Sequence record: SRR20825006_189 | Strand: one strand, 5' to 3' | DNA length: 64,000 nt | Shown: positions 1 to 64,000 of the stretch, piece after piece | How the letters are laid out: the number at the start of each line of letters is the position of its first letter | How positions within the stretch are numbered: the stretch's first letter is position 1 | Program-made: the position numbers and the translations under genes | The notes under the pieces: generated by a model | Seen by the model: only the letters and a program-made list of their open reading frames with translations | Told to the model about the DNA's origin: nothing | Databases searched by the model: none

Positions 1-43
1 GGGATTTTAAGTCCCTTGTGTCTACCAATTTCACCACCTGGGC
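1..43 (-). tRNA. tRNA-Leu(TAA), 5' part; 3' end runs off the window
   Basis: Reverse complement reads GCCCAGGTGGTGAAATTGGTAGACACAAGGGACTTAAAATCCC: D-loop TGGTAGAC and anticodon loop CTTAAAA with TAA at 9-7. Confidence 0.93.
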
Positions 44-48
44 AACAA

Positions 49-61
49 GCCGCGCATTATA
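49..61 (-). promoter_or_regulatory. -10 box and GC-rich discriminator of the tRNA-Leu promoter
   Basis: TATAAT (61-56) followed by GCGCGGC just upstream of the tRNA, typical of stable-RNA promoters. The -35 is weak. Confidence 0.6.
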
Positions 62-306
62 ACGCATTAACCGCGATTGGACTATTGTGTTTGGCGGTAA
101 TAGCGTAGTGATTGCTGATCGCAAATTGCGACATCTAACGGTCGATATTAATTCAAAGAGAATTCATTTCTTGGCTGGCGCCGCACATCCATCTCTCGCT
201 TTGTAATTAGCCTCGCTCTAGAATAGGCTGCCCATTTATCGGTCATAACAATCGGTTTCGCCTGATTCGACTGATTTATCTGAATAGCCATCTTTGTGAG
301 TGAGTA

Positions 307-1671
307 GTGTTACCTGATCTCCGAACAATCGTACTTATCTTAGTTGTCACCACGTTTATCGCAGCCATCGCCCTGTTTCTGTTTTATCGACTGATAAAAG
401 GGATAAATGGCCTGCAGTATGCCGCCCTGGGGGGCGGTGCTCAGGCATTAGGGTCATTGGCTTTATTGCTGAGAGATAGCATTGATCCGATGTTGTCGAT
501 CATGGTGAGTAACAGCTGCTTTTTTCTCTCATTCCTTTTTTATTATCAGGCCGTCAGACAGTTATCGGATTTAAAAACGAGCTGGCCTGTGCCTTTGAGC
601 CTCATCGTCATTCTGACGCCGCTTTTTATGTTCTTTCCGGGCAATGAACATCTGGCAGAACGGATCGTTATCTCATCGCTGGGGCTTGGCACATTAGGCA
701 TGATGTGTGGTTTGGTGCTGTGGAAAAATGCCACAGACTTACCGGGCAGGAGAGGTCTGGCATTAATGTTTTTCCTATTCAGTGCGATCAGTTTGTGGCG
801 GATTCCCGATATGTTGATCACGCCCGTAAAAGCAGTGGCGTTTTTGGACTTCAATGCGGGCTATATGATTTTCCTCTGGGCGATAGTCAACAGTATTGTC
901 ACGACCATTGGTTTTATCATATTAGCGTCGGAAAAGTTACAGCAGCAATTGAAAGGAAAGGTCGAGCAAGTCAGTCATGCCCGTGATATTGCCCATCGTT
1001 CGCTTCAGGAACAGCAGCATTTCCTGGCCATGCTGTCACATGAGTTCAAAGCGCCGATTGGGGCGATTAAAGCCAATGCAGATGTAGCTCTGCTGTTATC
1101 GACAACGCAAACACCAGTTGTGGAAGAGAGCTTATCGCGAATCAAAAATGTGTCTGAGCGGCTGACTTCACTGGTAGATCGATGTTTGAACGATGAGTGG
1201 ATGGCTTATTCAATTGAGCACAACCGCTTTCATTTAGAGCCCGTTTCCTTAACCTGGCTCCTGAACAATGTGTGTGACGAGTTTAATGTGACGTTTCAGT
1301 CTTCTGTTACCACAGACGCGATGGTCAAGGGCGAGCCCATTTTCCTGCCGGTGCTGTTTGCCAATTTAATAGCCAATGGCTTCCGGCATGCAAGACATAT
1401 TGACGCGGTGCAGGTGGTCTTGCTGGAAGAGGACGGTGATTACCTCGTTCAGGTCATGGATGATGGTGAAGGCATTGAGGAACAACACCGACATTATATT
1501 TTTGATAAGTACTACCGTGGCGAGAAAAGTCATGCGGCAGGTGGTTCCGGTTTAGGCTTGTTTTTTGTCAAAAAAATTACCGAAATGCATGGCGGGGAAG
1601 TGACATTAAGCTGCGACGGGCTGACTAAGTTTATGGTACGACTTGCCAAGCTGGAGGTGGTGAGTGTCTAA
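307..1671 (+). CDS. Membrane sensor histidine kinase (multi-TM N-terminus, HisKA, HATPase)
   Basis: About 7 hydrophobic segments; H-box SHEFKAP, N-box NLIANG, DDGEG, GSGLGL. Confidence 0.9.
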   Translation: MLPDLRTIVLILVVTTFIAAIALFLFYRLIKGINGLQYAALGGGAQALGSLALLLRDSIDPMLSIMVSNSCFFLSFLFYYQAVRQLSDLKTSWPVPLSLIVILTPLFMFFPGNEHLAERIVISSLGLGTLGMMCGLVLWKNATDLPGRRGLALMFFLFSAISLWRIPDMLITPVKAVAFLDFNAGYMIFLWAIVNSIVTTIGFIILASEKLQQQLKGKVEQVSHARDIAHRSLQEQQHFLAMLSHEFKAPIGAIKANADVALLLSTTQTPVVEESLSRIKNVSERLTSLVDRCLNDEWMAYSIEHNRFHLEPVSLTWLLNNVCDEFNVTFQSSVTTDAMVKGEPIFLPVLFANLIANGFRHARHIDAVQVVLLEEDGDYLVQVMDDGEGIEEQHRHYIFDKYYRGEKSHAAGGSGLGLFFVKKITEMHGGEVTLSCDGLTKFMVRLAKLEVVSV

Positions 1672-2356
1672 GTCCAGAGTGCTGATAGTAGATGACGATG
1701 CCGATTTCCGGGCGCCAATCAAGTCGGTGCTGATGAATGAAGGCCTTGAGGTCGAAGAGGCTGAATCCGCCTTGCAGTTCCGGCAGGTGATGCAGACTTT
1801 TCAACCCGATATGGTACTGCTTGATGTGAATCTGCCTGATGACAGCGGTCTTAACCTTGTCCGGCATTTAAAGCAAAGCGGTCAAGTGGATGTGGTCATG
1901 CTGTCTGCAATGGGTGATGTGGAGCACCGGGTCAGTGGTCTGAACTCAGGTGCGGATTATTACCTGCCAAAACCGGTCGATATACGCGAGTTGCTAGCCG
2001 TAATGCGTAACCGTTTCAGCACGCAAAGTCTGAACCCTGCCAGGCAGGCAGGACGCTGGCTGCTGGATACCGCTGCCTGGGTGTTGACCACACCCGATGG
2101 TAAAGCGCACCCCATAAACAGTAGTGAGTTCGCGCTGTTAAATGAGCTTGCCAAACAGGCTGAGCAGAGCAAACCGGCAACACGGGAAGCCTTATACACG
2201 GCGATAGGTAAACCTAATTATTCCCCGGAAAGTCGCAGTCTCGACTTACATATGTCACGACTGCGTCAGCGCTTTAGTTCAGACCAGTTCGAGTTCCCGC
2301 TTAAAACGGTGCGTAATGTTGGCTATGAATTGACCGAAGCCATGCTGATTTTGTAG
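1664..2356 (+). CDS. OmpR/PhoB-family response regulator
   Basis: VLIVDDD, LLDVNLP (phospho-Asp), GADYYLPKP, winged-helix SRSLDLHMSRLR...TVRNVGY; overlaps the kinase stop. Confidence 0.92.
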   Translation: MSKSRVLIVDDDADFRAPIKSVLMNEGLEVEEAESALQFRQVMQTFQPDMVLLDVNLPDDSGLNLVRHLKQSGQVDVVMLSAMGDVEHRVSGLNSGADYYLPKPVDIRELLAVMRNRFSTQSLNPARQAGRWLLDTAAWVLTTPDGKAHPINSSEFALLNELAKQAEQSKPATREALYTAIGKPNYSPESRSLDLHMSRLRQRFSSDQFEFPLKTVRNVGYELTEAMLIL

Positions 2357-2373
2357 CCGGAACGCCCGTTTTT

Positions 2374-2393
2374 ACTGATACAAACTGATACAA
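2374..2393 (+). promoter_or_regulatory. Perfect 10-bp tandem repeat (ACTGATACAA)x2, candidate OmpR-family operator
   Basis: Seen directly between the regulator stop and the autotransporter start. The one-helical-turn period matches OmpR-family sites. Confidence 0.55.
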
Positions 2394-2510
2394 AAATAAG
2401 CTTAGAAAATACCCGCCTATTGAGTATGGTTTAACCATTCAAACATCCCATTGTAGTGACAGATCACTACGGATGTTTATCGCCAAACCAGACGTAGATA
2501 GGAAACTGAA

Positions 2511-4850
2511 ATGAACCGGGTATATCGAATTGTGTGGAACGCCAGCCGTCAGGTCTGGATGGTGGCTGCTGAGCTGACACGAGGTAAAAGCAAAAGTCAG
2601 GTCAGTCCTAAAAAAACGTTGCTGAAGATGATTGGTAACAGCTTGTTAGTTTCAACCAGCTTAGCTTTCACCGGTAATGCGTTGGCATTCAGCATCTCCA
2701 CATTTGAACCAACTACTGGTACAAGTGGAGATTGGAATACAGCGTCAAACTGGCTAGAGGGAAGCGTGCCTGATACCACTACAGACAATAACTCGATTTA
2801 TATTTTTGGGGATAGAGAAGCAAAGATCACTGATATTATTAATTTCACGGGCAATGGCAATATAGTTTATGTTACAGGGCAAATACCTCAGGAGCCTGCT
2901 TCATTAGTTATTCAAGATGGCGGGCAATTAAGTATCGATAAACTTACAATCGGACTACAAAACGATTACCAAGGAAAGGTTTTGGTCACCGGTGAAAATG
3001 CAAGACTGAATATTACAGATTCTGCGAATTTTGGTATTGATGGAAATGCTATCTTTACTCTAAATAATGGCGCTACCGTAACTGCGAGTACTATTAATTT
3101 AGCTACAAATGTTGGCGGAACTGGCACAATCAATATTGGTGCAGCGAGAGGTGAAGCGGCGGTTGCTGGTGGAACATTTGAAGCGAATCGGTTGAGGTTC
3201 GGCGATGGTGATGGCACGCTGGTATTTAATCATACCAATACTGACCTTCGGTTTAGTCCAGAGCTTGATGGCAAGGGAAACGTCGAATTCCATAGCGGCA
3301 CGACCACACTCACGCACTATAATAACTTTCTTTTTACAGGTGATATGGATGTAAAAGGGGGCACCTTAGCTATAGAGGCAGGTAAAATCCTATACGTGGG
3401 CACGGGTAATTATCAGCAAGCCGCCGATGCTAAGTTGCGACTGGGTGTATATAGCAACACTACTTTTGCCAGGTTAAATGTAGGCGGTACAGCCACATTT
3501 GCCAAGGATACCGGACTGGATGTCAATGTCATTGGTGCGCCATTACTGACTAACGGCCGTACCTTATCCAAAGTGATCAGTGCGGGCACGCTGAACGCTT
3601 CTACTTTTACCATGACGGATAACTCTCTTTTATATGATTTTGACTATGAGATTTCTGGTAATGATGTAAATCTGAAAGTAAAGGTTGCAGATTCGGGCGG
3701 TGACTCAGGCGGCGAGTCGGGCGACGGCGTGCTCAGAAGTGTTAACAGCCAGGGCTTTACACCGGGCCGAGGGGCTGCCCGGGTGCTGGATACCTTTGTT
3801 AACAGCGGCATCACCGGTAATGATATCGAAAATGTCACGACGGCCCTCGGTAAACTGTCTACCCAGAAACAAGTGAGTGATGCCGTAGCTGAAACCTTGC
3901 CATTACTGGTGGAAGGCACAACCAGATTGGCCTCTAACACCCTGCGAGGCACTAACCGGGTGATTCAAAGCCGTCAAGCCAGTACCCGGGGCTTATCCTC
4001 GGGTGATGAATTCCTGGTGGATAAAGCGGTGTGGATAAAACCCGTCGGTAGCTGGACCCGTCAACAGTCACATAATGGTGTCAGTGGCTATGATGCTGAT
4101 AGCTATGGTTTTGTTGGGGGTATAGATGGTGAAGTGACACCATTCAGTCGTTTAGGCTTAGCGATGTCCTATATGAATACCGATGTGGACGGTAACGACA
4201 CCGCCTCAGGCAATAGTGCCGATATTGATGCTTATCAGCTGATCGCCTACGTTAGCCATGATCTGGCGCAATTTGAAGGTGTCGAACTGAGCTGGCAAGC
4301 GGATGTGGGCATGAACAAAAACGATGGCAAACGCCATATCAGTTTTATGAACCGCACAGCGACCGCCGACTATGACAGTTACACCGCCCATATCGGGGCT
4401 GGGATTGCTAAAAAGTTTCAACTTAGTGAGCACAGCCTGGTCATGCCAAGCCTGCGTGCTGACTATGCTTACATTCGGGATGAAAGCTATACCGAAAAAG
4501 GCGCTGGTGCCCTGAATCTGGATGTAGATAGCGTCAATGCCGAGGAATTCATTCTGATGGCGCAACTGGAAGCGAACCACCAAATGAACGATACCACCAC
4601 CTTATCGACAACGCTCGGTGTTGGTTACGATGTGATCAACGACGACACGAGTTTGACCGCTTCCTATGCGGGTGGTGGCGCAGCCTTCACCACTGAGGGA
4701 CTGGACCCATCGCCATGGTTAGCGCACGCAGGTTTTGGAGCCACGGTGTCACTCAATGACATGACAGAGCTGACAGCCAGCTATGATTTGGAGGGGCGTG
4801 AAGACTTTTTGAATCAGACGGCATCAGTGAAAATGCGCTGGCGCTTCTGA
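2511..4850 (+). CDS. Type Va autotransporter with extended signal peptide (ESPR)
   Basis: N-terminus MNRVYRIVWNASRQVWMVAAELTRG, Gly/Thr/Asn-rich beta-helical passenger, C-terminal barrel ending KMRWRF. Confidence 0.92.
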   Translation: MNRVYRIVWNASRQVWMVAAELTRGKSKSQVSPKKTLLKMIGNSLLVSTSLAFTGNALAFSISTFEPTTGTSGDWNTASNWLEGSVPDTTTDNNSIYIFGDREAKITDIINFTGNGNIVYVTGQIPQEPASLVIQDGGQLSIDKLTIGLQNDYQGKVLVTGENARLNITDSANFGIDGNAIFTLNNGATVTASTINLATNVGGTGTINIGAARGEAAVAGGTFEANRLRFGDGDGTLVFNHTNTDLRFSPELDGKGNVEFHSGTTTLTHYNNFLFTGDMDVKGGTLAIEAGKILYVGTGNYQQAADAKLRLGVYSNTTFARLNVGGTATFAKDTGLDVNVIGAPLLTNGRTLSKVISAGTLNASTFTMTDNSLLYDFDYEISGNDVNLKVKVADSGGDSGGESGDGVLRSVNSQGFTPGRGAARVLDTFVNSGITGNDIENVTTALGKLSTQKQVSDAVAETLPLLVEGTTRLASNTLRGTNRVIQSRQASTRGLSSGDEFLVDKAVWIKPVGSWTRQQSHNGVSGYDADSYGFVGGIDGEVTPFSRLGLAMSYMNTDVDGNDTASGNSADIDAYQLIAYVSHDLAQFEGVELSWQADVGMNKNDGKRHISFMNRTATADYDSYTAHIGAGIAKKFQLSEHSLVMPSLRADYAYIRDESYTEKGAGALNLDVDSVNAEEFILMAQLEANHQMNDTTTLSTTLGVGYDVINDDTSLTASYAGGGAAFTTEGLDPSPWLAHAGFGATVSLNDMTELTASYDLEGREDFLNQTASVKMRWRF

Positions 4851-4874
4851 CACGACGCGGTGATTGGCGTTAAC

Positions 4875-4908
4875 AAAAGCCTCAGTGAATCATCACTGGG
4901 GCTTTTTT
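4875..4908 (+). terminator. Intrinsic terminator after the autotransporter
   Basis: AAAAGCCTCAGTGA-ATCA-TCACTGGGGCTTTTTT. Confidence 0.8.
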
Positions 4909-4981
4909 GTATTTTATGTTGTGTAATCTACTGAGAGTGTTGTTCAGAATAATGAGGATAGGATCGTTGAAGCAGCTTGTT

Positions 4982-5809
4982 ATGACCATTCCGGTGATGG
5001 TGGTTTTTATCCTGTTAAGCACTGGCTGCACCTATCTGCCTTCTGCTCAGCAACGGCTTGATTTGGCCTCCAAGCTGGCTGAAGATGCGGGCTGGAAAGC
5101 TGAAAAAATTAACACCGCCCATTTCGAGCTTCAGACTTTTATGCCCGAACAGCGTTCGAAACAGGTACTTTTATCGGTGTTTATTGAAGGTGATGGCTTA
5201 GCCTGGATTTCAAGAACACAGCCTTCCAGTAACCCGACGCCACTCAACCCTGTTTCACTGAAACTGGCCTTAGCCTATGAACAGGATCATGCCTTGGCGT
5301 ACCTTGCCCGGCCCTGCCAGTTCGCACTGCAGGATGACGACCGTTGCACCCAAAAATACTGGACCTCCCATCGCTTCTCTGAAGCGGTCATTGCGTCCAC
5401 GGATGAGGCGATCACGGCGCTTAAGGCAAAGGCGGGAGCAGCTGAAATTCAGTTGGTCGGCTATTCAGGCGGCGGCGCTGTGGCAACGTTAGTGGCCAGT
5501 CGGCGTGACGATGTGATTCGATTGGTCACGATTGCAGGCAATCTCGATACAGCAGCCTGGGCAGACTGGCATCGCATTTCACCCTTGTCAGGCTCTCTCA
5601 ATCCTGCAGATGCCGTATCAGGACTTCAAGGCATTCAGCAGATTCATTTCGTGGGGGAACAGGACCGGGTTGTGCCGATGCAGATTGCCGCCGGTTTTCG
5701 TTTGTTATTTCCACAAACCGCGGATATTCAGATCATTACAGTCCCCGACGCAGATCACAGTTGCTGCTGGCAACAGCTTGGAGGCCGAATCGGGTTGATA
5801 GAGCAATAA
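4982..5809 (+). CDS. Alpha/beta-hydrolase lipoprotein (putative esterase/lipase)
   Basis: Lipobox LSTGC, nucleophile elbow GYSGG, later Asp (QDRVV) and His (ADHSCCW). Start uncertain; the ORF is open from 4907. Confidence 0.8.
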   Translation: MTIPVMVVFILLSTGCTYLPSAQQRLDLASKLAEDAGWKAEKINTAHFELQTFMPEQRSKQVLLSVFIEGDGLAWISRTQPSSNPTPLNPVSLKLALAYEQDHALAYLARPCQFALQDDDRCTQKYWTSHRFSEAVIASTDEAITALKAKAGAAEIQLVGYSGGGAVATLVASRRDDVIRLVTIAGNLDTAAWADWHRISPLSGSLNPADAVSGLQGIQQIHFVGEQDRVVPMQIAAGFRLLFPQTADIQIITVPDADHSCCWQQLGGRIGLIEQ

Positions 5810-5820
5810 ATTTGATTGGA

Positions 5821-7620
5821 CTATTGGTGTTTGGCCGTGACGGCATAAGGTAACTGGTAGTGTGACTCGATAGTTTCACGGGTCAGGATGCCGTAGGTTC
5901 TCTCGATCAGTGGTGCGGTCATTCGGGTTACATACAATGCTTCCACGTCATTCTGGTTTAATACCTCAACGGCTTCACGCAGGCTGGTATGCAGCGAGAT
6001 TTTATGCACATTTCGACGGTTGGCCGGGATCTGCATCAGGTCGATTTCTTCGCCTTCCTCGGTACTGACGGCGCGGGCCAGGTCACCGGCCGGCATCAGG
6101 GCCACCGCTTCTTTTTCATTTTTGATTAAGACCCAGTCAGGGTTCGACTCCAGGGCATGCACGGCAGCCTGCGTGCTGACCTGTTGCGACATGATGATGA
6201 AGTTGCGCTGCATGGCGTTGGCGACACTGATTCGACGCAAGGTCTGGGTGATCGGATCATGCCGGTAATCCAGCCCGCGGGTACGCAGCAGTTTCATAAA
6301 CAGGGGGTCCTGCTTGAAGTATTCATGGTTGATCAGGCTGGCAAAAACGATAGCGAGCATGCCGGGCAGAATAATATTGGGATTGCCGGTGAGTTCCAGC
6401 ATCGCCAGTAAGGCGGCCAGTGGTGCCTTCAGTGTGGCCCCCATCATCGCGCACATGCCGATAACTGCATAGAAAGTCATGGTGGAGGACTGGTCCGGAA
6501 ATACCGCGCTACCGAGAATACCCAATGCAGCCCCGGCGCAGGCACCGACAACCAAAGTCGGACCAATCAATCCGGCAGGAATGCCAAAACCGACGCAGGC
6601 TGTGGACAGCACTAATTTCAGCATCATCAGCACAATCAATGCGGATAAAGCCGCTTCATTGGTCGAGATACCACTGATAATGCTGTAGCTCATGCCCATG
6701 ACTTCGGGCACCAGCAAGCCGGTGAGTCCGACCAGAATGCCGGCATAGGTGGTGCGCAGCCAGAACGGATGCTTTAGGAACAGGCTGGAGAAAAAGCTGA
6801 GACTGCGCAGGAACAGGGTAGCAAGGCCGCCGATAACAATGCCCATCAGCACGATGTAAGGAATTTCCCATAAGGACTGCATATCGGCTGACAAATTGGC
6901 AAAAATCGCACTTTCACCGAAGGTGAGGCGACTCAATACTGCACCGGTCACGGAAGACAGGATGATCGGAATAAAGCTGGCGATGTGATATTCCATCATG
7001 ATGACTTCCATCGCAAAGATCACGCCGGCAACAGGGGTATTAAACGAGGCCGCGATGGCGGCAGCGGCGCCACAGGCGACCAGGATGCGAACACTGTTAT
7101 TGGGCAATTCCAGCAGGGTGGCAAGCTGACTGCCACTAGCCGCGCCCAGGTGAACACTGGGGCCTTCCCGGCCGACTGAATGGCCGGTAATCAGGGCAAT
7201 GCCGGCACCGAAGAACTGGCGTAAGGCATTCTGCCAGGGCAGTCGCCCCTGATGTGAGGAAAGCCGTTCAATGACATGGACGACGCCGGTATTGCGTTCC
7301 TCAGGCTTGAGTCCATAGAGCAGCAGGCCAATTAACAGGCCACCGGCTATCGGTAGTCCCAGCACCCATTGCCAGGGCAGGTTGGCAAAGTCTTCGATTT
7401 TGGCGGTGGGGAATATCAGAATCTGGCCGGAGTCGATAAACAGCCGCAAGGCGATGATAACCAGGCTTGCCAGCAGACCGGTGAGGATAGCAAGACCATA
7501 GAGTTTGACTGCCGAATCACCGAATATGAAATATTGTCTGATTTTCTCCAGCATCTCGCCTAGTTTAACCCGGTTAGAATCAGTATCAGAGTTGAGGAGC
7601 CCCTCACTCATACCTACCAC
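5821..7620 (-). CDS. CLC-family chloride channel/transporter with C-terminal CBS-like region
   Basis: GREGP, AASFNTP, many TM helices. The true start may be 7611 or 7554. Confidence 0.88.
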   Translation of the reverse strand: MVGMSEGLLNSDTDSNRVKLGEMLEKIRQYFIFGDSAVKLYGLAILTGLLASLVIIALRLFIDSGQILIFPTAKIEDFANLPWQWVLGLPIAGGLLIGLLLYGLKPEERNTGVVHVIERLSSHQGRLPWQNALRQFFGAGIALITGHSVGREGPSVHLGAASGSQLATLLELPNNSVRILVACGAAAAIAASFNTPVAGVIFAMEVIMMEYHIASFIPIILSSVTGAVLSRLTFGESAIFANLSADMQSLWEIPYIVLMGIVIGGLATLFLRSLSFFSSLFLKHPFWLRTTYAGILVGLTGLLVPEVMGMSYSIISGISTNEAALSALIVLMMLKLVLSTACVGFGIPAGLIGPTLVVGACAGAALGILGSAVFPDQSSTMTFYAVIGMCAMMGATLKAPLAALLAMLELTGNPNIILPGMLAIVFASLINHEYFKQDPLFMKLLRTRGLDYRHDPITQTLRRISVANAMQRNFIIMSQQVSTQAAVHALESNPDWVLIKNEKEAVALMPAGDLARAVSTEEGEEIDLMQIPANRRNVHKISLHTSLREAVEVLNQNDVEALYVTRMTAPLIERTYGILTRETIESHYQLPYAVTAKHQ

Positions 7621-7749
7621 CCTGTCGGGCGGCTACCGCTGACCAAATCTGCATCACGGCGAATTTATCCTCCATGGGAGAAGGAACCGTGATTGCTGTC
7701 GTTTAGTGTAGCTGAAGCGGCGCTGACTGGCTAAGTGTGCTTGCCGGAT

Positions 7750-9135
7750 CTAGATGACTTTGGAAAAACGCTGCTGTGCGGCCTGGCTGTATTTGTCGAA
7801 AGCCATACAGATATGGCGGATCAGCAGACGTCCGGCGGGCAACACCTCAATGTGTTCCCAGTTATACTGCAACAGCCCGTCACGGGCAAATTGTTCCAGT
7901 TGCGGGTAGACCGGATGGAAATACTCGGCAAAATCGATAGGGTAGCGGCGTTCAATGTCGGCGATATCGAGTGAGAAGTGACAGATCAGCTGAGAGATGA
8001 TGTCACGCCGCAGTTTGTCATCTTGATCCAGCTCGACACCGCGGAACACGGCAAGATCACCGGCGTTGATGGCGCTGTCATATTCAAGCAGGGTTCTGAC
8101 ATTCTGGCTGTAGGAATCACCGACCATGCTGATTGAGGTGACGCCGAAACCAATCAGATCGCATTCAGCATGGGTGGAATAACCCTGAAAGTTACGGTAA
8201 AGCTGCTGTTTCTGCTGCGCGAGGGTCAACTCATCGTCCGGCTTGGCGAAATGATCCATACCGATATAGACATAGCCGGCATCAGTCAGCTTTTCGATGG
8301 TGCTTTGCAGAATGTCCAGCTTTTGACCGGCCCGGGGTAAATCTTCGTTTTTGATCTGGCGCTGGGTTTTGAAGCGTTCGGGCATATGCGCGTAGTTGAA
8401 TACAGACAGGCGGTCCGGTGAAGCAGCAATAACTTTGTCCAGGGTTTCATTAAAGCTGTCGACAGTCTGATGCGGCAGACCGTAAATCAGATCCAGGCTG
8501 ATACTGCGAAAACCCTCGCGGCGGGCGGCTTCCAGTACGCCAAAAGTCTCGGCCTCACTCTGAATCCGGTTAACCGCTTTCTGCACCTGGGGATTAAAGT
8601 CCTGCAGTCCCAGGCTGAGCCGGTTAAAGCCAATCTCACGCAGCAGAGCAATGGTGTCGGCATCCGCCTCCCGCGGGTCGACTTCAATGGAGAACTCACC
8701 GCTGTCGTCATCAGCCAGTTTGAATAATTGACGGGTGACGCGCATCAGCTCCCGCATCTGCTGGTGGCTGATAAACGTCGGGGTACCGCCGCCCCAGTGC
8801 AGCTGTTCGACAAGCCGGTTGTTATCAAATAGCTCGGCCTGCATCGCCATTTCTTTGTACAGGTTCTGCAGGTAGGGCTTGGCATGGGCGCGGTTTTTGG
8901 TGATGACTTTATTGCAGGCACAGTAAAAGCACACGGTGTCGCAGAACGGCAGGTGGAAATAGAGTGACAGCGGGCCACCGCGCTGGTTAGAGAGCTCGAT
9001 CTGCTTTTGGTAGCTGGCAGCGTTAAAACCTTCATGAAACTCGACGGCGGTCGGGTAGGAGGTATAACGCGGGCCGGCATTGTCGTAACGCTGGATCAGA
9101 TCAAGGTCGAACTGGAGGGTGTCATTCATAATCAA
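7750..9135 (-). CDS. hemN: Oxygen-independent coproporphyrinogen III oxidase
   Basis: GPRYTSYPTA, radical-SAM CDTVCFYC, HWGGGTP, RNFQGY, C-terminal RFSKVI. Confidence 0.97.
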   Translation of the reverse strand: MIMNDTLQFDLDLIQRYDNAGPRYTSYPTAVEFHEGFNAASYQKQIELSNQRGGPLSLYFHLPFCDTVCFYCACNKVITKNRAHAKPYLQNLYKEMAMQAELFDNNRLVEQLHWGGGTPTFISHQQMRELMRVTRQLFKLADDDSGEFSIEVDPREADADTIALLREIGFNRLSLGLQDFNPQVQKAVNRIQSEAETFGVLEAARREGFRSISLDLIYGLPHQTVDSFNETLDKVIAASPDRLSVFNYAHMPERFKTQRQIKNEDLPRAGQKLDILQSTIEKLTDAGYVYIGMDHFAKPDDELTLAQQKQQLYRNFQGYSTHAECDLIGFGVTSISMVGDSYSQNVRTLLEYDSAINAGDLAVFRGVELDQDDKLRRDIISQLICHFSLDIADIERRYPIDFAEYFHPVYPQLEQFARDGLLQYNWEHIEVLPAGRLLIRHICMAFDKYSQAAQQRFSKVI

Positions 9136-9202
9136 ACCTGCTCAATTTTTGAGCAGAGTATAACGTCGCAAAGCCAGGAGTTTTGGTCTGATTGGCCCTG
9201 TC

Positions 9203-9216
9203 TTGACCTGGATCAA
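9203..9216 (-). promoter_or_regulatory. FNR/ANR-type box upstream of hemN
   Basis: TTGAT-CCAG-GTCAA (9/10 match to TTGAT-N4-ATCAA). A TATACT -10 candidate lies at 9162-9157. Confidence 0.75.
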
Positions 9217-9884
9217 ATCGTTGAACGATGCTCGTCTTCTGATCGCTCGGAAAGACTGTCGACGTGCGCTTTGATAATAGGAATAACCTCCTCGGGCGTA
9301 TCAACAACGCGGAACAGGAAGATATCGTCCGGGTCGATACAGCCCTGGCCCACCATCTGGTCTTTGAGCCAGTCTATTAATCCCTGCCAGAATGATGAAC
9401 CATAGAGAATGACCGGGAAGTGACGGATTTTCTGGGTCTGCATCAGGGTGAGGGCTTCGAAGAATTCGTCCAGCGTACCGAAACCGCCGGGGAAGACGAC
9501 GTAACCAATCGAGTATTTAACGAACATCAGTTTGCGAACAAAGAAGTAGCGGAAACTGAGTCGGGTATCCTGGTTGGGGTTGGCGATTTGCTCGTGAGGC
9601 AGCTCAATATTGAGACCGACAGAGCGACTGCCCTGGTTCAAAGCCCCTTCGTTAGCCGCGCCCATGATGCCAGGGCCGCCGCCGGTAATGACTGAAATGC
9701 CAGCCTGTGAGAGGCTGCGTGCCACGCTTCGCGCATCATCATAAAAGGGAGAGTCTTCGGTTAGTCGCGCACTGCCGAAGATGGAAACGGCCGGACCCAG
9801 TTCATTGAGCGTTTCGATACCATCTATCAATTCTGCCTGGATACGAAATACCCGCCAGGCTTCCGAGGTTTTCAGATCTTCCAT
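9213..9884 (-). CDS. LOG-family (TIGR00730-type) nucleotide phosphoribohydrolase
   Basis: FGSAR, ITGGGPGIM, FRYFFVRK, PGGFGTLDE. Start placed at MEDLKTS; the ORF is open to 9968. Confidence 0.9.
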   Translation of the reverse strand: MEDLKTSEAWRVFRIQAELIDGIETLNELGPAVSIFGSARLTEDSPFYDDARSVARSLSQAGISVITGGGPGIMGAANEGALNQGSRSVGLNIELPHEQIANPNQDTRLSFRYFFVRKLMFVKYSIGYVVFPGGFGTLDEFFEALTLMQTQKIRHFPVILYGSSFWQGLIDWLKDQMVGQGCIDPDDIFLFRVVDTPEEVIPIIKAHVDSLSERSEDEHRSTI

Positions 9885-10048
9885 GCTTTCGATCCTTTTT
9901 GTCTCCGGCTTTCCAACTTCAAGATAATTAAAAGCAGCAGGCTTTGCAATTACGCTTTGCTGGTACATAAAGCGATCAGCTTTTGTTTAGAAATCAGGCT
10001 ATCTACGGTATTATTATCGCCTTTTCAGCATCCATTTTCGGCGAATCT

Positions 10049-11338
10049 ATGAAAGTTCTTGTTATCGGCAACGGCGGGCGCGAACACGCACTGGCCTGGA
10101 AACTCAGTCAATCTCCAAAACAACCGGAAGTCTATGTCGCACCCGGTAACCCCGGCACCGCCAATGAGCCCGGTATCAGCAATGTCGATATCAAGGCGGA
10201 AGATATTGATGGCCTGGTGGCTTTTGCCAAAGACAATGCCATCGACCTGACCGTGGTCGGGCCGGAAGTGCCTTTGGTCATGGGTGTTGTTGATGCCTTC
10301 AAGGATGCCGGTCTGCGTTGCTTCGGCCCCAGCAAGGCAGCGGCTGAACTCGAAGCATCGAAAAGCTTCACCAAAGACTTTCTCGCCCGTCATCAGATTC
10401 CCACGGCAGCCTATAAAGTGTTTACCGATGTCGAGCAGGCCAAAGACTATATCCGTGCTGAAGGTGCGCCGATAGTCGTTAAGGCTGATGGCCTGGCGGC
10501 AGGTAAGGGTGTGATTGTCGCTCAGACCGAAGCCGAAGCCATCGAAGCGGTTGAAGATATGTTGTCGGGGAATAAATTCGGCGATGCGGGCCATCGGGTG
10601 GTGATTGAAGAATTTATGACCGGCGAAGAAGCCAGCTTTATTGTCATGGTCGATGGCGAACATATTCTGCCACTGGCGACATCACAGGATCACAAAGCCC
10701 GTGATAATGGCGATAAAGGCCCTAACACCGGTGGCATGGGAGCGTATTCGCCGGCACCGGTGGTGACTGATGCGGTCTATCAGCGGATCATGGATGAAGT
10801 CATTGAGCCGACGGTGAAAGGGATGGCGGCAGATGGCCGTCCTTATGTTGGCTTCCTCTATGCGGGTCTGATGATCGATGACAATGGCGCACCGAAAGTC
10901 GTGGAATACAACTGCCGCTTTGGTGATCCGGAAACGCAGCCGATTCTGCTGCGTCTGCGCTCGGACCTGGTTGAATTATGTGAAGCCGCGCTGGATGCTC
11001 GTTTGAGCGAAGTGGATGCTCACTGGGACCCGCGTGCGGCAGTCGGTGTCGTCATGGCGGCAGGTGGTTACCCCGATGTCTACCGCAAGGGGGATGTGAT
11101 TTCCGGTATCGACAAAGCAGAAACCAAGGGCAGCAAGGTGTTTCATGCCGGTACCGCCAGCCACGGTGATGAGATAGTGACTGCCGGTGGTCGGGTGCTG
11201 TGTGTAACGGCATTGGGCGAGACGGTCGCTGAGGCTAAAGCCGCGGCCTACGAGTCACTGAAAGAAATCAGCTGGAACGATGCTTACTACAGAACCGATA
11301 TTGCTTATCGTGCTGTAGCCCGCGAAAAGATGTCATAG
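10049..11338 (+). CDS. purD: Phosphoribosylamine-glycine ligase
   Basis: MKVLVIGNGGREHAL, KADGLAAGKGV, GPNTGGMGAY, EYNCRFGDPE. Confidence 0.98.
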   Translation: MKVLVIGNGGREHALAWKLSQSPKQPEVYVAPGNPGTANEPGISNVDIKAEDIDGLVAFAKDNAIDLTVVGPEVPLVMGVVDAFKDAGLRCFGPSKAAAELEASKSFTKDFLARHQIPTAAYKVFTDVEQAKDYIRAEGAPIVVKADGLAAGKGVIVAQTEAEAIEAVEDMLSGNKFGDAGHRVVIEEFMTGEEASFIVMVDGEHILPLATSQDHKARDNGDKGPNTGGMGAYSPAPVVTDAVYQRIMDEVIEPTVKGMAADGRPYVGFLYAGLMIDDNGAPKVVEYNCRFGDPETQPILLRLRSDLVELCEAALDARLSEVDAHWDPRAAVGVVMAAGGYPDVYRKGDVISGIDKAETKGSKVFHAGTASHGDEIVTAGGRVLCVTALGETVAEAKAAAYESLKEISWNDAYYRTDIAYRAVAREKMS

Positions 11339-11376
11339 CCACATAAAGGCTTGCAGTCGGCTGTTCTGATTGGGAC

Positions 11377-11406
11377 GGGATTGCTTCGCTGGCGCTCGCA
11401 AAGACG
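11377..11406. repeat. Single REP-like palindromic unit (GGATTGCTTCG...CTCGCAAAGACG)
   Basis: Resembles, from memory, the widespread GATTGCTTCG..TCGCAATGAC intergenic repeat family; only one copy seen here. Confidence 0.4.
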
Positions 11407-11552
11407 ATTTTGGAGAGTGCTGCTACCGCGTTATTCGGTGACTAGGCGAATCCTGTGCGGAACTGGCTTTTTATGAAAAACCGGGATCAGTCTGAACTGA
11501 TGAACAATGTCATTTACAATACCGCTTTGGCGGTATTTTTGTGGACACAGCA

Positions 11553-13015
<1,463 letters not shown>

Positions 13016-13022
13016 AATGATG

Positions 13023-13058
13023 GGCAGTGCCTGATTATGGTTTTGGTCAGGCACTGCC
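13023..13058. terminator. Strong hairpin between convergent hemF and the CBS gene
   Basis: 12-bp perfect inverted repeat GGCAGTGCCTGA / TCAGGCACTGCC; no clear U-tract. Confidence 0.65.
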
Positions 13059-13071
13059 GATTCATACTGAT

Positions 13072-13683
13072 TTAGATATCCACAACATTAAACTGTTCTA
13101 AAGGACTGAATGGACGATCCATTCCATGGACTGCCTTGAAGATATCAACAAAAGTCGTTGGTGTAGCAATTTCCACCGGTATGTGGAGTCGTCTTGCGAT
13201 GTCTGATGCGGAAATAATGCCACGTATTTGATGTTGCTCCTTATCAACAACCAAACAATGTAATGTGCCATTTTTTTGCAATGTATCAAGCACATCGCCA
13301 ATAGTGGCGGTAATAAGCTGCTGATAATCAACCGCTTTTTGTTGAGAGCGGGGAATCATCAAATCACGAACATTGATAGCTTCACGATCGATGCCTTGAT
13401 TCTGCAATATCTGAATATGCTGACCATTGAGTTCCTGCAAACTGATGGTGCCAATCAACTCATTGTTTTCATCAACAACTAATTTTAGCCGGACATGGGC
13501 TTTTTTCATCAGGTAATCAGCTTGTGTTGCCGGTGTATCGGCATCGATGACCAAAGGTAAGTGCTGTTTAAAGTCGGTAAAAATAGTCAGTGCCGGGGAG
13601 TCGGTATTAATTTCGTTAAAATCTTCCGGTTGAATTAGGTGTTCGACATTATCTAATGACATTAAATGTATTTTTTTCATCAT
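13072..13683 (-). CDS. Stand-alone tandem CBS-domain protein
   Basis: HVRLKLVVDENNELIGTIS and HCLVVDKEQHQIRGIISASDI CBS-like repeats. SD GGAG (13690-13687) precedes ATG 13683. Confidence 0.85.
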   Translation of the reverse strand: MMKKIHLMSLDNVEHLIQPEDFNEINTDSPALTIFTDFKQHLPLVIDADTPATQADYLMKKAHVRLKLVVDENNELIGTISLQELNGQHIQILQNQGIDREAINVRDLMIPRSQQKAVDYQQLITATIGDVLDTLQKNGTLHCLVVDKEQHQIRGIISASDIARRLHIPVEIATPTTFVDIFKAVHGMDRPFSPLEQFNVVDI

Positions 13684-13732
13684 AAGCTCCTGAAAGCTAT
13701 TCGCGATAAGAGATAACTTGTGATTAGGCAAG

Positions 13733-14062
13733 TTAAATACGGGGGGGCGTTAGGCAGGAATCAATGATGAAATTGGGGGGGGCTCTAATCGCGACAAGGC
13801 GATAGTGTTGAAAAGGCGCTAAAAGGGGGCGGCATACAGGAGCGCTCACCCAGTAGAAATTCGGTTCAGGGGTCTCCGGAACGGGAGGGATAATATAATT
13901 ATCGCCATCGAATGTATCCGTTAAATCAGGCCGGAAAGAAGTGGCCTCTCGTTCGATGTTGTCTCTTACTGGAAGTTGTGTCTCAGCAGAGGTGACATCA
14001 AAACTAGCTAACAGAACAACTAGACAGAGAATGCGTGAAATAGTCGTTTTCGATCCCTCCAC
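13733..14062 (-). CDS. Small secreted/leader protein with C-proximal RAPP motif (candidate ribosome-arrest peptide)
   Basis: Hydrophobic signal-like segment ILCLVVLLASFDVTSA, Pro-rich linker, ...LVAIRAPP (RAPP codons 13786-13775). GTG start uncertain. Confidence 0.6.
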   Translation of the reverse strand: MEGSKTTISRILCLVVLLASFDVTSAETQLPVRDNIEREATSFRPDLTDTFDGDNYIIPPVPETPEPNFYWVSAPVCRPLLAPFQHYRLVAIRAPPNFIIDSCLTPPRI

Positions 14063-14121
14063 TCGGGGTTAAAACCTACTTCAAGTGAGATAGTGATCTG
14101 ATTAAACGTCGACCCAGTGAT

Positions 14122-14146
14122 GAAAATCGGCTATCAACCGTAGCCG
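14122..14146 (-). terminator. Hairpin/weak terminator right after prfA
   Basis: CGGCTA-CGGTTGA-TAGCCG followed by ATTTTC on the minus strand. Confidence 0.45.
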
Positions 14147-14147
14147 G

Positions 14148-15236
14148 TTAGTTTTCCCCCGACAGTAATGCCAGCTGATCAGCCTGATATTCGTTGATTA
14201 ACGGTTCGATCACCTGATCCAGGTCACCCTCAACAATCTCACTCAGTTTATATAGTGTCAGATTGATGCGGTGATCGGAAATACGACCTTGGGGGTAGTT
14301 GTAGGTTCGAATACGTTCACTGCGGTCGCCGCTGCCGACCAGGGATTTACGGGTCTGCGCCTGTTCGGCTTCCTGCTTCTGCACCTGCTCGGCCATAATG
14401 CGTGATTGTAATACGGACATTGCTTTGGCGCGGTTCTTATGCTGCGAGCGCTCTTCCTGACACTCAACTACGATGCCGGTGGGGATATGCGTGATGCGGA
14501 TGGCGGAGTCGGTTTTATTAACGTGTTGACCACCGGCACCGGATGCGCGGAAAGTATCAACACGAATATCGGCCGGATTGATATCAACTTCGTCGATCTC
14601 GTCGACTTCTGGCAGGATCGCAACGGTACAGGCGGAAGTATGGATCCGGCCCTGAGACTCGGTTTCCGGTACCCGCTGCACCCGATGCGCACCGGATTCG
14701 AACTTCAGTCGTGAATAAGCACCTTCACCGACAATACGGCAGATAATTTCCTTGTAACCGCCGTGTTCGCCTTCCTGAGCATTGATGACTTCCACTTTCC
14801 AGCGGCGCAATTCGGCGTAGCGGCTGTACATCCGGAACAGATCACCAGAGAAAATGGCGGCTTCGTCACCACCGGTACCGGCGCGGATTTCCAGATAGAT
14901 ATTGCGCTGGTCATTCGGATCTTTCGGCAGCAGGAGTTTTTGCAGTGTCAGTTCCAATTCGTCCAGTTTATCTTCTGCCTGTGCCAGCTCCTCTTTGGCC
15001 ATCTCACGCATTTCTGCATCATTTTCTTCCAGCATCAGACGGGCATCATCAATATCGGATAATGTGCCGCGATAAGCATTGAAATTGCTGACAACGGGTT
15101 CTAACTGTGCGTATTCCTGCGATAAACTGCGAAACTTGTTCTGATTCGCCATAGTCTCGGGTTCAGCCAGCAGGCCGGCGATTTCCTCATGACGATCGAC
15201 AAGGGATTCCAGTTTCTGCTTGATCGAGTCTTTCAC
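14148..15236 (-). CDS. prfA: Peptide chain release factor 1
   Basis: GGQ motif (GAGGQHVN), PET tripeptide in [12 protein letters not shown], follows hemA. Confidence 0.98.
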
Positions 15237-16492
15237 TTTTTATCCTTGATATTAAACAGACGCCGTGCTGAGTCCAGCAGCTGGCCGTCTTCATCAAAAC
15301 CGGACAGGCGCAACTGTCGGCTGGGTTCGTGCAGTATACGGTTGGTCAGACTGCGGGCCAGTTCGGTCATCACCTGTTCCGGAGACAAACCTTGATCCAG
15401 CTGTCTTAACGCTTTTTCAAGTGAATGCTTACTTATCTCTTCTGCACCGTCACGTATGGCACGAATTACGGGGACGGCGTCCTGAGTACGCAGCCAGGCA
15501 AGGAAGTGCTCAACCTGGCTGTCAATGATTTCTTCGGCCTGCAAAGCCGCATCACGCCGTGACTGTAGATTTTCTTCAATGATGTCTCGAAGATCATCCA
15601 CACAATAAAGATAAATATCTTCAAGTTGGCCGACTTCGGCTTCGATATCCCGGGGAACGGCGATATCAACCATAAAAATGGGCTTGCGTTTGCGTTGTTT
15701 CAGCGCCCGTTCCACCGCACCTTTGCCCAGAATGGGTAACTGGCTGGCGGTGGAACTGATCACAATATCGGCTTCGGCAAGGTGAGCCGGCAATTCACTC
15801 AGGCTGATAGCGTAACCATCAACCTGAACCGCCAGGTTGTGCGCCCGTTCTACTGTGCGGTTGGCAATAATGAGCCGTTGGATACCGTTATCGTGCAGGT
15901 GACGGGCGGCGAGTTCAATCGTATCGCCGGCACCAATCAGCAGTGCGGTCGATTCGGCCAGATCGCTGAAGATCTGCCTGGCCAGACTGACTGCGGCGAA
16001 GGCCACCGAAACCGGGCTGTTGCCAATGGCTGTATCGGTGCGCACCTGTTTGGCGACGGCAAAAGCATGCTGGAACAGTCGACCCAGAGACTTGCCCAGG
16101 GTTTTGGCGTTGAGAGACTGGCTGTAGGCGTCTTTGAGTTGCCCCAGAATCTGAGGTTCGCCCAGTACCATTGAGTCGAGTCCGCAGGCCACCCGTAAAA
16201 GATGACGAATCGCGCCATCCCCCTGGTAATGGTAGAGATAGGGCGTGATGGTTTCACTATCCAGCTGATGGAAATCATGCAACCAAGCCAGGATCTCATT
16301 GTCTGAATCGACATCGAGGCAGCAGTAGATTTCTGTCCGATTGCAGGTCGACAAAATCACGACTTCCAGCACAGACTCCTGGTCGTGCAGAGCGGACAAT
16401 GCGCTGGGTAATACACTCGCATCAAAAGCAAACAGCTCGCGGATATGCACGGGTGCTGTGTTGTGGTTGATGCCGTAGGTAACAAGATGCAT
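15233..16492 (-). CDS. hemA: Glutamyl-tRNA reductase
   Basis: [33 protein letters not shown]. Confidence 0.98.
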
Positions 16493-16608
16493 ATTGGGAA
16501 AAAGTCGTAATTAAATGCTGGTAAACTCTACAGCCGTTATAGCAATCGTTTTTATTGGACAAATCAATACGCCATTCTATCAAAATCAAACGGGCAGGTC
16601 GTTTTAAT

Positions 16609-18399
16609 ATGGATTTGATGCAATCTTTCTTTCGAAGCGCCGGGCAGCGACTCAAACATGCCGGTCTGATCGGCATGCCTCTGTTTCTGCTTGCCTGTGC
16701 CTCGACCCCCGCACAACAGGCCGGAGCGCCGGATGCCGGGCCTGCTGAAAACAAGATGGAAACAGCGGCCTCCGTAACCGACAAGAAACCCGAGCAGTCC
16801 AAGCAATACCTGCCTTTATCGCCGGAATTGATGTACTACATCCTCTCCGCCGAAGTGGCCGGTCAGCGCGGTCAGGTGGGCATCGCTGTCGATCTGTATC
16901 AGCGCGCGGCGGACATGGTCGAGTCACCGGCCCTGGCGAGTCGGAGTGCTCAGGTTGCGACCTTGTCGCGGGACCAGCAGCGGATTAATGATGCGCTGGA
17001 ACGCTGGATTGAAGTCGACCCTAATGATGCGGATGTATACATCATGCAGGCGCCCTTCCTGATGCTGAAGGACAACTATCAGGGTGCGGTAAATGCCATC
17101 AACAAAGCCCTCGAATTGGCACCGGACAAAAAGAAAACTTATCTGATCCGTGTCTCCGAAAACCTGGCCGAAGTGGCCGAGCCGGATGAAGCGCTGAATA
17201 TGCTCAAGCAGCTCGACAGCTATCAACAGAATGATCCAGCTGCGCGCTTTGCCTATGCCCGTATGGCGTTTTTTTACAAACGCTACGAAGAAACCTTGAA
17301 CAAGCTTGAGCCTTTACTGGATGCGGATCCGGCTAATGAAGATTATCTGGTGCTCAAAGCCGACACCCTGCAGCGCATGGGACGTTCGGAACAAGCCCTG
17401 AAGCTGATTGCCAAGGCTGCCAAAAAGGATGATGCCAGTCAGGATCTGCGATTTACCTACGGTAAACTGCTGGGCGAGAATGGCGAAACCGAACAGGCGC
17501 ACACGGTTTTTGAAACTATTCTGGCCGATGACCCGGATAACCGTGATGCCCTGTTTGCACTCGGTCTCCTGGCACTGGAAGACAAAGATGGTCAGCTTGC
17601 CAAATCCTATTTCAGTGAATTGCTTAAACTCGGTGATCCGACTTATCAGGCGTCCTACTTTATGGGCCTGGCTGAGGAAATGAACGGGAATATTGATGCC
17701 GCTCTGGTCTGGTTTGCTTCAGTGCCGGTACAAAGTAACCGTTTCGATATCGCTCAGAGCAATTACATCAACCTGCTGGTTGAACGTGGCGAGCTCGCCA
17801 AAGCTCGCGTGCATCTGGCACAACTAAGAGAAGAGTTGCCTCAGCAAGCGCTGCAATATTATCTGTTCGAAGCCAGCCTGCTGCGTGAGCAGGGGCAAAG
17901 CCAGGCAGCTTTCGATTTATTGTCAAAGGCATTGAAACAGTACCCTCAAAGTGAAGATTTACGCTACAGCCGTGCCATGATTGCTGAGTCATTGGACAAG
18001 CTGGACGTGCTTGAATCGGATTTGCGCTGGATTCTGGAGCGTGACCCGAATAATGCCCAGGCCTTAAACGCCCTGGGCTACACCCTGACGGACCGCACTG
18101 ACCGACATCAGGAAGCACTGGATATGATCAGCCGGGCGCTGGAACTGAAACCGGGTGATCCGTTCTACCTCGACAGTCTGGGCTGGGTTTATTACCGCCT
18201 GGGCGAACTGGAAAAGGCGGAACAATACCTGCGTGAAGCCATGAACGTGCAACCCGATGTCGAGTTTATCGCACATCTGGGCGAAGTATTGTGGGAACGC
18301 GGCAAAAAACAGGAAGCCAAAGCAATCTGGCAGAAAGGTCTGGAAAAAGATGCAGATAATCAATTGCTGTTGGACACCATGCGCAGGTTCGGCCTATGA
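16609..18399 (+). CDS. TPR-repeat lipoprotein upstream of lolB
   Basis: Lipobox-like LLAC, TPR repeats, NALGY/DSLGW motifs; conserved position divergent from hemA. Confidence 0.88.
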   Translation: MDLMQSFFRSAGQRLKHAGLIGMPLFLLACASTPAQQAGAPDAGPAENKMETAASVTDKKPEQSKQYLPLSPELMYYILSAEVAGQRGQVGIAVDLYQRAADMVESPALASRSAQVATLSRDQQRINDALERWIEVDPNDADVYIMQAPFLMLKDNYQGAVNAINKALELAPDKKKTYLIRVSENLAEVAEPDEALNMLKQLDSYQQNDPAARFAYARMAFFYKRYEETLNKLEPLLDADPANEDYLVLKADTLQRMGRSEQALKLIAKAAKKDDASQDLRFTYGKLLGENGETEQAHTVFETILADDPDNRDALFALGLLALEDKDGQLAKSYFSELLKLGDPTYQASYFMGLAEEMNGNIDAALVWFASVPVQSNRFDIAQSNYINLLVERGELAKARVHLAQLREELPQQALQYYLFEASLLREQGQSQAAFDLLSKALKQYPQSEDLRYSRAMIAESLDKLDVLESDLRWILERDPNNAQALNALGYTLTDRTDRHQEALDMISRALELKPGDPFYLDSLGWVYYRLGELEKAEQYLREAMNVQPDVEFIAHLGEVLWERGKKQEAKAIWQKGLEKDADNQLLLDTMRRFGL

Positions 18400-18995
18400 G
18401 ACAACTGCTCAGTCTGACATTGATTCTGATGTTGACTGGCTGTGCCCAGCTCTGGCAATCCAAGCCGGCTGGGGATCCTGAACAGTTATGGCAGCAACGT
18501 CAGATGCAACAGGCAGACCTGAATGCGTGGGCCTTTAAAGGCCGCACAGCAATTGTTCAGGGTCGTGAAGGCTGGAATGCCGGCATACACTGGCAGGAAC
18601 GGGGACAGCAGTTCCAGATCAAGTTATCCGGGCCGTTTTCGCAGGGTGGCGTCGTACTGGACGGCAATGCTGAAACCGTGACTTTGACTCTGGATGATGG
18701 TGAAACTGTGTCTGCAGCAACACCGGAACAGCTGCTGGCGGAAGCGATGGGCTGGTTATTACCGGTCAGTGCACTGCGTGACTGGGTTCGTGGTGTGCCC
18801 TATTCCAAATTGCCGGTTGACAGTAAACAGCTGGATGCCCAGGGGCGTTTGACCAAACTGGAGCAGGCCGGCTGGCAAATTGAGTTTCTGCGCTACATGC
18901 CGTTCAAAGGTACCTCGATGCCGGAAAAAGTATTTATGAAACATCCGGAGATGAGCATCCGCCTCATCGTGTCTGACTGGAGTATTCCCAAGTGA
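18396..18995 (+). CDS. lolB: Outer-membrane lipoprotein insertase
   Basis: Lipobox LTGC, GW.LPV..L..WV.G motif, position between the TPR gene and ispE. Confidence 0.9.
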
Positions 18996-19852
18996 TCCGC
19001 TGGCCGGCCCCGGCCAAGCTGAATTTGTTTCTGCACATCACCGGTCGCCGGGCAGACGGCTATCACGAACTGCAGACCGCATTTCAGTTTCTTGATTACG
19101 GTGATGAACTGCAGTTTGAAATCACCGACAATCCCGAAATCAAACTCAGTCAACCCGTCGCCGGTGTGGCGGATGAAGAGAATTTAATTGTGCGTGCTGC
19201 ACGTCTGCTCCAACAACACAGCAGCTGTGGCAAAGGCGCCATTATTCATGTCGACAAACGGTTGCCGATGGGCGGTGGTCTGGGCGGCGGCAGTTCCAAT
19301 GCCGCAACCACTTTAGTGGCGCTGAACTATCTCTGGCAATGTGCTGTCAGTGACTCTGAATTGGCGCAACTTGGGCTGGAACTGGGCGCAGATGTGCCGA
19401 TTTTTATTGCCGGGTTTGCGGCCTGGGCCGAAGGGGTGGGAGAGAAGCTGACGCCGATAAACCCCGAAGAATCTTGGTTTGTTGTGGTCAAGCCGGATTG
19501 TCATGTGTCTACCGCTGAAATATTTTCATCGATGGAATTGACACGGGACTGCGAACCCATCACAATATCGCGCTTCCTTTCAGGGGAAGGCAGCAATGTC
19601 TGCGAAGGGGTAGTAAAACAACGCTACCCGGCAGTTGCAAATGCGCTGAATTGGTTGGCACAATACGCCTCGCCAAGGATGACTGGAACAGGTGCTTGCA
19701 TATTCGCTGATTTTGATAATCAGCAGCAGGCCCGACAAGTAGTGGAAAACCTGCCCTCCAACTGGCAGGGTTTTGTGGCCAAAGGCAGTAACCGGTCGCC
19801 ACTCACTGCATTAGCGTCGACATTAAATGAGTCGAATGCGACTGCAAGATGA
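18992..19852 (+). CDS. ispE: 4-diphosphocytidyl-2-C-methyl-D-erythritol kinase
   Basis: [38 protein letters not shown]. Confidence 0.97.
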
Positions 19853-19871
19853 TAGAATGAGTTTTTACAGT

Positions 19872-19946
19872 TGGGGTATCGCCAAGCGGTAAGGCACTGG
19901 GTTTTGATCCCAGCATTCCCAGGTTCGAATCCTGGTACCCCAGCCA
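19872..19946 (+). tRNA. tRNA-Gln(TTG)
   Basis: TGGGGTATCGCCAAGCGGTAAGGC...CTGGG-TTTTGAT-CCCAG...GGTTCGAATCC...CCAGCCA; classic ispE-tRNA-Gln-prs position. Confidence 0.98.
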
Positions 19947-19985
19947 CTTTCTTTTGTTTTTTAACAGAAACTCGGCGCCACTACC

Positions 19986-20972
19986 GTGACACAAAACCGA
20001 CTTCTCCAGTTACAGCAACGCACTGCCGATACCCGCATGATGGTGTTTACCGGCAATGCCAACCGCAAACTGGCACAGAATATTGCTAACTTCCTTAGCA
20101 TCTCCATCGGCAAAGCCACCGTTGAAAAATTCAGCGATGGTGAAATCATGGTTGAGATTCTCGATAACGTCCGCGGTAAGGACGTGTTTATCGTGCAACC
20201 GACCTGCATGCCCACCAATGATAATCTGATGGAACTGATGGTCATGACCGACGCGATTCGTCGGGCATCGGCCAAACGCATCACGCTGGTTGTCCCTTAT
20301 TTCGGCTATTCACGTCAGGATCGTCGACCACGTTCCGCCCGGGTGGCGATTACCGCCAAAGTCGTGGCGAATATGCTGACCGGTGTCGGTGCTGACCGTG
20401 TGTTAACCGTCGATTTGCATGCTGATCAGATTCAGGGCTTTTTCGATTGCCCGGTCGACAATGTCTATGCTTCACCGGTGTTGCTGGGGGATATCTGGAA
20501 ACATAAATATCAGGATCTGGTGGTGGTCTCGCCAGACGTCGGCGGTGTGGTCCGGGCCCGGGCACTGGCGAAACATCTGGATGTGGAACTGGCGATCATC
20601 GATAAGCGTCGTCCGCGTGCCAATGAAGCCAAGGTGATGAACATCATCGGTGATGTGAATAACCGTGTCTGCGTCCTGATCGACGATATGGTCGATACCG
20701 CCGGCACCCTCTGTGCCGCTGCGGCAGCACTGAAAGAACATGGCGCCAAAAAAGTCGTCGCTTATTCGACCCATCCGGTCTTATCCGGCGCGGCGATTGA
20801 TAATATTTCCAACTCGGTTCTGGATGAAGTGGTGGTGACTGATACCATTCCATTGCAGCCCCATGCCGAGGCCTGTGAAAAAATTCGCGTGCTCAGCATT
20901 GCTGAAATGCTGGCCGAAGCGATGTACAGAATTAGTAACGAGGAGTCTGTCAGCTCCTTGTATATGGATTAG
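19986..20972 (+). CDS. prs: Ribose-phosphate pyrophosphokinase
   Basis: [37 protein letters not shown]. Start may be ATG 20037. Confidence 0.97.
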
Positions 20973-20995
20973 TCGGTATAATAGCCGGCTTATTA

Positions 20996-21082
20996 CGTGC
21001 CGAACCTGGTCGCGGGGGAGGCGATTGCCGCCGTGAGGCGGTTTTTTTGATGAACTGATGTTCATACATTTTGGAGAATAAA
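20996..21082 (+). promoter_or_regulatory. rplY (bL25) leader region
   Basis: CCTGGTCGCGGGG at 21005-21017 matches a motif recalled from gammaproteobacterial rplY leaders. It is followed by hairpin GCCGCC-GTGA-GGCGGT plus a T-tract (21027-21048). Confidence 0.5.
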
Positions 21083-21790
21083 ATGGAAAACTTGTTTGAA
21101 GTACATGCCGAAGCACGTACTGATGAGGGGAAAGGTGCGAGCCGCCGCCTTCGTCATGCGGGCAAATTCCCGGCAGTGGTTTATGGGGCGGACAAAGATC
21201 CGGTTTCTATCACACTGGACCACAACCAGTTCCTGCGTCACCTGGATGAAGAAGCATTCTATGCACACATCCTGACGCTGTCTGTGGATGGTAAAAAAGA
21301 CCAGGTGGTGCTGAAAGATCTGCAACGTCACCCTGCCAACGACAACAAAATCCTGCACGCTGACTTTCTGCGTGTTGATGCCAAGCATGAAATGACCATG
21401 ACCGTGCCGATTCACTTCATCGGTGAAGACGTCGCGCCAGGCGTTAAAGAAGGTGGTCAGGTTTCACACATGATGACCGAAGTTGATGTCGCCTGTCTGC
21501 CGAAAGATCTGCCTGAGTACATTGAAGCAGATATTTCCAAGCTGGGTATGGATGAGAGTATTCACCTGTCTGAACTGACTGTGCCTAAAGGTGTGAGCCT
21601 GACTGCACTGACGCATCATCAGGAAGAAGAGCTGGAAGAAGGCGAACGTTCTGCTTACGACCAGGCTGTTGCCAGCATTCATATGCCGCGCGTACAGGAA
21701 GTTGAAGAAGACGAAGACGAAGATGAAGCAACTGAAGCGTCTGCCGATGAAGAAGAAAACGGCGACGACGAAGAAGCGACTGAAGAATAA
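21083..21790 (+). CDS. rplY: 50S ribosomal protein bL25 / Ctc (long form)
   Basis: GKGASRRLR, PAVVYG, QRHP, HADFLRV, second TL5 domain, acidic tail. Confidence 0.96.
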   Translation: MENLFEVHAEARTDEGKGASRRLRHAGKFPAVVYGADKDPVSITLDHNQFLRHLDEEAFYAHILTLSVDGKKDQVVLKDLQRHPANDNKILHADFLRVDAKHEMTMTVPIHFIGEDVAPGVKEGGQVSHMMTEVDVACLPKDLPEYIEADISKLGMDESIHLSELTVPKGVSLTALTHHQEEELEEGERSAYDQAVASIHMPRVQEVEEDEDEDEATEASADEEENGDDEEATEE

Positions 21791-21813
21791 TCTTTATCGT
21801 CTTGGGGAGCTGA

Positions 21814-22386
21814 ATGGCTAGCTGGATTATCGCCGGACTGGGCAACCCCGGCTCCCAATATGATGGAACCCGGCATAATGTCGGGTTCTGGCTATTGGAC
21901 CAGCTCGCTCGTGATCTTGGCACCACTTTGACGGTGCAGAAGAAGTATCATGGCGAGCTGGCTCAATGCGATCTGGGCGAGCACAAACTGTATCTGCTCA
22001 AACCCCTGACCTTTATGAATCGCAGTGGACAATCTGTCGCGCCACTGGCCAATTTTTTCAAAATTCCCCTGCAGAATATCCTGGTGATCCATGATGAACT
22101 GGATCTGGCTCCGGGCACGGTTCGCCTTAAGCGCGACGGTGGCCATGGCGGTCATAATGGCCTGAGAGATATTATTGCGCAAAGCGGGGGCAAGGATTTT
22201 CTGCGTTGCCGTCTCGGCATCGGCCATCCCGGCCATAGCAAGCTGGTATCGGATTACGTGCTGAGCAAGCCTTCACCGACCGACCGCCAGGCCATCGAGA
22301 CGGCCATCGAAAACATGTTAAAAATTCTGCCGGATGTCCTGTCGGGTAATCTCGATAAGGCCATGAACTGGCTGCACTCTCAATAG
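21814..22386 (+). CDS. pth: Peptidyl-tRNA hydrolase
   Basis: GLGNPG, TRHNVG, TFMNRSG, HDELD, GGHNG. Confidence 0.98.
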
Positions 22387-22394
22387 GACTCGTT

Positions 22395-23486
22395 ATGGGA
22401 TTCAAATGCGGTATCGTCGGCTTACCTAATGTCGGTAAATCCACTCTGTTTAATGCTTTGACTGAAGCCGGCATTGACGCCCAGAACTATCCCTTCTGCA
22501 CCATCGAGCCCAATGTCGGTATCGTGCCGGTACCGGATCCCCGGATGGATAAACTGGCCGCGATTGTCAGCCCTGAGCGGGTGATGCCGACCACGATGGA
22601 GTTTGTCGATATCGCCGGTCTGGTTGAAGGCGCCTCCAAGGGCGAAGGTCTCGGCAACAAGTTCCTCGCCAATATCCGCGAAACCGATGCGATCGCCCAT
22701 GTGGTCCGCTGCTTTGAAGATGAGAATGTGGTCCATGTTGCCGGTAAGGTGTCACCACTGGATGATATCGAAGTGATTAACACCGAGCTGGCCCTGGCCG
22801 ATCTGGAAAGTGTTGAAAAAGCTATCAGCAAAGCGACTCGCGATGCTAAAAGCGGTGACAAGGTCGCCAAGGCCCGGGTGGAGTTGCTGACAAGAATGCG
22901 TGATCATCTGGATAGCGGCCAACCGGTTCGGGCGATGGGGCTGGATAAAGAAGAGCTGGCTCTGGTTCGTGATTTTCAGTTACTGACCAACAAACCCACC
23001 ATGTATATTGCCAATGTTTCCGAAGACGGCTTTGACAATAATCCGGCTTTGGCAGCGGTGCAGAAACTGGCAGAGCAGGAAAACGCGATTGTGGTGCCGA
23101 TATGTGCTGCAATTGAGGCCGAGATTGCCGATCTGGAAGACGATGACAAAGCTGACTTCCTGGAAGAACTTGGCCAGGAAGAACCGGGTCTGAATCGTGT
23201 CATCCGCAGTGGTTATCAATTGCTTGGCCTGCACACCTACTTCACCGCGGGGGTTAAAGAAGTTCGTGCCTGGACAGTGAAACTGGGCGCTACCGCTCCG
23301 GAAGGGGCGGGTGTGATTCACACCGATTTTCAGAAAGGCTTTATCCGCGCTGAAGTGGTCAGCTATGATGATTTTGTCGCCTATAATGGTGAACAAGGTG
23401 CCAAGGATGCCGGTAAATGGCGCCTGGAAGGTAAGGAGTATGTCATCCGGGATGGCGATGTGATGCACTTCCGCTTCAACGTCTAG
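22395..23486 (+). CDS. ychF: Redox-regulated ATPase YchF
   Basis: [25 protein letters not shown]-terminal HFRFNV. Confidence 0.98.
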
Positions 23487-23534
23487 TTAATTTGTTACGC
23501 TAAACTGGTTTTCCCGTTTCAGGCAGGTACGCTT

Positions 23535-24581
23535 ATGAAAAGTTTGATTTCAGCACTGCTTGTTGCGGTGTTCGTTTGGTCCTCAGCGCTGTTTGCCAGT
23601 GAGGATCTCAATCAGTGTCTGATGACACAAATGACGACAGCCGATGACACGGTGACCATTGGTGAACTGCGACAGTTCTGCGAAGGGGAGCAAAGTCAGG
23701 CGGATATTGAAGCCGCTGCGCCATCCCCGACGGAACCGGTGGATATTGAGGTCACTGAAAACGGCGTGGAAACCGATGATGAATCGGCGATTACCCGGCG
23801 TTTATTCCTGGAAAAGAAAGAAGCACGCAATCCATTCGTGCTACTGCCGCATAAACCCAACTATATTATGCTCAGTAACAATATGAGCTCGCCCAATGAA
23901 GATCCGTTCCGTGCCGCCGATCCGGATGATGATATTAACTTCCAGCCCTGGGAAACCAAGTTTCAAATCAGTCTGAAAGCCCCGGTTGTTTATGGTTTGT
24001 TTAAGAACCGTGCTGATCTCTACGTGGCCTACACCAACCGTTCTTTCTGGCAGCAGTTTAATAAGGATGGCTCGGCACCGTTCCGTGACTCCAATCATGA
24101 GCCGGAAGCCTGGCTGTCATTCCGTAACGATTATGAACTGTTTGGTGTTAAAAACTCCGTCATCCGGACCGGTATCTCACATCAGTCGAATGGTCAGTCC
24201 GGTGAATTATCGCGTAGCTGGAACCGGGTCTATGCCGATTTCATTTTTGAATATGATGATCTCTATGTCTCGTTCAAGCCCTGGTTGCGTATTAACGAAG
24301 ACCGTGAGGATGATGACAATCCCGATATCGATGAATATATGGGCAACTTCGAACTGGGCGCGCTCTACAAAATGGATCAGCATAATTTTGATGTCATGCT
24401 CAGAAACAACCTGGATTTCGGCGAAAACTACGGTGCTATCCAACTGGGCTGGAGCTTCCCGCTCAGCGACCGGGTTCGAGGCTATGTGCAGTGGTTTAAC
24501 GGTTACGGGGAAAGCCTGATCGATTATGATGCTCACAGTAACAGTATCGGCTTTGGTATCCAGCTCAGCGACTGGCTATAA
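23535..24581 (+). CDS. pldA: Outer-membrane phospholipase A
   Basis: KFQISLK, catalytic HQSNG, SRSWNR, GYGESLIDY. Confidence 0.93.
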   Translation: MKSLISALLVAVFVWSSALFASEDLNQCLMTQMTTADDTVTIGELRQFCEGEQSQADIEAAAPSPTEPVDIEVTENGVETDDESAITRRLFLEKKEARNPFVLLPHKPNYIMLSNNMSSPNEDPFRAADPDDDINFQPWETKFQISLKAPVVYGLFKNRADLYVAYTNRSFWQQFNKDGSAPFRDSNHEPEAWLSFRNDYELFGVKNSVIRTGISHQSNGQSGELSRSWNRVYADFIFEYDDLYVSFKPWLRINEDREDDDNPDIDEYMGNFELGALYKMDQHNFDVMLRNNLDFGENYGAIQLGWSFPLSDRVRGYVQWFNGYGESLIDYDAHSNSIGFGIQLSDWL

Positions 24582-24596
24582 AATTCGGTTTCAGCC

Positions 24597-24632
24597 TTGA
24601 TATTTGCCGGTCGTTATCGTATTATGGCGCGC
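24597..24632 (+). promoter_or_regulatory. Sigma70 promoter with discriminator for tRNA-Met
   Basis: TTGATA-17 nt-TATTAT followed by GGCGCGC. Confidence 0.75.
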
Positions 24633-24641
24633 TTCTCATAC

Positions 24642-24718
24642 GGCTATGTAGCTCAGTTGGTTAGAGCACATCACTCATAATGATGGGGTCGGTGGTTCGA
24701 ATCCACCCATAGCCACCA
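24642..24718 (+). tRNA. tRNA-Met(CAT), elongator type
   Basis: GGCTATGTAGCTCAGTTGGTTAGAGC, CATCA-CTCATAA-TGATG arm, GGTTCGAATCC, ACCA end; G1-C72 paired. Confidence 0.95.
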
Positions 24719-24843
24719 CTTCGTTTTTTATTCCCACCTCATCCAGTTTAAAGCCGTCAAATTTTTAGCTTAATGGCTTGTATCTGTGGTATCAGCCAGC
24801 TATCTTGATTCTCCTGTCCCGGAAAAATTGCAGGAAACCTTCA

Positions 24844-25134
24844 ATGAAAGTGCTATTAGCTTCTGTACTCTTGTTATTCAGTCTCACAACGATGGCTGCT
24901 GATAGTTCTGAGACGGATTCGCTTATCACCGTTAAACAGATTTATAACAGTACAGAGCCCCACCCCCTCAATATTAATAAGGCTGACAAGCAGGCGCAGG
25001 AAATGTGTCGTTTACGCGGTTTTAATACCGCTGAGAGGCTGGGTGAGGAGAAGCAACTTTGTGATCGCTATACTGGCTGGTATGAGTGCTATTATCGCCG
25101 GGTCGAACAGCTTTACCAGTGCAGTAATCAGTAA
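24844..25134 (+). CDS. Small secreted 4-Cys protein, YecR-like
   Basis: Signal peptide; pattern A..MC...G...AE..G.....C........C.........YQC recalled for the YecR family. Confidence 0.6.
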   Translation: MKVLLASVLLLFSLTTMAADSSETDSLITVKQIYNSTEPHPLNINKADKQAQEMCRLRGFNTAERLGEEKQLCDRYTGWYECYYRRVEQLYQCSNQ

Positions 25135-25181
25135 ACTAAAACGGCACCAGACTACTTATCTGGCTACGCCCTTTTCTGGCT

Positions 25182-25769
25182 ATGCAATCTGCTCCACCAA
25201 ACTGCTCTGATGTGCTGGCCTGCTCGGTCTGTAAAGACAAGTTGCCGCTGGAACCGAAGCCAATCCTGCAATTCAGTCAGCAAGCCCGTATCCTGATCGC
25301 CGGTCAGGCGCCTGGCCGTAAAGCGCATGACAGCGGTATACCGTTTAATGATGTCAGTGGCAACAGGTTGAGAGACTGGATGGGCATCGAGCGGGCGCAG
25401 TTTTATGATGCAACACAGATCGCTATTCTGCCGATGGGTTTTTGTTTTCCTGGCTCGGGCAAAAGCGGCGATCGGCCCCCTCGGCCTGAATGTGCTGAGA
25501 CCTGGCATGCAGACCTGTTGCCTCAGTTAAAACAATTGCAGTTAACGCTTGTTATCGGTCGCTATGCCATGGCCTACCATCTGCCTGATTTTAATGGCTC
25601 AGTGACCGATGCAGTTATGAATTGGCAGGCTTACTGGCCTCTTTGCCTGCCATTGCCCCATCCCAGCCCACGCAATCAGCGTTGGCTCAAGCAAAACCCC
25701 TGGTTTGAGCGTGAAGTCCTGCCGCTGCTCAAACAACGCGTGGCTGACATTCTTAAAAATAACCTCTGA
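25182..25769 (+). CDS. Uracil-DNA glycosylase superfamily protein
   Basis: GQAPG, PF.D.SG.RLR.W, MGFCFPG, PPRPEC, LPHPSPRN. Confidence 0.88.
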   Translation: MQSAPPNCSDVLACSVCKDKLPLEPKPILQFSQQARILIAGQAPGRKAHDSGIPFNDVSGNRLRDWMGIERAQFYDATQIAILPMGFCFPGSGKSGDRPPRPECAETWHADLLPQLKQLQLTLVIGRYAMAYHLPDFNGSVTDAVMNWQAYWPLCLPLPHPSPRNQRWLKQNPWFEREVLPLLKQRVADILKNNL

Positions 25770-25778
25770 TTATTTGTC

Positions 25779-25907
25779 TGCGCCAGTTTGGCACGGTAAG
25801 CAAAGCTTTTGCACTGCTTCGGTTCATGGCTAAGCACTGTTAAGTCGATTGCAAACCATCAAGTCATTGTTTATTAAAGATAATCAATAACTGGCATAAC
25901 TATTTCA
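25779..25907 (+). promoter_or_regulatory. Putative NtrC/sigma54 promoter of glnK-amtB
   Basis: NtrC-like TGCGCCAGTTTGGCACG (25779-25795) and TGCACTGCTTCGGTTCA (25810-25826), 31 bp apart; IHF-like CATCAAGTCATTG (25857-25869); -24/-12 TGGCAT-AACTA-TTTCA (25892-25907). Confidence 0.65.
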
Positions 25908-25957
25908 TTGATTCTCCGGGGTAATTTATTTTTCCTATTTAGAAACAGGAGCCAATA

Positions 25958-26296
25958 ATGAAAATAGTGACAGCCATTATTCGCCCTCACGCCCTGGAAA
26001 TAGTGCGATCGGCCTTGCAGGAAGCCGGCGTCAACGGGATGACCGTGGGGGAAATCAGGGGGTTTGGCCGGCAGAAAGGCCATGCGGCGCTCTATCGGGG
26101 TGCGGAATATAACATTGCGTTCCAACCCAAGATTCAACTCGAGCTTGCCGTCGATGACAGTCAGGTAGACCAGGTGACCGAGATCATTACGACTCAGGCC
26201 CGGACCGGACAGGTCGGTGACGGCAAGATATTTATCGCCAGCCTGGATTCGGTAATCCGTATCCGGACTGGTGAAACCGGTGTTGAAGCCATTTAA
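25958..26296 (+). CDS. glnK: P-II nitrogen regulator
   Basis: GFGRQKG, YRGAEY (Tyr51), TGQVGDGKIF, RIRTGE; 112 aa; directly upstream of amt. Confidence 0.92.
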   Translation: MKIVTAIIRPHALEIVRSALQEAGVNGMTVGEIRGFGRQKGHAALYRGAEYNIAFQPKIQLELAVDDSQVDQVTEIITTQARTGQVGDGKIFIASLDSVIRIRTGETGVEAI

Positions 26297-26307
26297 GGGA
26301 GTTAGCA

Positions 26308-27561
26308 ATGGATACGATGGTAATTGAAGTAAGTTACGCGCTGGATACGTTTTATTTCCTGATGTGTACGGCATTAGTCATGTGGATGGCCGCCGGGTTT
26401 GCAATGCTGGAATCCGGTCTGGTCCGAGGTAAAAATACGGTTGAGATTCTCAACAAGAATGCGCTGCTGTATGGCGTGGCCTGTATTGTCTATCTATTGG
26501 TGGGCTATAACGTCATGTACCCGGGCGATCCGGTCAGTTCATTTATTCCGGGCATCGATTTTCTGCTGGGCAGCGATAATACCGTTGATGCTGTGACGGC
26601 GGGGGGTGAGGGTGCCCCCTACTACTCAAGTATGGCCGACTTTATCTTCCAGGCAGTGTTTGCCGCAGCGACGATGTCGATTGTTTCCGGTGCCGTAGCA
26701 GAAAGAATGCGTTTGTGGCCATTCCTGATTTTCGCGGTGTTTATGGTCGGTTTTATCTATCCGGTAGAAGGTTACTGGAAATGGGGCGGTGGTTTTCTGG
26801 ATCAACTGGGCTTCCAGGACTTTGCCGGTTCCGTTGTGGTGCATATGGCCGGTGCTGCTGCTGCCCTGGCTGCTGTGTTGATTATCGGTCCGCGTAAAGG
26901 TAAATACGGCAAAAACGGCGAAGTGCATGCGATTCCGGGTGCCAACCTGCCGCTGGCCACATTGGGTATGTTTATCCTTTGGATGGGCTGGTTTGGCTTC
27001 AATGGTGGTTCCGAACTCAAAATCGCCAATGTCGATGAAGCCAATGCGGTGGCGAAAATTTTCGTTAACACCAACGCCGCAGCGGCAGCAGGTATGGTCG
27101 CTGCCGCACTGCTGTCGCGCTTTATGTTCGGCAAGACCGATCTGACCATGACCATCAACGGCGCGTTGGCGGGACTGGTAGCGATTACCGCTGAACCACT
27201 CATGCCAGGTGCCGGCGTGGCTTCCTTGATCGGTTTAGGTGGTGGCCTGATTGTGGTGTTATCCGTGATCGGACTGGATAAACTCAAGATCGACGATCCG
27301 GTCGGTGCGATTTCGGTGCATGGCACGGCCGGTATCTGGGGCATCTTTGCGGTGTTGTTTACCAATCCTGCAGCGACTTTCACCGGTCAGTTGATTGGAA
27401 CCCTGGCGACGTTCGCCTGGATGTTCGGTGCTTCCTTTATCGTACTGTCGGTGATTAACAAAATCATCAAGCTGCGCGTCAGTGAGGAAGAGGAAATGGA
27501 AGGCATGGATATTCACGAATGTGGTATGACAGCCTATCCCGAGTTCACCCCTGATAAGTAA
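26308..27561 (+). CDS. amtB: Ammonium transporter (Amt family)
   Basis: DFAGSVVVH, GWFGFNGGS, NGALAGLVAIT, IDDPVGAISVHG. Confidence 0.95.
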   Translation: MDTMVIEVSYALDTFYFLMCTALVMWMAAGFAMLESGLVRGKNTVEILNKNALLYGVACIVYLLVGYNVMYPGDPVSSFIPGIDFLLGSDNTVDAVTAGGEGAPYYSSMADFIFQAVFAAATMSIVSGAVAERMRLWPFLIFAVFMVGFIYPVEGYWKWGGGFLDQLGFQDFAGSVVVHMAGAAAALAAVLIIGPRKGKYGKNGEVHAIPGANLPLATLGMFILWMGWFGFNGGSELKIANVDEANAVAKIFVNTNAAAAAGMVAAALLSRFMFGKTDLTMTINGALAGLVAITAEPLMPGAGVASLIGLGGGLIVVLSVIGLDKLKIDDPVGAISVHGTAGIWGIFAVLFTNPAATFTGQLIGTLATFAWMFGASFIVLSVINKIIKLRVSEEEEMEGMDIHECGMTAYPEFTPDK

Positions 27562-27581
27562 AATTCAGAGGTTCACTACAG

Positions 27582-27610
27582 AAAACGCCGGCTAATGCCG
27601 GCGTTTTTTT
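27582..27610. terminator. Bidirectional intrinsic terminator between amtB and mxaL
   Basis: AAAACGCCGGC-TAAT-GCCGGCGTTTTTTT. Confidence 0.88.
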
Positions 27611-27698
27611 GGGATCTAAGTTCAGCCTGTCATTATAGTATCAAGTTCATCCAGACAGTTGCTCTCCTGACTTGGGCGGCTCGATAAAATGCTATCGT

Positions 27699-28667
27699 TT
27701 ATGTCCGTGTTAATTGCCACTTGGGCCGGAAGGGGTGATAGCAATAAACCGTCATCAACAGGGCAAGCACAGCGCTGACTGCGTTGAGACGGGTGGGCTG
27801 TACCTGACGGTTTGCAAAAGCTTCCTGCTTCAATGCCTGTGACAGGGCGGCATCCTCCTGAAGATGGTGATAGCCCATTTTTGCCTGTTCGCCGATTTTT
27901 TTCAGGTAGTCTTCACGAACATTGGATAAATGCTCGGTACCGACAACCTTGGCTGTTCCCCATGGGCCATTACGTGGAATATAGCCTTCAACTTTGCTGG
28001 GATCAGCCGGTAAGCCAAATCGGCTGGCATGCGGTACGTCCTCCGCAGTATAAAAACCGATCTGTTTACCCTCTTCATCAAATTTGGGGATTTTACTCTT
28101 ATTGTGCTGACCGACACCGACGATAAGACCACTGCGCCACTCTGCCGGTTTGTCCTGTAACAGTTCCAGATAACTATAGTCAGGCGCATAACGCGGATTA
28201 ACCGGTGGCGCTTCATGACCATCGGTAAAAAACACCAGTTTATTGCCTTTCAATACGTTGCCCTGCATCAGTTCCAGCGCGTTGTAGAGTGCCTGGCTGA
28301 TATTGCTGTCGGCGACCCAGGCCATACGCCAATCGAGTTCAGTTATGCTGGCTTCCAGCACCGGATAATCCAGACAAACATCTATCGGCGAATACAGCAG
28401 GGCTGGACTACGTTCAGTGAAAACGCCAAGCCCGACTTTTGAGCCACAGGGTAAACTCCGGGCGACCGCCAGCATTGCCGCTTTACTGCGTTCCAACCGG
28501 CTGATAGCGCCACCGTCCGCATCGCTGTAATCCTGCACGTTCATACTGCGGGTAATGTCGAGCATAAACACGTAGTCATAGGTTTTCACCGGAAACGGCA
28601 ATGGCGGCAGTAATAGTGCGAACAGGGTAAACAGGGCGGCGGCGATAAGACTGATGAGACGGGTCAT
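27699..28667 (-). CDS. mxaL: MxaL, vWA-domain MDH maturation protein
   Basis: MIDAS DITRSMN, LPCGS, DWRMAW, FTDGHEAP; last gene of the mxa run. Confidence 0.9.
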   Translation of the reverse strand: MTRLISLIAAALFTLFALLLPPLPFPVKTYDYVFMLDITRSMNVQDYSDADGGAISRLERSKAAMLAVARSLPCGSKVGLGVFTERSPALLYSPIDVCLDYPVLEASITELDWRMAWVADSNISQALYNALELMQGNVLKGNKLVFFTDGHEAPPVNPRYAPDYSYLELLQDKPAEWRSGLIVGVGQHNKSKIPKFDEEGKQIGFYTAEDVPHASRFGLPADPSKVEGYIPRNGPWGTAKVVGTEHLSNVREDYLKKIGEQAKMGYHHLQEDAALSQALKQEAFANRQVQPTRLNAVSAVLALLMTVYCYHPFRPKWQLTRT

Positions 28668-28676
28668 GATGAGTTC

Positions 28677-29246
28677 CTAAGGCAGACCCAGCGGAAAACC
28701 GGGCATGGCTGACCAGAGTTCTTCTGAGGCCTCTTCGGCCGCCCCGGATTCCTGTAAATCACCCAGCGGTAAATCCCGTGACAGGCGTTGTGCCGCTTCC
28801 AGATTGTATTTGGCAGCCCAGAAATACGGGTCCTGTTTCAGCGCGGTCCGGAATAAATCCTTGGCCACATCAGCCAGGGCAGTGGCTCTGTCTATGCCCA
28901 TTTGTTCGGCCACTTCGATGGCCTGCTCGAGATAGAGGTTGCCCATGTTGTAGTGGATGACTTTGACAAAATCGGACGCAACCACACGCTCTGCTCTGCC
29001 ATAGGCATCGACGGCTTGTTCGAACAGGCCCTGCCGATGCAGATGCCAGGCATAGGCGAACTGATTTTCGGGCTGGCTCAGATCCACCTCATCGGCGTCG
29101 ATAAAACGACCGGTCTTGAGTTGTTGCAGGGTCTGGTTAATCCCGCTCAGACGTTGCCGTTCGACCAGTGTCTGCGTGAGCAATACCAGCAATATTAACA
29201 GGACAATAGTCAACAGGTAGCGCAGGTAGACACGCCGCAGAATCAT
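28677..29246 (-). CDS. mxaK: MxaK, TPR-like MDH maturation protein
   Basis: YNMGNLYL, AKYNLE, LWSAMPGFPLGLP; synteny. Confidence 0.88.
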   Translation of the reverse strand: MILRRVYLRYLLTIVLLILLVLLTQTLVERQRLSGINQTLQQLKTGRFIDADEVDLSQPENQFAYAWHLHRQGLFEQAVDAYGRAERVVASDFVKVIHYNMGNLYLEQAIEVAEQMGIDRATALADVAKDLFRTALKQDPYFWAAKYNLEAAQRLSRDLPLGDLQESGAAEEASEELWSAMPGFPLGLP

Positions 29247-30223
29247 GATTTTTTCTCCAGCAGTTTGACCACAATCAGCAACAGCATGGCGAGCAGCGCC
29301 AGGCTGTATAACCAGACTGAGAGGCTCTGTCGCGGGGTCGTTTCTTGGTAGATAAGAGGCAGACTTTCCAGTTCATCGAGTTCTGCAATAGAGGCCTGCA
29401 GAGATTCAACGGTATCGACCTCATAAGCATGGTAGGGCACAGACAAAGTGTTAAAGAACTTGTGCAGGTGGCGCTCGGGCATGACCCGCGGATTATCGTC
29501 CTGCGGCGTACCCGGCTCACTGTAGATGCCGAGTCCGTTCTCGGTACGCAAGAAAAACCAATAGAGGCTGACGCGGTAACGTTCAAACCATTCACGCAAG
29601 GTCTTCTGCGCCCGGTGATCAAGTGAAGCGGCCCCATCAGAGACCAGCACAATGACGCGGGAGCCGGTATGCGGCTGATCTTTGAAATAACGCAGCCCCA
29701 TCCCCAGTCCCTTGGCGACATTGGTGAAAGCCAGTCCCGGTGTTTCCATGCTATTGATGGCAGCCTGAATCGCAGACTTGTGCTCGGTCAGCGGGCTGAC
29801 ATAAAACGGTTGGGTACTGAAACCGGCAACACCGAACAAGTCATGCGGTCGATTACTGACAAACTCAGACAGCAGTCGCCGTGCTGCCTGTGCTTTGGAT
29901 TGTTCATTTTCATCCGGAGTTTGGCCGCCAAAGGTTTCATTCATACTGGCACTGCGATCCAGAACAAATACAATATGGGCACCACTGCCGGTGCGGGTGA
30001 CGGTCTGCTCCAGGATATGTAGTCCGGCGATGCCGACAATGAGGCTGGCGATGCTGATGACGGCGGTCGCCAGAATTAAGCGATTCAGCCAGACAGTGAC
30101 CGGGTTGAGCGCGACAAGTTGAGCACTGGCACAGGCACGTCGCTCAAACAGGCTGGATGCGAAAGGCAGCAGACACAAGGGTAACAGCAGCAACAGCCAG
30201 GGATGGGAGAACGCCAGACTCAT
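29243..30223 (-). CDS. mxaC: MxaC, vWA-domain protein
   Basis: DRSASM MIDAS, LVSDG, TM ends; synteny. Confidence 0.9.
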   Translation of the reverse strand: MSLAFSHPWLLLLLPLCLLPFASSLFERRACASAQLVALNPVTVWLNRLILATAVISIASLIVGIAGLHILEQTVTRTGSGAHIVFVLDRSASMNETFGGQTPDENEQSKAQAARRLLSEFVSNRPHDLFGVAGFSTQPFYVSPLTEHKSAIQAAINSMETPGLAFTNVAKGLGMGLRYFKDQPHTGSRVIVLVSDGAASLDHRAQKTLREWFERYRVSLYWFFLRTENGLGIYSEPGTPQDDNPRVMPERHLHKFFNTLSVPYHAYEVDTVESLQASIAELDELESLPLIYQETTPRQSLSVWLYSLALLAMLLLIVVKLLEKKS

Positions 30224-31158
30224 TTAATCGCATTGACCTTATCTGCCGCCGCCATCTGCTGACATAAATTGAGACCGTGCTGAATCAGTGACTGATCAGG
30301 TTGTTTGTTCATAAAGAAGACATTTCTGGACTGATAAAAAAAATGGCTGAGTTCTTCACTCAGGCCTCGGAACTGGTGATGCTTTGCCAGGAAATCATCC
30401 AGTTGATCGGCAAAGACTGTTGTCTGCGCGCGCTGGTTAACTGCCTGATGCACCGCCTGCAGACAGGCAAGATAATCATCGGTGGTTTTCAGACCGCCAC
30501 GTTTTCTCCGACGAATCTCTCTGGCAGCACGGGTGAAGGGTGATTGCCCCAGCTTGGGCAACAGGCCATTCAGCCATAACAGGGCAAAGAGGACCAGCAC
30601 AACAGCGGCTGCCAGCAGGGCAGAACGCTGTTCCAGTTGATTCAGAGAAAAGGTTCCTGGAGCAATAGCTGCTTTCATAAATGCCGCGACATCATTGTTA
30701 TTGCCAACGCCGCTGGGTGTGATTTCCTTGATGGGCGACATGGTGAAGTCCCAGTCAGGCAGGCGCAGTTGGAAGCGCTGGTCATCGGCGGAAAAATCGA
30801 GTGCAATGGCAGGGATGTTGCGTGGTCTGACATCCAGCGGTGCGTAGAACGTCTGATATTCGAGATCGATGAGATAACGAATAGTGTCATCAGATTCTCT
30901 GGTCGATACCGACACGTCGCGGAGTTCCAGCCAGTATTTTATTTCACCAGCTTGGGGCAGAGAGGATTGAATCAGGCTGAATGGCGCTTTCACTTCAATC
31001 AGATAACGGTGATGAATGATATCGCCGACCATGACGCCATAGTTTCTGCCCTGATCCATTTGCAGAATTCTGGCAGTGATATTTGCCTGCTCAGCCTGAA
31101 CACCGCCAGCGCCGACCAGCCAGATAAGAAACAAACTCATTAACCAACGACCATTCAT
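30220..31158 (-). CDS. mxaA: MxaA, MDH Ca2+-insertion protein
   Basis: Signal peptide, YQTFYAPLDV, TM near C-terminus; position between mxaS and mxaC. Confidence 0.85.
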   Translation of the reverse strand: MNGRWLMSLFLIWLVGAGGVQAEQANITARILQMDQGRNYGVMVGDIIHHRYLIEVKAPFSLIQSSLPQAGEIKYWLELRDVSVSTRESDDTIRYLIDLEYQTFYAPLDVRPRNIPAIALDFSADDQRFQLRLPDWDFTMSPIKEITPSGVGNNNDVAAFMKAAIAPGTFSLNQLEQRSALLAAAVVLVLFALLWLNGLLPKLGQSPFTRAAREIRRRKRGGLKTTDDYLACLQAVHQAVNQRAQTTVFADQLDDFLAKHHQFRGLSEELSHFFYQSRNVFFMNKQPDQSLIQHGLNLCQQMAAADKVNAIK

Positions 31159-31167
31159 TCTGCTGCC

Positions 31168-31977
31168 TCAGGACTGTGCTGCAAAAAAATGATTCATTTG
31201 TGTGGCCTCATAATCATCCAGCAGCCAGAAAGGCCGCTGACTAAAGGCTCGGCACAGGGTGTTGAGGGATTGCTGACGTTCCTGATAGCGTTGCCTGATG
31301 AGACGGCGCTGACTTGGTGTCACAAAGATCAGTGTGCTTTTACCTGTTTCCAGATCGGTCATCTCGACAAAACGCCACAGGGGGTAATCGTTATATTCCT
31401 GACTCAGCCAGCTGATCACAGGCACCACGATGTGCGCTGACAGTGCGGTCAAGATGGCATGTAGTTGCTGCTCAGGCCAGTGAAAATCAGAGATAAGAAA
31501 GATTAAGGCTGGCCGGGTCGGCAGAATTCGATGAATTTCCATATAAGCATCGGCCCGGTTATGCTCAGGTTCGATGACAGCAAATGCGGACTGCAGGGAG
31601 TCGGAATCTGTTAGAGGCTGAAGCTCGTCAGTCAGCAGATAAGCCGACATCTGATCGCCAGCGGCCGTTACAGACTGGCTGATGCTGTCGAACAGTTTGC
31701 ATACCATGCTGACTTTATTGGCGTAAATCATGGATGAGGAACCATCAATCAGCACCAGCACATCCAGTTTGCTGCGTTGTCGGTAGCTTCTGACCTGCAG
31801 GTTTTCAAACGGGTCAGTCAGACTGGCATTGAGATCAATACGGGCAGGTTCCGGCTCATCAAGAAAATGGGTTTTACGGTAGAAATCCGAGCCGGGCCCG
31901 CGCTGACGACTTTTGTGGCCACCGGGCATCAGGCTGCTGACCATGACGGCGGTTTTGTAGTCGAATACCTGGCTCAT
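31168..31977 (-). CDS. mxaS: MxaS, DUF58/vWA-like protein
   Basis: PGGH.S...G.G.DF, DGSSSM, FLISDFH; follows the MoxR ATPase. Confidence 0.88.
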   Translation of the reverse strand: MSQVFDYKTAVMVSSLMPGGHKSRQRGPGSDFYRKTHFLDEPEPARIDLNASLTDPFENLQVRSYRQRSKLDVLVLIDGSSSMIYANKVSMVCKLFDSISQSVTAAGDQMSAYLLTDELQPLTDSDSLQSAFAVIEPEHNRADAYMEIHRILPTRPALIFLISDFHWPEQQLHAILTALSAHIVVPVISWLSQEYNDYPLWRFVEMTDLETGKSTLIFVTPSQRRLIRQRYQERQQSLNTLCRAFSQRPFWLLDDYEATQMNHFFAAQS

Positions 31978-33008
31978 GGTGAGGCAACCGTATCGAGCGC
32001 TGTCTCAATCAGCGTATCCACAATCTGATCCCGGTTATAGTCATAGACCGGATTCAGGAATAGCCGGTGTTTCGCGACCTGTTTGATAATCACATGAAAG
32101 TCTTCAGGGATGATCGCTTCGCGTTGATTCAGCCAGGCATTCACGCGTGCGCCGCGGGCCAGATAGCTGATACCGCGGGGACCCATACCGCCCTTGATCA
32201 ATTTGCTGACATCGACATCTGATATCTGTATGGCATATTCGTCAGGATCGCGCAGCGCCCGGCACAGGTGAAAACCATAATCCTGCAGTGCCGCGCTGGC
32301 TTTGACCTGTTGCTGTATCTGTACTGCAATGTCATTGAGATGCTGATAGGGCAGAATGGATTTTTCCACGCTATCGACCAGTTTTTCTGCATCATGAAAG
32401 CGGGGGTTGAACATCAGGTCCTTTAATTGTGCTTCTGCTTTTGGCTGTTCCACATGCAGTTCCATCATAAAGCGGTCACGGGCGGCAGCTGGCAGCTCAA
32501 AGGTTTCATCTTTTTCAATACGATTGCGATCAGCGAATACCTGCAGATGGGGGAAATAATGTGTCTGGTTAAAGGCATGCACACTTCTCTCGGCCATAAT
32601 GCGTAACAACAGGGAGTGAACCTGAGGCCTTGCACGGTTAATCTCATTGAAAAAGAAAATCGATAAGGCATCACCATGTTTCAACACCGGTCCGGGACTG
32701 ACGCCGGGTTTGCCGTTTTCAGTGATGTAGGTGTAATAAACCAGGTCATGGGGCATCAGGTCGATGGTGCCCTCAATACGTTCAAAATTGCCGCCCAGGG
32801 TCTCGGCCACTGTTTTCAGCAGGGTCGTTTTACCGACACCGACATCACCTTCCAGCAGAACATGACCCCGGGACAATGTGGCGATCATCATCTGTCTGAC
32901 GATGGTTTCCTGGCCCAGAATTGTCTGGTTGATGCTTTGTTCCGTTTTCCGGATCAGATCATGCCAGTCTGTCAGGGAAGGCATGTTTGCATTGGCGGAT
33001 TGGTTCAT
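31974..33008 (-). CDS. mxaR: MxaR, MoxR-family AAA+ ATPase
   Basis: Walker A GDVGVGKT, FFFNEINRA, ETFELPAAARDRF. Confidence 0.95.
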   Translation of the reverse strand: MNQSANANMPSLTDWHDLIRKTEQSINQTILGQETIVRQMMIATLSRGHVLLEGDVGVGKTTLLKTVAETLGGNFERIEGTIDLMPHDLVYYTYITENGKPGVSPGPVLKHGDALSIFFFNEINRARPQVHSLLLRIMAERSVHAFNQTHYFPHLQVFADRNRIEKDETFELPAAARDRFMMELHVEQPKAEAQLKDLMFNPRFHDAEKLVDSVEKSILPYQHLNDIAVQIQQQVKASAALQDYGFHLCRALRDPDEYAIQISDVDVSKLIKGGMGPRGISYLARGARVNAWLNQREAIIPEDFHVIIKQVAKHRLFLNPVYDYNRDQIVDTLIETALDTVASP

Positions 33009-33027
33009 AGCGCTTTACCGGCATTAG

Positions 33028-33059
33028 AAAAAGAAAGACCGGCCTGTAAGAGGCCGGTC
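33028..33059 (-). terminator. Intrinsic terminator/attenuator after mxaI
   Basis: GACCGGCC..GGCCGGTC stem followed on the minus strand by TTTCTTTTT. Confidence 0.7.
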
Positions 33060-33078
33060 ATCTGGGTAAGTGAATAGA

Positions 33079-33351
33079 TTAATATTCCCAATTACCTGTT
33101 TTTTTGAAGTTCGCAACGCGTTCTGCATTACGTTTTTCCATCGCATTCAGCGCTTCCTGCTGTTTATTAAGCTCTTTTTCACTGTGCTTGGGATCGTATT
33201 TACTGCCTTTGACTTTTTCAGGGAAACCAGGCTTGGCCTCCCAGCAGTTGCCGGGATCTTTACAGTTGGTTCCATCATAAGCCATCACAGCGGTACCGCC
33301 TGACAGCATCATCAGAGCAGAACATGTGACTGCGATTGTTTTAAGTTTCAT
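33079..33351 (-). CDS. mxaI: Methanol dehydrogenase small subunit
   Basis: Signal peptide, then YDGTNCKDPGNCWEAKPGFPEK..GSKYDPKH. Confidence 0.98.
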   Translation of the reverse strand: MKLKTIAVTCSALMMLSGGTAVMAYDGTNCKDPGNCWEAKPGFPEKVKGSKYDPKHSEKELNKQQEALNAMEKRNAERVANFKKTGNWEY

Positions 33352-33433
33352 TTTTTCTCTCCTTTTATTGCGACGACATAATGAATTGATGTGTTATCGG
33401 GGTGATAACACATCACCCATTAATGGTTTGAAG

Positions 33434-34012
33434 TTATTTCTTAAAGTTTTTCAGTGCTTCTTTGTAATCTTCAGGGACTGGCGCCGGGGTGAAGTCGGCT
33501 TTCTCTTCTTCAGTCAACCATTCGGCTTTTTCAGGGTCGCCCCAGTAAACACTGCGAATCCAGGCCATTATCTGCAGCATTTCATCGATGGTGAGGTTGT
33601 TGTATTGCGGCCCCATCATGCTTCGGGCCCCGCCATAGATAGTTTCAAACAGCCCCTTGTCGGTGGCATTCTTGGGGTAGGTGTAATAGTCATCACCCAA
33701 AGCCGGGCCCAGTTTGCCTTCAGCATGATGGCCGTGACAGCCTGAACAGGCGGTCATAAACAGGCTTTCGCCTGTATGAATGGCTTCCTCATCGGTGTTG
33801 TAGAGGTTCTCACCGGTATTTTTAAAGTGTTTAACTGCTTCAGTCTTTTCACCTTTTTTACCGAATGAGAAGTCCAGTACCTCACCGGTGATGGTGTTAC
33901 GGAACATGAGTTCAGACTGTGCGACCGGAATCAGCGACACAGTGACCACTGAAGCCAGTAAAAAAAAGAGAGTGCCGCGGTTTTTTTTCGGTAAGCGAGT
34001 TGTATCAGTCAT
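33434..34012 (-). CDS. mxaG: Cytochrome cL
   Basis: CSGCH heme site, GKLGP.L.DDY..YP, GLFETI.GGA...MGPQ. Confidence 0.96.
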   Translation of the reverse strand: MTDTTRLPKKNRGTLFFLLASVVTVSLIPVAQSELMFRNTITGEVLDFSFGKKGEKTEAVKHFKNTGENLYNTDEEAIHTGESLFMTACSGCHGHHAEGKLGPALGDDYYTYPKNATDKGLFETIYGGARSMMGPQYNNLTIDEMLQIMAWIRSVYWGDPEKAEWLTEEEKADFTPAPVPEDYKEALKNFKK

Positions 34013-34044
34013 TGTTTTAAATCTTTCCTGTTGTGAGCTCAGCC

Positions 34045-34887
34045 CTAAAGAAGGGGAACGCCTTCCTGTTTAAGAACGGCTTTTATTTTTGAGTCAGCCT
34101 CTTGCAGGGCGGTGTTAATTTCGGTCAGCAAACCTTTATCTTCACTACGCACAGCAACAGACTGTTCGTAGTGCTGGAGAACCCCTTCACCGTCCCCGGT
34201 TCGGGCGACTTCCTCAGAAACCACCATTTTCAGTGGTACTGAAGCTGATTGAACATAACGTGCTGCTTCCGGTGCCCAGATGTGAGCAAGGTCTGCTTTG
34301 CCGGAGCTAACTTCAGCAATCAATACGTCAGGGGCGTAGCGAACATACTGGTTGCGTCTGGACTTGAAACCGATGAGTGACATCATGTAGTTGAAATTGC
34401 CCTCGTATTTATCGATTTCACGTAGCATGACTTCGGAGGGACTGCCCGGCACGATGGCGAATTTGCTCATGGACTGAAGGTCTTCGCTTTGCCAGGTTTT
34501 GATATCCAGGTTTTTATCGGCGGGATAAATGAATGCGTAGCCGGATTTGTAATAGGGTTTGCTGGTTGCAACACGCGGATCACCCTTATCCACACCCATC
34601 ACGACATCACATTCATTTTTGAGCAGCTTTTCGGTGACCAGGAAGATCGCGGCTTTATCAGACCAGACCATTTCCAGATCACGATCCATTTCTTCAGCGA
34701 GGATGGCCGCCAGCCTGTTTTCGAAACCTTCACCACTTTTGCTGGAATAAGGCATTTCATCCGCTGCGGCGCAGACGCGAAGTGTCTCGCTGTTGGCACT
34801 GGCGGTATGGCTGAGCATCATGCCGCTGCCGATCAGTAAGCTGAAGAGCGTTTTGAATGCTTTGCTGCTTTGAATGTTCATTTTCAT
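34045..34887 (-). CDS. mxaJ: MxaJ periplasmic binding-protein-like MDH chaperone
   Basis: LRVCAAADEMPYS, GFENR, SLIGFKSRRNQY. Confidence 0.95.
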   Translation of the reverse strand: MKMNIQSSKAFKTLFSLLIGSGMMLSHTASANSETLRVCAAADEMPYSSKSGEGFENRLAAILAEEMDRDLEMVWSDKAAIFLVTEKLLKNECDVVMGVDKGDPRVATSKPYYKSGYAFIYPADKNLDIKTWQSEDLQSMSKFAIVPGSPSEVMLREIDKYEGNFNYMMSLIGFKSRRNQYVRYAPDVLIAEVSSGKADLAHIWAPEAARYVQSASVPLKMVVSEEVARTGDGEGVLQHYEQSVAVRSEDKGLLTEINTALQEADSKIKAVLKQEGVPLL

Positions 34888-34980
34888 GGTGCTTTACCCT
34901 TTGATGGAAGGCCGGCAGCCAGATGACTGCCGACCGGGTTTTATAACGATTAAGCTTTCAGTCAATGCGGTAAGCCATGC

Positions 34981-36864
34981 TTACATTTCGTATTCACCGA
35001 CACTCAGATCGTCATAGGGGCTCTTACCATCAATTGCAAAGACCATGACGCCACCACCCATCTGGGTGTTTTTCGCCAGTTCTTTAAAGGCGCCGACAGC
35101 ACCCAGACCGGCAGAGGGGTCATTCAGGTCAAACACCAGACCGACAGCTGGCCAGCCACCGACACCATAGTTGATAGCCACATACTGTGTACCGTCATGC
35201 GTGTAGGTCATCGGGTGACCGATAGCGCCTGAAGGCAGTTTGAATTTCCACAGCAGTTCACCGTTGTCAGCATCACGTGCTTTGATGAAGCCATCGAGGG
35301 TGCCGTAGAAAACCAGGCCGCCTTTGGTTGCCATGGTGCCGCCCCAGACGGAGAATTTCTCCATTTTTTCCCAGGCAAAGTCACCGGTAATGGCGTTATA
35401 GGCCTTAACCTGGCCAGAGCCGATACCATTCTGGCGGTCACCTTTAGGTCCGGGGTAAGACCAGACGTTGGCACCGACGAAGAACTGACCGGCGCGGTAT
35501 GGCAGCATGAATGGCTCCCAATCCATGCAGAGATGGTTCAGGCCGAGGTAGAACAGTTCACGCTCCGGATCATAGGAGTCGAAGCCCTGGTTGTGGAAAC
35601 CCATGGCTGACGGGCAGATGTCACGTGAACGATGGCCCATGCGGGTGCTGTATTCAGGATCACGAATCGGCAGACCGGTTTCCAGATCCACTTTTTTCAC
35701 CCAGTTAGCGGTGTCATCCATCTTGTTCGCAGACATCAGGTCACCGGTTTCCCGATCCAGGGTGTAAACAATCCCGTTACGGTCAGGGTGAGTCAGCAGC
35801 TTGCGCATTTTGCCATTTTTGTCTTTCTGTTCAGAAAGCATCATGACGTTAACGCCAGCGTAATCCCACTCGTCGTGAGGGGTTTTCTGATAACCGAACT
35901 TGGCCAGACCGGTGTCCAGATCACGACCCCAGATGGTCATGGTCCATTTGTTATCCCCCGGGCGCATGGTTTCATTCCAGGGGGCCGGATTGCCTGAACC
36001 ATAGTAGAACATGTTCAGATCAGGGTCATAGGCATACCAGCCCCAGTTAGTACCACCACCGATTTTCCAGGCATTGTCTTCCCAGGTTTTGGTACCCAGA
36101 TTTTTCTGGCCGTAGTGCGGGTTTTCGCTGTTAAAGCTCTTATGCAGACCGATGTCGCTGTCTGGACCGGTTGCATACCAGCGCCATGCCATTTCCCCGG
36201 TGTGAATATCATAGGCGGTCACATAACCACGCACACCCAGCTCGGCACCGGAAGAGCCCTGAATCACCAGATCTTTGGCAACAAATGGGGCTGCTGTTTC
36301 AGTCTGACCGACGCTGATGTCAGCATTTTCCACTTTCCAGTGAACTTCACCGGTTTCGGCATTCAGTGCAACAACATGTCCATCCAGCTGACTTTTAACG
36401 ATCATGGCCGGTGTTTTGTCATCACCGGGCCAGTAGGCCAGACCACGGTTAACAACGTCACAGCAGGCGACAGCGCGGGCGGCCGGATCCTGTTTCGGTT
36501 TGTGTTCCCACTTGATCACTCCCGGTTCATCCAGATCGACAGCAAATGTGTTATTCGGGAACGGGGTGTGAATGTACATGGTTCCGTCCACAACCAGCGG
36601 CGCGCCCTCATGACCATTCAGAACACCGGTTGAGAACGACCAGGATGGCCGCAGACGGTTGACGTTCTTTTTGTTGATCTGGGTTTGTGTACTGTAGTGG
36701 GTCCCTGAGAAGTCCTTACCCTGCATGACCCAGTTTTCGTTGTTCTGCTGCAGTTCGACCAGTTTCTGGTTTGCCATAGCAGCACCGGACACAAGGCCCA
36801 GGGCTGATGAAACAGCAAGTGCAGTACCGAGTCTGGACCATCGGTTCAGATGCGTTTCTCTCAT
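34981..36864 (-). CDS. mxaF: PQQ/Ca2+-dependent methanol dehydrogenase large subunit
   Basis: Vicinal CC in [16 protein letters not shown] has Ala where lanthanide-dependent XoxF has a second Asp. mxaI is present. Confidence 0.98.
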
Positions 36865-37114
36865 ATATCCTCCTATTTGTTTTGAGTGTCAGCTGAGGCT
36901 GACTTTGTGGTGCAGCACCAATTACCGAAAACGGTGCTAAAGCACAGCATCCATAGTGCTTTTTTTTGAACAGGACGGGATAGAGAGCGGGGCCCGAAAG
37001 CTTAAGGGAAGTTATCCCAAGATGGTGGATGAATGGAGGGTATCGGCTTTATAGCGAGCAGTCGGTATCGTCCGGCTGAGTCTCTGAAAGGTAGCGGACG
37101 ATGCCGAGAAGTGA

Positions 37115-37759
37115 TCAAACGGGAGGCGTCTGTAAAACACCGGTTTTTTGGGCCAGAAAGATAATCTCGGCCAGATTGCTGGTACCGAGCTTACGCATCA
37201 TATTTGTTTTGTAATTGGAGACGGTCTTGGGTGCCAGGGCCAGGCTGCCAGCCATTTCATTAATGCTCCGGCCTTCAGCCACCATTCTGAATACGGCGAA
37301 CTCCTGATGGGAAAGGGCATCCAGTTTGTGGTCGGCATGAACCAGCTTATCCATCGCGATGGCCCGCGCTATTTCGGTACTGAGGTAGTGACCTTTATTG
37401 ATAATGGTTCTGACAGCCTCAATCAATACGGATGAAGAGCAGGATTTGGTGATATAACCTCGAGCCCCCATATCCATCGCCCGCATCGCCAGGGTGGAGT
37501 CGTCATGCATGGTGCACACCAGAATCCTTGCTTTAGGATTGCGGGCCGTGATGCGTCGGATACATTCAAGCCCGCCGGCTCCCGGCATGCTGATATCAAT
37601 AATACAGATATCAGGATTGAGATTAATATATTGCCGATATCCTTCCTCAGAGTTGCTGGCCTGAGCCACGACGTCGAAACCGGCTGAATTCAGCAGTTGC
37701 TGATAGCCCTCTCTGAGGATGGTGTGATCATCAATAAGAAGAACAGTGGTAGCTTGCAT
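37115..37759 (-). CDS. mxaB: NarL/LuxR-family response regulator, MxaB-like
   Basis: LIDDH, IDISMPG, C-terminal HTH (LSHQEF..., KTVSNY); directly upstream of mxaF. Confidence 0.8.
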   Translation of the reverse strand: MQATTVLLIDDHTILREGYQQLLNSAGFDVVAQASNSEEGYRQYINLNPDICIIDISMPGAGGLECIRRITARNPKARILVCTMHDDSTLAMRAMDMGARGYITKSCSSSVLIEAVRTIINKGHYLSTEIARAIAMDKLVHADHKLDALSHQEFAVFRMVAEGRSINEMAGSLALAPKTVSNYKTNMMRKLGTSNLAEIIFLAQKTGVLQTPPV

Positions 37760-37772
37760 AAGTGATATTCAT

Positions 37773-38768
37773 TTATTTAAGTGGTTGATAAGGCAGCTTC
37801 AACTGCAACCTGGTCCCTGAAGGCTTTGTTGCAGAAAGCTGACAGCGGCCGCCGAGTGATTGTGCGCGTTCGCGAACCGCAAGCAGACCCAGTCCCCGGT
37901 CAGCAAAATCAGCAGGCAGCCCTTTGCCATTGTCTTCCAGCACCAGCTGCAGTTGATGATGGCCAAATTCCCGAAACTGACAGATATCGACCGTGACCAT
38001 ATTGGCTTCTGCATGACGCCGGATATTGCTCAGGCCTTCCTGTAGTCCCCGGTAAAGTGCGAACGCAACGTCGTTTCCGAGCTCATTGTCTTTCAGTTCG
38101 ATTCGTGTATCGACACGGATAGGTGGGTTTGCGCCTTGCCAGTCGTGCAGTAACTCGTGAACAGCACCGGACAGTCCAATACTGTCCAGATTCGGTGGTT
38201 TCAGTTGCCGAAGCTTCTGGCGGGTGATCGAACGCAAGTGGTCAGTACTGTCGATAACGGAACTGAGACAGGCTTTCAGTTGTGTGTCCTGAGACAGGTT
38301 CAAGGCCACAGTCAGATTGGCATCCATTGCCGCCAGGTGCTGGCCGAAAACATCGTGCAGTTCGGTGGCAAGGTGCTTTCGTTCTGATTCCCGCACTTCA
38401 ATCAAATGCTTAAGCAGAGCCTGATTCTCTCTGAGGAGCTGACGGATATTGTCATTATTCGCTTGCAGCTTTGCCTGCATTGCCAGGTTATTACTGAGGC
38501 TGTATTTCAAGGCCCGGAGTCGACGAATGCTGAACCATATCAGGCCGAGACAAGCCGCCAGCAATACAAAAACGATCTCATCCAACTGATAGATTTCACC
38601 GAGTGCGGTCCAGTCAATATAACGTTCTGCCAGATCTAAATGGGCTGCCAGAAGATAGGTTGAGAGGGTTAAAAATGTTACCCAGAGTAAATCCCCGATA
38701 GTCTGGCGAGCATCATGCAGTTTGCTAACGGAATGGGGAGGATCCCTGGGAGGGAGGCTCGCAGTCAT
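37773..38768 (-). CDS. HisKA_3-type membrane sensor kinase of the mxa locus
   Basis: Two TM helices, ERKHLATELHD, QEGLSNIRRHA, DNGKG, GLGL. Start placed at MTASLP; the ORF is open to 38849. Confidence 0.88.
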   Translation of the reverse strand: MTASLPPRDPPHSVSKLHDARQTIGDLLWVTFLTLSTYLLAAHLDLAERYIDWTALGEIYQLDEIVFVLLAACLGLIWFSIRRLRALKYSLSNNLAMQAKLQANNDNIRQLLRENQALLKHLIEVRESERKHLATELHDVFGQHLAAMDANLTVALNLSQDTQLKACLSSVIDSTDHLRSITRQKLRQLKPPNLDSIGLSGAVHELLHDWQGANPPIRVDTRIELKDNELGNDVAFALYRGLQEGLSNIRRHAEANMVTVDICQFREFGHHQLQLVLEDNGKGLPADFADRGLGLLAVRERAQSLGGRCQLSATKPSGTRLQLKLPYQPLK

Positions 38769-38961
38769 GGCATTTCCATTTGTAAGAAAACCGAGAGTAT
38801 TCACCACCTGACAACGTCTATACAGGGGGGAAATGCACAATGGGAGCAATTCATAGCGCTAAAAATGAGACTGTCACGGCAATATCCGCGCTGTTGTCTC
38901 TAACGCCCTGAGACAGGGGCTGAGTAGGATGTTCCGACATATCAGAAAAGCAGGAAAAATT

Positions 38962-39282
38962 ATGAAAATATTGTCAGTGTTGCTGTTTTGCGTGTCGGTC
39001 ACAACAGCCGCTTTTGCTCAACAAGCTACCGATTTCTATGAAGAACTGCAGTTTCTCAAAACCTTTGCCGGCCAGAGTGCCGAATTTGTCAAAACCGAAC
39101 TGGGAGAGCCCGTCTCCGTAGTACAGCGTGAAAATCAAGGTGGCACAGTCGAGTTCTGGATTTATCAGGACAGAGTCCGGCAGGGCACATCAGACAAGGT
39201 TTACCGTTACACCCAAATTGGCATTGCCAATGGCTTTGTGGAAACACTGGGTCATACCAATCGTGATATCAAGAGTCAGTAA
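38962..39282 (+). CDS. Small exported hypothetical protein, first gene of the mxaDE unit
   Basis: SD AGGA, signal peptide ending AFA, V...LGEP....W.Y pattern. Confidence 0.7.
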   Translation: MKILSVLLFCVSVTTAAFAQQATDFYEELQFLKTFAGQSAEFVKTELGEPVSVVQRENQGGTVEFWIYQDRVRQGTSDKVYRYTQIGIANGFVETLGHTNRDIKSQ

Positions 39283-39297
39283 TTAATGAGGAACAAT

Positions 39298-39819
39298 ATG
39301 AAACAATGGGCAAGCCTGCTGCTGGCAGGGCACTTCCTGCTGCCGAATCTGGCTATGGCACACGGTCCGACACCACAGAAAATCGATGAAAAAGTGGTGA
39401 TCGCAGCACCGGTTGATGAAGTCTGGCAACAAGTCAGTGATTTCAGCGCGATCGCTGACTGGCATCCGATGGTAGAAAAAGTCCAGGTGCCAGAAGCAGG
39501 CACGCGGGTGCTGACCCTGAAAGGCAAAGGTAATATCACTGAAAGCCTGGACGATATGAATGCCGATGAGCACACCATGAGCTACCGACTTTATCAAGAA
39601 GACATTACGGTCTTACCGGTCAGTTTCTACAGTGTATCGATTGAACTGGAGGCAGTTGATGCCGGCACTGAAATGAGTTGGAAAGGTCGTTTTTACCGGG
39701 CTGATACCGGTAATTTTCCTCCTGAACATTACAATGATGCTGCTGCAGTGTCGGCGATGAGCGAGTTTGCCAATAGCGGAATGGCGGCATTGAAACAACA
39801 ATTGCAAGGCCGGCAATAG
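39298..39819 (+). CDS. mxaD: MxaD, SRPBCC-fold periplasmic protein
   Basis: Signal peptide, then HGPTPQK, WHP, LPVS.Y, GRFYRADTGNFPP. Confidence 0.9.
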   Translation: MKQWASLLLAGHFLLPNLAMAHGPTPQKIDEKVVIAAPVDEVWQQVSDFSAIADWHPMVEKVQVPEAGTRVLTLKGKGNITESLDDMNADEHTMSYRLYQEDITVLPVSFYSVSIELEAVDAGTEMSWKGRFYRADTGNFPPEHYNDAAAVSAMSEFANSGMAALKQQLQGRQ

Positions 39820-40770
39820 ATGAAACTGAAGCGCAGCTATTTGCTCCTGCTGTCATTGCTGGTCTCTGGCGCCGGGACAGCAGAGCGCGCTTTTCTCACT
39901 CATCAGGCTGCTGATAGCGTATCAGTGATTGATTTAGAGACCATGGAAAGACTTGCCGAGCTTGAGATTGCGGCCGCCCCTGTCGGTGTTGCGATCGATA
40001 ATCTCGGTAAACGCTTTTATGTGACTCATCCGGAAAAAGGGCTAATCAGCGTCATAGACAGTGAAAGCTATAACAAAGTCGGTGAAATTCGAACCGGAGG
40101 CCAACCTTTTGGCATCGTGGTCGATTCTGCAGACAAACATCAGGTCTTTGTGGCTGACTGGGAACGTAATGCGGTGCTGGTAGTAAACCCTGAATCGATG
40201 CTGGTGGTCGATTTGCTTGCCGTCGGTAAAAATCCGGCCGGCCTGACACTTGATAGTGAGCGCCGACGGATTTATGTTGCTAATCGTGAAAGCAACAGTC
40301 TGACCGTGCTTGATGCCGATACGCCCGATCTCTATGCCGAGGTGGAAACAGGCAAAGCGCCTTATGCTGTCTCTATTAGTGCCGATGGCAAACGGGTCTT
40401 CGTGACCGGCATTCAGGACGACAGTCTGACCGTGATTGACAGTCAGGATTATTCAGTTACTGCCAGACTGGAGGCAGGCGATAAGCCTTACGGTGTCGCT
40501 ACCACGCCTGACAACAGGTATGTGCTTGTCGCCAATCAGGGGAGTAATGATCTGTGGGTTTACGATCAGCAGACCCTGGAAAAACTGGTTGAAATCCCGG
40601 TCGGAGAAATGCCGGAGAGCGTTGCGGTTTCTGCAGATGGTGCTTATGCCTATGTCACCAACTGGTTCAGTAATGATTTGTCAGTGATTGAGCTCGCGAC
40701 ACACAGAGAAATAAAGCGTTTGCCAGTCGCTGAGTCACCCCGGAGTCTGGGCCGTTTTATTGCGGACTAG
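39820..40770 (+). CDS. mxaE: YVTN beta-propeller protein, MxaE-like
   Basis: Repeats such as G..P.GVA...DG..YVTN....SVI; adjacent to mxaD. Confidence 0.8.
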   Translation: MKLKRSYLLLLSLLVSGAGTAERAFLTHQAADSVSVIDLETMERLAELEIAAAPVGVAIDNLGKRFYVTHPEKGLISVIDSESYNKVGEIRTGGQPFGIVVDSADKHQVFVADWERNAVLVVNPESMLVVDLLAVGKNPAGLTLDSERRRIYVANRESNSLTVLDADTPDLYAEVETGKAPYAVSISADGKRVFVTGIQDDSLTVIDSQDYSVTARLEAGDKPYGVATTPDNRYVLVANQGSNDLWVYDQQTLEKLVEIPVGEMPESVAVSADGAYAYVTNWFSNDLSVIELATHREIKRLPVAESPRSLGRFIAD

Positions 40771-43700
40771 TCTGGGGTGAACTCACTGAGCAGCGTTTCG
40801 ATAACGCTATATCGTTGCAGTAGGCCATTGATGCCGGCAGATGCGGCATCGCGCTGTCCTTCCTGATACTGATAGCGCAGGCTGTTGGCTTCATGATAAA
40901 GCTCGGTATAGGCGGCGCGGATGTTTTCCAGCCACTCAGTAGTGAATAAATCCTGTTTTTTGGCCTGTTCCACCCAGTGCATAAAGTGGCTTTTCTTGTG
41001 ATTCATCAGGGGCCAGTGCCGGATCTGGTCGGGGCTGGTCTGCAGGTTATGCACCACGCCATCGAGCCAGTGCCTTGCCTGCAAGTGCATCATATGCGCG
41101 ATAGTCTGTTCGGCATCCAGATTTTTTGTAGCATGAGCCAGCCAGGCTGGGTTGGGCTGATAACTGGCAAGCCAGTCACGGCATTCTTCTGAAGCCATTG
41201 GCTTGGCGATGATATAACCCTGGGCCATATCGCAGCCCATGCTCATCAGCATCAGTCCATGTTCAACCGTTTCCACCCCCTCAGCAATGACCTGATGATG
41301 GAAGGCATCCGTCAGGCCGATAACGCCGTCGATAATGGTGAAGTCATTGGGATCATCAATCAGATCCTGAACAAAGCTTTGGTCAATTTTTACCACGTCG
41401 ACCGGCAGGTGGCGTAGATGCGTTAGCGAAGAATAGCCGGTACCGAAGTCATCCAGAGCGATACGAATACCCAGCGAACTGCGACAGGTGTTGATAATGC
41501 TGGAGATATGATTGATATCACTGAGTACGCTGCTTTCCAGAATTTCCAGCTGCAGTAATTTCGACGGCACCTTGGGGTGTCGGCCCAGAATTCTGTCCAG
41601 CTGATCAAAAAAGCCTTCCCATTGTAGATGGTGCGAAGAAATATTGACGCTGATTTCCTGCCTTATACCGAGATTGAGCCAGAGTTCAATTTGTCGCACT
41701 GTATGCTCCAGAACCCAGTTACCGACATGAATTTCCAGTTCGGTTCCCTGGATCACGGGCAGAAAACGGCCGGGAGAAATCAGGCCATGTTCCGGATGCT
41801 GCCAGCGGATCAACGCTTCCAGACCAATAACTTCGCCGGTGCGCATATTGACCTTGGGCTGATAATTCAGCACCAGCTGATCGGCCCGCAGCGCTTCCTC
41901 AATGGCACGGAACTGGTTTTGCTGCTGGCTGATCTGCTGATCATGCATGGCATCAAAAAAGTGATGTCTTCCCCGGCCGGCAAGCTTGGCCTGATACATC
42001 GCCTGGTCAGCATGGCGTAACAGCGTGTCGGCATCTGCCTGATCCAGCGGATAAAGGGTAATACCCAGACTGGCACTCAGTGAAATATTGTCACCATCAA
42101 GCACGTAAGGCAGTTCAATTGAATGCCGGATGCGTTTGATCAGTCGTTCGCAGTGATCAATCGAGCTGATGTCATTCAGCAGCAACACGAACTCATCCCC
42201 TCCCAGTCTGGAGGCGGTATCATCCTGACGGATGCTGGCCTTGATCCGTTGTGCGACCTCAATCAGCAGTTGATCGCCGGTGTCATGGCCGTAACGGTCA
42301 TTGACCGGTTTGAAACCATCAAGATCAAGGAATACCACGGCCAGCAGACTGTGATGACGGTTACTGTGCGCAATCGCCTGTTTGAAGCGATCAGCAAACA
42401 GACTGCGGTTGGGCAGCTGAGTCAGCATGTCGTAGTGGGCCATCATTTCCAGCGCCTGTTGCTGTTCCTTGCTCTGGGTAATATCGGAGAACAGGCCCAG
42501 ATAGTTGACGGTTTCACCATGCTCATCGACCAGCGCCGAGATCGTCAGTAGTTCGGCATAGAGTTCGCCATTTTTCCGGCGGTTCCAGATTTCTCCCTGC
42601 CACAAGCCCTGCTCTTGCAGACTGTTCCACATTTCCTGATAGAACAGCCGGCTATGCCTTTCTGAACGCAGAATAGAAGGGTTTTTACCTATAACTTCTT
42701 CACGACTATAGCCGGTAATTTCGGAGAAGGCAGGGTTCACATCGACGATATGTCCTTCTGCATCAGTGACGAGAATACCTTCATGAGCCTGATTAAATAC
42801 ACGCCCAGACATTTTGAGCCTTTCTTCGGCTTTTTTACGATCAGAAATGTCGTAAAGAATGACTATCTGGGTGCTGTTGTTACCATGCTGGACCTCGGTG
42901 GCACTGGCCAATACGTGGCGTAACCGACGATCTTTGCAATAAATATCTACTTCTATGGCGTCTAACTGATCACCACTGCCCTGTTGTTTTTGCAGATAGC
43001 GTTGCCAGCGCTGTTTCACTTGTTCCCGGTAGGCAGGATCAGGATAAGCTTGTGGCCACCAAGCGGTCAGCGTCGGGATATCTTCTAATGTGTAGCCGAA
43101 AGTATCTATAAAAGCGCGGTTCAGATAGATGAGCTTGTTGTCGCCATCATTGAGTGCGTGTGGGATGGGAGAGGCATCGATAATCGCGCGTAGCTGACTT
43201 TCACTCTTCTCTAATGCTGTTTTTGACTGGCGCAAGCGGAAGACCCAGTAGGCGACAGGTAACAGTAACAAGACAATCACTAAGACGGTGCGTCGAATGG
43301 TTTCTGCGCTGATACCACTGGTCAGCTGTAGTCCCATCCACTTGTTTTCAATTTCCTGGCGCTGGGTTTCGTTCAGGTTATTGAGGGCTTTATTGATGAT
43401 GCTGAATAACTCTGACCTGTTTTCTACAACACCGATACGGTAGGCAGTGTCCAGACTGGTTTGTCCGGCGAACTGCAGGTTGAGCAAATCGTGTTCTTTG
43501 ATGGCGTAATTGGCATAAGCGGCATCGCCGATATAAGCATCGGCTTCGCCAGTCGAAACCAGTTCCAGTGCCTGGTGCGTCGTTTCAGCGGTCAGCAGCG
43601 TGATATCAGGATAGTCATTTTGCAGAAATTCATGGGTGAAGTAACCTTTCTCGACCGCAATGGTCTTACCTTTGAGGTTATCCAGAGAGCCGATATAACC

Positions 43701-45017
43701 GTGCCGGTTGGCATTGACGATGACAATCGGATTACTGACATAGGGCATGGTGAAGTCAAGGTATTCATCCCGTTCTTCATTCATATTCAGGCAGGACAGC
43801 ATATCCAACTCGCCGTTTTTGGCCATGGCAATAATTTCATGCCATGGCTTGTCAGCAATAATCTCGAAACTGACTCCCAGTTCGGATTCCAGCAGCTTTA
43901 GATATTCAGCGGCGAGGCCGACATAGTTACCTTGATCATCAATCCATTCATAGGGTGCAAAATCACGGTCAATGCCAACCCGTATCTGCGGATTCTGTTC
44001 CAGCCAGGCTTGTTCAGCCGGGCTGAGAATGGCGGTCAATGAGGGTTGATAAATAAACTGCTGCAATTTGCTATCAGTCAGCTCCGGTGCCAGTCCCAGT
44101 TGTTCATAGATATCGGCAATTCGACGCAGGCGGTCGACTCCCAGCGTGCCTACAGGTACGGCATCGGGTGCGACTAGTTTGCGGGTTTCCCTCGCTTCAT
44201 AACGCAGTTGTTCCGTACTGAGTTCCGGGTTGTACTTGTCACGGATGATCTTGATGATTTCATCGGGATATTGCAGCGCGTATTCCCAGCCCTTGAGCGA
44301 GGCCCGCAGCATGCGTTTAACCCTTCCCGGGTGCTGGTTGAGCTCAGTCCGGTTGGTGAACAGCAGGTCACCATAAAAATCAAAGCCGTAGTTGGGCGGA
44401 CTGATAATATTAATCGCGGTGTTCTGTTGCTGAAACTGGAACGGTTGGTCAGTAATGTAGCCGGATAAGACATCGACCCGGCCTGATGTCAGGCTCTGAG
44501 TGCCCATGTCCTGACCAATACCGGTGATGTTGTTGAATTGAATACCGGCGTCTTCCAGTAATGCCCTTAACACCGCATCATTACCGGTGGTGTCGTCAAA
44601 CATCACTTTCTTACCGGCGAACTCGTAGGGACTCACAATGCCGGAGTCGGCGAGGCTCATAAAAATAAGCGCATCATGCTGGAAAATGGCCGCCAGTGCC
44701 TTGATAGGCGCGCCATTGGCATAGTGCGCGAGTATGCCCATACCACCGACACCATACTCGGCCTCTCCCCGCGTCACCTGGTCTATAACATTGATTCCCG
44801 GGCGGCGTGGTTTAAGCGTGACATTAAGGCCTTCGGCCTGGTAAAAGCCCTTTTCCTTGGCCGCAATATAGCCGGCGAACTGAAACTGGTAAGCCCATTT
44901 CAGTTGCAGTGTGACCGCTTCCGGTTCTCTTGCCGCAGCAGTCTCAATAGCGCCTGTCCCGGACGACAGGATGCTGAGAAAGCACAGCAAAATAAGGCGG
45001 AGCAAAGATATAGGCAT
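40767..45017 (-). CDS. Membrane-anchored diguanylate cyclase/phosphodiesterase (two periplasmic binding domains, PAS, PAS, GGDEF, EAL)
   Basis: LQLKW.YQFQFAGY (NMT1/THI5-like), SBP family-3-like domain, TM helix, PAS, RQDD..GGDEF, EALIRW, DDFGTGYSS. Confidence 0.92.
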   Translation of the reverse strand: MPISLLRLILLCFLSILSSGTGAIETAAAREPEAVTLQLKWAYQFQFAGYIAAKEKGFYQAEGLNVTLKPRRPGINVIDQVTRGEAEYGVGGMGILAHYANGAPIKALAAIFQHDALIFMSLADSGIVSPYEFAGKKVMFDDTTGNDAVLRALLEDAGIQFNNITGIGQDMGTQSLTSGRVDVLSGYITDQPFQFQQQNTAINIISPPNYGFDFYGDLLFTNRTELNQHPGRVKRMLRASLKGWEYALQYPDEIIKIIRDKYNPELSTEQLRYEARETRKLVAPDAVPVGTLGVDRLRRIADIYEQLGLAPELTDSKLQQFIYQPSLTAILSPAEQAWLEQNPQIRVGIDRDFAPYEWIDDQGNYVGLAAEYLKLLESELGVSFEIIADKPWHEIIAMAKNGELDMLSCLNMNEERDEYLDFTMPYVSNPIVIVNANRHGYIGSLDNLKGKTIAVEKGYFTHEFLQNDYPDITLLTAETTHQALELVSTGEADAYIGDAAYANYAIKEHDLLNLQFAGQTSLDTAYRIGVVENRSELFSIINKALNNLNETQRQEIENKWMGLQLTSGISAETIRRTVLVIVLLLLPVAYWVFRLRQSKTALEKSESQLRAIIDASPIPHALNDGDNKLIYLNRAFIDTFGYTLEDIPTLTAWWPQAYPDPAYREQVKQRWQRYLQKQQGSGDQLDAIEVDIYCKDRRLRHVLASATEVQHGNNSTQIVILYDISDRKKAEERLKMSGRVFNQAHEGILVTDAEGHIVDVNPAFSEITGYSREEVIGKNPSILRSERHSRLFYQEMWNSLQEQGLWQGEIWNRRKNGELYAELLTISALVDEHGETVNYLGLFSDITQSKEQQQALEMMAHYDMLTQLPNRSLFADRFKQAIAHSNRHHSLLAVVFLDLDGFKPVNDRYGHDTGDQLLIEVAQRIKASIRQDDTASRLGGDEFVLLLNDISSIDHCERLIKRIRHSIELPYVLDGDNISLSASLGITLYPLDQADADTLLRHADQAMYQAKLAGRGRHHFFDAMHDQQISQQQNQFRAIEEALRADQLVLNYQPKVNMRTGEVIGLEALIRWQHPEHGLISPGRFLPVIQGTELEIHVGNWVLEHTVRQIELWLNLGIRQEISVNISSHHLQWEGFFDQLDRILGRHPKVPSKLLQLEILESSVLSDINHISSIINTCRSSLGIRIALDDFGTGYSSLTHLRHLPVDVVKIDQSFVQDLIDDPNDFTIIDGVIGLTDAFHHQVIAEGVETVEHGLMLMSMGCDMAQGYIIAKPMASEECRDWLASYQPNPAWLAHATKNLDAEQTIAHMMHLQARHWLDGVVHNLQTSPDQIRHWPLMNHKKSHFMHWVEQAKKQDLFTTEWLENIRAAYTELYHEANSLRYQYQEGQRDAASAGINGLLQRYSVIETLLSEFTPD

Positions 45018-45054
45018 AGTGATGGTTAAATATTTAGATAATAACAGGCCAGGC

Positions 45055-45082
45055 CAAAAAAACCATAAAAAAAGTATGGTTT
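45055..45082 (-). terminator. AT-rich hairpin/terminator
   Basis: AAACCATA...TATGGTTT followed by a T-run on the minus strand. Confidence 0.45.
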
Positions 45083-45098
45083 AGCACTGTGTTTCATG

Positions 45099-46712
45099 TC
45101 AGTTGATGACGTCTTTGAATGTGAAGCACTCAAAACTGTCGTTTTGAGTTAACAGCTTGTCAGGCCTGACAGTAAAGTTAAAGCGTTTCTTACCGGTTTT
45201 GATAATGAGTTGGGTATCGGTTTGGTGAATACCATAAGCGGTAATCAACATCGCGGGCTGGTGCTGTAGGGTATTTTCACGGATCAAAAAGGCCGGCTGT
45301 CGCTTATCGCTGTCACCGACAGAGAAAAAGACCGGTATCGCATCACCATGAATGAATTTGAGCCCCATCTTGCTTTGCCCAAAATCATCCGTCCGCAACC
45401 AGCGAACCGACGCCAGTTTCAGAACGGGTCTGGTCTCATTGCCTGCAGTTTCTAGGACGCCGACAAAATCCCCGATTTTAAGATCATGTGCCCGCCGGAT
45501 TTTTCGCTTCTGCAGCAAATAACCATAGCTGTTTTTATTCAGCACCTCCCAGGCACTGTCCAGCCAGGGATCACCGGCGAGTGGCAAGGTGAGCGAAGTG
45601 CTGATGCGCTCATGAATGGCATCGAGACCCACTGCCACATAAGCTTCCTTGCTGCCTTCAACCGGCAGTCTCGCTTGTTTGCGCTGGTAGGAGGTATTGA
45701 GATAAGGCACTAATTGACGTAACAGTCGGATATTGTCTGCTGCCGGATGCTGTTCCCCCTGAGCTGCGGCTTGCTCGAACAGTTTATCCACGCGGGCCAG
45801 AATCGGCCTGGTATCAAGCATCAATGTAGTGGGTCGGTAGTTATCATCCAGGCTCGGTAGTACCGAAGGCATCGGCGTGCGATCACTGAGACAGTTAATA
45901 TAAAAATGGCCGGCTTCGGGTTTGGCATTTTCGGGCAGCAGAGCCAGCGTGGCGGCTGGCGCTAATTGCAGCATCAGCTGGTAACAGCGCAATACATCGC
46001 CACAGGCGAGACCATAGGGGTTACAGATGCTGGTCAGCATGATTTGCAGATAGCGTTGCTGCACCGAAAAATCCGCTTTGTACTGACTGTTCACAAACAC
46101 CGGTTTGTCGGCCAGCTCAGCCGTATGAGTCAGCATCAGCAGTTGATGCATTTCCTGAAACAGGCGCGGCGGTAAAGTGCGGTAGAAATTGTAGCAGTGC
46201 AGCGCCAGCAGACTCATGGCATCTATGGCCCGGTAGATCGCCATTTGAATCAGTGGCTTAAGCTTGAGGTTGTTACTCTGCTCATTGGCTTCAACCACGA
46301 TTATTTTATATCCGCGGGCGAGCTCATTAATGACTTCAGTGAGGTCATCGATGAGTTGCAGACGCTTATCAGCGTTGGTCACCTGCTTTTGAAGTCTGGG
46401 AATCGTCAGGCTCAGCACCAGTTTGTTCAGCGGGCTGCGATACATATCCAGTAATTTTATCCGCTGAACCTGACCGACTTCATTCGCATTGAAGCGTTTC
46501 AGCGCATCCAGATAGCGGGCAGTGAATTCCACTGGATTGGCTGCAGGTAAACGCCGGATCCAATGATGTAGCAGCTCTTCATTGAGCTCGACATTGCCCA
46601 CAGCATGTCGCTCGGTCGGAATGCTCAGACTGAGAGTGGGCATATTGGCTGGCAGCGGAAAGCTCATCGCGGCGGGGAGAGTCCATATCAAAGGCTGAAT
46701 CAGCCTTATCAT
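45099..46712 (-). CDS. FimW-like protein with atypical PilZ motifs (putative c-di-GMP receptor)
   Basis: N-terminal W...LP.AN....R..LL..YR pattern; RKQAR (RxxxR) and NKNSYG (variant of D/NxSxxG); VRWL. Start may be 46667 or 46643. Confidence 0.6.
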   Translation of the reverse strand: MIRLIQPLIWTLPAAMSFPLPANMPTLSLSIPTERHAVGNVELNEELLHHWIRRLPAANPVEFTARYLDALKRFNANEVGQVQRIKLLDMYRSPLNKLVLSLTIPRLQKQVTNADKRLQLIDDLTEVINELARGYKIIVVEANEQSNNLKLKPLIQMAIYRAIDAMSLLALHCYNFYRTLPPRLFQEMHQLLMLTHTAELADKPVFVNSQYKADFSVQQRYLQIMLTSICNPYGLACGDVLRCYQLMLQLAPAATLALLPENAKPEAGHFYINCLSDRTPMPSVLPSLDDNYRPTTLMLDTRPILARVDKLFEQAAAQGEQHPAADNIRLLRQLVPYLNTSYQRKQARLPVEGSKEAYVAVGLDAIHERISTSLTLPLAGDPWLDSAWEVLNKNSYGYLLQKRKIRRAHDLKIGDFVGVLETAGNETRPVLKLASVRWLRTDDFGQSKMGLKFIHGDAIPVFFSVGDSDKRQPAFLIRENTLQHQPAMLITAYGIHQTDTQLIIKTGKKRFNFTVRPDKLLTQNDSFECFTFKDVIN

Positions 46713-46786
46713 AAGCTAGCAGCGCAGTTCGGACAATGAACCAGGTCAGGTTATTTTGAACCGGATTTCAGTTATTTACACAGAGA

Positions 46787-47257
46787 CTAGATGGATTTAG
46801 CACCGGGAAAGCCCAGCTGCTGCCAGGCCTGATACAGAATAATACCGGTGGCATTGGACAGGTTCAGGCTGCGGCTGTCAGGCAGCATGGGAATGCGGAT
46901 CTTGAATTCATCTGCCAGGCTGTTGAGGACGGAATCGGGCAGGCCCCGTGATTCCGGGCCGAACAAGAGGATATCTTCATCCTGATAGCGAACATCGTGA
47001 TGATGCTGTCGCGCTTTGGTGGTGCAGGCGAACACCCGGCGCTCGTTTTGCCACTGCTGAAATGCCTCAAAACCGGGATGAATCAGCAGATCAGCAAATT
47101 CATGGTAATCAAGACCGGCGCGACGCAGACGTTTATCATCAAGCGCGAAACCGAGCGGCTCAATCAAATGGAGTCTGGCACCGCTATTGGCACAGAGGCG
47201 GATGATATTGCCGGTATTAGGCGGGATTTCCGGCTCAAACAGTGCGATGTGGAGCAC
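46787..47257 (-). CDS. trmL: tRNA (cytidine/uridine-34 2'-O)-methyltransferase
   Basis: PEIPPNTGNIIRLC, RRAGLDY, FGPESRGLP, RSLNLSN. Confidence 0.96.
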   Translation of the reverse strand: MLHIALFEPEIPPNTGNIIRLCANSGARLHLIEPLGFALDDKRLRRAGLDYHEFADLLIHPGFEAFQQWQNERRVFACTTKARQHHHDVRYQDEDILLFGPESRGLPDSVLNSLADEFKIRIPMLPDSRSLNLSNATGIILYQAWQQLGFPGAKSI

Positions 47258-47263
47258 GGGGTA

Positions 47264-48859
47264 TCAGGTTTCGTCGAGATAGAGTCTCAGATTCTGACCC
47301 GGCTGCAGCATGGAACGGTCACTGAGGCCGTTCCATTCGCGCACATCCGCCACAGTGACATTAAACTTGCGGGAGATGGCCCACAGCGAGTCGCCATTTT
47401 GAATCGTGTAATTGACCGGTTTGCGTTTGGCTGCCTGAGACCAGATAACCAGCTGCTGTCCGGGTTGGAGAATGTCATGGGCCGTTTTCTTGTTCCAGCC
47501 GGCTAGCGTCATCACATCCAGCTCATGCTTGCGGGCAATATCCCACCAGGTATCGCCACTTCTGACGGTATAAAGCTGTTTTTGCTGCTTGGCACTGTCG
47601 GCATCGGCCTGGCCGGCATGGGCCAGCGCGGTACCGCTCACTTGACCGGAGGCAACCGGGATCAGCAGGTGACCACCGGCGCGGATCTGATTGCTGCTCA
47701 GTTGATTGGCTTTTTTTATCACCGATACGGTTGTGCTGTAGCGACGGGCAATGACGCTCAGAGACTCGCCACGCTGAATCTGGTGGCGGGCCCACTTGAC
47801 GCGTTTGCTCGCCGGCATTTTGCTGAGGGCCAGCTTGAAGCCGTCGATTTTATCTAGCGGCAGCACCAATTGGTGCGGACCTTGCGGTGCCGTTGCCCAG
47901 CGGTTGAAAGCGGGATTCAGGTGATTGAGTTCATCTTCGCTGAGACCGGCCATTTCAGCCGCGACTGCCAGATCGATTTGTGAGCCGACATCGACGGTGC
48001 CGATAAAGGGGGTGTTGTCGATAGGGCTGAGGCTGATGTCATAACGGGCCGGGAATTTCACCATGTGACTGACCGCCATCAGCTTGGGTACATAGGCTGA
48101 GGTTTCGCTGGGCAAATCCAAAGACCAGAAATCGGTGGGTTTACCCAGTTCCTCGTTACGCTTGATAGCGCGGCCGACGGTACCTTCACCACAGTTGTAA
48201 GCGGCAAATGCCAGTTGCCAGTCACCGAAATCGTTATGCAGTTTTTCCAGATAATCCAACGCCGCCCGGGTGGACTGGATCACGTCACGACGGCCGTCAT
48301 ACCACCAGTTCTGTTCCAGTCCGTAGACCTTGCCGGTGCCGGGAATAAACTGCCAGAGACCGGCAGCATGACTGCGGGAATAGGCATAGGGTTTAAAGCC
48401 ACTCTCGACCACCGGTAACAGCGCGACTTCCATTGGCATGTTACGCTTTTTGACTTCTTCCACGATGTGGTAAAGGTAGGGGCGGGCACGCTCAACTACC
48501 CGTTCCACGTATTGCGGGTGGTCGATAAACCAGCGCAGATGGCGCTCGGTATCGGGATGCAGGGTCCGGTAATCGGAAATTTGGAAGCCGGTCCGGATAC
48601 GTTGCCAGACGTCGGTAACAGGTAGAGTCGGATCGGGATTTTGTGAGTCGGATAAGGTGAGGGTGTCGTCAGAATCGCTATCTGGCGTTTCGTCGTAAGC
48701 CTCCTGCCAGGGCGTATGCCGGGGCTTTTTAATTTTGGCGGAATGAATCGACGGCGACGCTGCTGCTTCAGCAGCCTTGTCAGGGGTACTGCTACAGGAT
48801 GCCACCAGGAACAGTGCTGCTGTTGCCAGGGCGATTTTTAAAAAGGCTTGTTTTTGCAT
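47264..48859 (-). CDS. mltD: Membrane-bound lytic murein transglycosylase D (SLT plus 3 LysM)
   Basis: Lipobox VASC, VES, AAGLWQF, AAYNCG, ET..YVPK, LysM repeats. Confidence 0.93.
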   Translation of the reverse strand: MQKQAFLKIALATAALFLVASCSSTPDKAAEAAASPSIHSAKIKKPRHTPWQEAYDETPDSDSDDTLTLSDSQNPDPTLPVTDVWQRIRTGFQISDYRTLHPDTERHLRWFIDHPQYVERVVERARPYLYHIVEEVKKRNMPMEVALLPVVESGFKPYAYSRSHAAGLWQFIPGTGKVYGLEQNWWYDGRRDVIQSTRAALDYLEKLHNDFGDWQLAFAAYNCGEGTVGRAIKRNEELGKPTDFWSLDLPSETSAYVPKLMAVSHMVKFPARYDISLSPIDNTPFIGTVDVGSQIDLAVAAEMAGLSEDELNHLNPAFNRWATAPQGPHQLVLPLDKIDGFKLALSKMPASKRVKWARHQIQRGESLSVIARRYSTTVSVIKKANQLSSNQIRAGGHLLIPVASGQVSGTALAHAGQADADSAKQQKQLYTVRSGDTWWDIARKHELDVMTLAGWNKKTAHDILQPGQQLVIWSQAAKRKPVNYTIQNGDSLWAISRKFNVTVADVREWNGLSDRSMLQPGQNLRLYLDET

Positions 48860-48929
48860 AATTCCGGCTATTATAAGGAAGGAATTCCTATCTGTCTTTC
48901 TCTGATTAATAAAATTGTCATGCGCTTAT

Positions 48930-49727
48930 ATGTCTGAACTTTCTACAAAATGGTGGGGTAATTTTGCGGTTGCCCAGGGAGAACAGCGTACCCTGCGCTG
49001 TGCGGATCTGTGTTTACAGTTGCAGTCGCTGCCCAATCAGTGGTGGCTGGGTTATGAGTGGCAACTGGATATCAATCAGTTCCAGCCGGTGCTGGAGACG
49101 GTCGCCGAGGAGGCCCTGCAAACGCTGGAAAACGAACAGCGTTTTGTTTTTGCTGAACTACCCGCGAGCCTGACCCTGCAGCCGGCACTGGCCGATCGAC
49201 CCGTAGTCTGCCGGCCAGTAGTGTCGGTGAGTTTACTGCCGTTTCAGGAGGTAACGCTGTTTGTCTGCCTGCCACTCTGGGTCAAGTTGCAGACCAGTGA
49301 CGGCGACGAGACGCTGCTGGATATACCGACTGTCAGGGTCTGCGATTCCTGGTTCGGGCCCAATACCCGCGAGGGGGTGATCAGCTATGCTTCTCAGGTC
49401 AGCGAGCAGCTTGACGTCAAGCCAATCGCCAATAATAAAGCCAGAGCGGCCATCGAAGTCAGAATTCAGAACCAGTCCGATCAGATGCTGACGCTGGACA
49501 AAATCAGTGTGCCGGCACCGAATCTCAGTCTGTACGCGGATGACCGTGGCCAGTTCTGGACCCCCAGAATCACGCTGGTGCGACGTGATAATGAAGATGC
49601 GATCCTGAGTGTGGATGAAGTGGTCAGTGGCGGTTTACAGGAATCCGAGTTGACCCTGGTCTGCAGCGCCCGTGAAGATATCGGTCGCAGTAAAATCACC
49701 AAGGCGATATCTGCCTTGTTCGGCTAG
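48930..49727 (+). CDS. Conserved hypothetical protein (possibly DUF432-like)
   Basis: Long ORF with LADRPVV.RP, P.W, DSWFGPNTREG motifs; 17 bp upstream of an MscS gene. Confidence 0.65.
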   Translation: MSELSTKWWGNFAVAQGEQRTLRCADLCLQLQSLPNQWWLGYEWQLDINQFQPVLETVAEEALQTLENEQRFVFAELPASLTLQPALADRPVVCRPVVSVSLLPFQEVTLFVCLPLWVKLQTSDGDETLLDIPTVRVCDSWFGPNTREGVISYASQVSEQLDVKPIANNKARAAIEVRIQNQSDQMLTLDKISVPAPNLSLYADDRGQFWTPRITLVRRDNEDAILSVDEVVSGGLQESELTLVCSAREDIGRSKITKAISALFG

Positions 49728-49744
49728 ACGGAGACTAAGACACA

Positions 49745-50593
49745 GTGAATGAATGGCTATCCAAAATTGATGCGGGACTGATTGGCTCCATCGCAGAAGC
49801 CGTAATTTATTTCATTGTCGGTCTGATCCTGGCACGGATGGCGAGCCGGGGTGTCAGGCAATGGAGCAAACACCGTTTCGATATGCATCAGCAATTACTG
49901 ATGGGGCGTATAGCGGCCTATCTGGTGCTACTGGTGTTCGTGGTGATGGGACTGAATGCCATCGGCTTCAATCTGGGCGTGCTGATTGGTGCCGCCGGTA
50001 TCCTGTCCGTCGCCATTGGTTTTGCTTCTCAGACTTCAGCCTCCAATATCATCAGCGGCCTGTTCCTGGTCGCGGAACGGCCGTTTTCAGTCGGTGATTT
50101 GATCCGGGTCGGTACAACCACCGGTGAAGTGTTATCGATTGATTTACTGTCAGTGAAACTGCGCACTTTCGACAACCTGTTTGTCCGCATACCCAACGAA
50201 ACCCTGATTAAATCGGAAGTTACGACGCTGACCCGCTTCCCGATTCGCCGTATTGATCTGGCTATCGGGGTCGCCTACAAGGAAGACATCAAGAAGGTGC
50301 GCAAAATACTGGAGCGGGTGGCACAGGCCAACCCGCTGTGTCTCGATGAACCCAAACCGATCTTCGTGTTTCTGGGCTTTGGTGAATCCTCGCTGGATAT
50401 GCAGTTTTCGGTCTGGGTGAAGCGTGAGAAATTTATCGACCTCAAAAACAGCATTCATGAAGAGATTAAGGAAGCCTTTGATGCCGAAGGCATTGAGATT
50501 CCCTTTCCGCACCGTTCGCTCTATACCGGTTCGATTACTGAACCTTTCCCGATTCGGGTGATTACTGATACTGAGCAGCAGGACCTATCCTGA
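49745..50593 (+). CDS. Small-conductance mechanosensitive channel family protein
   Basis: IGFASQ..SNIISG, RPFSVGD, IPNE, GIEIPFP. Confidence 0.93.
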   Translation: MNEWLSKIDAGLIGSIAEAVIYFIVGLILARMASRGVRQWSKHRFDMHQQLLMGRIAAYLVLLVFVVMGLNAIGFNLGVLIGAAGILSVAIGFASQTSASNIISGLFLVAERPFSVGDLIRVGTTTGEVLSIDLLSVKLRTFDNLFVRIPNETLIKSEVTTLTRFPIRRIDLAIGVAYKEDIKKVRKILERVAQANPLCLDEPKPIFVFLGFGESSLDMQFSVWVKREKFIDLKNSIHEEIKEAFDAEGIEIPFPHRSLYTGSITEPFPIRVITDTEQQDLS

Positions 50594-50653
50594 CTGTCGG
50601 CCGCCGGCCATCTGCGCTAAGATAAGCCCCTCATTAACAAACCGAGGTAAACC

Positions 50654-51484
50654 GTGAGTAAACTCAGCGGACAGCTGACCAAAATGGCTGTCACCCTGCC
50701 GGCCGACAACAAGGCCCAGTATGCGATGCGCCTGGGTGATGAACAAATGCCGATGAATGAGCTGGTCGGCCAGACTGTCACGCTCAGATACCTGGGTGAA
50801 ATTCACTGCCTCAATTGTCAGCGGCTGACTAAAAAAAGCTTCAGTGGCGGCTTTTGCTTCCCCTGCTCACAGCGTCTGGCACAATGTGATATGTGTTTCA
50901 TTAAGCCCGAGCTATGTCATTTCGAGCAGGGCACCTGCCGTGAACCGGACTGGGGCCAGGCCGTCTGCATGCAGGATCATATTGTTTATCTCGCCAACAG
51001 TTCCGGGCTCAAGGTCGGCATTACCCGTCTCAATCAGATCCCGACCCGCTGGGTCGATCAGGGCGCGACCCAGGCCCTGCCGATTTTCCGGGTCAGAAGC
51101 CGTTATCAGTCGGGGCTGGTGGAAGTGATGTTTAAAAATCATGTTTCCGATCGCACTGACTGGCGCAAAATGCTCAAAGGCGAAGCCGAGCCTATTGATA
51201 TGGCCGCCGAGCGGGACCGGTTGCTCGCCGAATGTGAGTCCGACATTCAAGCCCTGCATCATCAGTTTGATGACAACAGCATTGCGACCCTGCCGGGTGA
51301 GCAGGAACAGCAAATTATCTATCCGGTGGCACATTACCCGGCCAAGGTGTCGTCATTTAATTTTGATAAAACGCCGGAAGTCAGTGGCGTTTTGCATGGT
51401 ATTAAAGGCCAGTATCTGATTTTCGATACCGGTGTGATTAACATCCGCAAGTTCAGCGGCTATGAAGTGGAGATGGTGGTTTAA
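50654..51484 (+). CDS. Cys-rich conserved protein (DUF2797-like)
   Basis: CxxC motifs, HIVYLANSSGLKVGITR, TRWVDQGA, GIKGQYL. Confidence 0.8.
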   Translation: MSKLSGQLTKMAVTLPADNKAQYAMRLGDEQMPMNELVGQTVTLRYLGEIHCLNCQRLTKKSFSGGFCFPCSQRLAQCDMCFIKPELCHFEQGTCREPDWGQAVCMQDHIVYLANSSGLKVGITRLNQIPTRWVDQGATQALPIFRVRSRYQSGLVEVMFKNHVSDRTDWRKMLKGEAEPIDMAAERDRLLAECESDIQALHHQFDDNSIATLPGEQEQQIIYPVAHYPAKVSSFNFDKTPEVSGVLHGIKGQYLIFDTGVINIRKFSGYEVEMVV

Positions 51485-52507
51485 ATGCTGTATCGCCTGA
51501 TGCGAAATCTGATGTTCCGTCTGGATGCGGAGAAATCTCATCATCTGGGAATGACCGGACTGAATCTGTTGGAAATGACCGGCTTGTCCTGGTTGCTGAC
51601 CCGAAAAATGGCGGCACGATCAGTCAAAGTGATGGGGCTGGAGTTCCCCAATGCCGTTGGACTCGCTGCCGGTCTGGATAAAAATGGTGACTATATTGAA
51701 GCTATGTCGGCACTGGGATTTGGCTTTGTCGAGATTGGCACCGTCACACCACGGCCACAGCCGGGTAACCCCAAGCCGAGATTGTTCCGCATTCCCGAAG
51801 CCGAAGGCATTATTAACCGTATGGGATTTAATAACCTTGGTGTTGACCATTTGCTGGAACAGGTCAAAGCGGCCAGAACTAAAAGCCTGGTCGGCATCAA
51901 CATCGGCAAAAACTTTGATACACCGGTCGAAAACGCGGTCGATGACTATCTGATCGGTTTCAACAAGGTCTATCCCTTCGCCGATTATGTGACAATCAAT
52001 ATCTCTTCACCCAACACGCCCGGTTTGCGCAGCCTGCAGTTCGGAGAATCACTGGACGCGCTGTTATCGGCATTAAAGCAGGCGCAAACAGCCCTGGCAG
52101 AACAGCATGGTCGTTATGTGCCGATGGCGGTCAAAGTCGCGCCCGATCTGACTGCAGAAGAAGTACGGCAACTGGCCGAGGCTTTTTCTTCACACCGGGT
52201 TGATGCGGTGATTGCCACTAATACGACGATGTCCCGGGATGAAGTGGCAGGTTTAGCCAATGCAGAGGAGGCGGGCGGCCTCAGTGGTGCTCCCGTATTT
52301 GAAAGATCCACTGACATTGTCCGCCAGTTTCGTGCCGCATTGCCTGAAGACTTGCCGATCATTGCGGCAGGTGGAATCATGTGCGGTGAAGATGCGCTGG
52401 CGAAACTGGAAGCCGGCGCCGCCCTGGTTCAGATATACAGTGGTTTGATATACCGCGGACCTTCTCTGGTAAGAGAAGTCGTAGAAACAATCGCAAAGAG
52501 GAACTGA
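51485..52507 (+). CDS. pyrD: Quinone-dependent dihydroorotate dehydrogenase
   Basis: [36 protein letters not shown]. Confidence 0.97.
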
Positions 52508-52508
52508 A

Positions 52509-53312
52509 ATGGAAACTGCTGCAGGTAGTGTTGTTGGATTCTGGTTGATGAATATTCTTTACGCGGCACTGATCGTGTTTGTTGGTCGTGTGGTCGTTAA
52601 GTGGCTGGTCAAACTGTCGCGTAAATTGATGGTTCGCAACAATATGGATGCGATGCTGATCAATTTCCTCAGTGTTATTGCCAATGCGGTGCTGATGCTG
52701 TTTGTATTGATTGCCGCCCTCGATCAACTCGGTGTCGATACCACCTCCATGATCGCTGTGCTCGGTGCCGCCGGTCTGGCTATCGGTCTGGCGCTGAAAG
52801 ACTCCTTACAGAACTTTGCTGCCGGTGTGATGCTGGTCATGTTCCGACCGTTCAAAGTCGGTGATTTCGTGGAAGCAGCCGGCACCAGCGGCATCATTGA
52901 ACAAATCACCATTTTCAATACGATTATGAGAACCGGTGATAACCGCGAAGTGATTGTGCCTAATGGTCAGATTTATGCTGATACCATCACCAATTACTCG
53001 GCACGTGATACCCGTCGGATCGATATGAGCTTCGGTATTGGTTACGGCGATGACCTGTTGAAAGCCAAGAATCTGCTTAATGATATTGTGAAGGGCCATC
53101 CCAAAGTGCATGCTGATCCCGAGCCGGTTATCCGGGTTGCTGAACTGGCCGACAGCAGTGTCAATTTTGATGTACGTCCCTGGGTTAATGCAGATGATTA
53201 CTGGCCGGTGCGTTCAGAGCTGATTGAACAAATCAAACTCGCTTTTGATGAGAATGGTATATCAATCCCCTTTCCGCAAATGGATGTACACTTGAATAAA
53301 CTGGAAAGCTGA
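52509..53312 (+). CDS. mscS: Small-conductance mechanosensitive channel
   Basis: LGAAGLAIGLAL..SL.NFAAG, FRPFKVGD, GISIPFPQMDVH. Confidence 0.92.
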   Translation: METAAGSVVGFWLMNILYAALIVFVGRVVVKWLVKLSRKLMVRNNMDAMLINFLSVIANAVLMLFVLIAALDQLGVDTTSMIAVLGAAGLAIGLALKDSLQNFAAGVMLVMFRPFKVGDFVEAAGTSGIIEQITIFNTIMRTGDNREVIVPNGQIYADTITNYSARDTRRIDMSFGIGYGDDLLKAKNLLNDIVKGHPKVHADPEPVIRVAELADSSVNFDVRPWVNADDYWPVRSELIEQIKLAFDENGISIPFPQMDVHLNKLES

Positions 53313-53349
53313 AATCAATAATCGGGTTTCAGCCTGAAAGGAGGCTGCT

Positions 53350-53826
53350 ATGAAGATAACCCTGTTAATGACAACGGCATTGCTGGCACTGAGCGTGTCA
53401 GGTTGTGCCGACAGAGCATCGGTGGTTTACGCTGATGGCCGTGACTATCGGGGTGGCCCTCCGCCACATGCACCGGCACATGGTTATCGAGCCAAACATC
53501 AGCGACACAACATGGTGTATGACTCCCGGCTGGGGGCATACATCGTGCTGGGCTACGATGATCATTATTACAATGATGGCTGGTATTTCCGTTACCGCGA
53601 TGGTTTATGGCAGATCAATGCAGATTTGAGAGACCGCGATTGGCGAGATGTCGATCATTACCGCGTTCCGGAAGGTTTGCGCTACAGCAAACACGGCTAC
53701 CGTGATCGCGACTATGAAGATCGTGGCCGCGACAACAAGGATAAAAACCGTGGGCGTGGTTACAAGGATCGTGATGAGCATCCAGGCCAAGGTCGCGGAC
53801 CTAATACAGATGACGATTGGGATTAA
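53350..53826 (+). CDS. Hypothetical lipoprotein with GPPPHAPAHG motif and charged low-complexity tail
   Basis: SD GGAGG, lipobox VSGC, Arg/Asp/Tyr/His-rich sequence. Confidence 0.75.
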   Translation: MKITLLMTTALLALSVSGCADRASVVYADGRDYRGGPPPHAPAHGYRAKHQRHNMVYDSRLGAYIVLGYDDHYYNDGWYFRYRDGLWQINADLRDRDWRDVDHYRVPEGLRYSKHGYRDRDYEDRGRDNKDKNRGRGYKDRDEHPGQGRGPNTDDDWD

Positions 53827-54593
53827 AAGTTGTCTTTCCACTCTCTGAGTGCAGCAAATACGGATTCATCGCTATCCAGAGAACGGCTGCTGAAGGTTTC
53901 AGCTGCCGTTTTGATATGAGACAGGTGGCTACGCAGGAAGGGGTTGGTGGCCAGTTCATCGGCCATCAGTGAAGGAATGGTGCGCTTTCCCTGCTCTCGC
54001 AATAGCCGGGTCTCATTGCTTCGTTGCTGTAACGCCGGATTGTCTTTTTCCACCGCCCGGGCAAAACGCAGATTGGCCTCGGTATATTCATGGGCGCAAT
54101 AGACTTCAGTATTGCCCGGCAGTTGTTTCAGTTGCTTCAGAGACTGAAACAGCTGTTCAGCACTGCCGCCAAGCAGCCTGCCGCAGCCGCCGGCAAAGAG
54201 GGTATCACCACAGAAGAGTTTGTTCTCCACCAGAAAGCAGATATGGCCCTGGGTATGCCCCGGGGTCTCCAGTACACGGAATAGCGGAAAGTCCGGATCG
54301 ACCTCCAGTTCGTCAGTGGCTTTCAGGGGATGATTGATCGCCGGGATTTGTTCATCAGCCGGGCCGAACACCGGTACCGGGTAGGTTTCCAGCAAAGCTT
54401 CGACGCCACCGATATGATCGGCATGGTGGTGGGTAAGCAGAATCGCAGCCGGCGTCAGATCCTTTTGTTTCAGGGCCTCGAATACGGGCTTGGCATCACC
54501 GGGGTCGACAATCAGTACCTTGCGGCTGTCTTCTGCCTGAATCAGCCAGATATAATTATCTTTGAATGCGTTGACGGCGTGGACTATAAGCAT
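53823..54593 (-). CDS. gloB: Hydroxyacylglutathione hydrolase (glyoxalase II)
   Basis: DNYIW, THHHADH, TPGHT, GDTLF..GCG, CAHEYT, TNPFLR. Confidence 0.96.
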   Translation of the reverse strand: MLIVHAVNAFKDNYIWLIQAEDSRKVLIVDPGDAKPVFEALKQKDLTPAAILLTHHHADHIGGVEALLETYPVPVFGPADEQIPAINHPLKATDELEVDPDFPLFRVLETPGHTQGHICFLVENKLFCGDTLFAGGCGRLLGGSAEQLFQSLKQLKQLPGNTEVYCAHEYTEANLRFARAVEKDNPALQQRSNETRLLREQGKRTIPSLMADELATNPFLRSHLSHIKTAAETFSSRSLDSDESVFAALREWKDNF

Positions 54594-54618
54594 AAAACCT
54601 CCCGGATGGGACAATAAC

Positions 54619-55353
54619 ATGAATCACTTAGACAGCAAGGATATTGAACACTGGTGGCAAAGCCCGCTGGGCCAGCTACTGCTGACGGTTGAACGCGAGA
54701 CGGTCAGTCAGCTTGATGAGCCGTTACCCGGCTATTTTTTTGTGCAGATCGGTGGCAATGAGTCCTGCCTGCCCGTCGTCACTAACCGTGCCTGCAGTCA
54801 GTGGCGAGTTGGCACGACGGCTGACTTGCAGGCGGAGCCGGAATCGCTGCCATTCAGATCCAATAGTATAGACAACCTGCTCTTGCAGCATGTTCTCGAG
54901 CGTTCCCGCGATCCCCACCAACTTCTAAGAGAGGCGGAAAGAGTGCTGGCGGCCGATGGCAAGCTGATCCTCTGCTGTTTTAACCCCTTCAGTCTGTGGG
55001 GGCTGCGCCGTCTATTTTCTTGGCAGGACAGCCCGCCCTGGGACGGTCACTATTTCAGTCAGACCCGCATCCGCGACTGGCTGGCCCTGCTCAATTTCGA
55101 AGTGACCGAACATCATAAAATGCTGTTCAGGCCCCCGTTCAGACATTCGCGCTGGCTGCAGGGCTGCCTGTTTATGGAGCGCTGGGGACGGCGATTATGG
55201 CCCTGGCTGGGTGGTGTTTCTGTTATGGTAGCGGCCAAACGCACCATTCCGCTGACCCCGGTCAGGGAAAACTGGCGCAAACGAAGGCTGTTCCCGACGC
55301 CGGGACTGGTTAACAAACCCCTTACCCGAGAACACAGTAATGGACCACGTTGA
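54619..55353 (+). CDS. Class I SAM-dependent methyltransferase (YafS-like)
   Basis: LPF..SID, HVLE, P...[15 protein letters not shown]; gloB-yafS-rnhA synteny. Confidence 0.85.
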
Positions 55354-55780
55354 AATTTTCACTGACGGCGCCTGCAGCGGCAATCCCGGCCCCGGTGGCT
55401 GGGGTGCGATATTACGTGCCAGGGGTATGGAAAAAGAGCTCTCCGGCAGTGAAAAACAGACCACCAATAACCGTATGGAAATGATGGCAGTGATTGCCGC
55501 GCTGGAAGCATTGAAGCGCCCCTGCCGTGTTACCATAACGACCGACTCACAATACGTGATGAAGGGCATGACCGAATGGCTGCCGGGCTGGAAAACCAGG
55601 AACTGGAAGACAGCGGCAAAAAAGCCGGTTAAAAATGCCGAACTGTGGCAACGGCTGGATAAAGCGATTGCGCCGCACGAAGTCAAATGGGAATGGGTGC
55701 GGGGCCATAACGGCCATCCGGAAAATGAGCGTGCCGATCAACTGGCGGTAGCCGCCAGAGAAAAGCTGACAGTGTCGTAG
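55340..55780 (+). CDS. rnhA: Ribonuclease HI
   Basis: [35 protein letters not shown]. Confidence 0.98.
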
Positions 55781-55796
55781 ACGAGGATCCTCCGCC

Positions 55797-56534
55797 GTGG
55801 CAGAAACCATTCAGAAAAGACAGGTCATACTGGATACCGAAACCACTGGTATCAGCACCGCCGACGATCATCGCATCATCGAAATCGGTTGTGTGGAAAT
55901 GGTGGGCCGCCGTCTCACCGGCCAGACTTTTCATCAGTATATTAATCCGCAGCGCGAGATTGATGCAGGCGCGATTGAAGTGCATGGCATCACCAATAAG
56001 TTTCTGGCCGACAAACCGCTGTTTGCCGATATTGCCGAAGACTTTCTGCGTTTTATCGACGGGGCAGAACTGATTATCCATAACGCGCCGTTCGATGTCG
56101 GCTTTATCGACCATGAATTAGCTAAACTGGATGGCGAATCGCGCCGCGTAAATACCATCGCCAGCGTCCTTGATACGCTCAAAATGGCTCGTGACAAGCA
56201 TCCGGGGCAGAAGAACAGTCTGGATGCCTTATGCAAACGCTATGAGGTAGACAACTCTAACCGGGAACTGCACGGCGCCCTGCTTGATGCTGAAATTCTT
56301 GCCGATGTCTATCTGGCGATGACCGGTGGTCAGGTCAGCCTGACGCTGACTGCCGAAGCAGTGGCGGAGACGGTTTCAGAAAACAAAAGCGACGCCGGTC
56401 TGGGACAGATAAAGACACGACAGCCACTGACCGTGCTCAGGGCCACAGACGAAGAACTGGCAGCGCACCAGGCGATGCTGGAAAAGGTCAATGAATCCAG
56501 TGGCGGCAACTGTGTCTGGCTGACAAAAGAATAA
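55797..56534 (+). CDS. dnaQ: DNA polymerase III epsilon subunit
   Basis: LDTETTG, HNAPFD, HGALLDAEILA, MTGGQ. Confidence 0.97.
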   Translation: MAETIQKRQVILDTETTGISTADDHRIIEIGCVEMVGRRLTGQTFHQYINPQREIDAGAIEVHGITNKFLADKPLFADIAEDFLRFIDGAELIIHNAPFDVGFIDHELAKLDGESRRVNTIASVLDTLKMARDKHPGQKNSLDALCKRYEVDNSNRELHGALLDAEILADVYLAMTGGQVSLTLTAEAVAETVSENKSDAGLGQIKTRQPLTVLRATDEELAAHQAMLEKVNESSGGNCVWLTKE

Positions 56535-56536
56535 GC

Positions 56537-56722
56537 ATCCACAGATTTCGCCGATTTCGCAGATTAAAAACCGTCGGGCACGCTTCACAGAATTGAGCCA
56601 CTATTCTTGCCAGCAGATGCGGGTCTGGGAGTTTCCTCTCTCCTCATAGGAACATACCGGAACTTCCAGGCTGGTACTGATCGCCTTCAACTTATCTGCG
56701 CTCATCTGCGTAATCTGCGGAT
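56537..56722. repeat. MITE-like element with ~29-bp imperfect terminal inverted repeats built from CGCAGAT units
   Basis: Left ATCCACAGATTTCGCCGATTTCGCAGAT (56537-56564); right end reverse-complemented ATCCGCAGATTACGCAGATGAGCGCAGAT (56722-56694). Confidence 0.65.
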
Positions 56723-56758
56723 ACAAACTTTTTCCACTGAAATTTTCAATCAGATCGG

Positions 56759-56786
56759 CTTGAAATTGAATTTTTCGTCCCCAAGT
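56759..56786 (+). promoter_or_regulatory. Sigma32 (RpoH) promoter of grpE
   Basis: CTTGAAA-13 nt-CCCCAAGT. Confidence 0.8.
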
Positions 56787-56822
56787 TGGGGTTCTGTTAC
56801 AAGCAAACCGGAATGATGACTC

Positions 56823-57374
56823 ATGAGCAACGAAGAAATCGAAAAACCTGAAGACAATCAGGAACAGGAAACGGCCAATGATTCAGAACAGCAAGCCCAG
56901 CCGGAAGCGGAACAGGATACGGCCAAGCTGCTTGAGGATGCACGCAACAAGGCTGATGAGCACTGGAACGAACTGTTAATGGCCCGGGCAGATCTGGAAA
57001 ATATGCGTCGTCGCCATGCCCGTGATCTGGAAAATGCGCACAAACACGCGCTGGACAAGTTCGTTGCCGAACTGCTGCCTATCTGCGACAGCCTTGAACT
57101 GGGTCTGAGCGCAGCACATAAAGACGAGGCAACGCTGGAAACCGTACGTGAAGGCATGGACATGACCCTGAAAATGCTGCTGGGCAATATCGGCAAACTG
57201 GGTCTTGAGCAGATTAATCCCGAAGGTGAAGCCTTCAATCCCGACCTGCACCAGGCCGTGTCGATGCAACCTGCTGACGGTGTCGAAGCCAATCAGGTTA
57301 TCAGCGTGATGCAAAAAGGCTATGCCTTTAACGGCCGCGTAATTCGTCCGGCGATGGTCGTGGTTTCGCAATAA
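56823..57374 (+). CDS. grpE: Nucleotide exchange factor GrpE
   Basis: AD.EN.RRR, LLP..D.LE, F.P..HQA, QKGY....RVIRPAMV. Confidence 0.97.
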   Translation: MSNEEIEKPEDNQEQETANDSEQQAQPEAEQDTAKLLEDARNKADEHWNELLMARADLENMRRRHARDLENAHKHALDKFVAELLPICDSLELGLSAAHKDEATLETVREGMDMTLKMLLGNIGKLGLEQINPEGEAFNPDLHQAVSMQPADGVEANQVISVMQKGYAFNGRVIRPAMVVVSQ

Positions 57375-57386
57375 ATCGCTTGGGGA

Positions 57387-57414
57387 CTTGAAATTACTGA
57401 ATTGTCCCCCAAAT
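57387..57414 (+). promoter_or_regulatory. Sigma32 (RpoH) promoter of dnaK
   Basis: CTTGAAA-13 nt-CCCCAAAT. Confidence 0.82.
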
Positions 57415-57468
57415 AAACGAACATAGGCTGATAAAGCCGGTAACAGATAAGAATGATGGAGTTTAACT

Positions 57469-59382
57469 ATGGGTAAAATTATTGGTATCGACCTGGGAAC
57501 GACCAATTCCTGCGTCGCAGTAATGGAAGACGGTAAAGCACGTGTGATCGAAAACAGTGAAGGCGATCGCACCACCCCGTCTATCGTTGCTTTCACCAAA
57601 GACAACGAAGTGCTGGTTGGTCAATCTGCCAAACGTCAGGCCGTGACCAATCCCAAAAACACCTTGTACGGTATCAAACGTCTGATCGGTCGTAAGTTTA
57701 AAGAGAAAGTCGTTCAGCGCGATATCGACATGGTTCCTTACAAAATTATCGAAGCGGACAACGGCGATGCCTGGGTCACTGTCAACGATAAAAAAATGGC
57801 ACCGCCTGAAATTTCTGCCCGCGTTCTGATGAAAATGAAGAAAACCGCGGAAGAATTCCTCGGTGAAGAAGTGACCGAAGCGGTCGTAACCGTTCCGGCT
57901 TACTTCAACGACTCTCAACGTCAGGCGACCAAGGATGCCGGTAAAATCGCCGGTCTGGAAGTCAAACGTATTATCAACGAACCGACTGCTGCGGCCCTGG
58001 CTTATGGCATGGACAAAAAACGCGGTGACTCTACCGTCGTGGTCTATGACCTGGGTGGTGGTACTTTCGACGTCTCTATCATTGAGATTGCCGACATCGA
58101 AGGTGAGCACCAGTTTGAAGTGCTGGCGACCAATGGTGATACTTTCCTGGGTGGTGAAGACTTTGACCAACGCATCATTGACTACCTTGTTGATGAGTTC
58201 AAGAAAGACCAGGGCGTGGATCTGGCTAAAGACCCACTGGCGCTGCAACGTCTGAAAGATGCGGCGGAAAAAGCCAAGATCGAGCTTTCTTCAAGCCAGC
58301 AAACCGATATCAACCTGCCGTACATCACGGCGGATGCCAATGGTCCCAAACACATGGAACTGCGCCTGACCCGCGCCAAGCTGGAATCACTGGTTGAAGA
58401 ACTGATTACCCGCAGCATGGAACCTTGCAAGATGGCATTGAAAGATGCCGGCCTGTCGATTTCGGAAATTGATGACGTTATCCTGGTTGGTGGTCAAACC
58501 CGTATGCCGAAAGTGCAGGAAGCAGTGAAGGAAATGTTCGGCAAAGAGCCGCGCAAAGACGTCAACCCGGACGAAGCCGTCGCGATGGGTGCTTCTATCC
58601 AGGCCGCTGTTCTGGCCGGTGACGTTAAAGACGTATTGCTGCTTGACGTGACCCCGCTGAGCCTGGGTATCGAAACCATGGGCGGTGTGATGACCAAGCT
58701 GGTTGAGAAAAACACCACCATCCCGACCAAAGCGAATCAGGTGTTCTCGACTGCGGAAGACAACCAGCCTGCGGTGACCATTCACGTGCTGCAGGGTGAG
58801 CGCGAAATGGCTTCGGCCAACAAATCTCTGGGTCGTTTTGACCTGGCTGATATTCCGCCGGCGCCACGCGGCGTGCCGCAGATTGAAGTGACCTTCAATA
58901 TCGACGCCAACGGTATTCTGCATGTGTCTGCCAAAGACAAGGCAACCGGTAAGGAACAGTCGATTGTCATCAAGGCTTCAAGCGGTCTGAGTGACGACGA
59001 AGTCGAGCAAATGGTGAAAGACGCCGAAGCCCATGCCGAGGAAGATAAGCGCTTCCACGAGCTGGTCACGGCACGTAACCAGGCTGACGCGTTGATTCAT
59101 GCGACTACCAAGTCACTGAAAGATCTGGGCGATAAAGTCGAAGCTGACGAGAAAGCGAACATCGAGTCTGCCGTTGAAGCACTGCAGGAAGCGATCAAGG
59201 GCGAAGACAAAGACGATATCGAAGCCAAGACCAACGCGCTGAGTGAAGCGTCTGCCAAACTGGCTGAGCGGGCTTACGCTGAAAACGCCGAAGCCGGTGA
59301 AGGTGCCGCTGACAATGAACAGTCAGGCGACGATGTTGTCGATGCCGAGTTCGAAGAAGTCGACGACGACAAGAAGAAATAA
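57469..59382 (+). CDS. dnaK: Chaperone DnaK
   Basis: [32 protein letters not shown]. Confidence 0.99.
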
Positions 59383-59465
59383 TCCTGTGAGTCCGGCCTG
59401 GTGATGGGATAAATGGTATGTCTACCCGTTTAAGCCTCACCCTCGCCGGACAGGACTAACAAGAC

Positions 59466-59500
59466 AAACAGGCGTCTGGTCGGACCGGCGCCTGTTTTGT
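59466..59500 (+). terminator. Hairpin/terminator between dnaK and dnaJ
   Basis: AAACAGGCG...CGCCTGTTTT followed by a T-rich run. Confidence 0.65.
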
Positions 59501-59522
59501 TGTTTTGGGGAAAACAAGAAGC

Positions 59523-60635
59523 ATGGCCAGAAGAGACTATTACGAGATTTTGGGTATCTCGCGAACGGCGACCGAGGCCGAAATCAAAAAAGCCTACCGC
59601 CGCATGGCGATGAAGTATCACCCGGATCGTAATCCGGACGATGCGGAGTCAGAAACCAAATTCAAGGAAGCCAAGGAAGCCTACGAAATTTTAGCCGACA
59701 GCCAGAAACGGGCTGCCTATGACCAGTTCGGTCATGACGGTGTCGACCAGTCCATGGGCGGCGGTTTCGGTCGCGGTGGTGCCGGCGGATTCAGCGATAT
59801 TTTCGGTGATGTATTCAATGATATTTTCGGTGCTGGTGGCCGTCAGCAGGCTTTCCGTGGTGCCGATCTGCGTTACCGTCTGGAACTGTCTCTGGAAGAG
59901 GCGGTGGCCGGTACCACGGCCAAAATCCGTATTCCGGTTAATGTAGAGTGTGAAACCTGTGACGGCAGCGGCGCCAAGAAAGGCACCGAGCCGGTGACCT
60001 GTACCACCTGTGGTGGACATGGCCAGGTTCGTATTCAGCAGGGTTTCTTTACTATGCAGCAGGCCTGTCCGCACTGCCGCGGTACCGGCAAGATGATCAA
60101 AGACCCCTGTCCGGACTGTCATGGCGAAGGCCTGGTGCAGGAACACAAAACCTTGTCTGTCAAAGTACCCGCCGGTGTTGATACCGGTGACCGGATCCGG
60201 CTCGAGGGTGAAGGTGAAGCCGGACTGCACGGGGCTCCTGCCGGTGATTTGTTTGTGGAAGTGGCGGTCAAACGGCATGATGTGTTTACCCGTGACGGTA
60301 CCAACCTGTTCTGTGATGTACCGCTGAGCTTTGTGATTGCCGCACTGGGCGGTGAAGTCGAAGTGCCAACCCTGGAAGGCAAAGCCAGCCTCAAGATTCC
60401 GGAAGGCACCCAGAGCGGCCAGCAATTCCGTATGCGTGGCAAAGGTGTGACCTCTGTCCGTGGCGGCCCGACAGGTGATCTGCTGTGCCGTGTCATTATT
60501 GAAACGCCGGTCAAATTGTCGAAGAAACAAAAGGAACTGCTGGAACAGTTTGAGGAAGACATCAAGGGTGGCGGTGACAAGCATAGTCCGAAACATTCTT
60601 CCTGGCTGGATGCGGTTAAACGTTTTTTTGAATGA
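59523..60635 (+). CDS. dnaJ: Chaperone DnaJ
   Basis: HPD, G/F-rich region, four CxxCxGxG motifs. Confidence 0.99.
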
Positions 60636-60695
60636 ACGTTTGTCAGCTTGCGGTGACGGCTCAGGATGGGGATACTTTCCATTTTGAGCCGAACT

Positions 60696-60774
60696 GTAGT
60701 TTGGCTTGAGAAACGAAGCCCAACAGACATTTTTAATCTCATTTGTTGGGCTTCATCAGTTCAACCCAAGCCAC
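60696..60774. repeat. Degenerate GTAG-type REP doublet (REPIN-like)
   Basis: GTAGTTTGGCTTGAGAAACGAAGCCCAACA, an 18-nt spacer, then TGTTGGGCTTCATCAGTTCAACCCAAGCCAC in inverted orientation. Confidence 0.7.
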
Positions 60775-60799
60775 AAATAATGTGCGAAAAGAAATATAA

Positions 60800-61618
<819 letters not shown>

Positions 61619-61640
61619 ATCTGGCGCGAGCTCTTATCAG

Positions 61641-61669
61641 AAAAAAGGCCGGTTAATCCGGCTTTTTTT
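61641..61669. terminator. Bidirectional terminator
   Basis: AAAAAAGGCCGG-TTAAT-CCGGCTTTTTTT between convergent genes. Confidence 0.85.
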
Positions 61670-61685
61670 GTGTCTTTGGCAATCG

Positions 61686-62258
61686 CTAGTAACTGGCGGC
61701 TTTCTGTTCTGCCTGACGTGAGCCTGCTGCGTCACCGGCGCGCATCCGAATCTTCGCAATCAATTTCCACAGCCGCTGTAATTGTTCGCGGTTACCCTGT
61801 GCCAGAGAAACACCTTTCAAGGAGACCTGCTCGGCAAGGTCAAAATCCTCGAGTTCCATATGGGTCAAAGCCAGGGAGTAATAGACTTCCGGGTCTCGGG
61901 GGGCGATACGCTGTGCCCGCTGCAGACTACCCTGAGCAGAACGGTAGTCACCGGCAACGCGGGACTGTTCGGCATCACTCAGCAGGGCAATCACGGCCGG
62001 ACTTTGTTGAGCCTGAGGCTGCGGAGTTGGTGCCGGGGAGGGACTCGGTGTGGCAGCCGGTCCGGCATCAGGCAGCGGAGTGACTACAGCCGGTTCAGAG
62101 CGTTGTTCCTGTGGTGCAGGCGTCGGTGCTGGTGCTTCACTGCCGCGATCTTCAACCGGTGGTCTTGGTGGTTGAGAAGGCGAAATGCTACAGCCTGCCA
62201 TCACGGCGGTCAGCGTCGCTGTCAGCAGCAAGCGGGGTGTTAATAATCGCATAATCAT
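61686..62258 (-). CDS. TPR lipoprotein, LpoP-like PBP1B activator
   Basis: Lipobox MAGC, Pro-rich linker, TPR (LQRAQRIAP), immediately downstream of PBP1B as in Pseudomonas ponB-lpoP. Confidence 0.75.
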   Translation of the reverse strand: MIMRLLTPRLLLTATLTAVMAGCSISPSQPPRPPVEDRGSEAPAPTPAPQEQRSEPAVVTPLPDAGPAATPSPSPAPTPQPQAQQSPAVIALLSDAEQSRVAGDYRSAQGSLQRAQRIAPRDPEVYYSLALTHMELEDFDLAEQVSLKGVSLAQGNREQLQRLWKLIAKIRMRAGDAAGSRQAEQKAASY

Positions 62259-62261
62259 TCC

Positions 62262-64000
62262 TTACTGAAACCAGTCCTTGATCCAGTCAATCGAGCGGCT
62301 GACAGGGTCATCCTGTTGGCCCGGTTCGATATAACATTCCGCCGTCTGCTGAGGTGCAGTGCCACGGATGAAGGGTAACTGCCGGGCATTTTCACATTGC
62401 GCGGCAGATAAATAGCCATTGTCCGCGTTCACCCACAGCCATTCAATCGTTTCCGGTGTCGGTGCCTGGAAACTATCCAGTGGCTGGCTGGCCATAAATT
62501 GTGTCCAGGCACGCAGGGCACCGCCGGAACCGGTAAATGGTAATGGCGAGTTATCATCCTGTCCCAGCCAGACAACAGCCAGGCGATTATTGCTGAAACC
62601 AGCAAACCAGCTGTCGCGCTGATCATCAGACGTGCCGGTCTTGCCCGCGACATTGAGATGGCCCGGTAAAGTGCGGTAAATGCTGGCGGCAGTACCACGG
62701 TGGGTCACTTGCTGCATGGCCGTCTGTATCAGGTAGATATCTTCTGGATCTACAGTTTGCTTGAGCTGGAATGGATAACTCGACAAGGCATTGCCCTCAC
62801 TGTCTGTAACAGTGCGGATTGCTCTGGCCGGCATCTGGAAGCCGTTGGCAGCGATGGTCTGGTACATGGTCGCCACTTCAAGCGGCGACAGACCCTGGGC
62901 ACCCAGTAGTAGTGAAGGATAAGGATCCAGATCGCGTCTGACGCCCAGCCTGACCAGGGTGTCGATGACATTATCCAGGCCCACGGCCATACCCAGCCGC
63001 GCAGTGGCAATATTATAAGAATGGGTCAGGCCTTCAATCAGCGTGACTTCACTGTGTGATTGCTTGTCAAAATTCTGCGGTTTCCAGGTCTGACCATTGG
63101 GCAGAGACAGCGAATAGGGCGAGTCATCCAGCCGCGTGCTGAGTGTATAACCGTGCTCCAGCGCCGCCAGGTAGACGGCCGGTTTAACCAGCGAGCCGAT
63201 GGGCCGCTTTGAGTCGAGTGCGCGGTTAAAGCCTTTGTAACGGGTATTCCGATCGCCGATGACCGATAGTACTTCACCGGTTTGCGGGTCGGTGACGACC
63301 ATGCTGCCCTGCAGTTTGTCGACCTTCTGATAGCCCTGCTCCAGTTGACTGATGGTTTCTATCAGTGCCTGTTCGGCTTCTTTTTGCACAATCGGATCGA
63401 GACTGGTGAAGACACGCAGACCTTCTGAACTCAGATCCTCGTCCCGGTAATGCCGTCTCAGCTGTCGTTTGACCAGATCCAGAAAGGCCGGGTAGGCCTC
63501 TTTCAGTAAGGTGCCTTTTTTGACCACATCCAAATCAGCAGTGGTTGCCTGCTGATATTGTTCCTGAGTAATTTCTCCCTGCTCATGGAGCACACTCAAA
63601 ACCAGGTTACGTCGCCGCTTGGCCCGTTCCGGGTGACGGCGGGGGTCATAATAGGAGGGGCCCTTGACCATGCCGGCCAGTAAGGCGACTTGGTGTAGTT
63701 TCAGCTCCTGTATCGGCTGACCGAAAAAATAATGCGCACCGAGACCAAAGCCGTGAATGGCACGGGCACCGTCCTGTCCCAGATAGACTTCATTGAGATA
63801 AGCTTCCAGGATCTCGTCTTTACTGTAATGCAGCTCCAGCAGCATCGCCATCGGCATTTCCAGCAGTTTGCGGATCAGCGTGCGGTCAGAAGTCAGATAG
63901 AAGTTTTTAATCAGTTGCTGGGTCAGCGTACTGCCACCCTGAACAAAAGCACCAGCCTTGATATTGGCGAGCATGGCACGGGCAATGCCTTTGGGGGAAA
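62262..64000 (-). CDS. mrcB: Penicillin-binding protein 1B (5' end outside the window)
   Basis: QGGSTLTQQL, LEAYLNEVYLGQ, transpeptidase SLVK, SYN, KTG; frame stays open to the window edge. Confidence 0.95.
   Translation of the reverse strand, partial: SPKGIARAMLANIKAGAFVQGGSTLTQQLIKNFYLTSDRTLIRKLLEMPMAMLLELHYSKDEILEAYLNEVYLGQDGARAIHGFGLGAHYFFGQPIQELKLHQVALLAGMVKGPSYYDPRRHPERAKRRRNLVLSVLHEQGEITQEQYQQATTADLDVVKKGTLLKEAYPAFLDLVKRQLRRHYRDEDLSSEGLRVFTSLDPIVQKEAEQALIETISQLEQGYQKVDKLQGSMVVTDPQTGEVLSVIGDRNTRYKGFNRALDSKRPIGSLVKPAVYLAALEHGYTLSTRLDDSPYSLSLPNGQTWKPQNFDKQSHSEVTLIEGLTHSYNIATARLGMAVGLDNVIDTLVRLGVRRDLDPYPSLLLGAQGLSPLEVATMYQTIAANGFQMPARAIRTVTDSEGNALSSYPFQLKQTVDPEDIYLIQTAMQQVTHRGTAASIYRTLPGHLNVAGKTGTSDDQRDSWFAGFSNNRLAVVWLGQDDNSPLPFTGSGGALRAWTQFMASQPLDSFQAPTPETIEWLWVNADNGYLSAAQCENARQLPFIRGTAPQQTAECYIEPGQQDDPVSRSIDWIKDWFQ

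Follow-up and report, generated by a model that had tools for sequence, protein, structure and literature searches.

Introduction

Ribosome-arrest peptides of the RAPP class were first tied to Sec/YidC genes, and recently to other functions, mostly metal homeostasis. In the SecM-secA system, the downstream gene's Shine-Dalgarno (SD) motif lies in a stem-loop that is opened by the stalled ribosome, and translocation releases the arrest (PMC10987492). ApdA and ApdP stall when the P and A sites each hold one of two Pro codons. The Arg and the P-site Pro of these peptides are irreplaceable, and Gly is fully permissive and Asp partly permissive in their motif (PMC12992588). The arrest of CruR was shown in vitro (PMC12992588). 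According to the same source, small secreted proteins encoded by RAPP/RGPP uORFs also precede genes 'beyond protein localization', among which copper-related ones are reported to be enriched (PMC12992588). In Streptomyces lividans, RAPP/RGPP uORFs are located before genes for ECF sigma factors, thioredoxin-domain proteins and metal functions (PMC12992588), and in Bacillus subtilis YwcI is located before sacT (PMC10987492).

Here we describe a leader ORF and a CBS-domain gene in a stretch of DNA of 64,000 nucleotides from the record SRR20825006_189 (hereafter, the window). A sequence-only reading had proposed that the leader is an arrest peptide controlling the CBS gene. Judging from its sequence and by analogy with the systems above, the leader is most likely a translation-arrest switch of the RAPP class. 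In silico, this is supported by a layout kept across loci, by purifying selection on the leader peptide, by complementary RNA segments, and by inheritance together with a single clade of CBS genes.

The leader ORF and the CBS-domain gene

All features of the leader-CBS locus described here are on the minus strand. The leader ORF, as read in the window, extends over positions 14062-13733 and encodes 109 aa from a GTG start. Its N-terminus (approximately residues 1-26, 14062-13985) resembles a signal peptide by simple rules, the boundary being set by eye. Two basic residues (K/R) in the n-region are followed by a hydrophobic core, with a best 10-residue Kyte-Doolittle mean of 3.16, and by a small-x-small site before Glu. 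The RAPP codons (13786-13775) encode residues 93-96 of 109 (of 103 in the relatives). By analogy with ApdA, ApdP and CruR (PMC12992588), the P site would hold the Pro codon 13780-13778 at the predicted stall, with the next one, 13777-13775, in the A site. The ORF, its start codon, the signal-like N-terminus and the motif are thus all present as the sequence-only reading had described them.

The motif R[AG]PP occurs only twice in the 64-kb window when all six reading frames are scanned from stop to stop for stretches of 50 aa or more (60,247 residues). The second occurrence (62515-62526) is located in a frame that runs opposite a 570-aa ORF. No other real gene of the window contains R[AG]PP, and its presence in the leader is more than chance. 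Such scarcity agrees with the depletion reported for the motif (PMC12992588). The leader has no Pfam match at E <= 0.1, DUF2946 included, and no NCBIfam match; no Rfam family was found at E <= 1 within 13000-14300. Upstream of the leader, a terminator-like hairpin (14128-14146), identified by a consensus match, directly follows prfA. A promoter scan gave two weak sigma-70-like matches, compared with 3.0 expected in shuffles, and neither is positioned to drive the leader.

The CBS gene (13683-13072, 203 aa) is co-oriented with the leader and starts 49 nt after the leader stop, as had been claimed. CBS (PF00571) is the sole significant Pfam family in its product, with an E-value of 2.8e-15 and two stretches, and the product belongs to the CBS-pair class with two tandem motifs forming one Bateman module. 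The AF2 model (pLDDT 71) is matched by Foldseek to stand-alone CBS pairs and to the CBS modules of IMPDH, MgtE and OpuCA with E-values of about 1e-8. NCBIfam gave no specific family, with sub-threshold matches to the CBS parts of larger enzymes only; the PDB sequence search gave four generic CBS matches, and Foldseek and the ESM Atlas gave generic CBS pairs and clusters, none of which names a function. A CBS-pair protein is not known to have a role in export or a link to Sec or YidC.

Contigs from RNA libraries were also compared with the region; such libraries may hold DNA, contigs cannot show transcription, and they were counted neither for nor against any reading. Contigs of X3, X4 and X5, from two studies, lie on parts of the CBS gene with 1 mismatch (13201-13436, 13395-13545 and 13401-13551). 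X1, which is RNA by guess only, matches exactly over 288 nt (13927-14214). Among the RNA-library contigs, none covers 13755-13925, which carries no weight either way.

Conservation of the leader with the CBS gene

In the family of Methylophaga sp. OBS4, 10 of 83 genomes carry the CBS ortholog, and in the order 10 of 90 do. In the family of G283, a distant leader-bearing genome, the gene is found in 1 of 85 genomes. The intact set analysed here comprises 12 loci, namely nine genome copies, the metagenome copy L004, the window, and L025 from another gammaproteobacterial family. All 11 intact orthologs of the Methylophaga family and the metagenome (window included) are preceded by a co-oriented ORF of about 97-109 aa with a hydrophobic N-terminus. 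In these 11 loci, I-R-[A/G]-P-P is located 2-13 codons before the leader stop, and the CBS start follows that stop after 49-115 nt. In the twelfth case, L025, V-R-A-P-P is followed by two codons, and the distance between the motif end and the CBS start is 84 nt. As a negative control, 27 more distant CBS-pair loci were inspected, and such an ORF was near the gene in none of them. The sequence-only reading had named the lack of such a conserved ORF before orthologous CBS genes as a result that would refute it; the outcome was the reverse in 11 of 11 intact loci and in one locus of another family.

Among the Methylophaga-type loci, the CBS proteins are as little as 52% identical, and their genes have different neighbours. 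The leader-CBS pair is kept together through these differing genomic contexts. Both genes have decayed jointly in G026, where a TGA codon interrupts the CBS gene and only 32 codons are left of the leader frame. A profile search with the leader gave only seven proteins at E <= 1e-3 among 1.84 billion representatives, and one of the seven, a 673-aa protein matched over a short stretch, was disregarded. The database homolog P0124 (80 aa) ends without RAPP. Wherever the genomic context is available, the leader family is found only with the CBS gene.

According to the codon comparison across the loci, Arg of the motif is encoded by AGA, AGG, CGC or CGA, Ala by GCC, GCA or GCG, and each Pro by CCA, CCC, CCG or CCT. 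The turnover of codons at a constant motif indicates selection on the peptide motif and not on the codons. R and PP are invariant, and the second position is A, G (L008 and P0125) or D (P0126). This natural variation matches the mutagenesis of ApdA and ApdP (PMC12992588). The dN/dS values of eight pairs are 0.28-0.85 for the leader and 0.06-0.12 for the CBS gene, and the former indicate that the leader is a coding sequence under purifying selection on its peptide.

In all of the 12 leaders, the nascent chain at the predicted stall would be 92-100 residues long, and a hydrophobic core (Kyte-Doolittle 2.2-3.5) is preceded by one to three K/R residues according to simple rules. The spacer is acidic in the 12 leaders (net charge -4 to -9), and its sequences are unalignable between lineages. 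What the lineages share is confined to the signal peptide, the overall length and the five residues that precede the tail.

Start codon and frame changes around the motif

The codon at the homologous start position is GTG in the window, ATG in L004 and L005, TTG in L006 and GGG in L007. Since it varies among ATG, TTG and GTG at a homologous position, it looks like a real start. A canonical start codon is absent in four of the 12 leaders (L007, L011, L012 and L013); the best candidate in L011 and L012 is ATT, 7 nt after AGGA. The GTG start had been described as having a weak SD, and indeed no good SD precedes the leader start in the window, L004, L005, L006 or L007.

In P0001, L002 and L003, which are 99-100% identical to the window, the C run encoding Pro-Pro is one base shorter. 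Their leader ends 7 codons past RAPP, resulting in 103 aa. The statement that 13 codons follow the motif is thus true for the window, and does not extend to these three close relatives. The stop codon used in the frame of the relatives, TAA at 13752-13750, is out of frame in the window because of the one extra base in the C run. Directly 3' of RAPP, two independent frame changes have occurred, one in the window (+1 nt) and the other in L004. In both, the nucleotides after RAPP are conserved and the tail peptide is altered. These results indicate that conservation of the tail lies in its RNA and not in the encoded peptide.

Predicted pairing of the leader tail with the CBS ribosome-binding site

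In minimum-free-energy folds, the codons directly after RAPP pair with the SD and the start of the CBS gene. The anti-RBS strand (13772-13755) spans +8 to +25, counted from the P-site codon's first base. According to the folds and the duplex, it consists of two sub-strands, 13772-13764, which pairs with the start-codon region (13683-13675), and 13760-13755, which pairs with the SD. The CBS ribosome-binding site (RBS, 13692-13675) contains the SD (13692-13687) and tandem ATG codons (13683-13681 and 13680-13678), and forms the 3' strand of the predicted sequestering helix. The consensus fold of six Methylophaga-type sequences contains the same two helices. In these folds, the RBS of the downstream gene pairs with sequence that a stalled ribosome would cover, the arrangement of the SecM type. 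A small conserved hairpin is also present in the leader-CBS spacer (13735-13714) in both the fold and the consensus fold. One of its pairs is changed on both sides yet kept in L007, and its 5' arm overlaps the stop of the window leader.

The 30-nt tail and the RBS were examined by RNAduplex against 80 control windows per locus from the same leader. In the window, the duplex energy is -17.4 kcal/mol, better than 80 of 80 controls. The same result was obtained in six of the 12 intact loci in total (the window, L004, L006, L007, L011 and L012), and in the remaining six 3, 4, 7, 8, 9 and 19 of the 80 controls are equally good. Combined by the Fisher method over six lineages, p is 2.6e-4, or 1.4e-3 using the worst member of each lineage. 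Against composition-preserving shuffles, the duplex is no better than chance in four of the 12 intact loci, the fraction of shuffles as good being 0.07 in L008, 0.10 in L011, 0.30 in L010 and 0.53 in L013; a purine-rich SD and a stretch rich in pyrimidines behind Pro codons tend to be complementary in any case. No covariation was found in the tail-RBS helix, both strands of which are invariant within the Methylophaga group. The SD-pairing hexamer (+20 to +25) is outside the footprint of the stalled ribosome, and only the start-codon-pairing strand would be covered. The conserved RAPP ORF and the complementarity of its tail to the CBS RBS, in a SecM-type layout, thus support the arrest-leader interpretation put forward in the sequence-only reading, as far as the sequences can indicate.

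Alternative explanations

In a sister clade, the CBS ortholog has no leader in 9 of 9 loci (nine genomes), which makes the leader-CBS pairing clade-specific. There a heavy-metal P-type ATPase gene (HMBD + E1-E2 ATPase) is its divergently oriented neighbour in seven of the nine loci; a CsoR-type metal repressor gene (PF02583) is located between the CBS and ATPase genes in five of those seven, and one further locus has an outer-membrane efflux gene. These neighbours favour an arrest leader released by a cue other than Sec, such as a metal (copper is the obvious candidate) or an envelope condition, or a leader that acts through CruR-like Rho-dependent termination. The enrichment of RAPP/RGPP uORFs before copper-related genes (PMC12992588), the response to copper of CruR, which is also an exported RAPP uORF (PMC9426467), and the presence in several leaders of His within 12 residues of RAPP point in the same direction. 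These His residues, however, are missing from L005, L008 and L013, and at the stall they would lie within the exit tunnel. The 12 leaders share no conserved motif for metal binding, CXXC or other, their spacer is poorly conserved (dN/dS up to 0.85), and no Pfam family is matched, neither DUF2946 nor another. Metal genes are flanking none of the leader-bearing loci, and the conserved tail-RBS complementarity favours the unmasking of the SD over Rho. We therefore regard a metal, another non-Sec cue or Rho-dependent termination as unlikely.

The leader might instead encode a small protein destined for secretion or the periplasm and share a transcript with the CBS gene, with RAPP causing ordinary Pro-Pro slowing and having no regulatory role. 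A dN/dS below 1 is a property of any coding gene, and the weak start codons and SD are compatible with such a protein. A secreted effector, however, would conserve its mature part, whereas here the conserved elements are the signal peptide, the length and the last five residues. The peptide after RAPP changes frame twice while the nucleotides stay, the tail pairs with the RBS of the next gene, and the leader tracks one CBS clade through different contexts, so that an ordinary secreted protein is improbable, somewhat more so than a metal cue or Rho. An untranslated ORF, open only by chance within a non-coding 5' leader RNA that belongs to the CBS gene, would explain the four of 12 leaders without a canonical start and the lack of a good SD in the Methylophaga group. 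Such an RNA would hardly preserve an open frame of about 100 codons at 12 loci that have diverged to saturation and carry indels. The dN/dS of 0.28-0.85, the synonymous turnover at the invariant R-x-P-P and the signal-peptide features kept with different residues also argue for translation, and Rfam gives no family at E <= 1. The non-coding explanation is thus very improbable, the least likely of those considered.

Proposed mechanism and significance

The explanation that we consider probable is an arrest leader that controls translation of the CBS gene through the RBS helix. In free mRNA, the 18 nt after the motif (13772-13755) would pair with the CBS SD and the tandem starts (13692-13675), and the gene would be shut. 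During translation of the leader, the ribosome would stall once the P and A sites hold the first and second RAPP Pro codons, respectively, at a nascent-chain length of about 95 residues. The ribosome on RAPP would cover the first strand of the helix (+8 to +16 from the P site), so that the RBS would be exposed and the CBS protein could be made. The signal peptide may engage the Sec translocon during the stall, and the pull on the chain would then release the arrest; if so, CBS output would rise when export of the leader is slow. Release by Sec-dependent export has about half the likelihood of the arrest leader itself, and Sec activity is taken as the sensed signal by default.

A broader picture is conceivable, if rather doubtful, in which an export- or envelope-monitoring arrest peptide is wired to a stand-alone nucleotide-binding CBS regulator instead of to the export machinery, and slow secretion is relayed to a cytoplasmic signalling protein. 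The CBS protein, whose subfamily is also found in the CsoR/copper-ATPase loci of the sister clade, might then be an envelope or metal-stress effector controlled by nascent-chain sensing in one lineage and by a metal repressor in the other.

The locus is a compact, conserved two-gene module, whose output is a cytoplasmic CBS protein of the adenine-nucleotide-binding type, and it offers a handle on a widespread and uncharacterised CBS subfamily. The predicted RNA switch is simple, and a handful of point mutations suffices as a test. The tail is a natural example in which the sequence past an arrest point is under constraint at the RNA level and can drift at the peptide level. Should the stall prove real, the leader would be a short natural force or export sensor (about 95 residues) from a non-model marine methylotroph.

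Comparison with known arrest systems

The leader resembles SecM of Escherichia coli in its predicted export, in its N-terminal signal sequence and in having an arrest motif close to the C-terminus, the core of which is I-R-A-x-P (PMC10987492). It differs from SecM in its length of about 100 aa and in having RAPP in place of RAGP, and no sequence relation is detected (no Pfam match). The target is a cytoplasmic CBS pair, not secA or another export component, and thus there is no obvious feedback loop, unlike in SecM. Without a homology match and with a position that is not upstream of secA, the leader is not a member of the SecM protein family. Nor is it a 'monitoring substrate' in the strict sense, as the controlled protein has only CBS domains.

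ApdA and ApdP, of the 'RQH family' and located upstream of secDF, share with the leader a signal sequence, a C-terminal RAPP in which Ala is replaceable by Gly, and a region N-terminal of the motif that is unconserved between groups (PMC12992588). In the present case, the downstream gene is CBS instead of secDF, and the arrest is predicted from sequence. CruR of Bordetella pertussis (DUF2946) is likewise a small exported uORF with RAPP near its end and a target outside the Sec/YidC pathway (PMC9426467). It carries a CXXC separated from RAPP by a fixed 45 residues, is a copper sensor and acts by Rho-dependent termination, whereas the 12 leaders have no CXXC and no DUF2946 match, and their RNA points to RBS unmasking. 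The uORFs of S. lividans and YwcI are RAPP-class peptides with localisation signals that also precede cytoplasmic regulators and non-export genes (PMC12992588, PMC10987492), in other phyla and with other leaders and targets.

In the sequence-only reading, the pairing of an arrest leader with a CBS gene is not known to be described. This appears to hold for the CBS target and for the leader family, and not for the general arrangement, because RAPP uORFs before non-Sec genes are published (PMC12992588). The term 'CBS' has no occurrence in the main texts of PMC12992588 and PMC10987492, the figures and supplements of which list the groups of downstream genes; only the CBS target and the leader family appear to be undescribed. 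With its C-terminal R-[A/G]-P-P, its N-terminal localisation signal and a close, co-oriented and co-conserved gene downstream, the leader has the sequence-level features of the RAPP class.

Locus and leader ORF

The CBS gene of the window (13683-13072, minus strand) encodes 203 aa and is preceded by a 109-aa leader ORF with a GTG start (14062-13733, minus strand). The leader consists, in this order, of two basic residues, a hydrophobic core (Kyte-Doolittle mean of 3.16 over 10 residues in the window), an acidic Pro-containing stretch and RAPP, which occupies residues 93-96 (codons 13786-13775, minus strand). The ORF, the motif and the CBS match confirm the observation of the sequence-only reading that a RAPP ORF lies upstream of a CBS gene. 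No family match to the leader was found in Pfam or NCBIfam. A scan of the window for R[AG]PP, covering every stop-to-stop frame of 50 aa or more on both strands (60,247 residues in six frames), gave only two occurrences, in the leader and in one antisense frame. The latter (62515-62526, plus strand) lies in a 68-aa frame antisense to a 570-aa ORF (62262-63974) and was taken as spurious.

The genes hemA (16492-15233, minus strand) and prfA (15236-14148, minus strand) are located upstream, and hemF (12104-13015, plus strand) is convergent with the CBS gene. A terminator-like hairpin (14128-14146, minus strand) is present downstream of prfA, ahead of the leader-CBS pair. A promoter scan of the window gave no convincing candidate for a leader promoter. 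The leader-CBS pair is found downstream of prfA in place of prmC, the E. coli order being hemA-prfA-prmC.

Conservation of the leader with the CBS gene

A word-indexed search of 5.8 billion proteins gave three leader relatives among seven candidates, one 100% identical as far as RAPP and two at 66%. When 1.84 billion representatives were searched exhaustively with a leader profile, seven proteins were obtained at E <= 1e-3. Four of the five matches fetched begin with a signal-like stretch and have I-R-[A/G/D]-P-P close to the C-terminus, I-R-D-P-P replacing RAPP in the database protein P0126. Another protein, P0124 (80 aa), agrees with the leader over positions 1-76 and then continues with unrelated residues and no motif, as would a frameshifted or truncated call. 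A 673-aa profile match, confined to a short stretch, was set aside.

DNA scans detected three metagenome loci and, in a named genome (Methylophaga sp. OBS4), the locus L001; the order hemA-prfA-leader-CBS is common to them. According to a whole-genome search (E <= 1e-10), the CBS protein is present in 10 of the 83 genomes of the OBS4 family, and a CBS profile of 11 rows found the identical 10 among the 90 genomes of the order. Three-frame translation of the 1,400 nt ahead of every CBS copy revealed, at all intact copies (nine genomes, the metagenome locus L004 and the window), a co-oriented ORF whose end lies 49-115 nt from the CBS start; the CBS proteins of these copies are 52-91% identical. 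The lack of a RAPP ORF upstream of orthologous CBS genes, which the sequence-only reading had named as evidence against itself, was not encountered at these intact copies. The 11 leaders have a hydrophobic N-terminus and I-R-A-P-P (I-R-G-P-P at locus L008) followed by 2-13 codons, and outside I-R-[A/G]-P-P they cannot be aligned between lineages. prfA lies upstream in Methylophaga-type loci only; the other loci are flanked by unrelated genes. In the tenth genome, G026 (L014/L015/L022/L023), an in-frame TGA interrupts the CBS gene, which matches in two pieces, and the leader frame is cut to 32 codons, still ending in L-I-R-A-P-P plus four codons. This module looks like a decaying copy, close to locus L009.

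An even sample of the class was then considered (401 genomes drawn; G336 not scored; G384, marked unpublished, entering this count only), and 113 of 400 genomes have a CBS-pair homolog at E <= 1e-15. The sample contains only two close CBS matches outside the order, in G283 (E 1e-35) and G143 (E 1e-52). At the G283 locus (L025), from another gammaproteobacterial family, a leader is present that begins with a signal-like stretch and finishes with V-R-A-P-P and two further codons; 84 nt separate the motif end from the CBS start. No leader was found upstream of the CBS ortholog of G143, and 27 distant CBS-pair loci have no RAPP-type leader ORF near the gene. In the family of G283 the CBS gene occurs in 1 of 85 genomes, G283 itself. 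In the family of G143 the ortholog occurs in 9 of 121 sampled genomes, and the leader is absent at all nine loci. A maximum-likelihood tree was built from 31 CBS proteins. The 11 leader-bearing copies of Methylophagaceae are a single clade in it (100/99), joined with the G143 family and L025 in a larger group (98/98) that excludes 10 distant CBS pairs. As L025 has a long branch and deviant composition, one or two origins of the leader are both compatible with the tree.

Constraint on the leader peptide

The dN/dS values of the leader are 0.28-0.85 in eight pairs, whereas those of the CBS gene are 0.06-0.12 in the same pairs, indicating that selection on the leader is purifying but relaxed. The four motif codons show synonymous turnover across loci with the residues fixed, and residue variation is limited to position 2 (A, G or D). 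According to saturation mutagenesis of ApdA/ApdP, Gly is fully permissive and Asp, Ser and Pro partly so, and the Arg and the P-site Pro are irreplaceable (PMC12992588). If the most plausible starts are taken, the chain made up to the predicted stall is 92-100 residues long in all 12 intact leaders (L025 included), and the spacer is acidic in all of them (net -4 to -9).

The initiation signals are less regular. No good SD precedes the leader start in the Methylophaga group. The homologous start codon is GTG, TTG or ATG, but GGG in L007 (genome G077), which could reflect start-codon loss, a non-canonical start or an assembly error. In L007 no ATG, GTG or TTG precedes the hydrophobic core, and the frame is open back into the prfA end. 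L011 and L012 also have no canonical start before the core; an ATT located 7 nt after AGGA, at the same place in both, suggests ATT initiation as the best candidate. No canonical leader start was found in L013. These weak or missing SDs and start codons were counted against translation of the leader.

The tail as RNA

In the window, the C run of the Ala-Pro-Pro codons (13775-13783, minus strand) is one base longer than in the 99%-identical loci L002 and L003, and one G is changed to C. Because of the extra base, which could be genuine or a read error in the homopolymer, the frame after RAPP has 13 codons in the window and 7 in L002/L003. In L004 the frame is altered differently at this position, giving 12 codons. 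The tail nucleotides are conserved in all seven aligned sequences despite these changes, which indicates that the tail matters as RNA and that the peptide translated after RAPP matters little. Such an RNA-constrained tail would be expected if most ribosomes wait at RAPP. The caveat of 13 codons after the motif, raised by the sequence-only reading, falls with the small weight of the tail peptide.

The CBS gene of the window starts with two ATGs in tandem, preceded by an SD of the AGGAG type. Minimum-free-energy folds were computed for segments beginning 45 nt upstream of the motif and reaching 25 nt into the CBS gene. In these folds, the codons after RAPP are paired with the SD of the CBS gene, its start codon or both in the window and most other loci. 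On the minus strand of the window, the tail strand 13772-13764 pairs with 13683-13675 (9 bp over both ATGs), and a second tail strand, 13760-13755, with the SD (13692-13687). Relative to 13780, where the P-site Pro codon begins, the tail strands lie at +8 to +16 and +20 to +25. Taking a general estimate of the footprint of a stalled ribosome, a ribosome stalled on RAPP would cover the +8 to +16 strand and leave a short SD helix closing a large loop.

The RNAduplex energy of the 30-nt tail against the 30-nt RBS in the window is -17.4 kcal/mol. Among 80 other 30-nt windows of the same leader, none was as good in the window, L004, L006, L007, L011 and L012. The numbers as good were 3 in L009, 4 in L025, 7 in L013, 8 in L008, 9 in L005 and 19 in L010, and 22 in the decayed L015. 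Fisher's combined p over six lineages is 2.6e-4, or 1.4e-3 with the worst member per lineage. With mononucleotide shuffles of the tail, a harsher control, at most 5% were as good in 8 of the 12 intact loci; L008 (7%), L011 (10%), L010 (30%) and L013 (53%) did not pass. Both helices were recovered in the RNAalifold consensus of six Methylophaga-type sequences. No covariation was observed in these helices, because both strands are invariant in the six sequences. In the small hairpin between the helices, one pair is altered on both sides with pairing kept. Pairing is retained between lineages with quite different sequences.

CBS protein and its neighbours

The 203-aa protein is a bare CBS pair, CBS (PF00571, E 2.8e-15, two stretches) being its only family. 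Its AF2 model has a mean pLDDT of 71 and both ends disordered. Foldseek matched it (E ~1e-8) to archaeal and bacterial stand-alone CBS pairs and to the CBS modules of IMPDH, MgtE, OpuCA, CBSX and DarB/CbpB. No naming family was found in the curated sets (NCBIfam, PDB sequences, ESM Atlas clusters). A database search gave 148 proteins at E <= 1e-20 among 233 candidates, with Rheinheimera, Arsukibacterium, Oceanisphaera and Zobellella entries at 45-48% identity.

In the leaderless clade of the G143 family, the CBS gene is divergent beside a heavy-metal P-type ATPase (HMBD and E1-E2 ATPase) at seven of nine loci, and a CsoR-type metal-sensing repressor (PF02583) lies between them at five of the seven. 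One remaining locus has an adjoining outer-membrane efflux gene, and one has nothing recognisable. Because of the CsoR and ATPase neighbours, the CBS subfamily may take part in a response to metal or envelope stress, which is the only functional lead. No metal genes were found in the flanks of the leader-bearing loci. At six of the nine loci (L024, L053, L054, L056, L057 and L058) a co-oriented ORF of 328-369 aa follows the CBS gene, and these ORFs have no Pfam family.

Comparison with known arrest leaders

RAPP-like uORFs precede secA, secDF and yidC, where the stall opens an SD-masking stem-loop, and YwcI precedes sacT; in ordinary proteins, RAPP-like motifs mostly cause no stall (PMC10987492; Fujiwara 2024). 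RAPP/RGPP is depleted in proteomes, and small proteins of the secreted or membrane type are enriched for it close to the C-terminus (PMC12992588; Fujiwara 2025). In the same paper, genes downstream of such uORFs are of the TonB receptor, YcnI, PCu(A)C, PepSY, DsbA and thioredoxin types, and seven S. lividans cases stall in vitro, two of them before ECF sigma factors. CruR was described by Roy 2022 (PMC9426467).

A RAPP-class arrest leader gating CBS translation is the best explanation of the module, and probably the correct one, because the layout, the conservation with one CBS clade, the constraint pattern and the RBS complementarity all agree with it. By analogy, we infer Sec-dependent export as the default release cue, and a metal or envelope cue as the main alternative.

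The term 'CBS' is absent from the main texts of PMC12992588 and PMC10987492, which list downstream gene groups in figures and supplements. The listed match of a full-text search for 'arrest peptide' with 'CBS domain' concerns archaeal hibernation factors, and 'Methylophaga' was not found in the literature listed for RAPP, uORF and Methylophaga. Within the searched text, the leader family and its CBS target appear undescribed. The kind of system is already known; the leader family and the CBS target appear to be new within that kind.

Follow-up and report, generated by a model that had tools for sequence, protein, structure and literature searches.

The window, that is, the whole 64,000-nucleotide stretch from sequence record SRR20825006_189, carries on its minus strand a small open reading frame immediately upstream of a gene for a CBS-pair protein, with hemA and prfA preceding both. 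The genes and signals at the locus are as follows.

16492-15233, minus strand: hemA
15236-14148, minus strand: prfA, with PCRF and RF-1 domains
14146-14128: terminator-like hairpin between prfA and the leader ORF
13733..14062, minus strand: leader ORF, 109 codons in the window frame, GTG start
13775..13786, minus strand: R-A-P-P codons AGA GCC CCC CCC of the leader, read from the sequence
13687..13691, minus strand: Shine-Dalgarno (SD) sequence AGGAG of the CBS gene, read from the sequence
13072..13683, minus strand: gene for the CBS-pair protein (PF00571), 203 aa from the first ATG

The downstream protein matches PF00571 over two stretches in Pfam (E=2.8e-15) as its sole family match, with no specific NCBIfam family above the cut-off and no PDB relative. 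Its closest named relatives come from Methylophaga, with 91% identity to the protein of Methylophaga sp. OBS4, and by alignment most relatives have their start called at the second ATG (13680). The SD of the gene is invariant in all seven Methylophaga-type sequences. The leader belongs to no Pfam or NCBIfam family; three homologues of the leader protein were found, all ending RAPP[IH]SS[LF]IPA, and an NTG codon occupies the same start position in five of six close Methylophaga-type sequences, L004 diverging there. Judged by eye, the N terminus (MEGSKTTISR, then ILCLVVLLASF, then DVTSA/ETQ) is hydrophobic and signal-like, and AxA-like sites can be picked out in the leaders of other lineages as well. 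Rfam gave no match at E<=1 over 13000-14300 on either strand. A simple scan found no sigma-70-like promoter between prfA and the leader, a result that is uninformative.

Near its C terminus, the leader reads ...YRLVAIRAPP followed by a short tail. In this it resembles the arrest peptides ApdA, ApdP and ApcA, as described by Sakiyama et al. 2021 and Morici et al. 2024, in which R-A-P-P likewise stands only a few codons from the end of a small ORF; an N-terminal hydrophobic signal is a feature of those ORFs and a putative one of the leader. Those ORFs precede secDF or yidC-type genes, whereas the present leader could be assigned to no sequence family. By analogy with them, stalling of this leader at RAPP is predicted, and the expected stall would have 13780-13778 in the P site and 13777-13775 in the A site, an assignment borrowed from ApdA and ApdP (Morici et al. 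2024). Positions on the mRNA are given below relative to this P site (P).

The predicted fold of the transcript is dominated by a closing structure, helix B, with two arms (B1 and B2) that lie just 3' of the arrest codons.

13764..13772, minus strand: anti-start arm UUUCAUCAU, P site +8 to +16, pairs with 13683-13675
13755..13760, minus strand: anti-SD arm UUCCUG, P site +20 to +25, pairs with 13692-13687
13714..13735, minus strand: apical hairpin UAACUUG-loop-CAAGUUA, between the arms of the closing helix

The minimum free energy (MFE) fold of 13660-13860, at -40.2 kcal/mol (z=-2.84), was matched in stability by none of 200 shuffles. It contains both B1, in which UUUCAUCAU (13772-13764) pairs with AUGAUGAAA (13683-13675), and B2, in which UUCCUG (13760-13755) pairs with CAGGAG (13692-13687). 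Codons lying 8-25 nt 3' of the P-site proline codon are therefore predicted to sequester both the start codons and the SD. The pair probability of B1 ranges from 0.42 to 0.996 across contexts; as means over four contexts, B1 reaches 0.57-0.94 and B2 0.58-0.96, and the apical hairpin forms with a probability of 0.91-1.0. In the free mRNA, the SD and AUG are accordingly predicted to be unpaired at only 0.01-0.09 in the four contexts.

The original prediction had assigned the closing role to a different pairing, here called helix A, between the arrest-motif codons and a stretch ahead of the SD, assisted by an upstream complement of the SD itself.

13783..13794, minus strand: helix A 5' arm UCGCGAUUAGAG, codons GUC GCG AUU AGA GCC
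13701..13712, minus strand: helix A 3' arm CUCUUAUCGCGA, which drifts in relatives without compensation
13837..13843, minus strand: GCUCCUG, upstream SD complement, in this lineage only

The complementarities themselves are present as described. The arms UCGCGAUUAGAG and CUCUUAUCGCGA match at 11 of 12 Watson-Crick positions with one U-U mismatch, the CUAU/AUAG extension is found at 13805-02 / 13700-13697, and GCUCCUG (13843-37) is complementary to CAGGAGC (13692-86). An 11/12 match anywhere in the 201 nt arose in 5 of 300 dinucleotide shuffles, which is rarer than chance, and a self-complementary hexamer, UCGCGA, occurs in both arms and accounts for half of the match. Duplex energies amount to -14.4 kcal/mol for helix A (-15.9 with the CUAU/AUAG extension), -11.3 kcal/mol for GCUCCUG:CAGGAGC and -16.2 kcal/mol for helix B.

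In the folding ensemble, helix A fares less well. It is missing from the MFE fold of 13660-13860 and appears as a minor predicted conformer at 0.4-40% depending on context, with pair probabilities of ~0.004 in the 201 nt, 0.04-0.05 in 13600-14070, 0.23-0.27 in 13660-13800 and 0.34-0.40 in 13640-13900. The GCUCCUG:SD pairing follows it (0.0005, 0.035 and 0.36), the two forming jointly as one alternative conformer that reaches 0.36-0.40 in 13640-13900. In the same four contexts in which B1 and B2 dominate, the means are 0.00-0.38 for helix A and 0.00-0.36 for GCUCCUG:SD. Helices A and B are mutually exclusive in nested folds because their pairings cross. A pseudoknot in which both coexist has no comparative support and is of a kind that nested-fold tools cannot evaluate. 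Since the 3' arm of helix A ends 9 nt before the SD, which is not part of the helix, melting helix A would free nothing by itself.

We next consider conservation among close relatives, a set of four Methylophaga genomes (L001-L004) and three metagenome contigs (L061-L063); a metagenome scan with the leader alignment gave three loci, too few for covariation in the close clade. In the six distinct close sequences, B1 is paired in 89% of cells and B2 in 100%. RNAalifold, applied to seven Methylophaga-type sequences, returned helix B alone (14 pairs, 93 of 98 cells paired), with both helix A and GCUCCUG:SD missing from the consensus. All helix B pairs are invariant or changed on one side and none covaries, as neither arm varies within the Methylophaga clade; SS[FL]IPA, the tail peptide, is conserved as well, so this nucleotide conservation could be partly peptide-level. 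The apical hairpin is paired in 97.5% of cells with one A-U to G-C double change (local alignment, five distinct sequences), a degree of conservation that 95 of 500 shuffles match, the sequences being few. This hairpin was also considered as an intrinsic terminator and rejected: 13735-13714 is absent from the terminator scan and no U-run follows it.

The pairings of the original prediction show a different pattern. Across seven close sequences, six of them distinct, helix A is paired in 72% of cells, with eight of its 12 pairs only lost and no double changes. GCUCCUG is replaced in relatives by GACCCCG, AACACCG, AUCUCCA or GCGUCUU opposite the invariant SD, and its pairing is not conserved (66.7% of cells paired, vs 61.9% when slid by one column). 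In the wider family described below, testing the arrest codons for complementarity to the sequence ahead of the SD gave no cognate signal (13 of 22 lineages, p=0.27).

We modeled the stalled ribosome by holding 13792-13765 (-12..+15, P site 13780) single-stranded. In the free mRNA, the SD and start codons are predicted to be paired by helix B, with their partner lying within or next to this footprint. On imposing it, B1 vanishes, the unpaired probability of the AUG rises from 0.01-0.09 to 0.21-0.58, and that of the SD changes from 0.03-0.04 to 0.02-0.29. The ensemble cost of the footprint is ~12-15 kcal/mol, compared with 6-7 for a mock footprint placed 45 nt upstream, under which the initiation region stays closed. 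Six relatives behave similarly, the AUG going from 0.00-0.31 to 0.24-0.40 and the SD from 0.03-0.16 to 0.03-0.35, with the exception of L004, in which the SD closes under the footprint. B2 persists at 0.03-0.60 in the stalled model, its SD arm (P+20..+25) being outside the footprint. In this check, which had been suggested with the original prediction, the opening that the model predicts is thus real but partial.

These results weigh on the reading in which helix A, together with GCUCCUG:CAGGAGC, is the functional closed state and a RAPP-stalled ribosome occludes the 5' arm of helix A. That arm (P-14..-3) does lie inside the footprint, the complementarity is real and uncommon (11/12; 5/300 shuffles), the two pairings form together at 0.36-0.40 in 13640-13900, and in a duplex scan of the initiation region, which leaves helix A itself outside, the GCUCCUG window comes out almost level with helix B in energy (-16.3 vs -15.9). 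Against this, helix A is minor in three of the four contexts (0.00, 0.04-0.05 and 0.04) and does not include the SD. GCUCCUG is located 57-63 nt 5' of the P site, outside the footprint, and therefore works against the originally proposed mechanism in the model, where it re-captures the SD (0.89 in one of four contexts, 0.10-0.14 elsewhere). With the losses of pairing in the six distinct close sequences, none of them compensated, the variation of GCUCCUG opposite an invariant SD, the lack of consensus-fold support and the family test, we regard this reading as very unlikely. Helix A with GCUCCUG:SD is most likely a fold peculiar to this strain group, of chance origin and without a conserved role.

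The stretch behind the RAPP codons also varies in reading frame, owing to a run of C at the proline codons.

13775..13782, minus strand: run of 8 C, whose length varies between public assemblies
13750..13752, minus strand: UAA, the leader stop in the relatives' frame, out of frame in the window

The window carries GCCCCCCCC at the position where L061 and L062 carry GCGCCCCC, so that its leader reads RAPP-NFIIDSCLTPPRI-stop (13735-33) in place of the relatives' RAPP-ISSLIPA-stop. Seven codons separate IRAPP from the stop in relatives and 13 in the window frame, and the relatives' stop lies 17 nt further 5'; the post-RAPP tail of the window leader is thus frameshifted relative to theirs. As a consequence, the apical hairpin UAACUUG..CAAGUUA (13735-29 / 13720-14), which was described as covering the leader stop, is present as stated but covers that codon only in the window frame. 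The run has been seen as 8 C, as 11 C and as GCG followed by 5 C. Among contigs of other runs, two (X1 and X2) have the window form and are perhaps not independent of it, one (X11) has the form of L061, and one (X4) has three extra C, giving RAPPP in the window frame. Because the length of the C-run differs among assemblies, the tail is read in two frames over RNA that is unchanged behind it. A frame-variable tail over unchanged RNA fits a role at the RNA level, although the strains are very close to each other, and the tail peptide appears to be dispensable, or at least variable.

The leader-CBS arrangement extends well beyond Methylophaga. A CBS alignment retrieved 60 loci from species-representative genomes, and 41 of these have, upstream of the CBS gene, a uORF of at least 40 codons in which R[AG]PP lies no more than 15 codons from the stop; among the genera represented are Oceanospirillum, Pseudohongiella, Aliiglaciecola, Thalassotalea, Colwellia and Neptunomonas. 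The 19 loci that lack such a uORF include 13 from Shewanella, in which no ORF of this kind is present, one (L038) cut at a contig end with RAPP visible, and one (L060) with HAPP. The 41 loci, L061-L063 and the window together make 45 sequences, which we grouped by hand into 22 lineages according to genus and tail similarity. For each, we compared the duplex energy of a leader segment with the initiation region (-18..+8) of its own next ORF with the energies obtained using other lineages. For the segment P+6..+30, the cognate pairing is better in 18 of 22 lineages (mean -3.16 kcal/mol, Wilcoxon p=2.5e-4) and fails to be so in the remaining four. The control segments gave 12 of 22 (-0.64 kcal/mol, p=0.23) for P-40..-16 and 7 of 22 (+0.27 kcal/mol, p=0.82) for P-70..-46. 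The duplexes themselves differ in sequence from lineage to lineage, as in GUAAUGCCC:GGGCAUUAC, CACCUCGUUU:AAACGAGGUU and GAAUCCCUGAU:AUCAGGGGAUU.

Oceanospirillum, with six sequences, provides the clearest instance of pairs changing together. A 9-bp helix joins P+6..+14 with -11..-3 of the CBS start, is paired in 94.4% of cells (26-46% when slid), and has three pairs changed on both sides, a number reached by 14 of 500 shuffles. Across the family, the 20-nt window most complementary to the initiation region starts at P-12..+10 for most members in 14 of 22 lineages vs 3.5 expected, this range of starts having been chosen after inspection of the data. When P..P+15 is occluded, the initiation region is predicted to become more accessible in 15 of 22 lineages (p=0.009), with no gain in the other seven, and the 16-nt block whose occlusion opens the region best starts no more than 12 nt from the P site in 16 of 22 vs 5.5 expected. 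When 90 nt of upstream context are included, no more than 23 of 45 loci have the predicted partner of the initiation region mainly in P+3..+32, which shows that thermodynamic prediction over a long context is unreliable for these loci. A 28-nt footprint slid along 14 of the 45 loci with the same upstream context placed the real site in the top 10 of 38-55 positions in eight of the 14, a noisy result that we excluded from the evidence. Taken over the lineages, the comparison shows that post-RAPP codons are complementary to the CBS initiation region in many bacterial groups and that this complementarity has been maintained in evolution.

Two further explanations bear on the family data. According to one, there is no regulatory RNA structure at all, and the complementarities are by-products of proline, serine and isoleucine codons facing a purine-rich SD. 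CCN-CCN codons do resemble an anti-SD, the Pro-Pro pair being controlled for only in the tests that start at P+6, and the long-context predictions are noisy. Cognate specificity nevertheless holds without the proline codons and is missing from the control segments, Oceanospirillum shows compensatory changes, and the window fold is more stable than all 200 of its shuffles. We consider this explanation extremely improbable.

The main rival is plain translational coupling, in which helix B closes the CBS initiation region and is opened by any ribosome that reads the final leader codons and terminates at the stop close by. CBS output would then track translation of the leader and require no regulated arrest, RAPP being incidental or just slowing the ribosome. 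The geometry is compatible with this, as the relatives' leader stop (equivalent to 13752-50) falls directly after the anti-SD arm, and in the model B2 is lost altogether (0.00) once a ribosome occupies that site. Non-arresting ribosomes have also been described as transiently opening a stem of this type (Fujiwara et al. 2024). R[AG]PP, however, holds its position in 41 of 60 loci from many genera, in leaders that can otherwise scarcely be aligned, and the block that best opens the initiation region sits at the P site, not at the stop codon. RAPP is, moreover, strongly avoided in proteomes except in arrest peptides, as reported by Fujiwara et al. 2025. On balance, we find coupling without arrest unlikely.

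We consider it probable that the leader-CBS transcript is a translational switch of the secM-secA type whose closing helix is B rather than helix A. The 18 nt starting 8 nt behind the first proline codon of RAPP (13772-13755) are predicted to pair, in the free mRNA, with the start codons and the SD, and a conserved small hairpin (13735-13714) caps the closing helix; folding and the comparison with relatives show this closed state, and the later steps are inferred. A ribosome held at R-A-P/P, with the first proline codon in the P site, would cover roughly -12 to +15, which would leave most of the anti-start arm single-stranded and thereby weaken the closing helix. This may allow a second ribosome to start translating the CBS gene. 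Residues upstream of RAPP also have a part in arrest. If, as for known RAPP peptides, the leader is exported by means of a putative signal peptide and the arrest is relieved by the pull that export exerts, then slow export of the leader would raise CBS synthesis. The principle of the original prediction, that a ribosome stalled at RAPP opens a closed CBS initiation region in the manner of secM, is thus retained, although helix A is not the helix concerned. The claim of nucleotide-level evidence independent of the peptide motif is likewise borne out, but for helix B.

A more elaborate arrangement would give both structures a function. In the strain group of the window, helix B would close the CBS initiation region at rest, and a non-arrested ribosome reaching the stop would melt it, upon which helix A and GCUCCUG:SD would shut the SD again. 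Only a ribosome parked exactly on RAPP, and so occluding the 5' arm of helix A, would then open the region productively. With a ribosome at the stop codon in the model, the lock of helix A and GCUCCUG:SD forms at 0.12-0.88. More broadly, the widespread RAPP-leader/CBS module would, on this reading, couple the state of export or the periplasm to a cytoplasmic ligand-sensing CBS protein. We hold such a two-lock switch to be very unlikely.

The first genes to be linked with RAPP-type arrest peptides were those of Sec and YidC. The single-helix switch that we favor shares with secM-secA of Escherichia coli, as described, a leader with a signal peptide (putative here), an arrest point of the form R-A-x-P near the C terminus and the same direction as the regulated gene, as well as a downstream SD held in a stem whose other arm is at or next to the stall site. 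It differs in that the target is a cytoplasmic CBS-pair protein and not a Sec component, and in that the start codons are paired too and not the SD alone; the arrest here is predicted. More generally, SecM, MifM, VemP and ApdA/P serve as monitoring substrates of Sec or YidC, whereas the gene downstream of the present leader does not belong to the machinery of protein localization. The uDF_RQH-secDF2 pair of Alteromonas naphthalenivorans offers a further parallel, being a gammaproteobacterial uORF with a predicted SD-masking stem-loop, mutations in the stem of which relieve repression (Fujiwara et al. 2024). It has another arrest motif and another target, and the case here is a computational one. 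Opening of an SD-sequestering stem by a stalled ribosome is the textbook mechanism of secM-secA, and such a stem was demonstrated by mutation for uDF_RQH-secDF2 (Fujiwara et al. 2024).

The association of such leaders with CBS genes is already on record. Fujiwara et al. 2025 report that RAPP and RGPP uORFs precede genes of many functions, and the source data of their Fig. 4B give, for the class 'CBS domain-containing protein', 266 RAPP vs 94 AAPP uORFs (11.1-fold, adjusted p 5.9e-103); one CBS-class uORF listed in the supplement ends ...QIRAPPSVHRS. The class shows the same association as that found here and, in the portions of that work covered, appears there in tabulated form only; on the strength of these source data, the leader-CBS association must be taken as known. 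The main text mentions neither CBS nor any of the RNA-structure terms looked for, and, within it and the part of the supplement covered, no member of the CBS class is tested and no RNA structure is described. A full-text literature search joining arrest peptides and CBS domains returned only work on archaeal hibernation factors. We thus found no RNA switch in print for the RAPP-uORF/CBS class, the supplement of Fujiwara et al. 2025 being covered in part.

The analysis shows how a long-range helix that looks plausible in a single genome can be misleading if its relatives are left unconsulted. What the relatives point to is an anti-initiation element placed immediately 3' of the stall codons, diverse in sequence and yet complementary lineage by lineage. 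The widespread RAPP-uORF/CBS class would thereby gain a specific RNA mechanism that can be mutated and tested. If the switch is as proposed, a small cytoplasmic CBS-pair protein would be tied to the status of secretion or of the periplasm, and this link would span Methylophaga, Oceanospirillum, Pseudohongiella, Aliiglaciecola, Colwellia and others.

The R[AG]PP upstream ORF, which carries the predicted arrest motif near its stop codon, is absent from all 13 Shewanella loci that have a CBS homologue (L011, L019, L023, L026, L028, L029, L032–L036, L039 and L058; 43–48% identity). An upstream ORF is seen in six of these 13 loci, ending 200–250 nt away and encoding an unrelated conserved protein. 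A variant motif occurs in L060, where a leader-like ORF upstream of 2501 has the C-terminal end ...RDRLMHAPPVLS, with H-A-P-P replacing R-A-P-P. In several lineages (L025:2340, L041:2395, L042/L043:2398, L047:2277 and L051:2400), the RAPP leader is separated from CBS by an additional small ORF of 34–76 codons that has an SD of its own; here the post-RAPP segment is complementary to the SD of the intervening ORF and not to that of CBS.

Within the window, the following features were noted at the boundaries of the leader–CBS pair and at two cytosine runs:

14128–14146, minus strand: terminator-like hairpin after prfA
14060–14062, minus strand: putative leader start codon
13775–13782, minus strand: homopolymer C-run at the leader Pro-Pro codons, variable in length among public assemblies
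13741–13749, minus strand: second C-run (7 C), separating the anti-SD arm from the hairpin at 13735–13714
13021–13033, plus strand: terminator-like hairpin at the junction of the CBS gene and the convergent coproporphyrinogen-oxidase-like gene

Given the two terminator-like hairpins, the leader–CBS pair may form its own transcription unit. A simple scan of the prfA–leader interval for sigma-70-like sites was uninformative and found no promoter for the pair. Comparison of the window with the homologous positions in three Methylophaga loci (L001–L003) and two metagenome contigs (L061 and L063) gave GTG, TTG or ATG as the leader start codon in five of the six sequences, with GGG in L003. No clear SD was seen upstream of this codon, and the true leader start is therefore uncertain.

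At the second C-run, relatives have a CCCAAAG-like sequence in place of the 7 C. Among the public assemblies compared, contigs X1 and X2 share with the window a run of 8 C at the Pro-Pro codons; L061, L062 and contig X11 instead carry GCG and then 5 C, and contig X4 carries 11 C. These length differences therefore give two reading frames for the leader tail, or the gain of a third Pro, and may reflect either strain polymorphism or slippage-prone phase variation.
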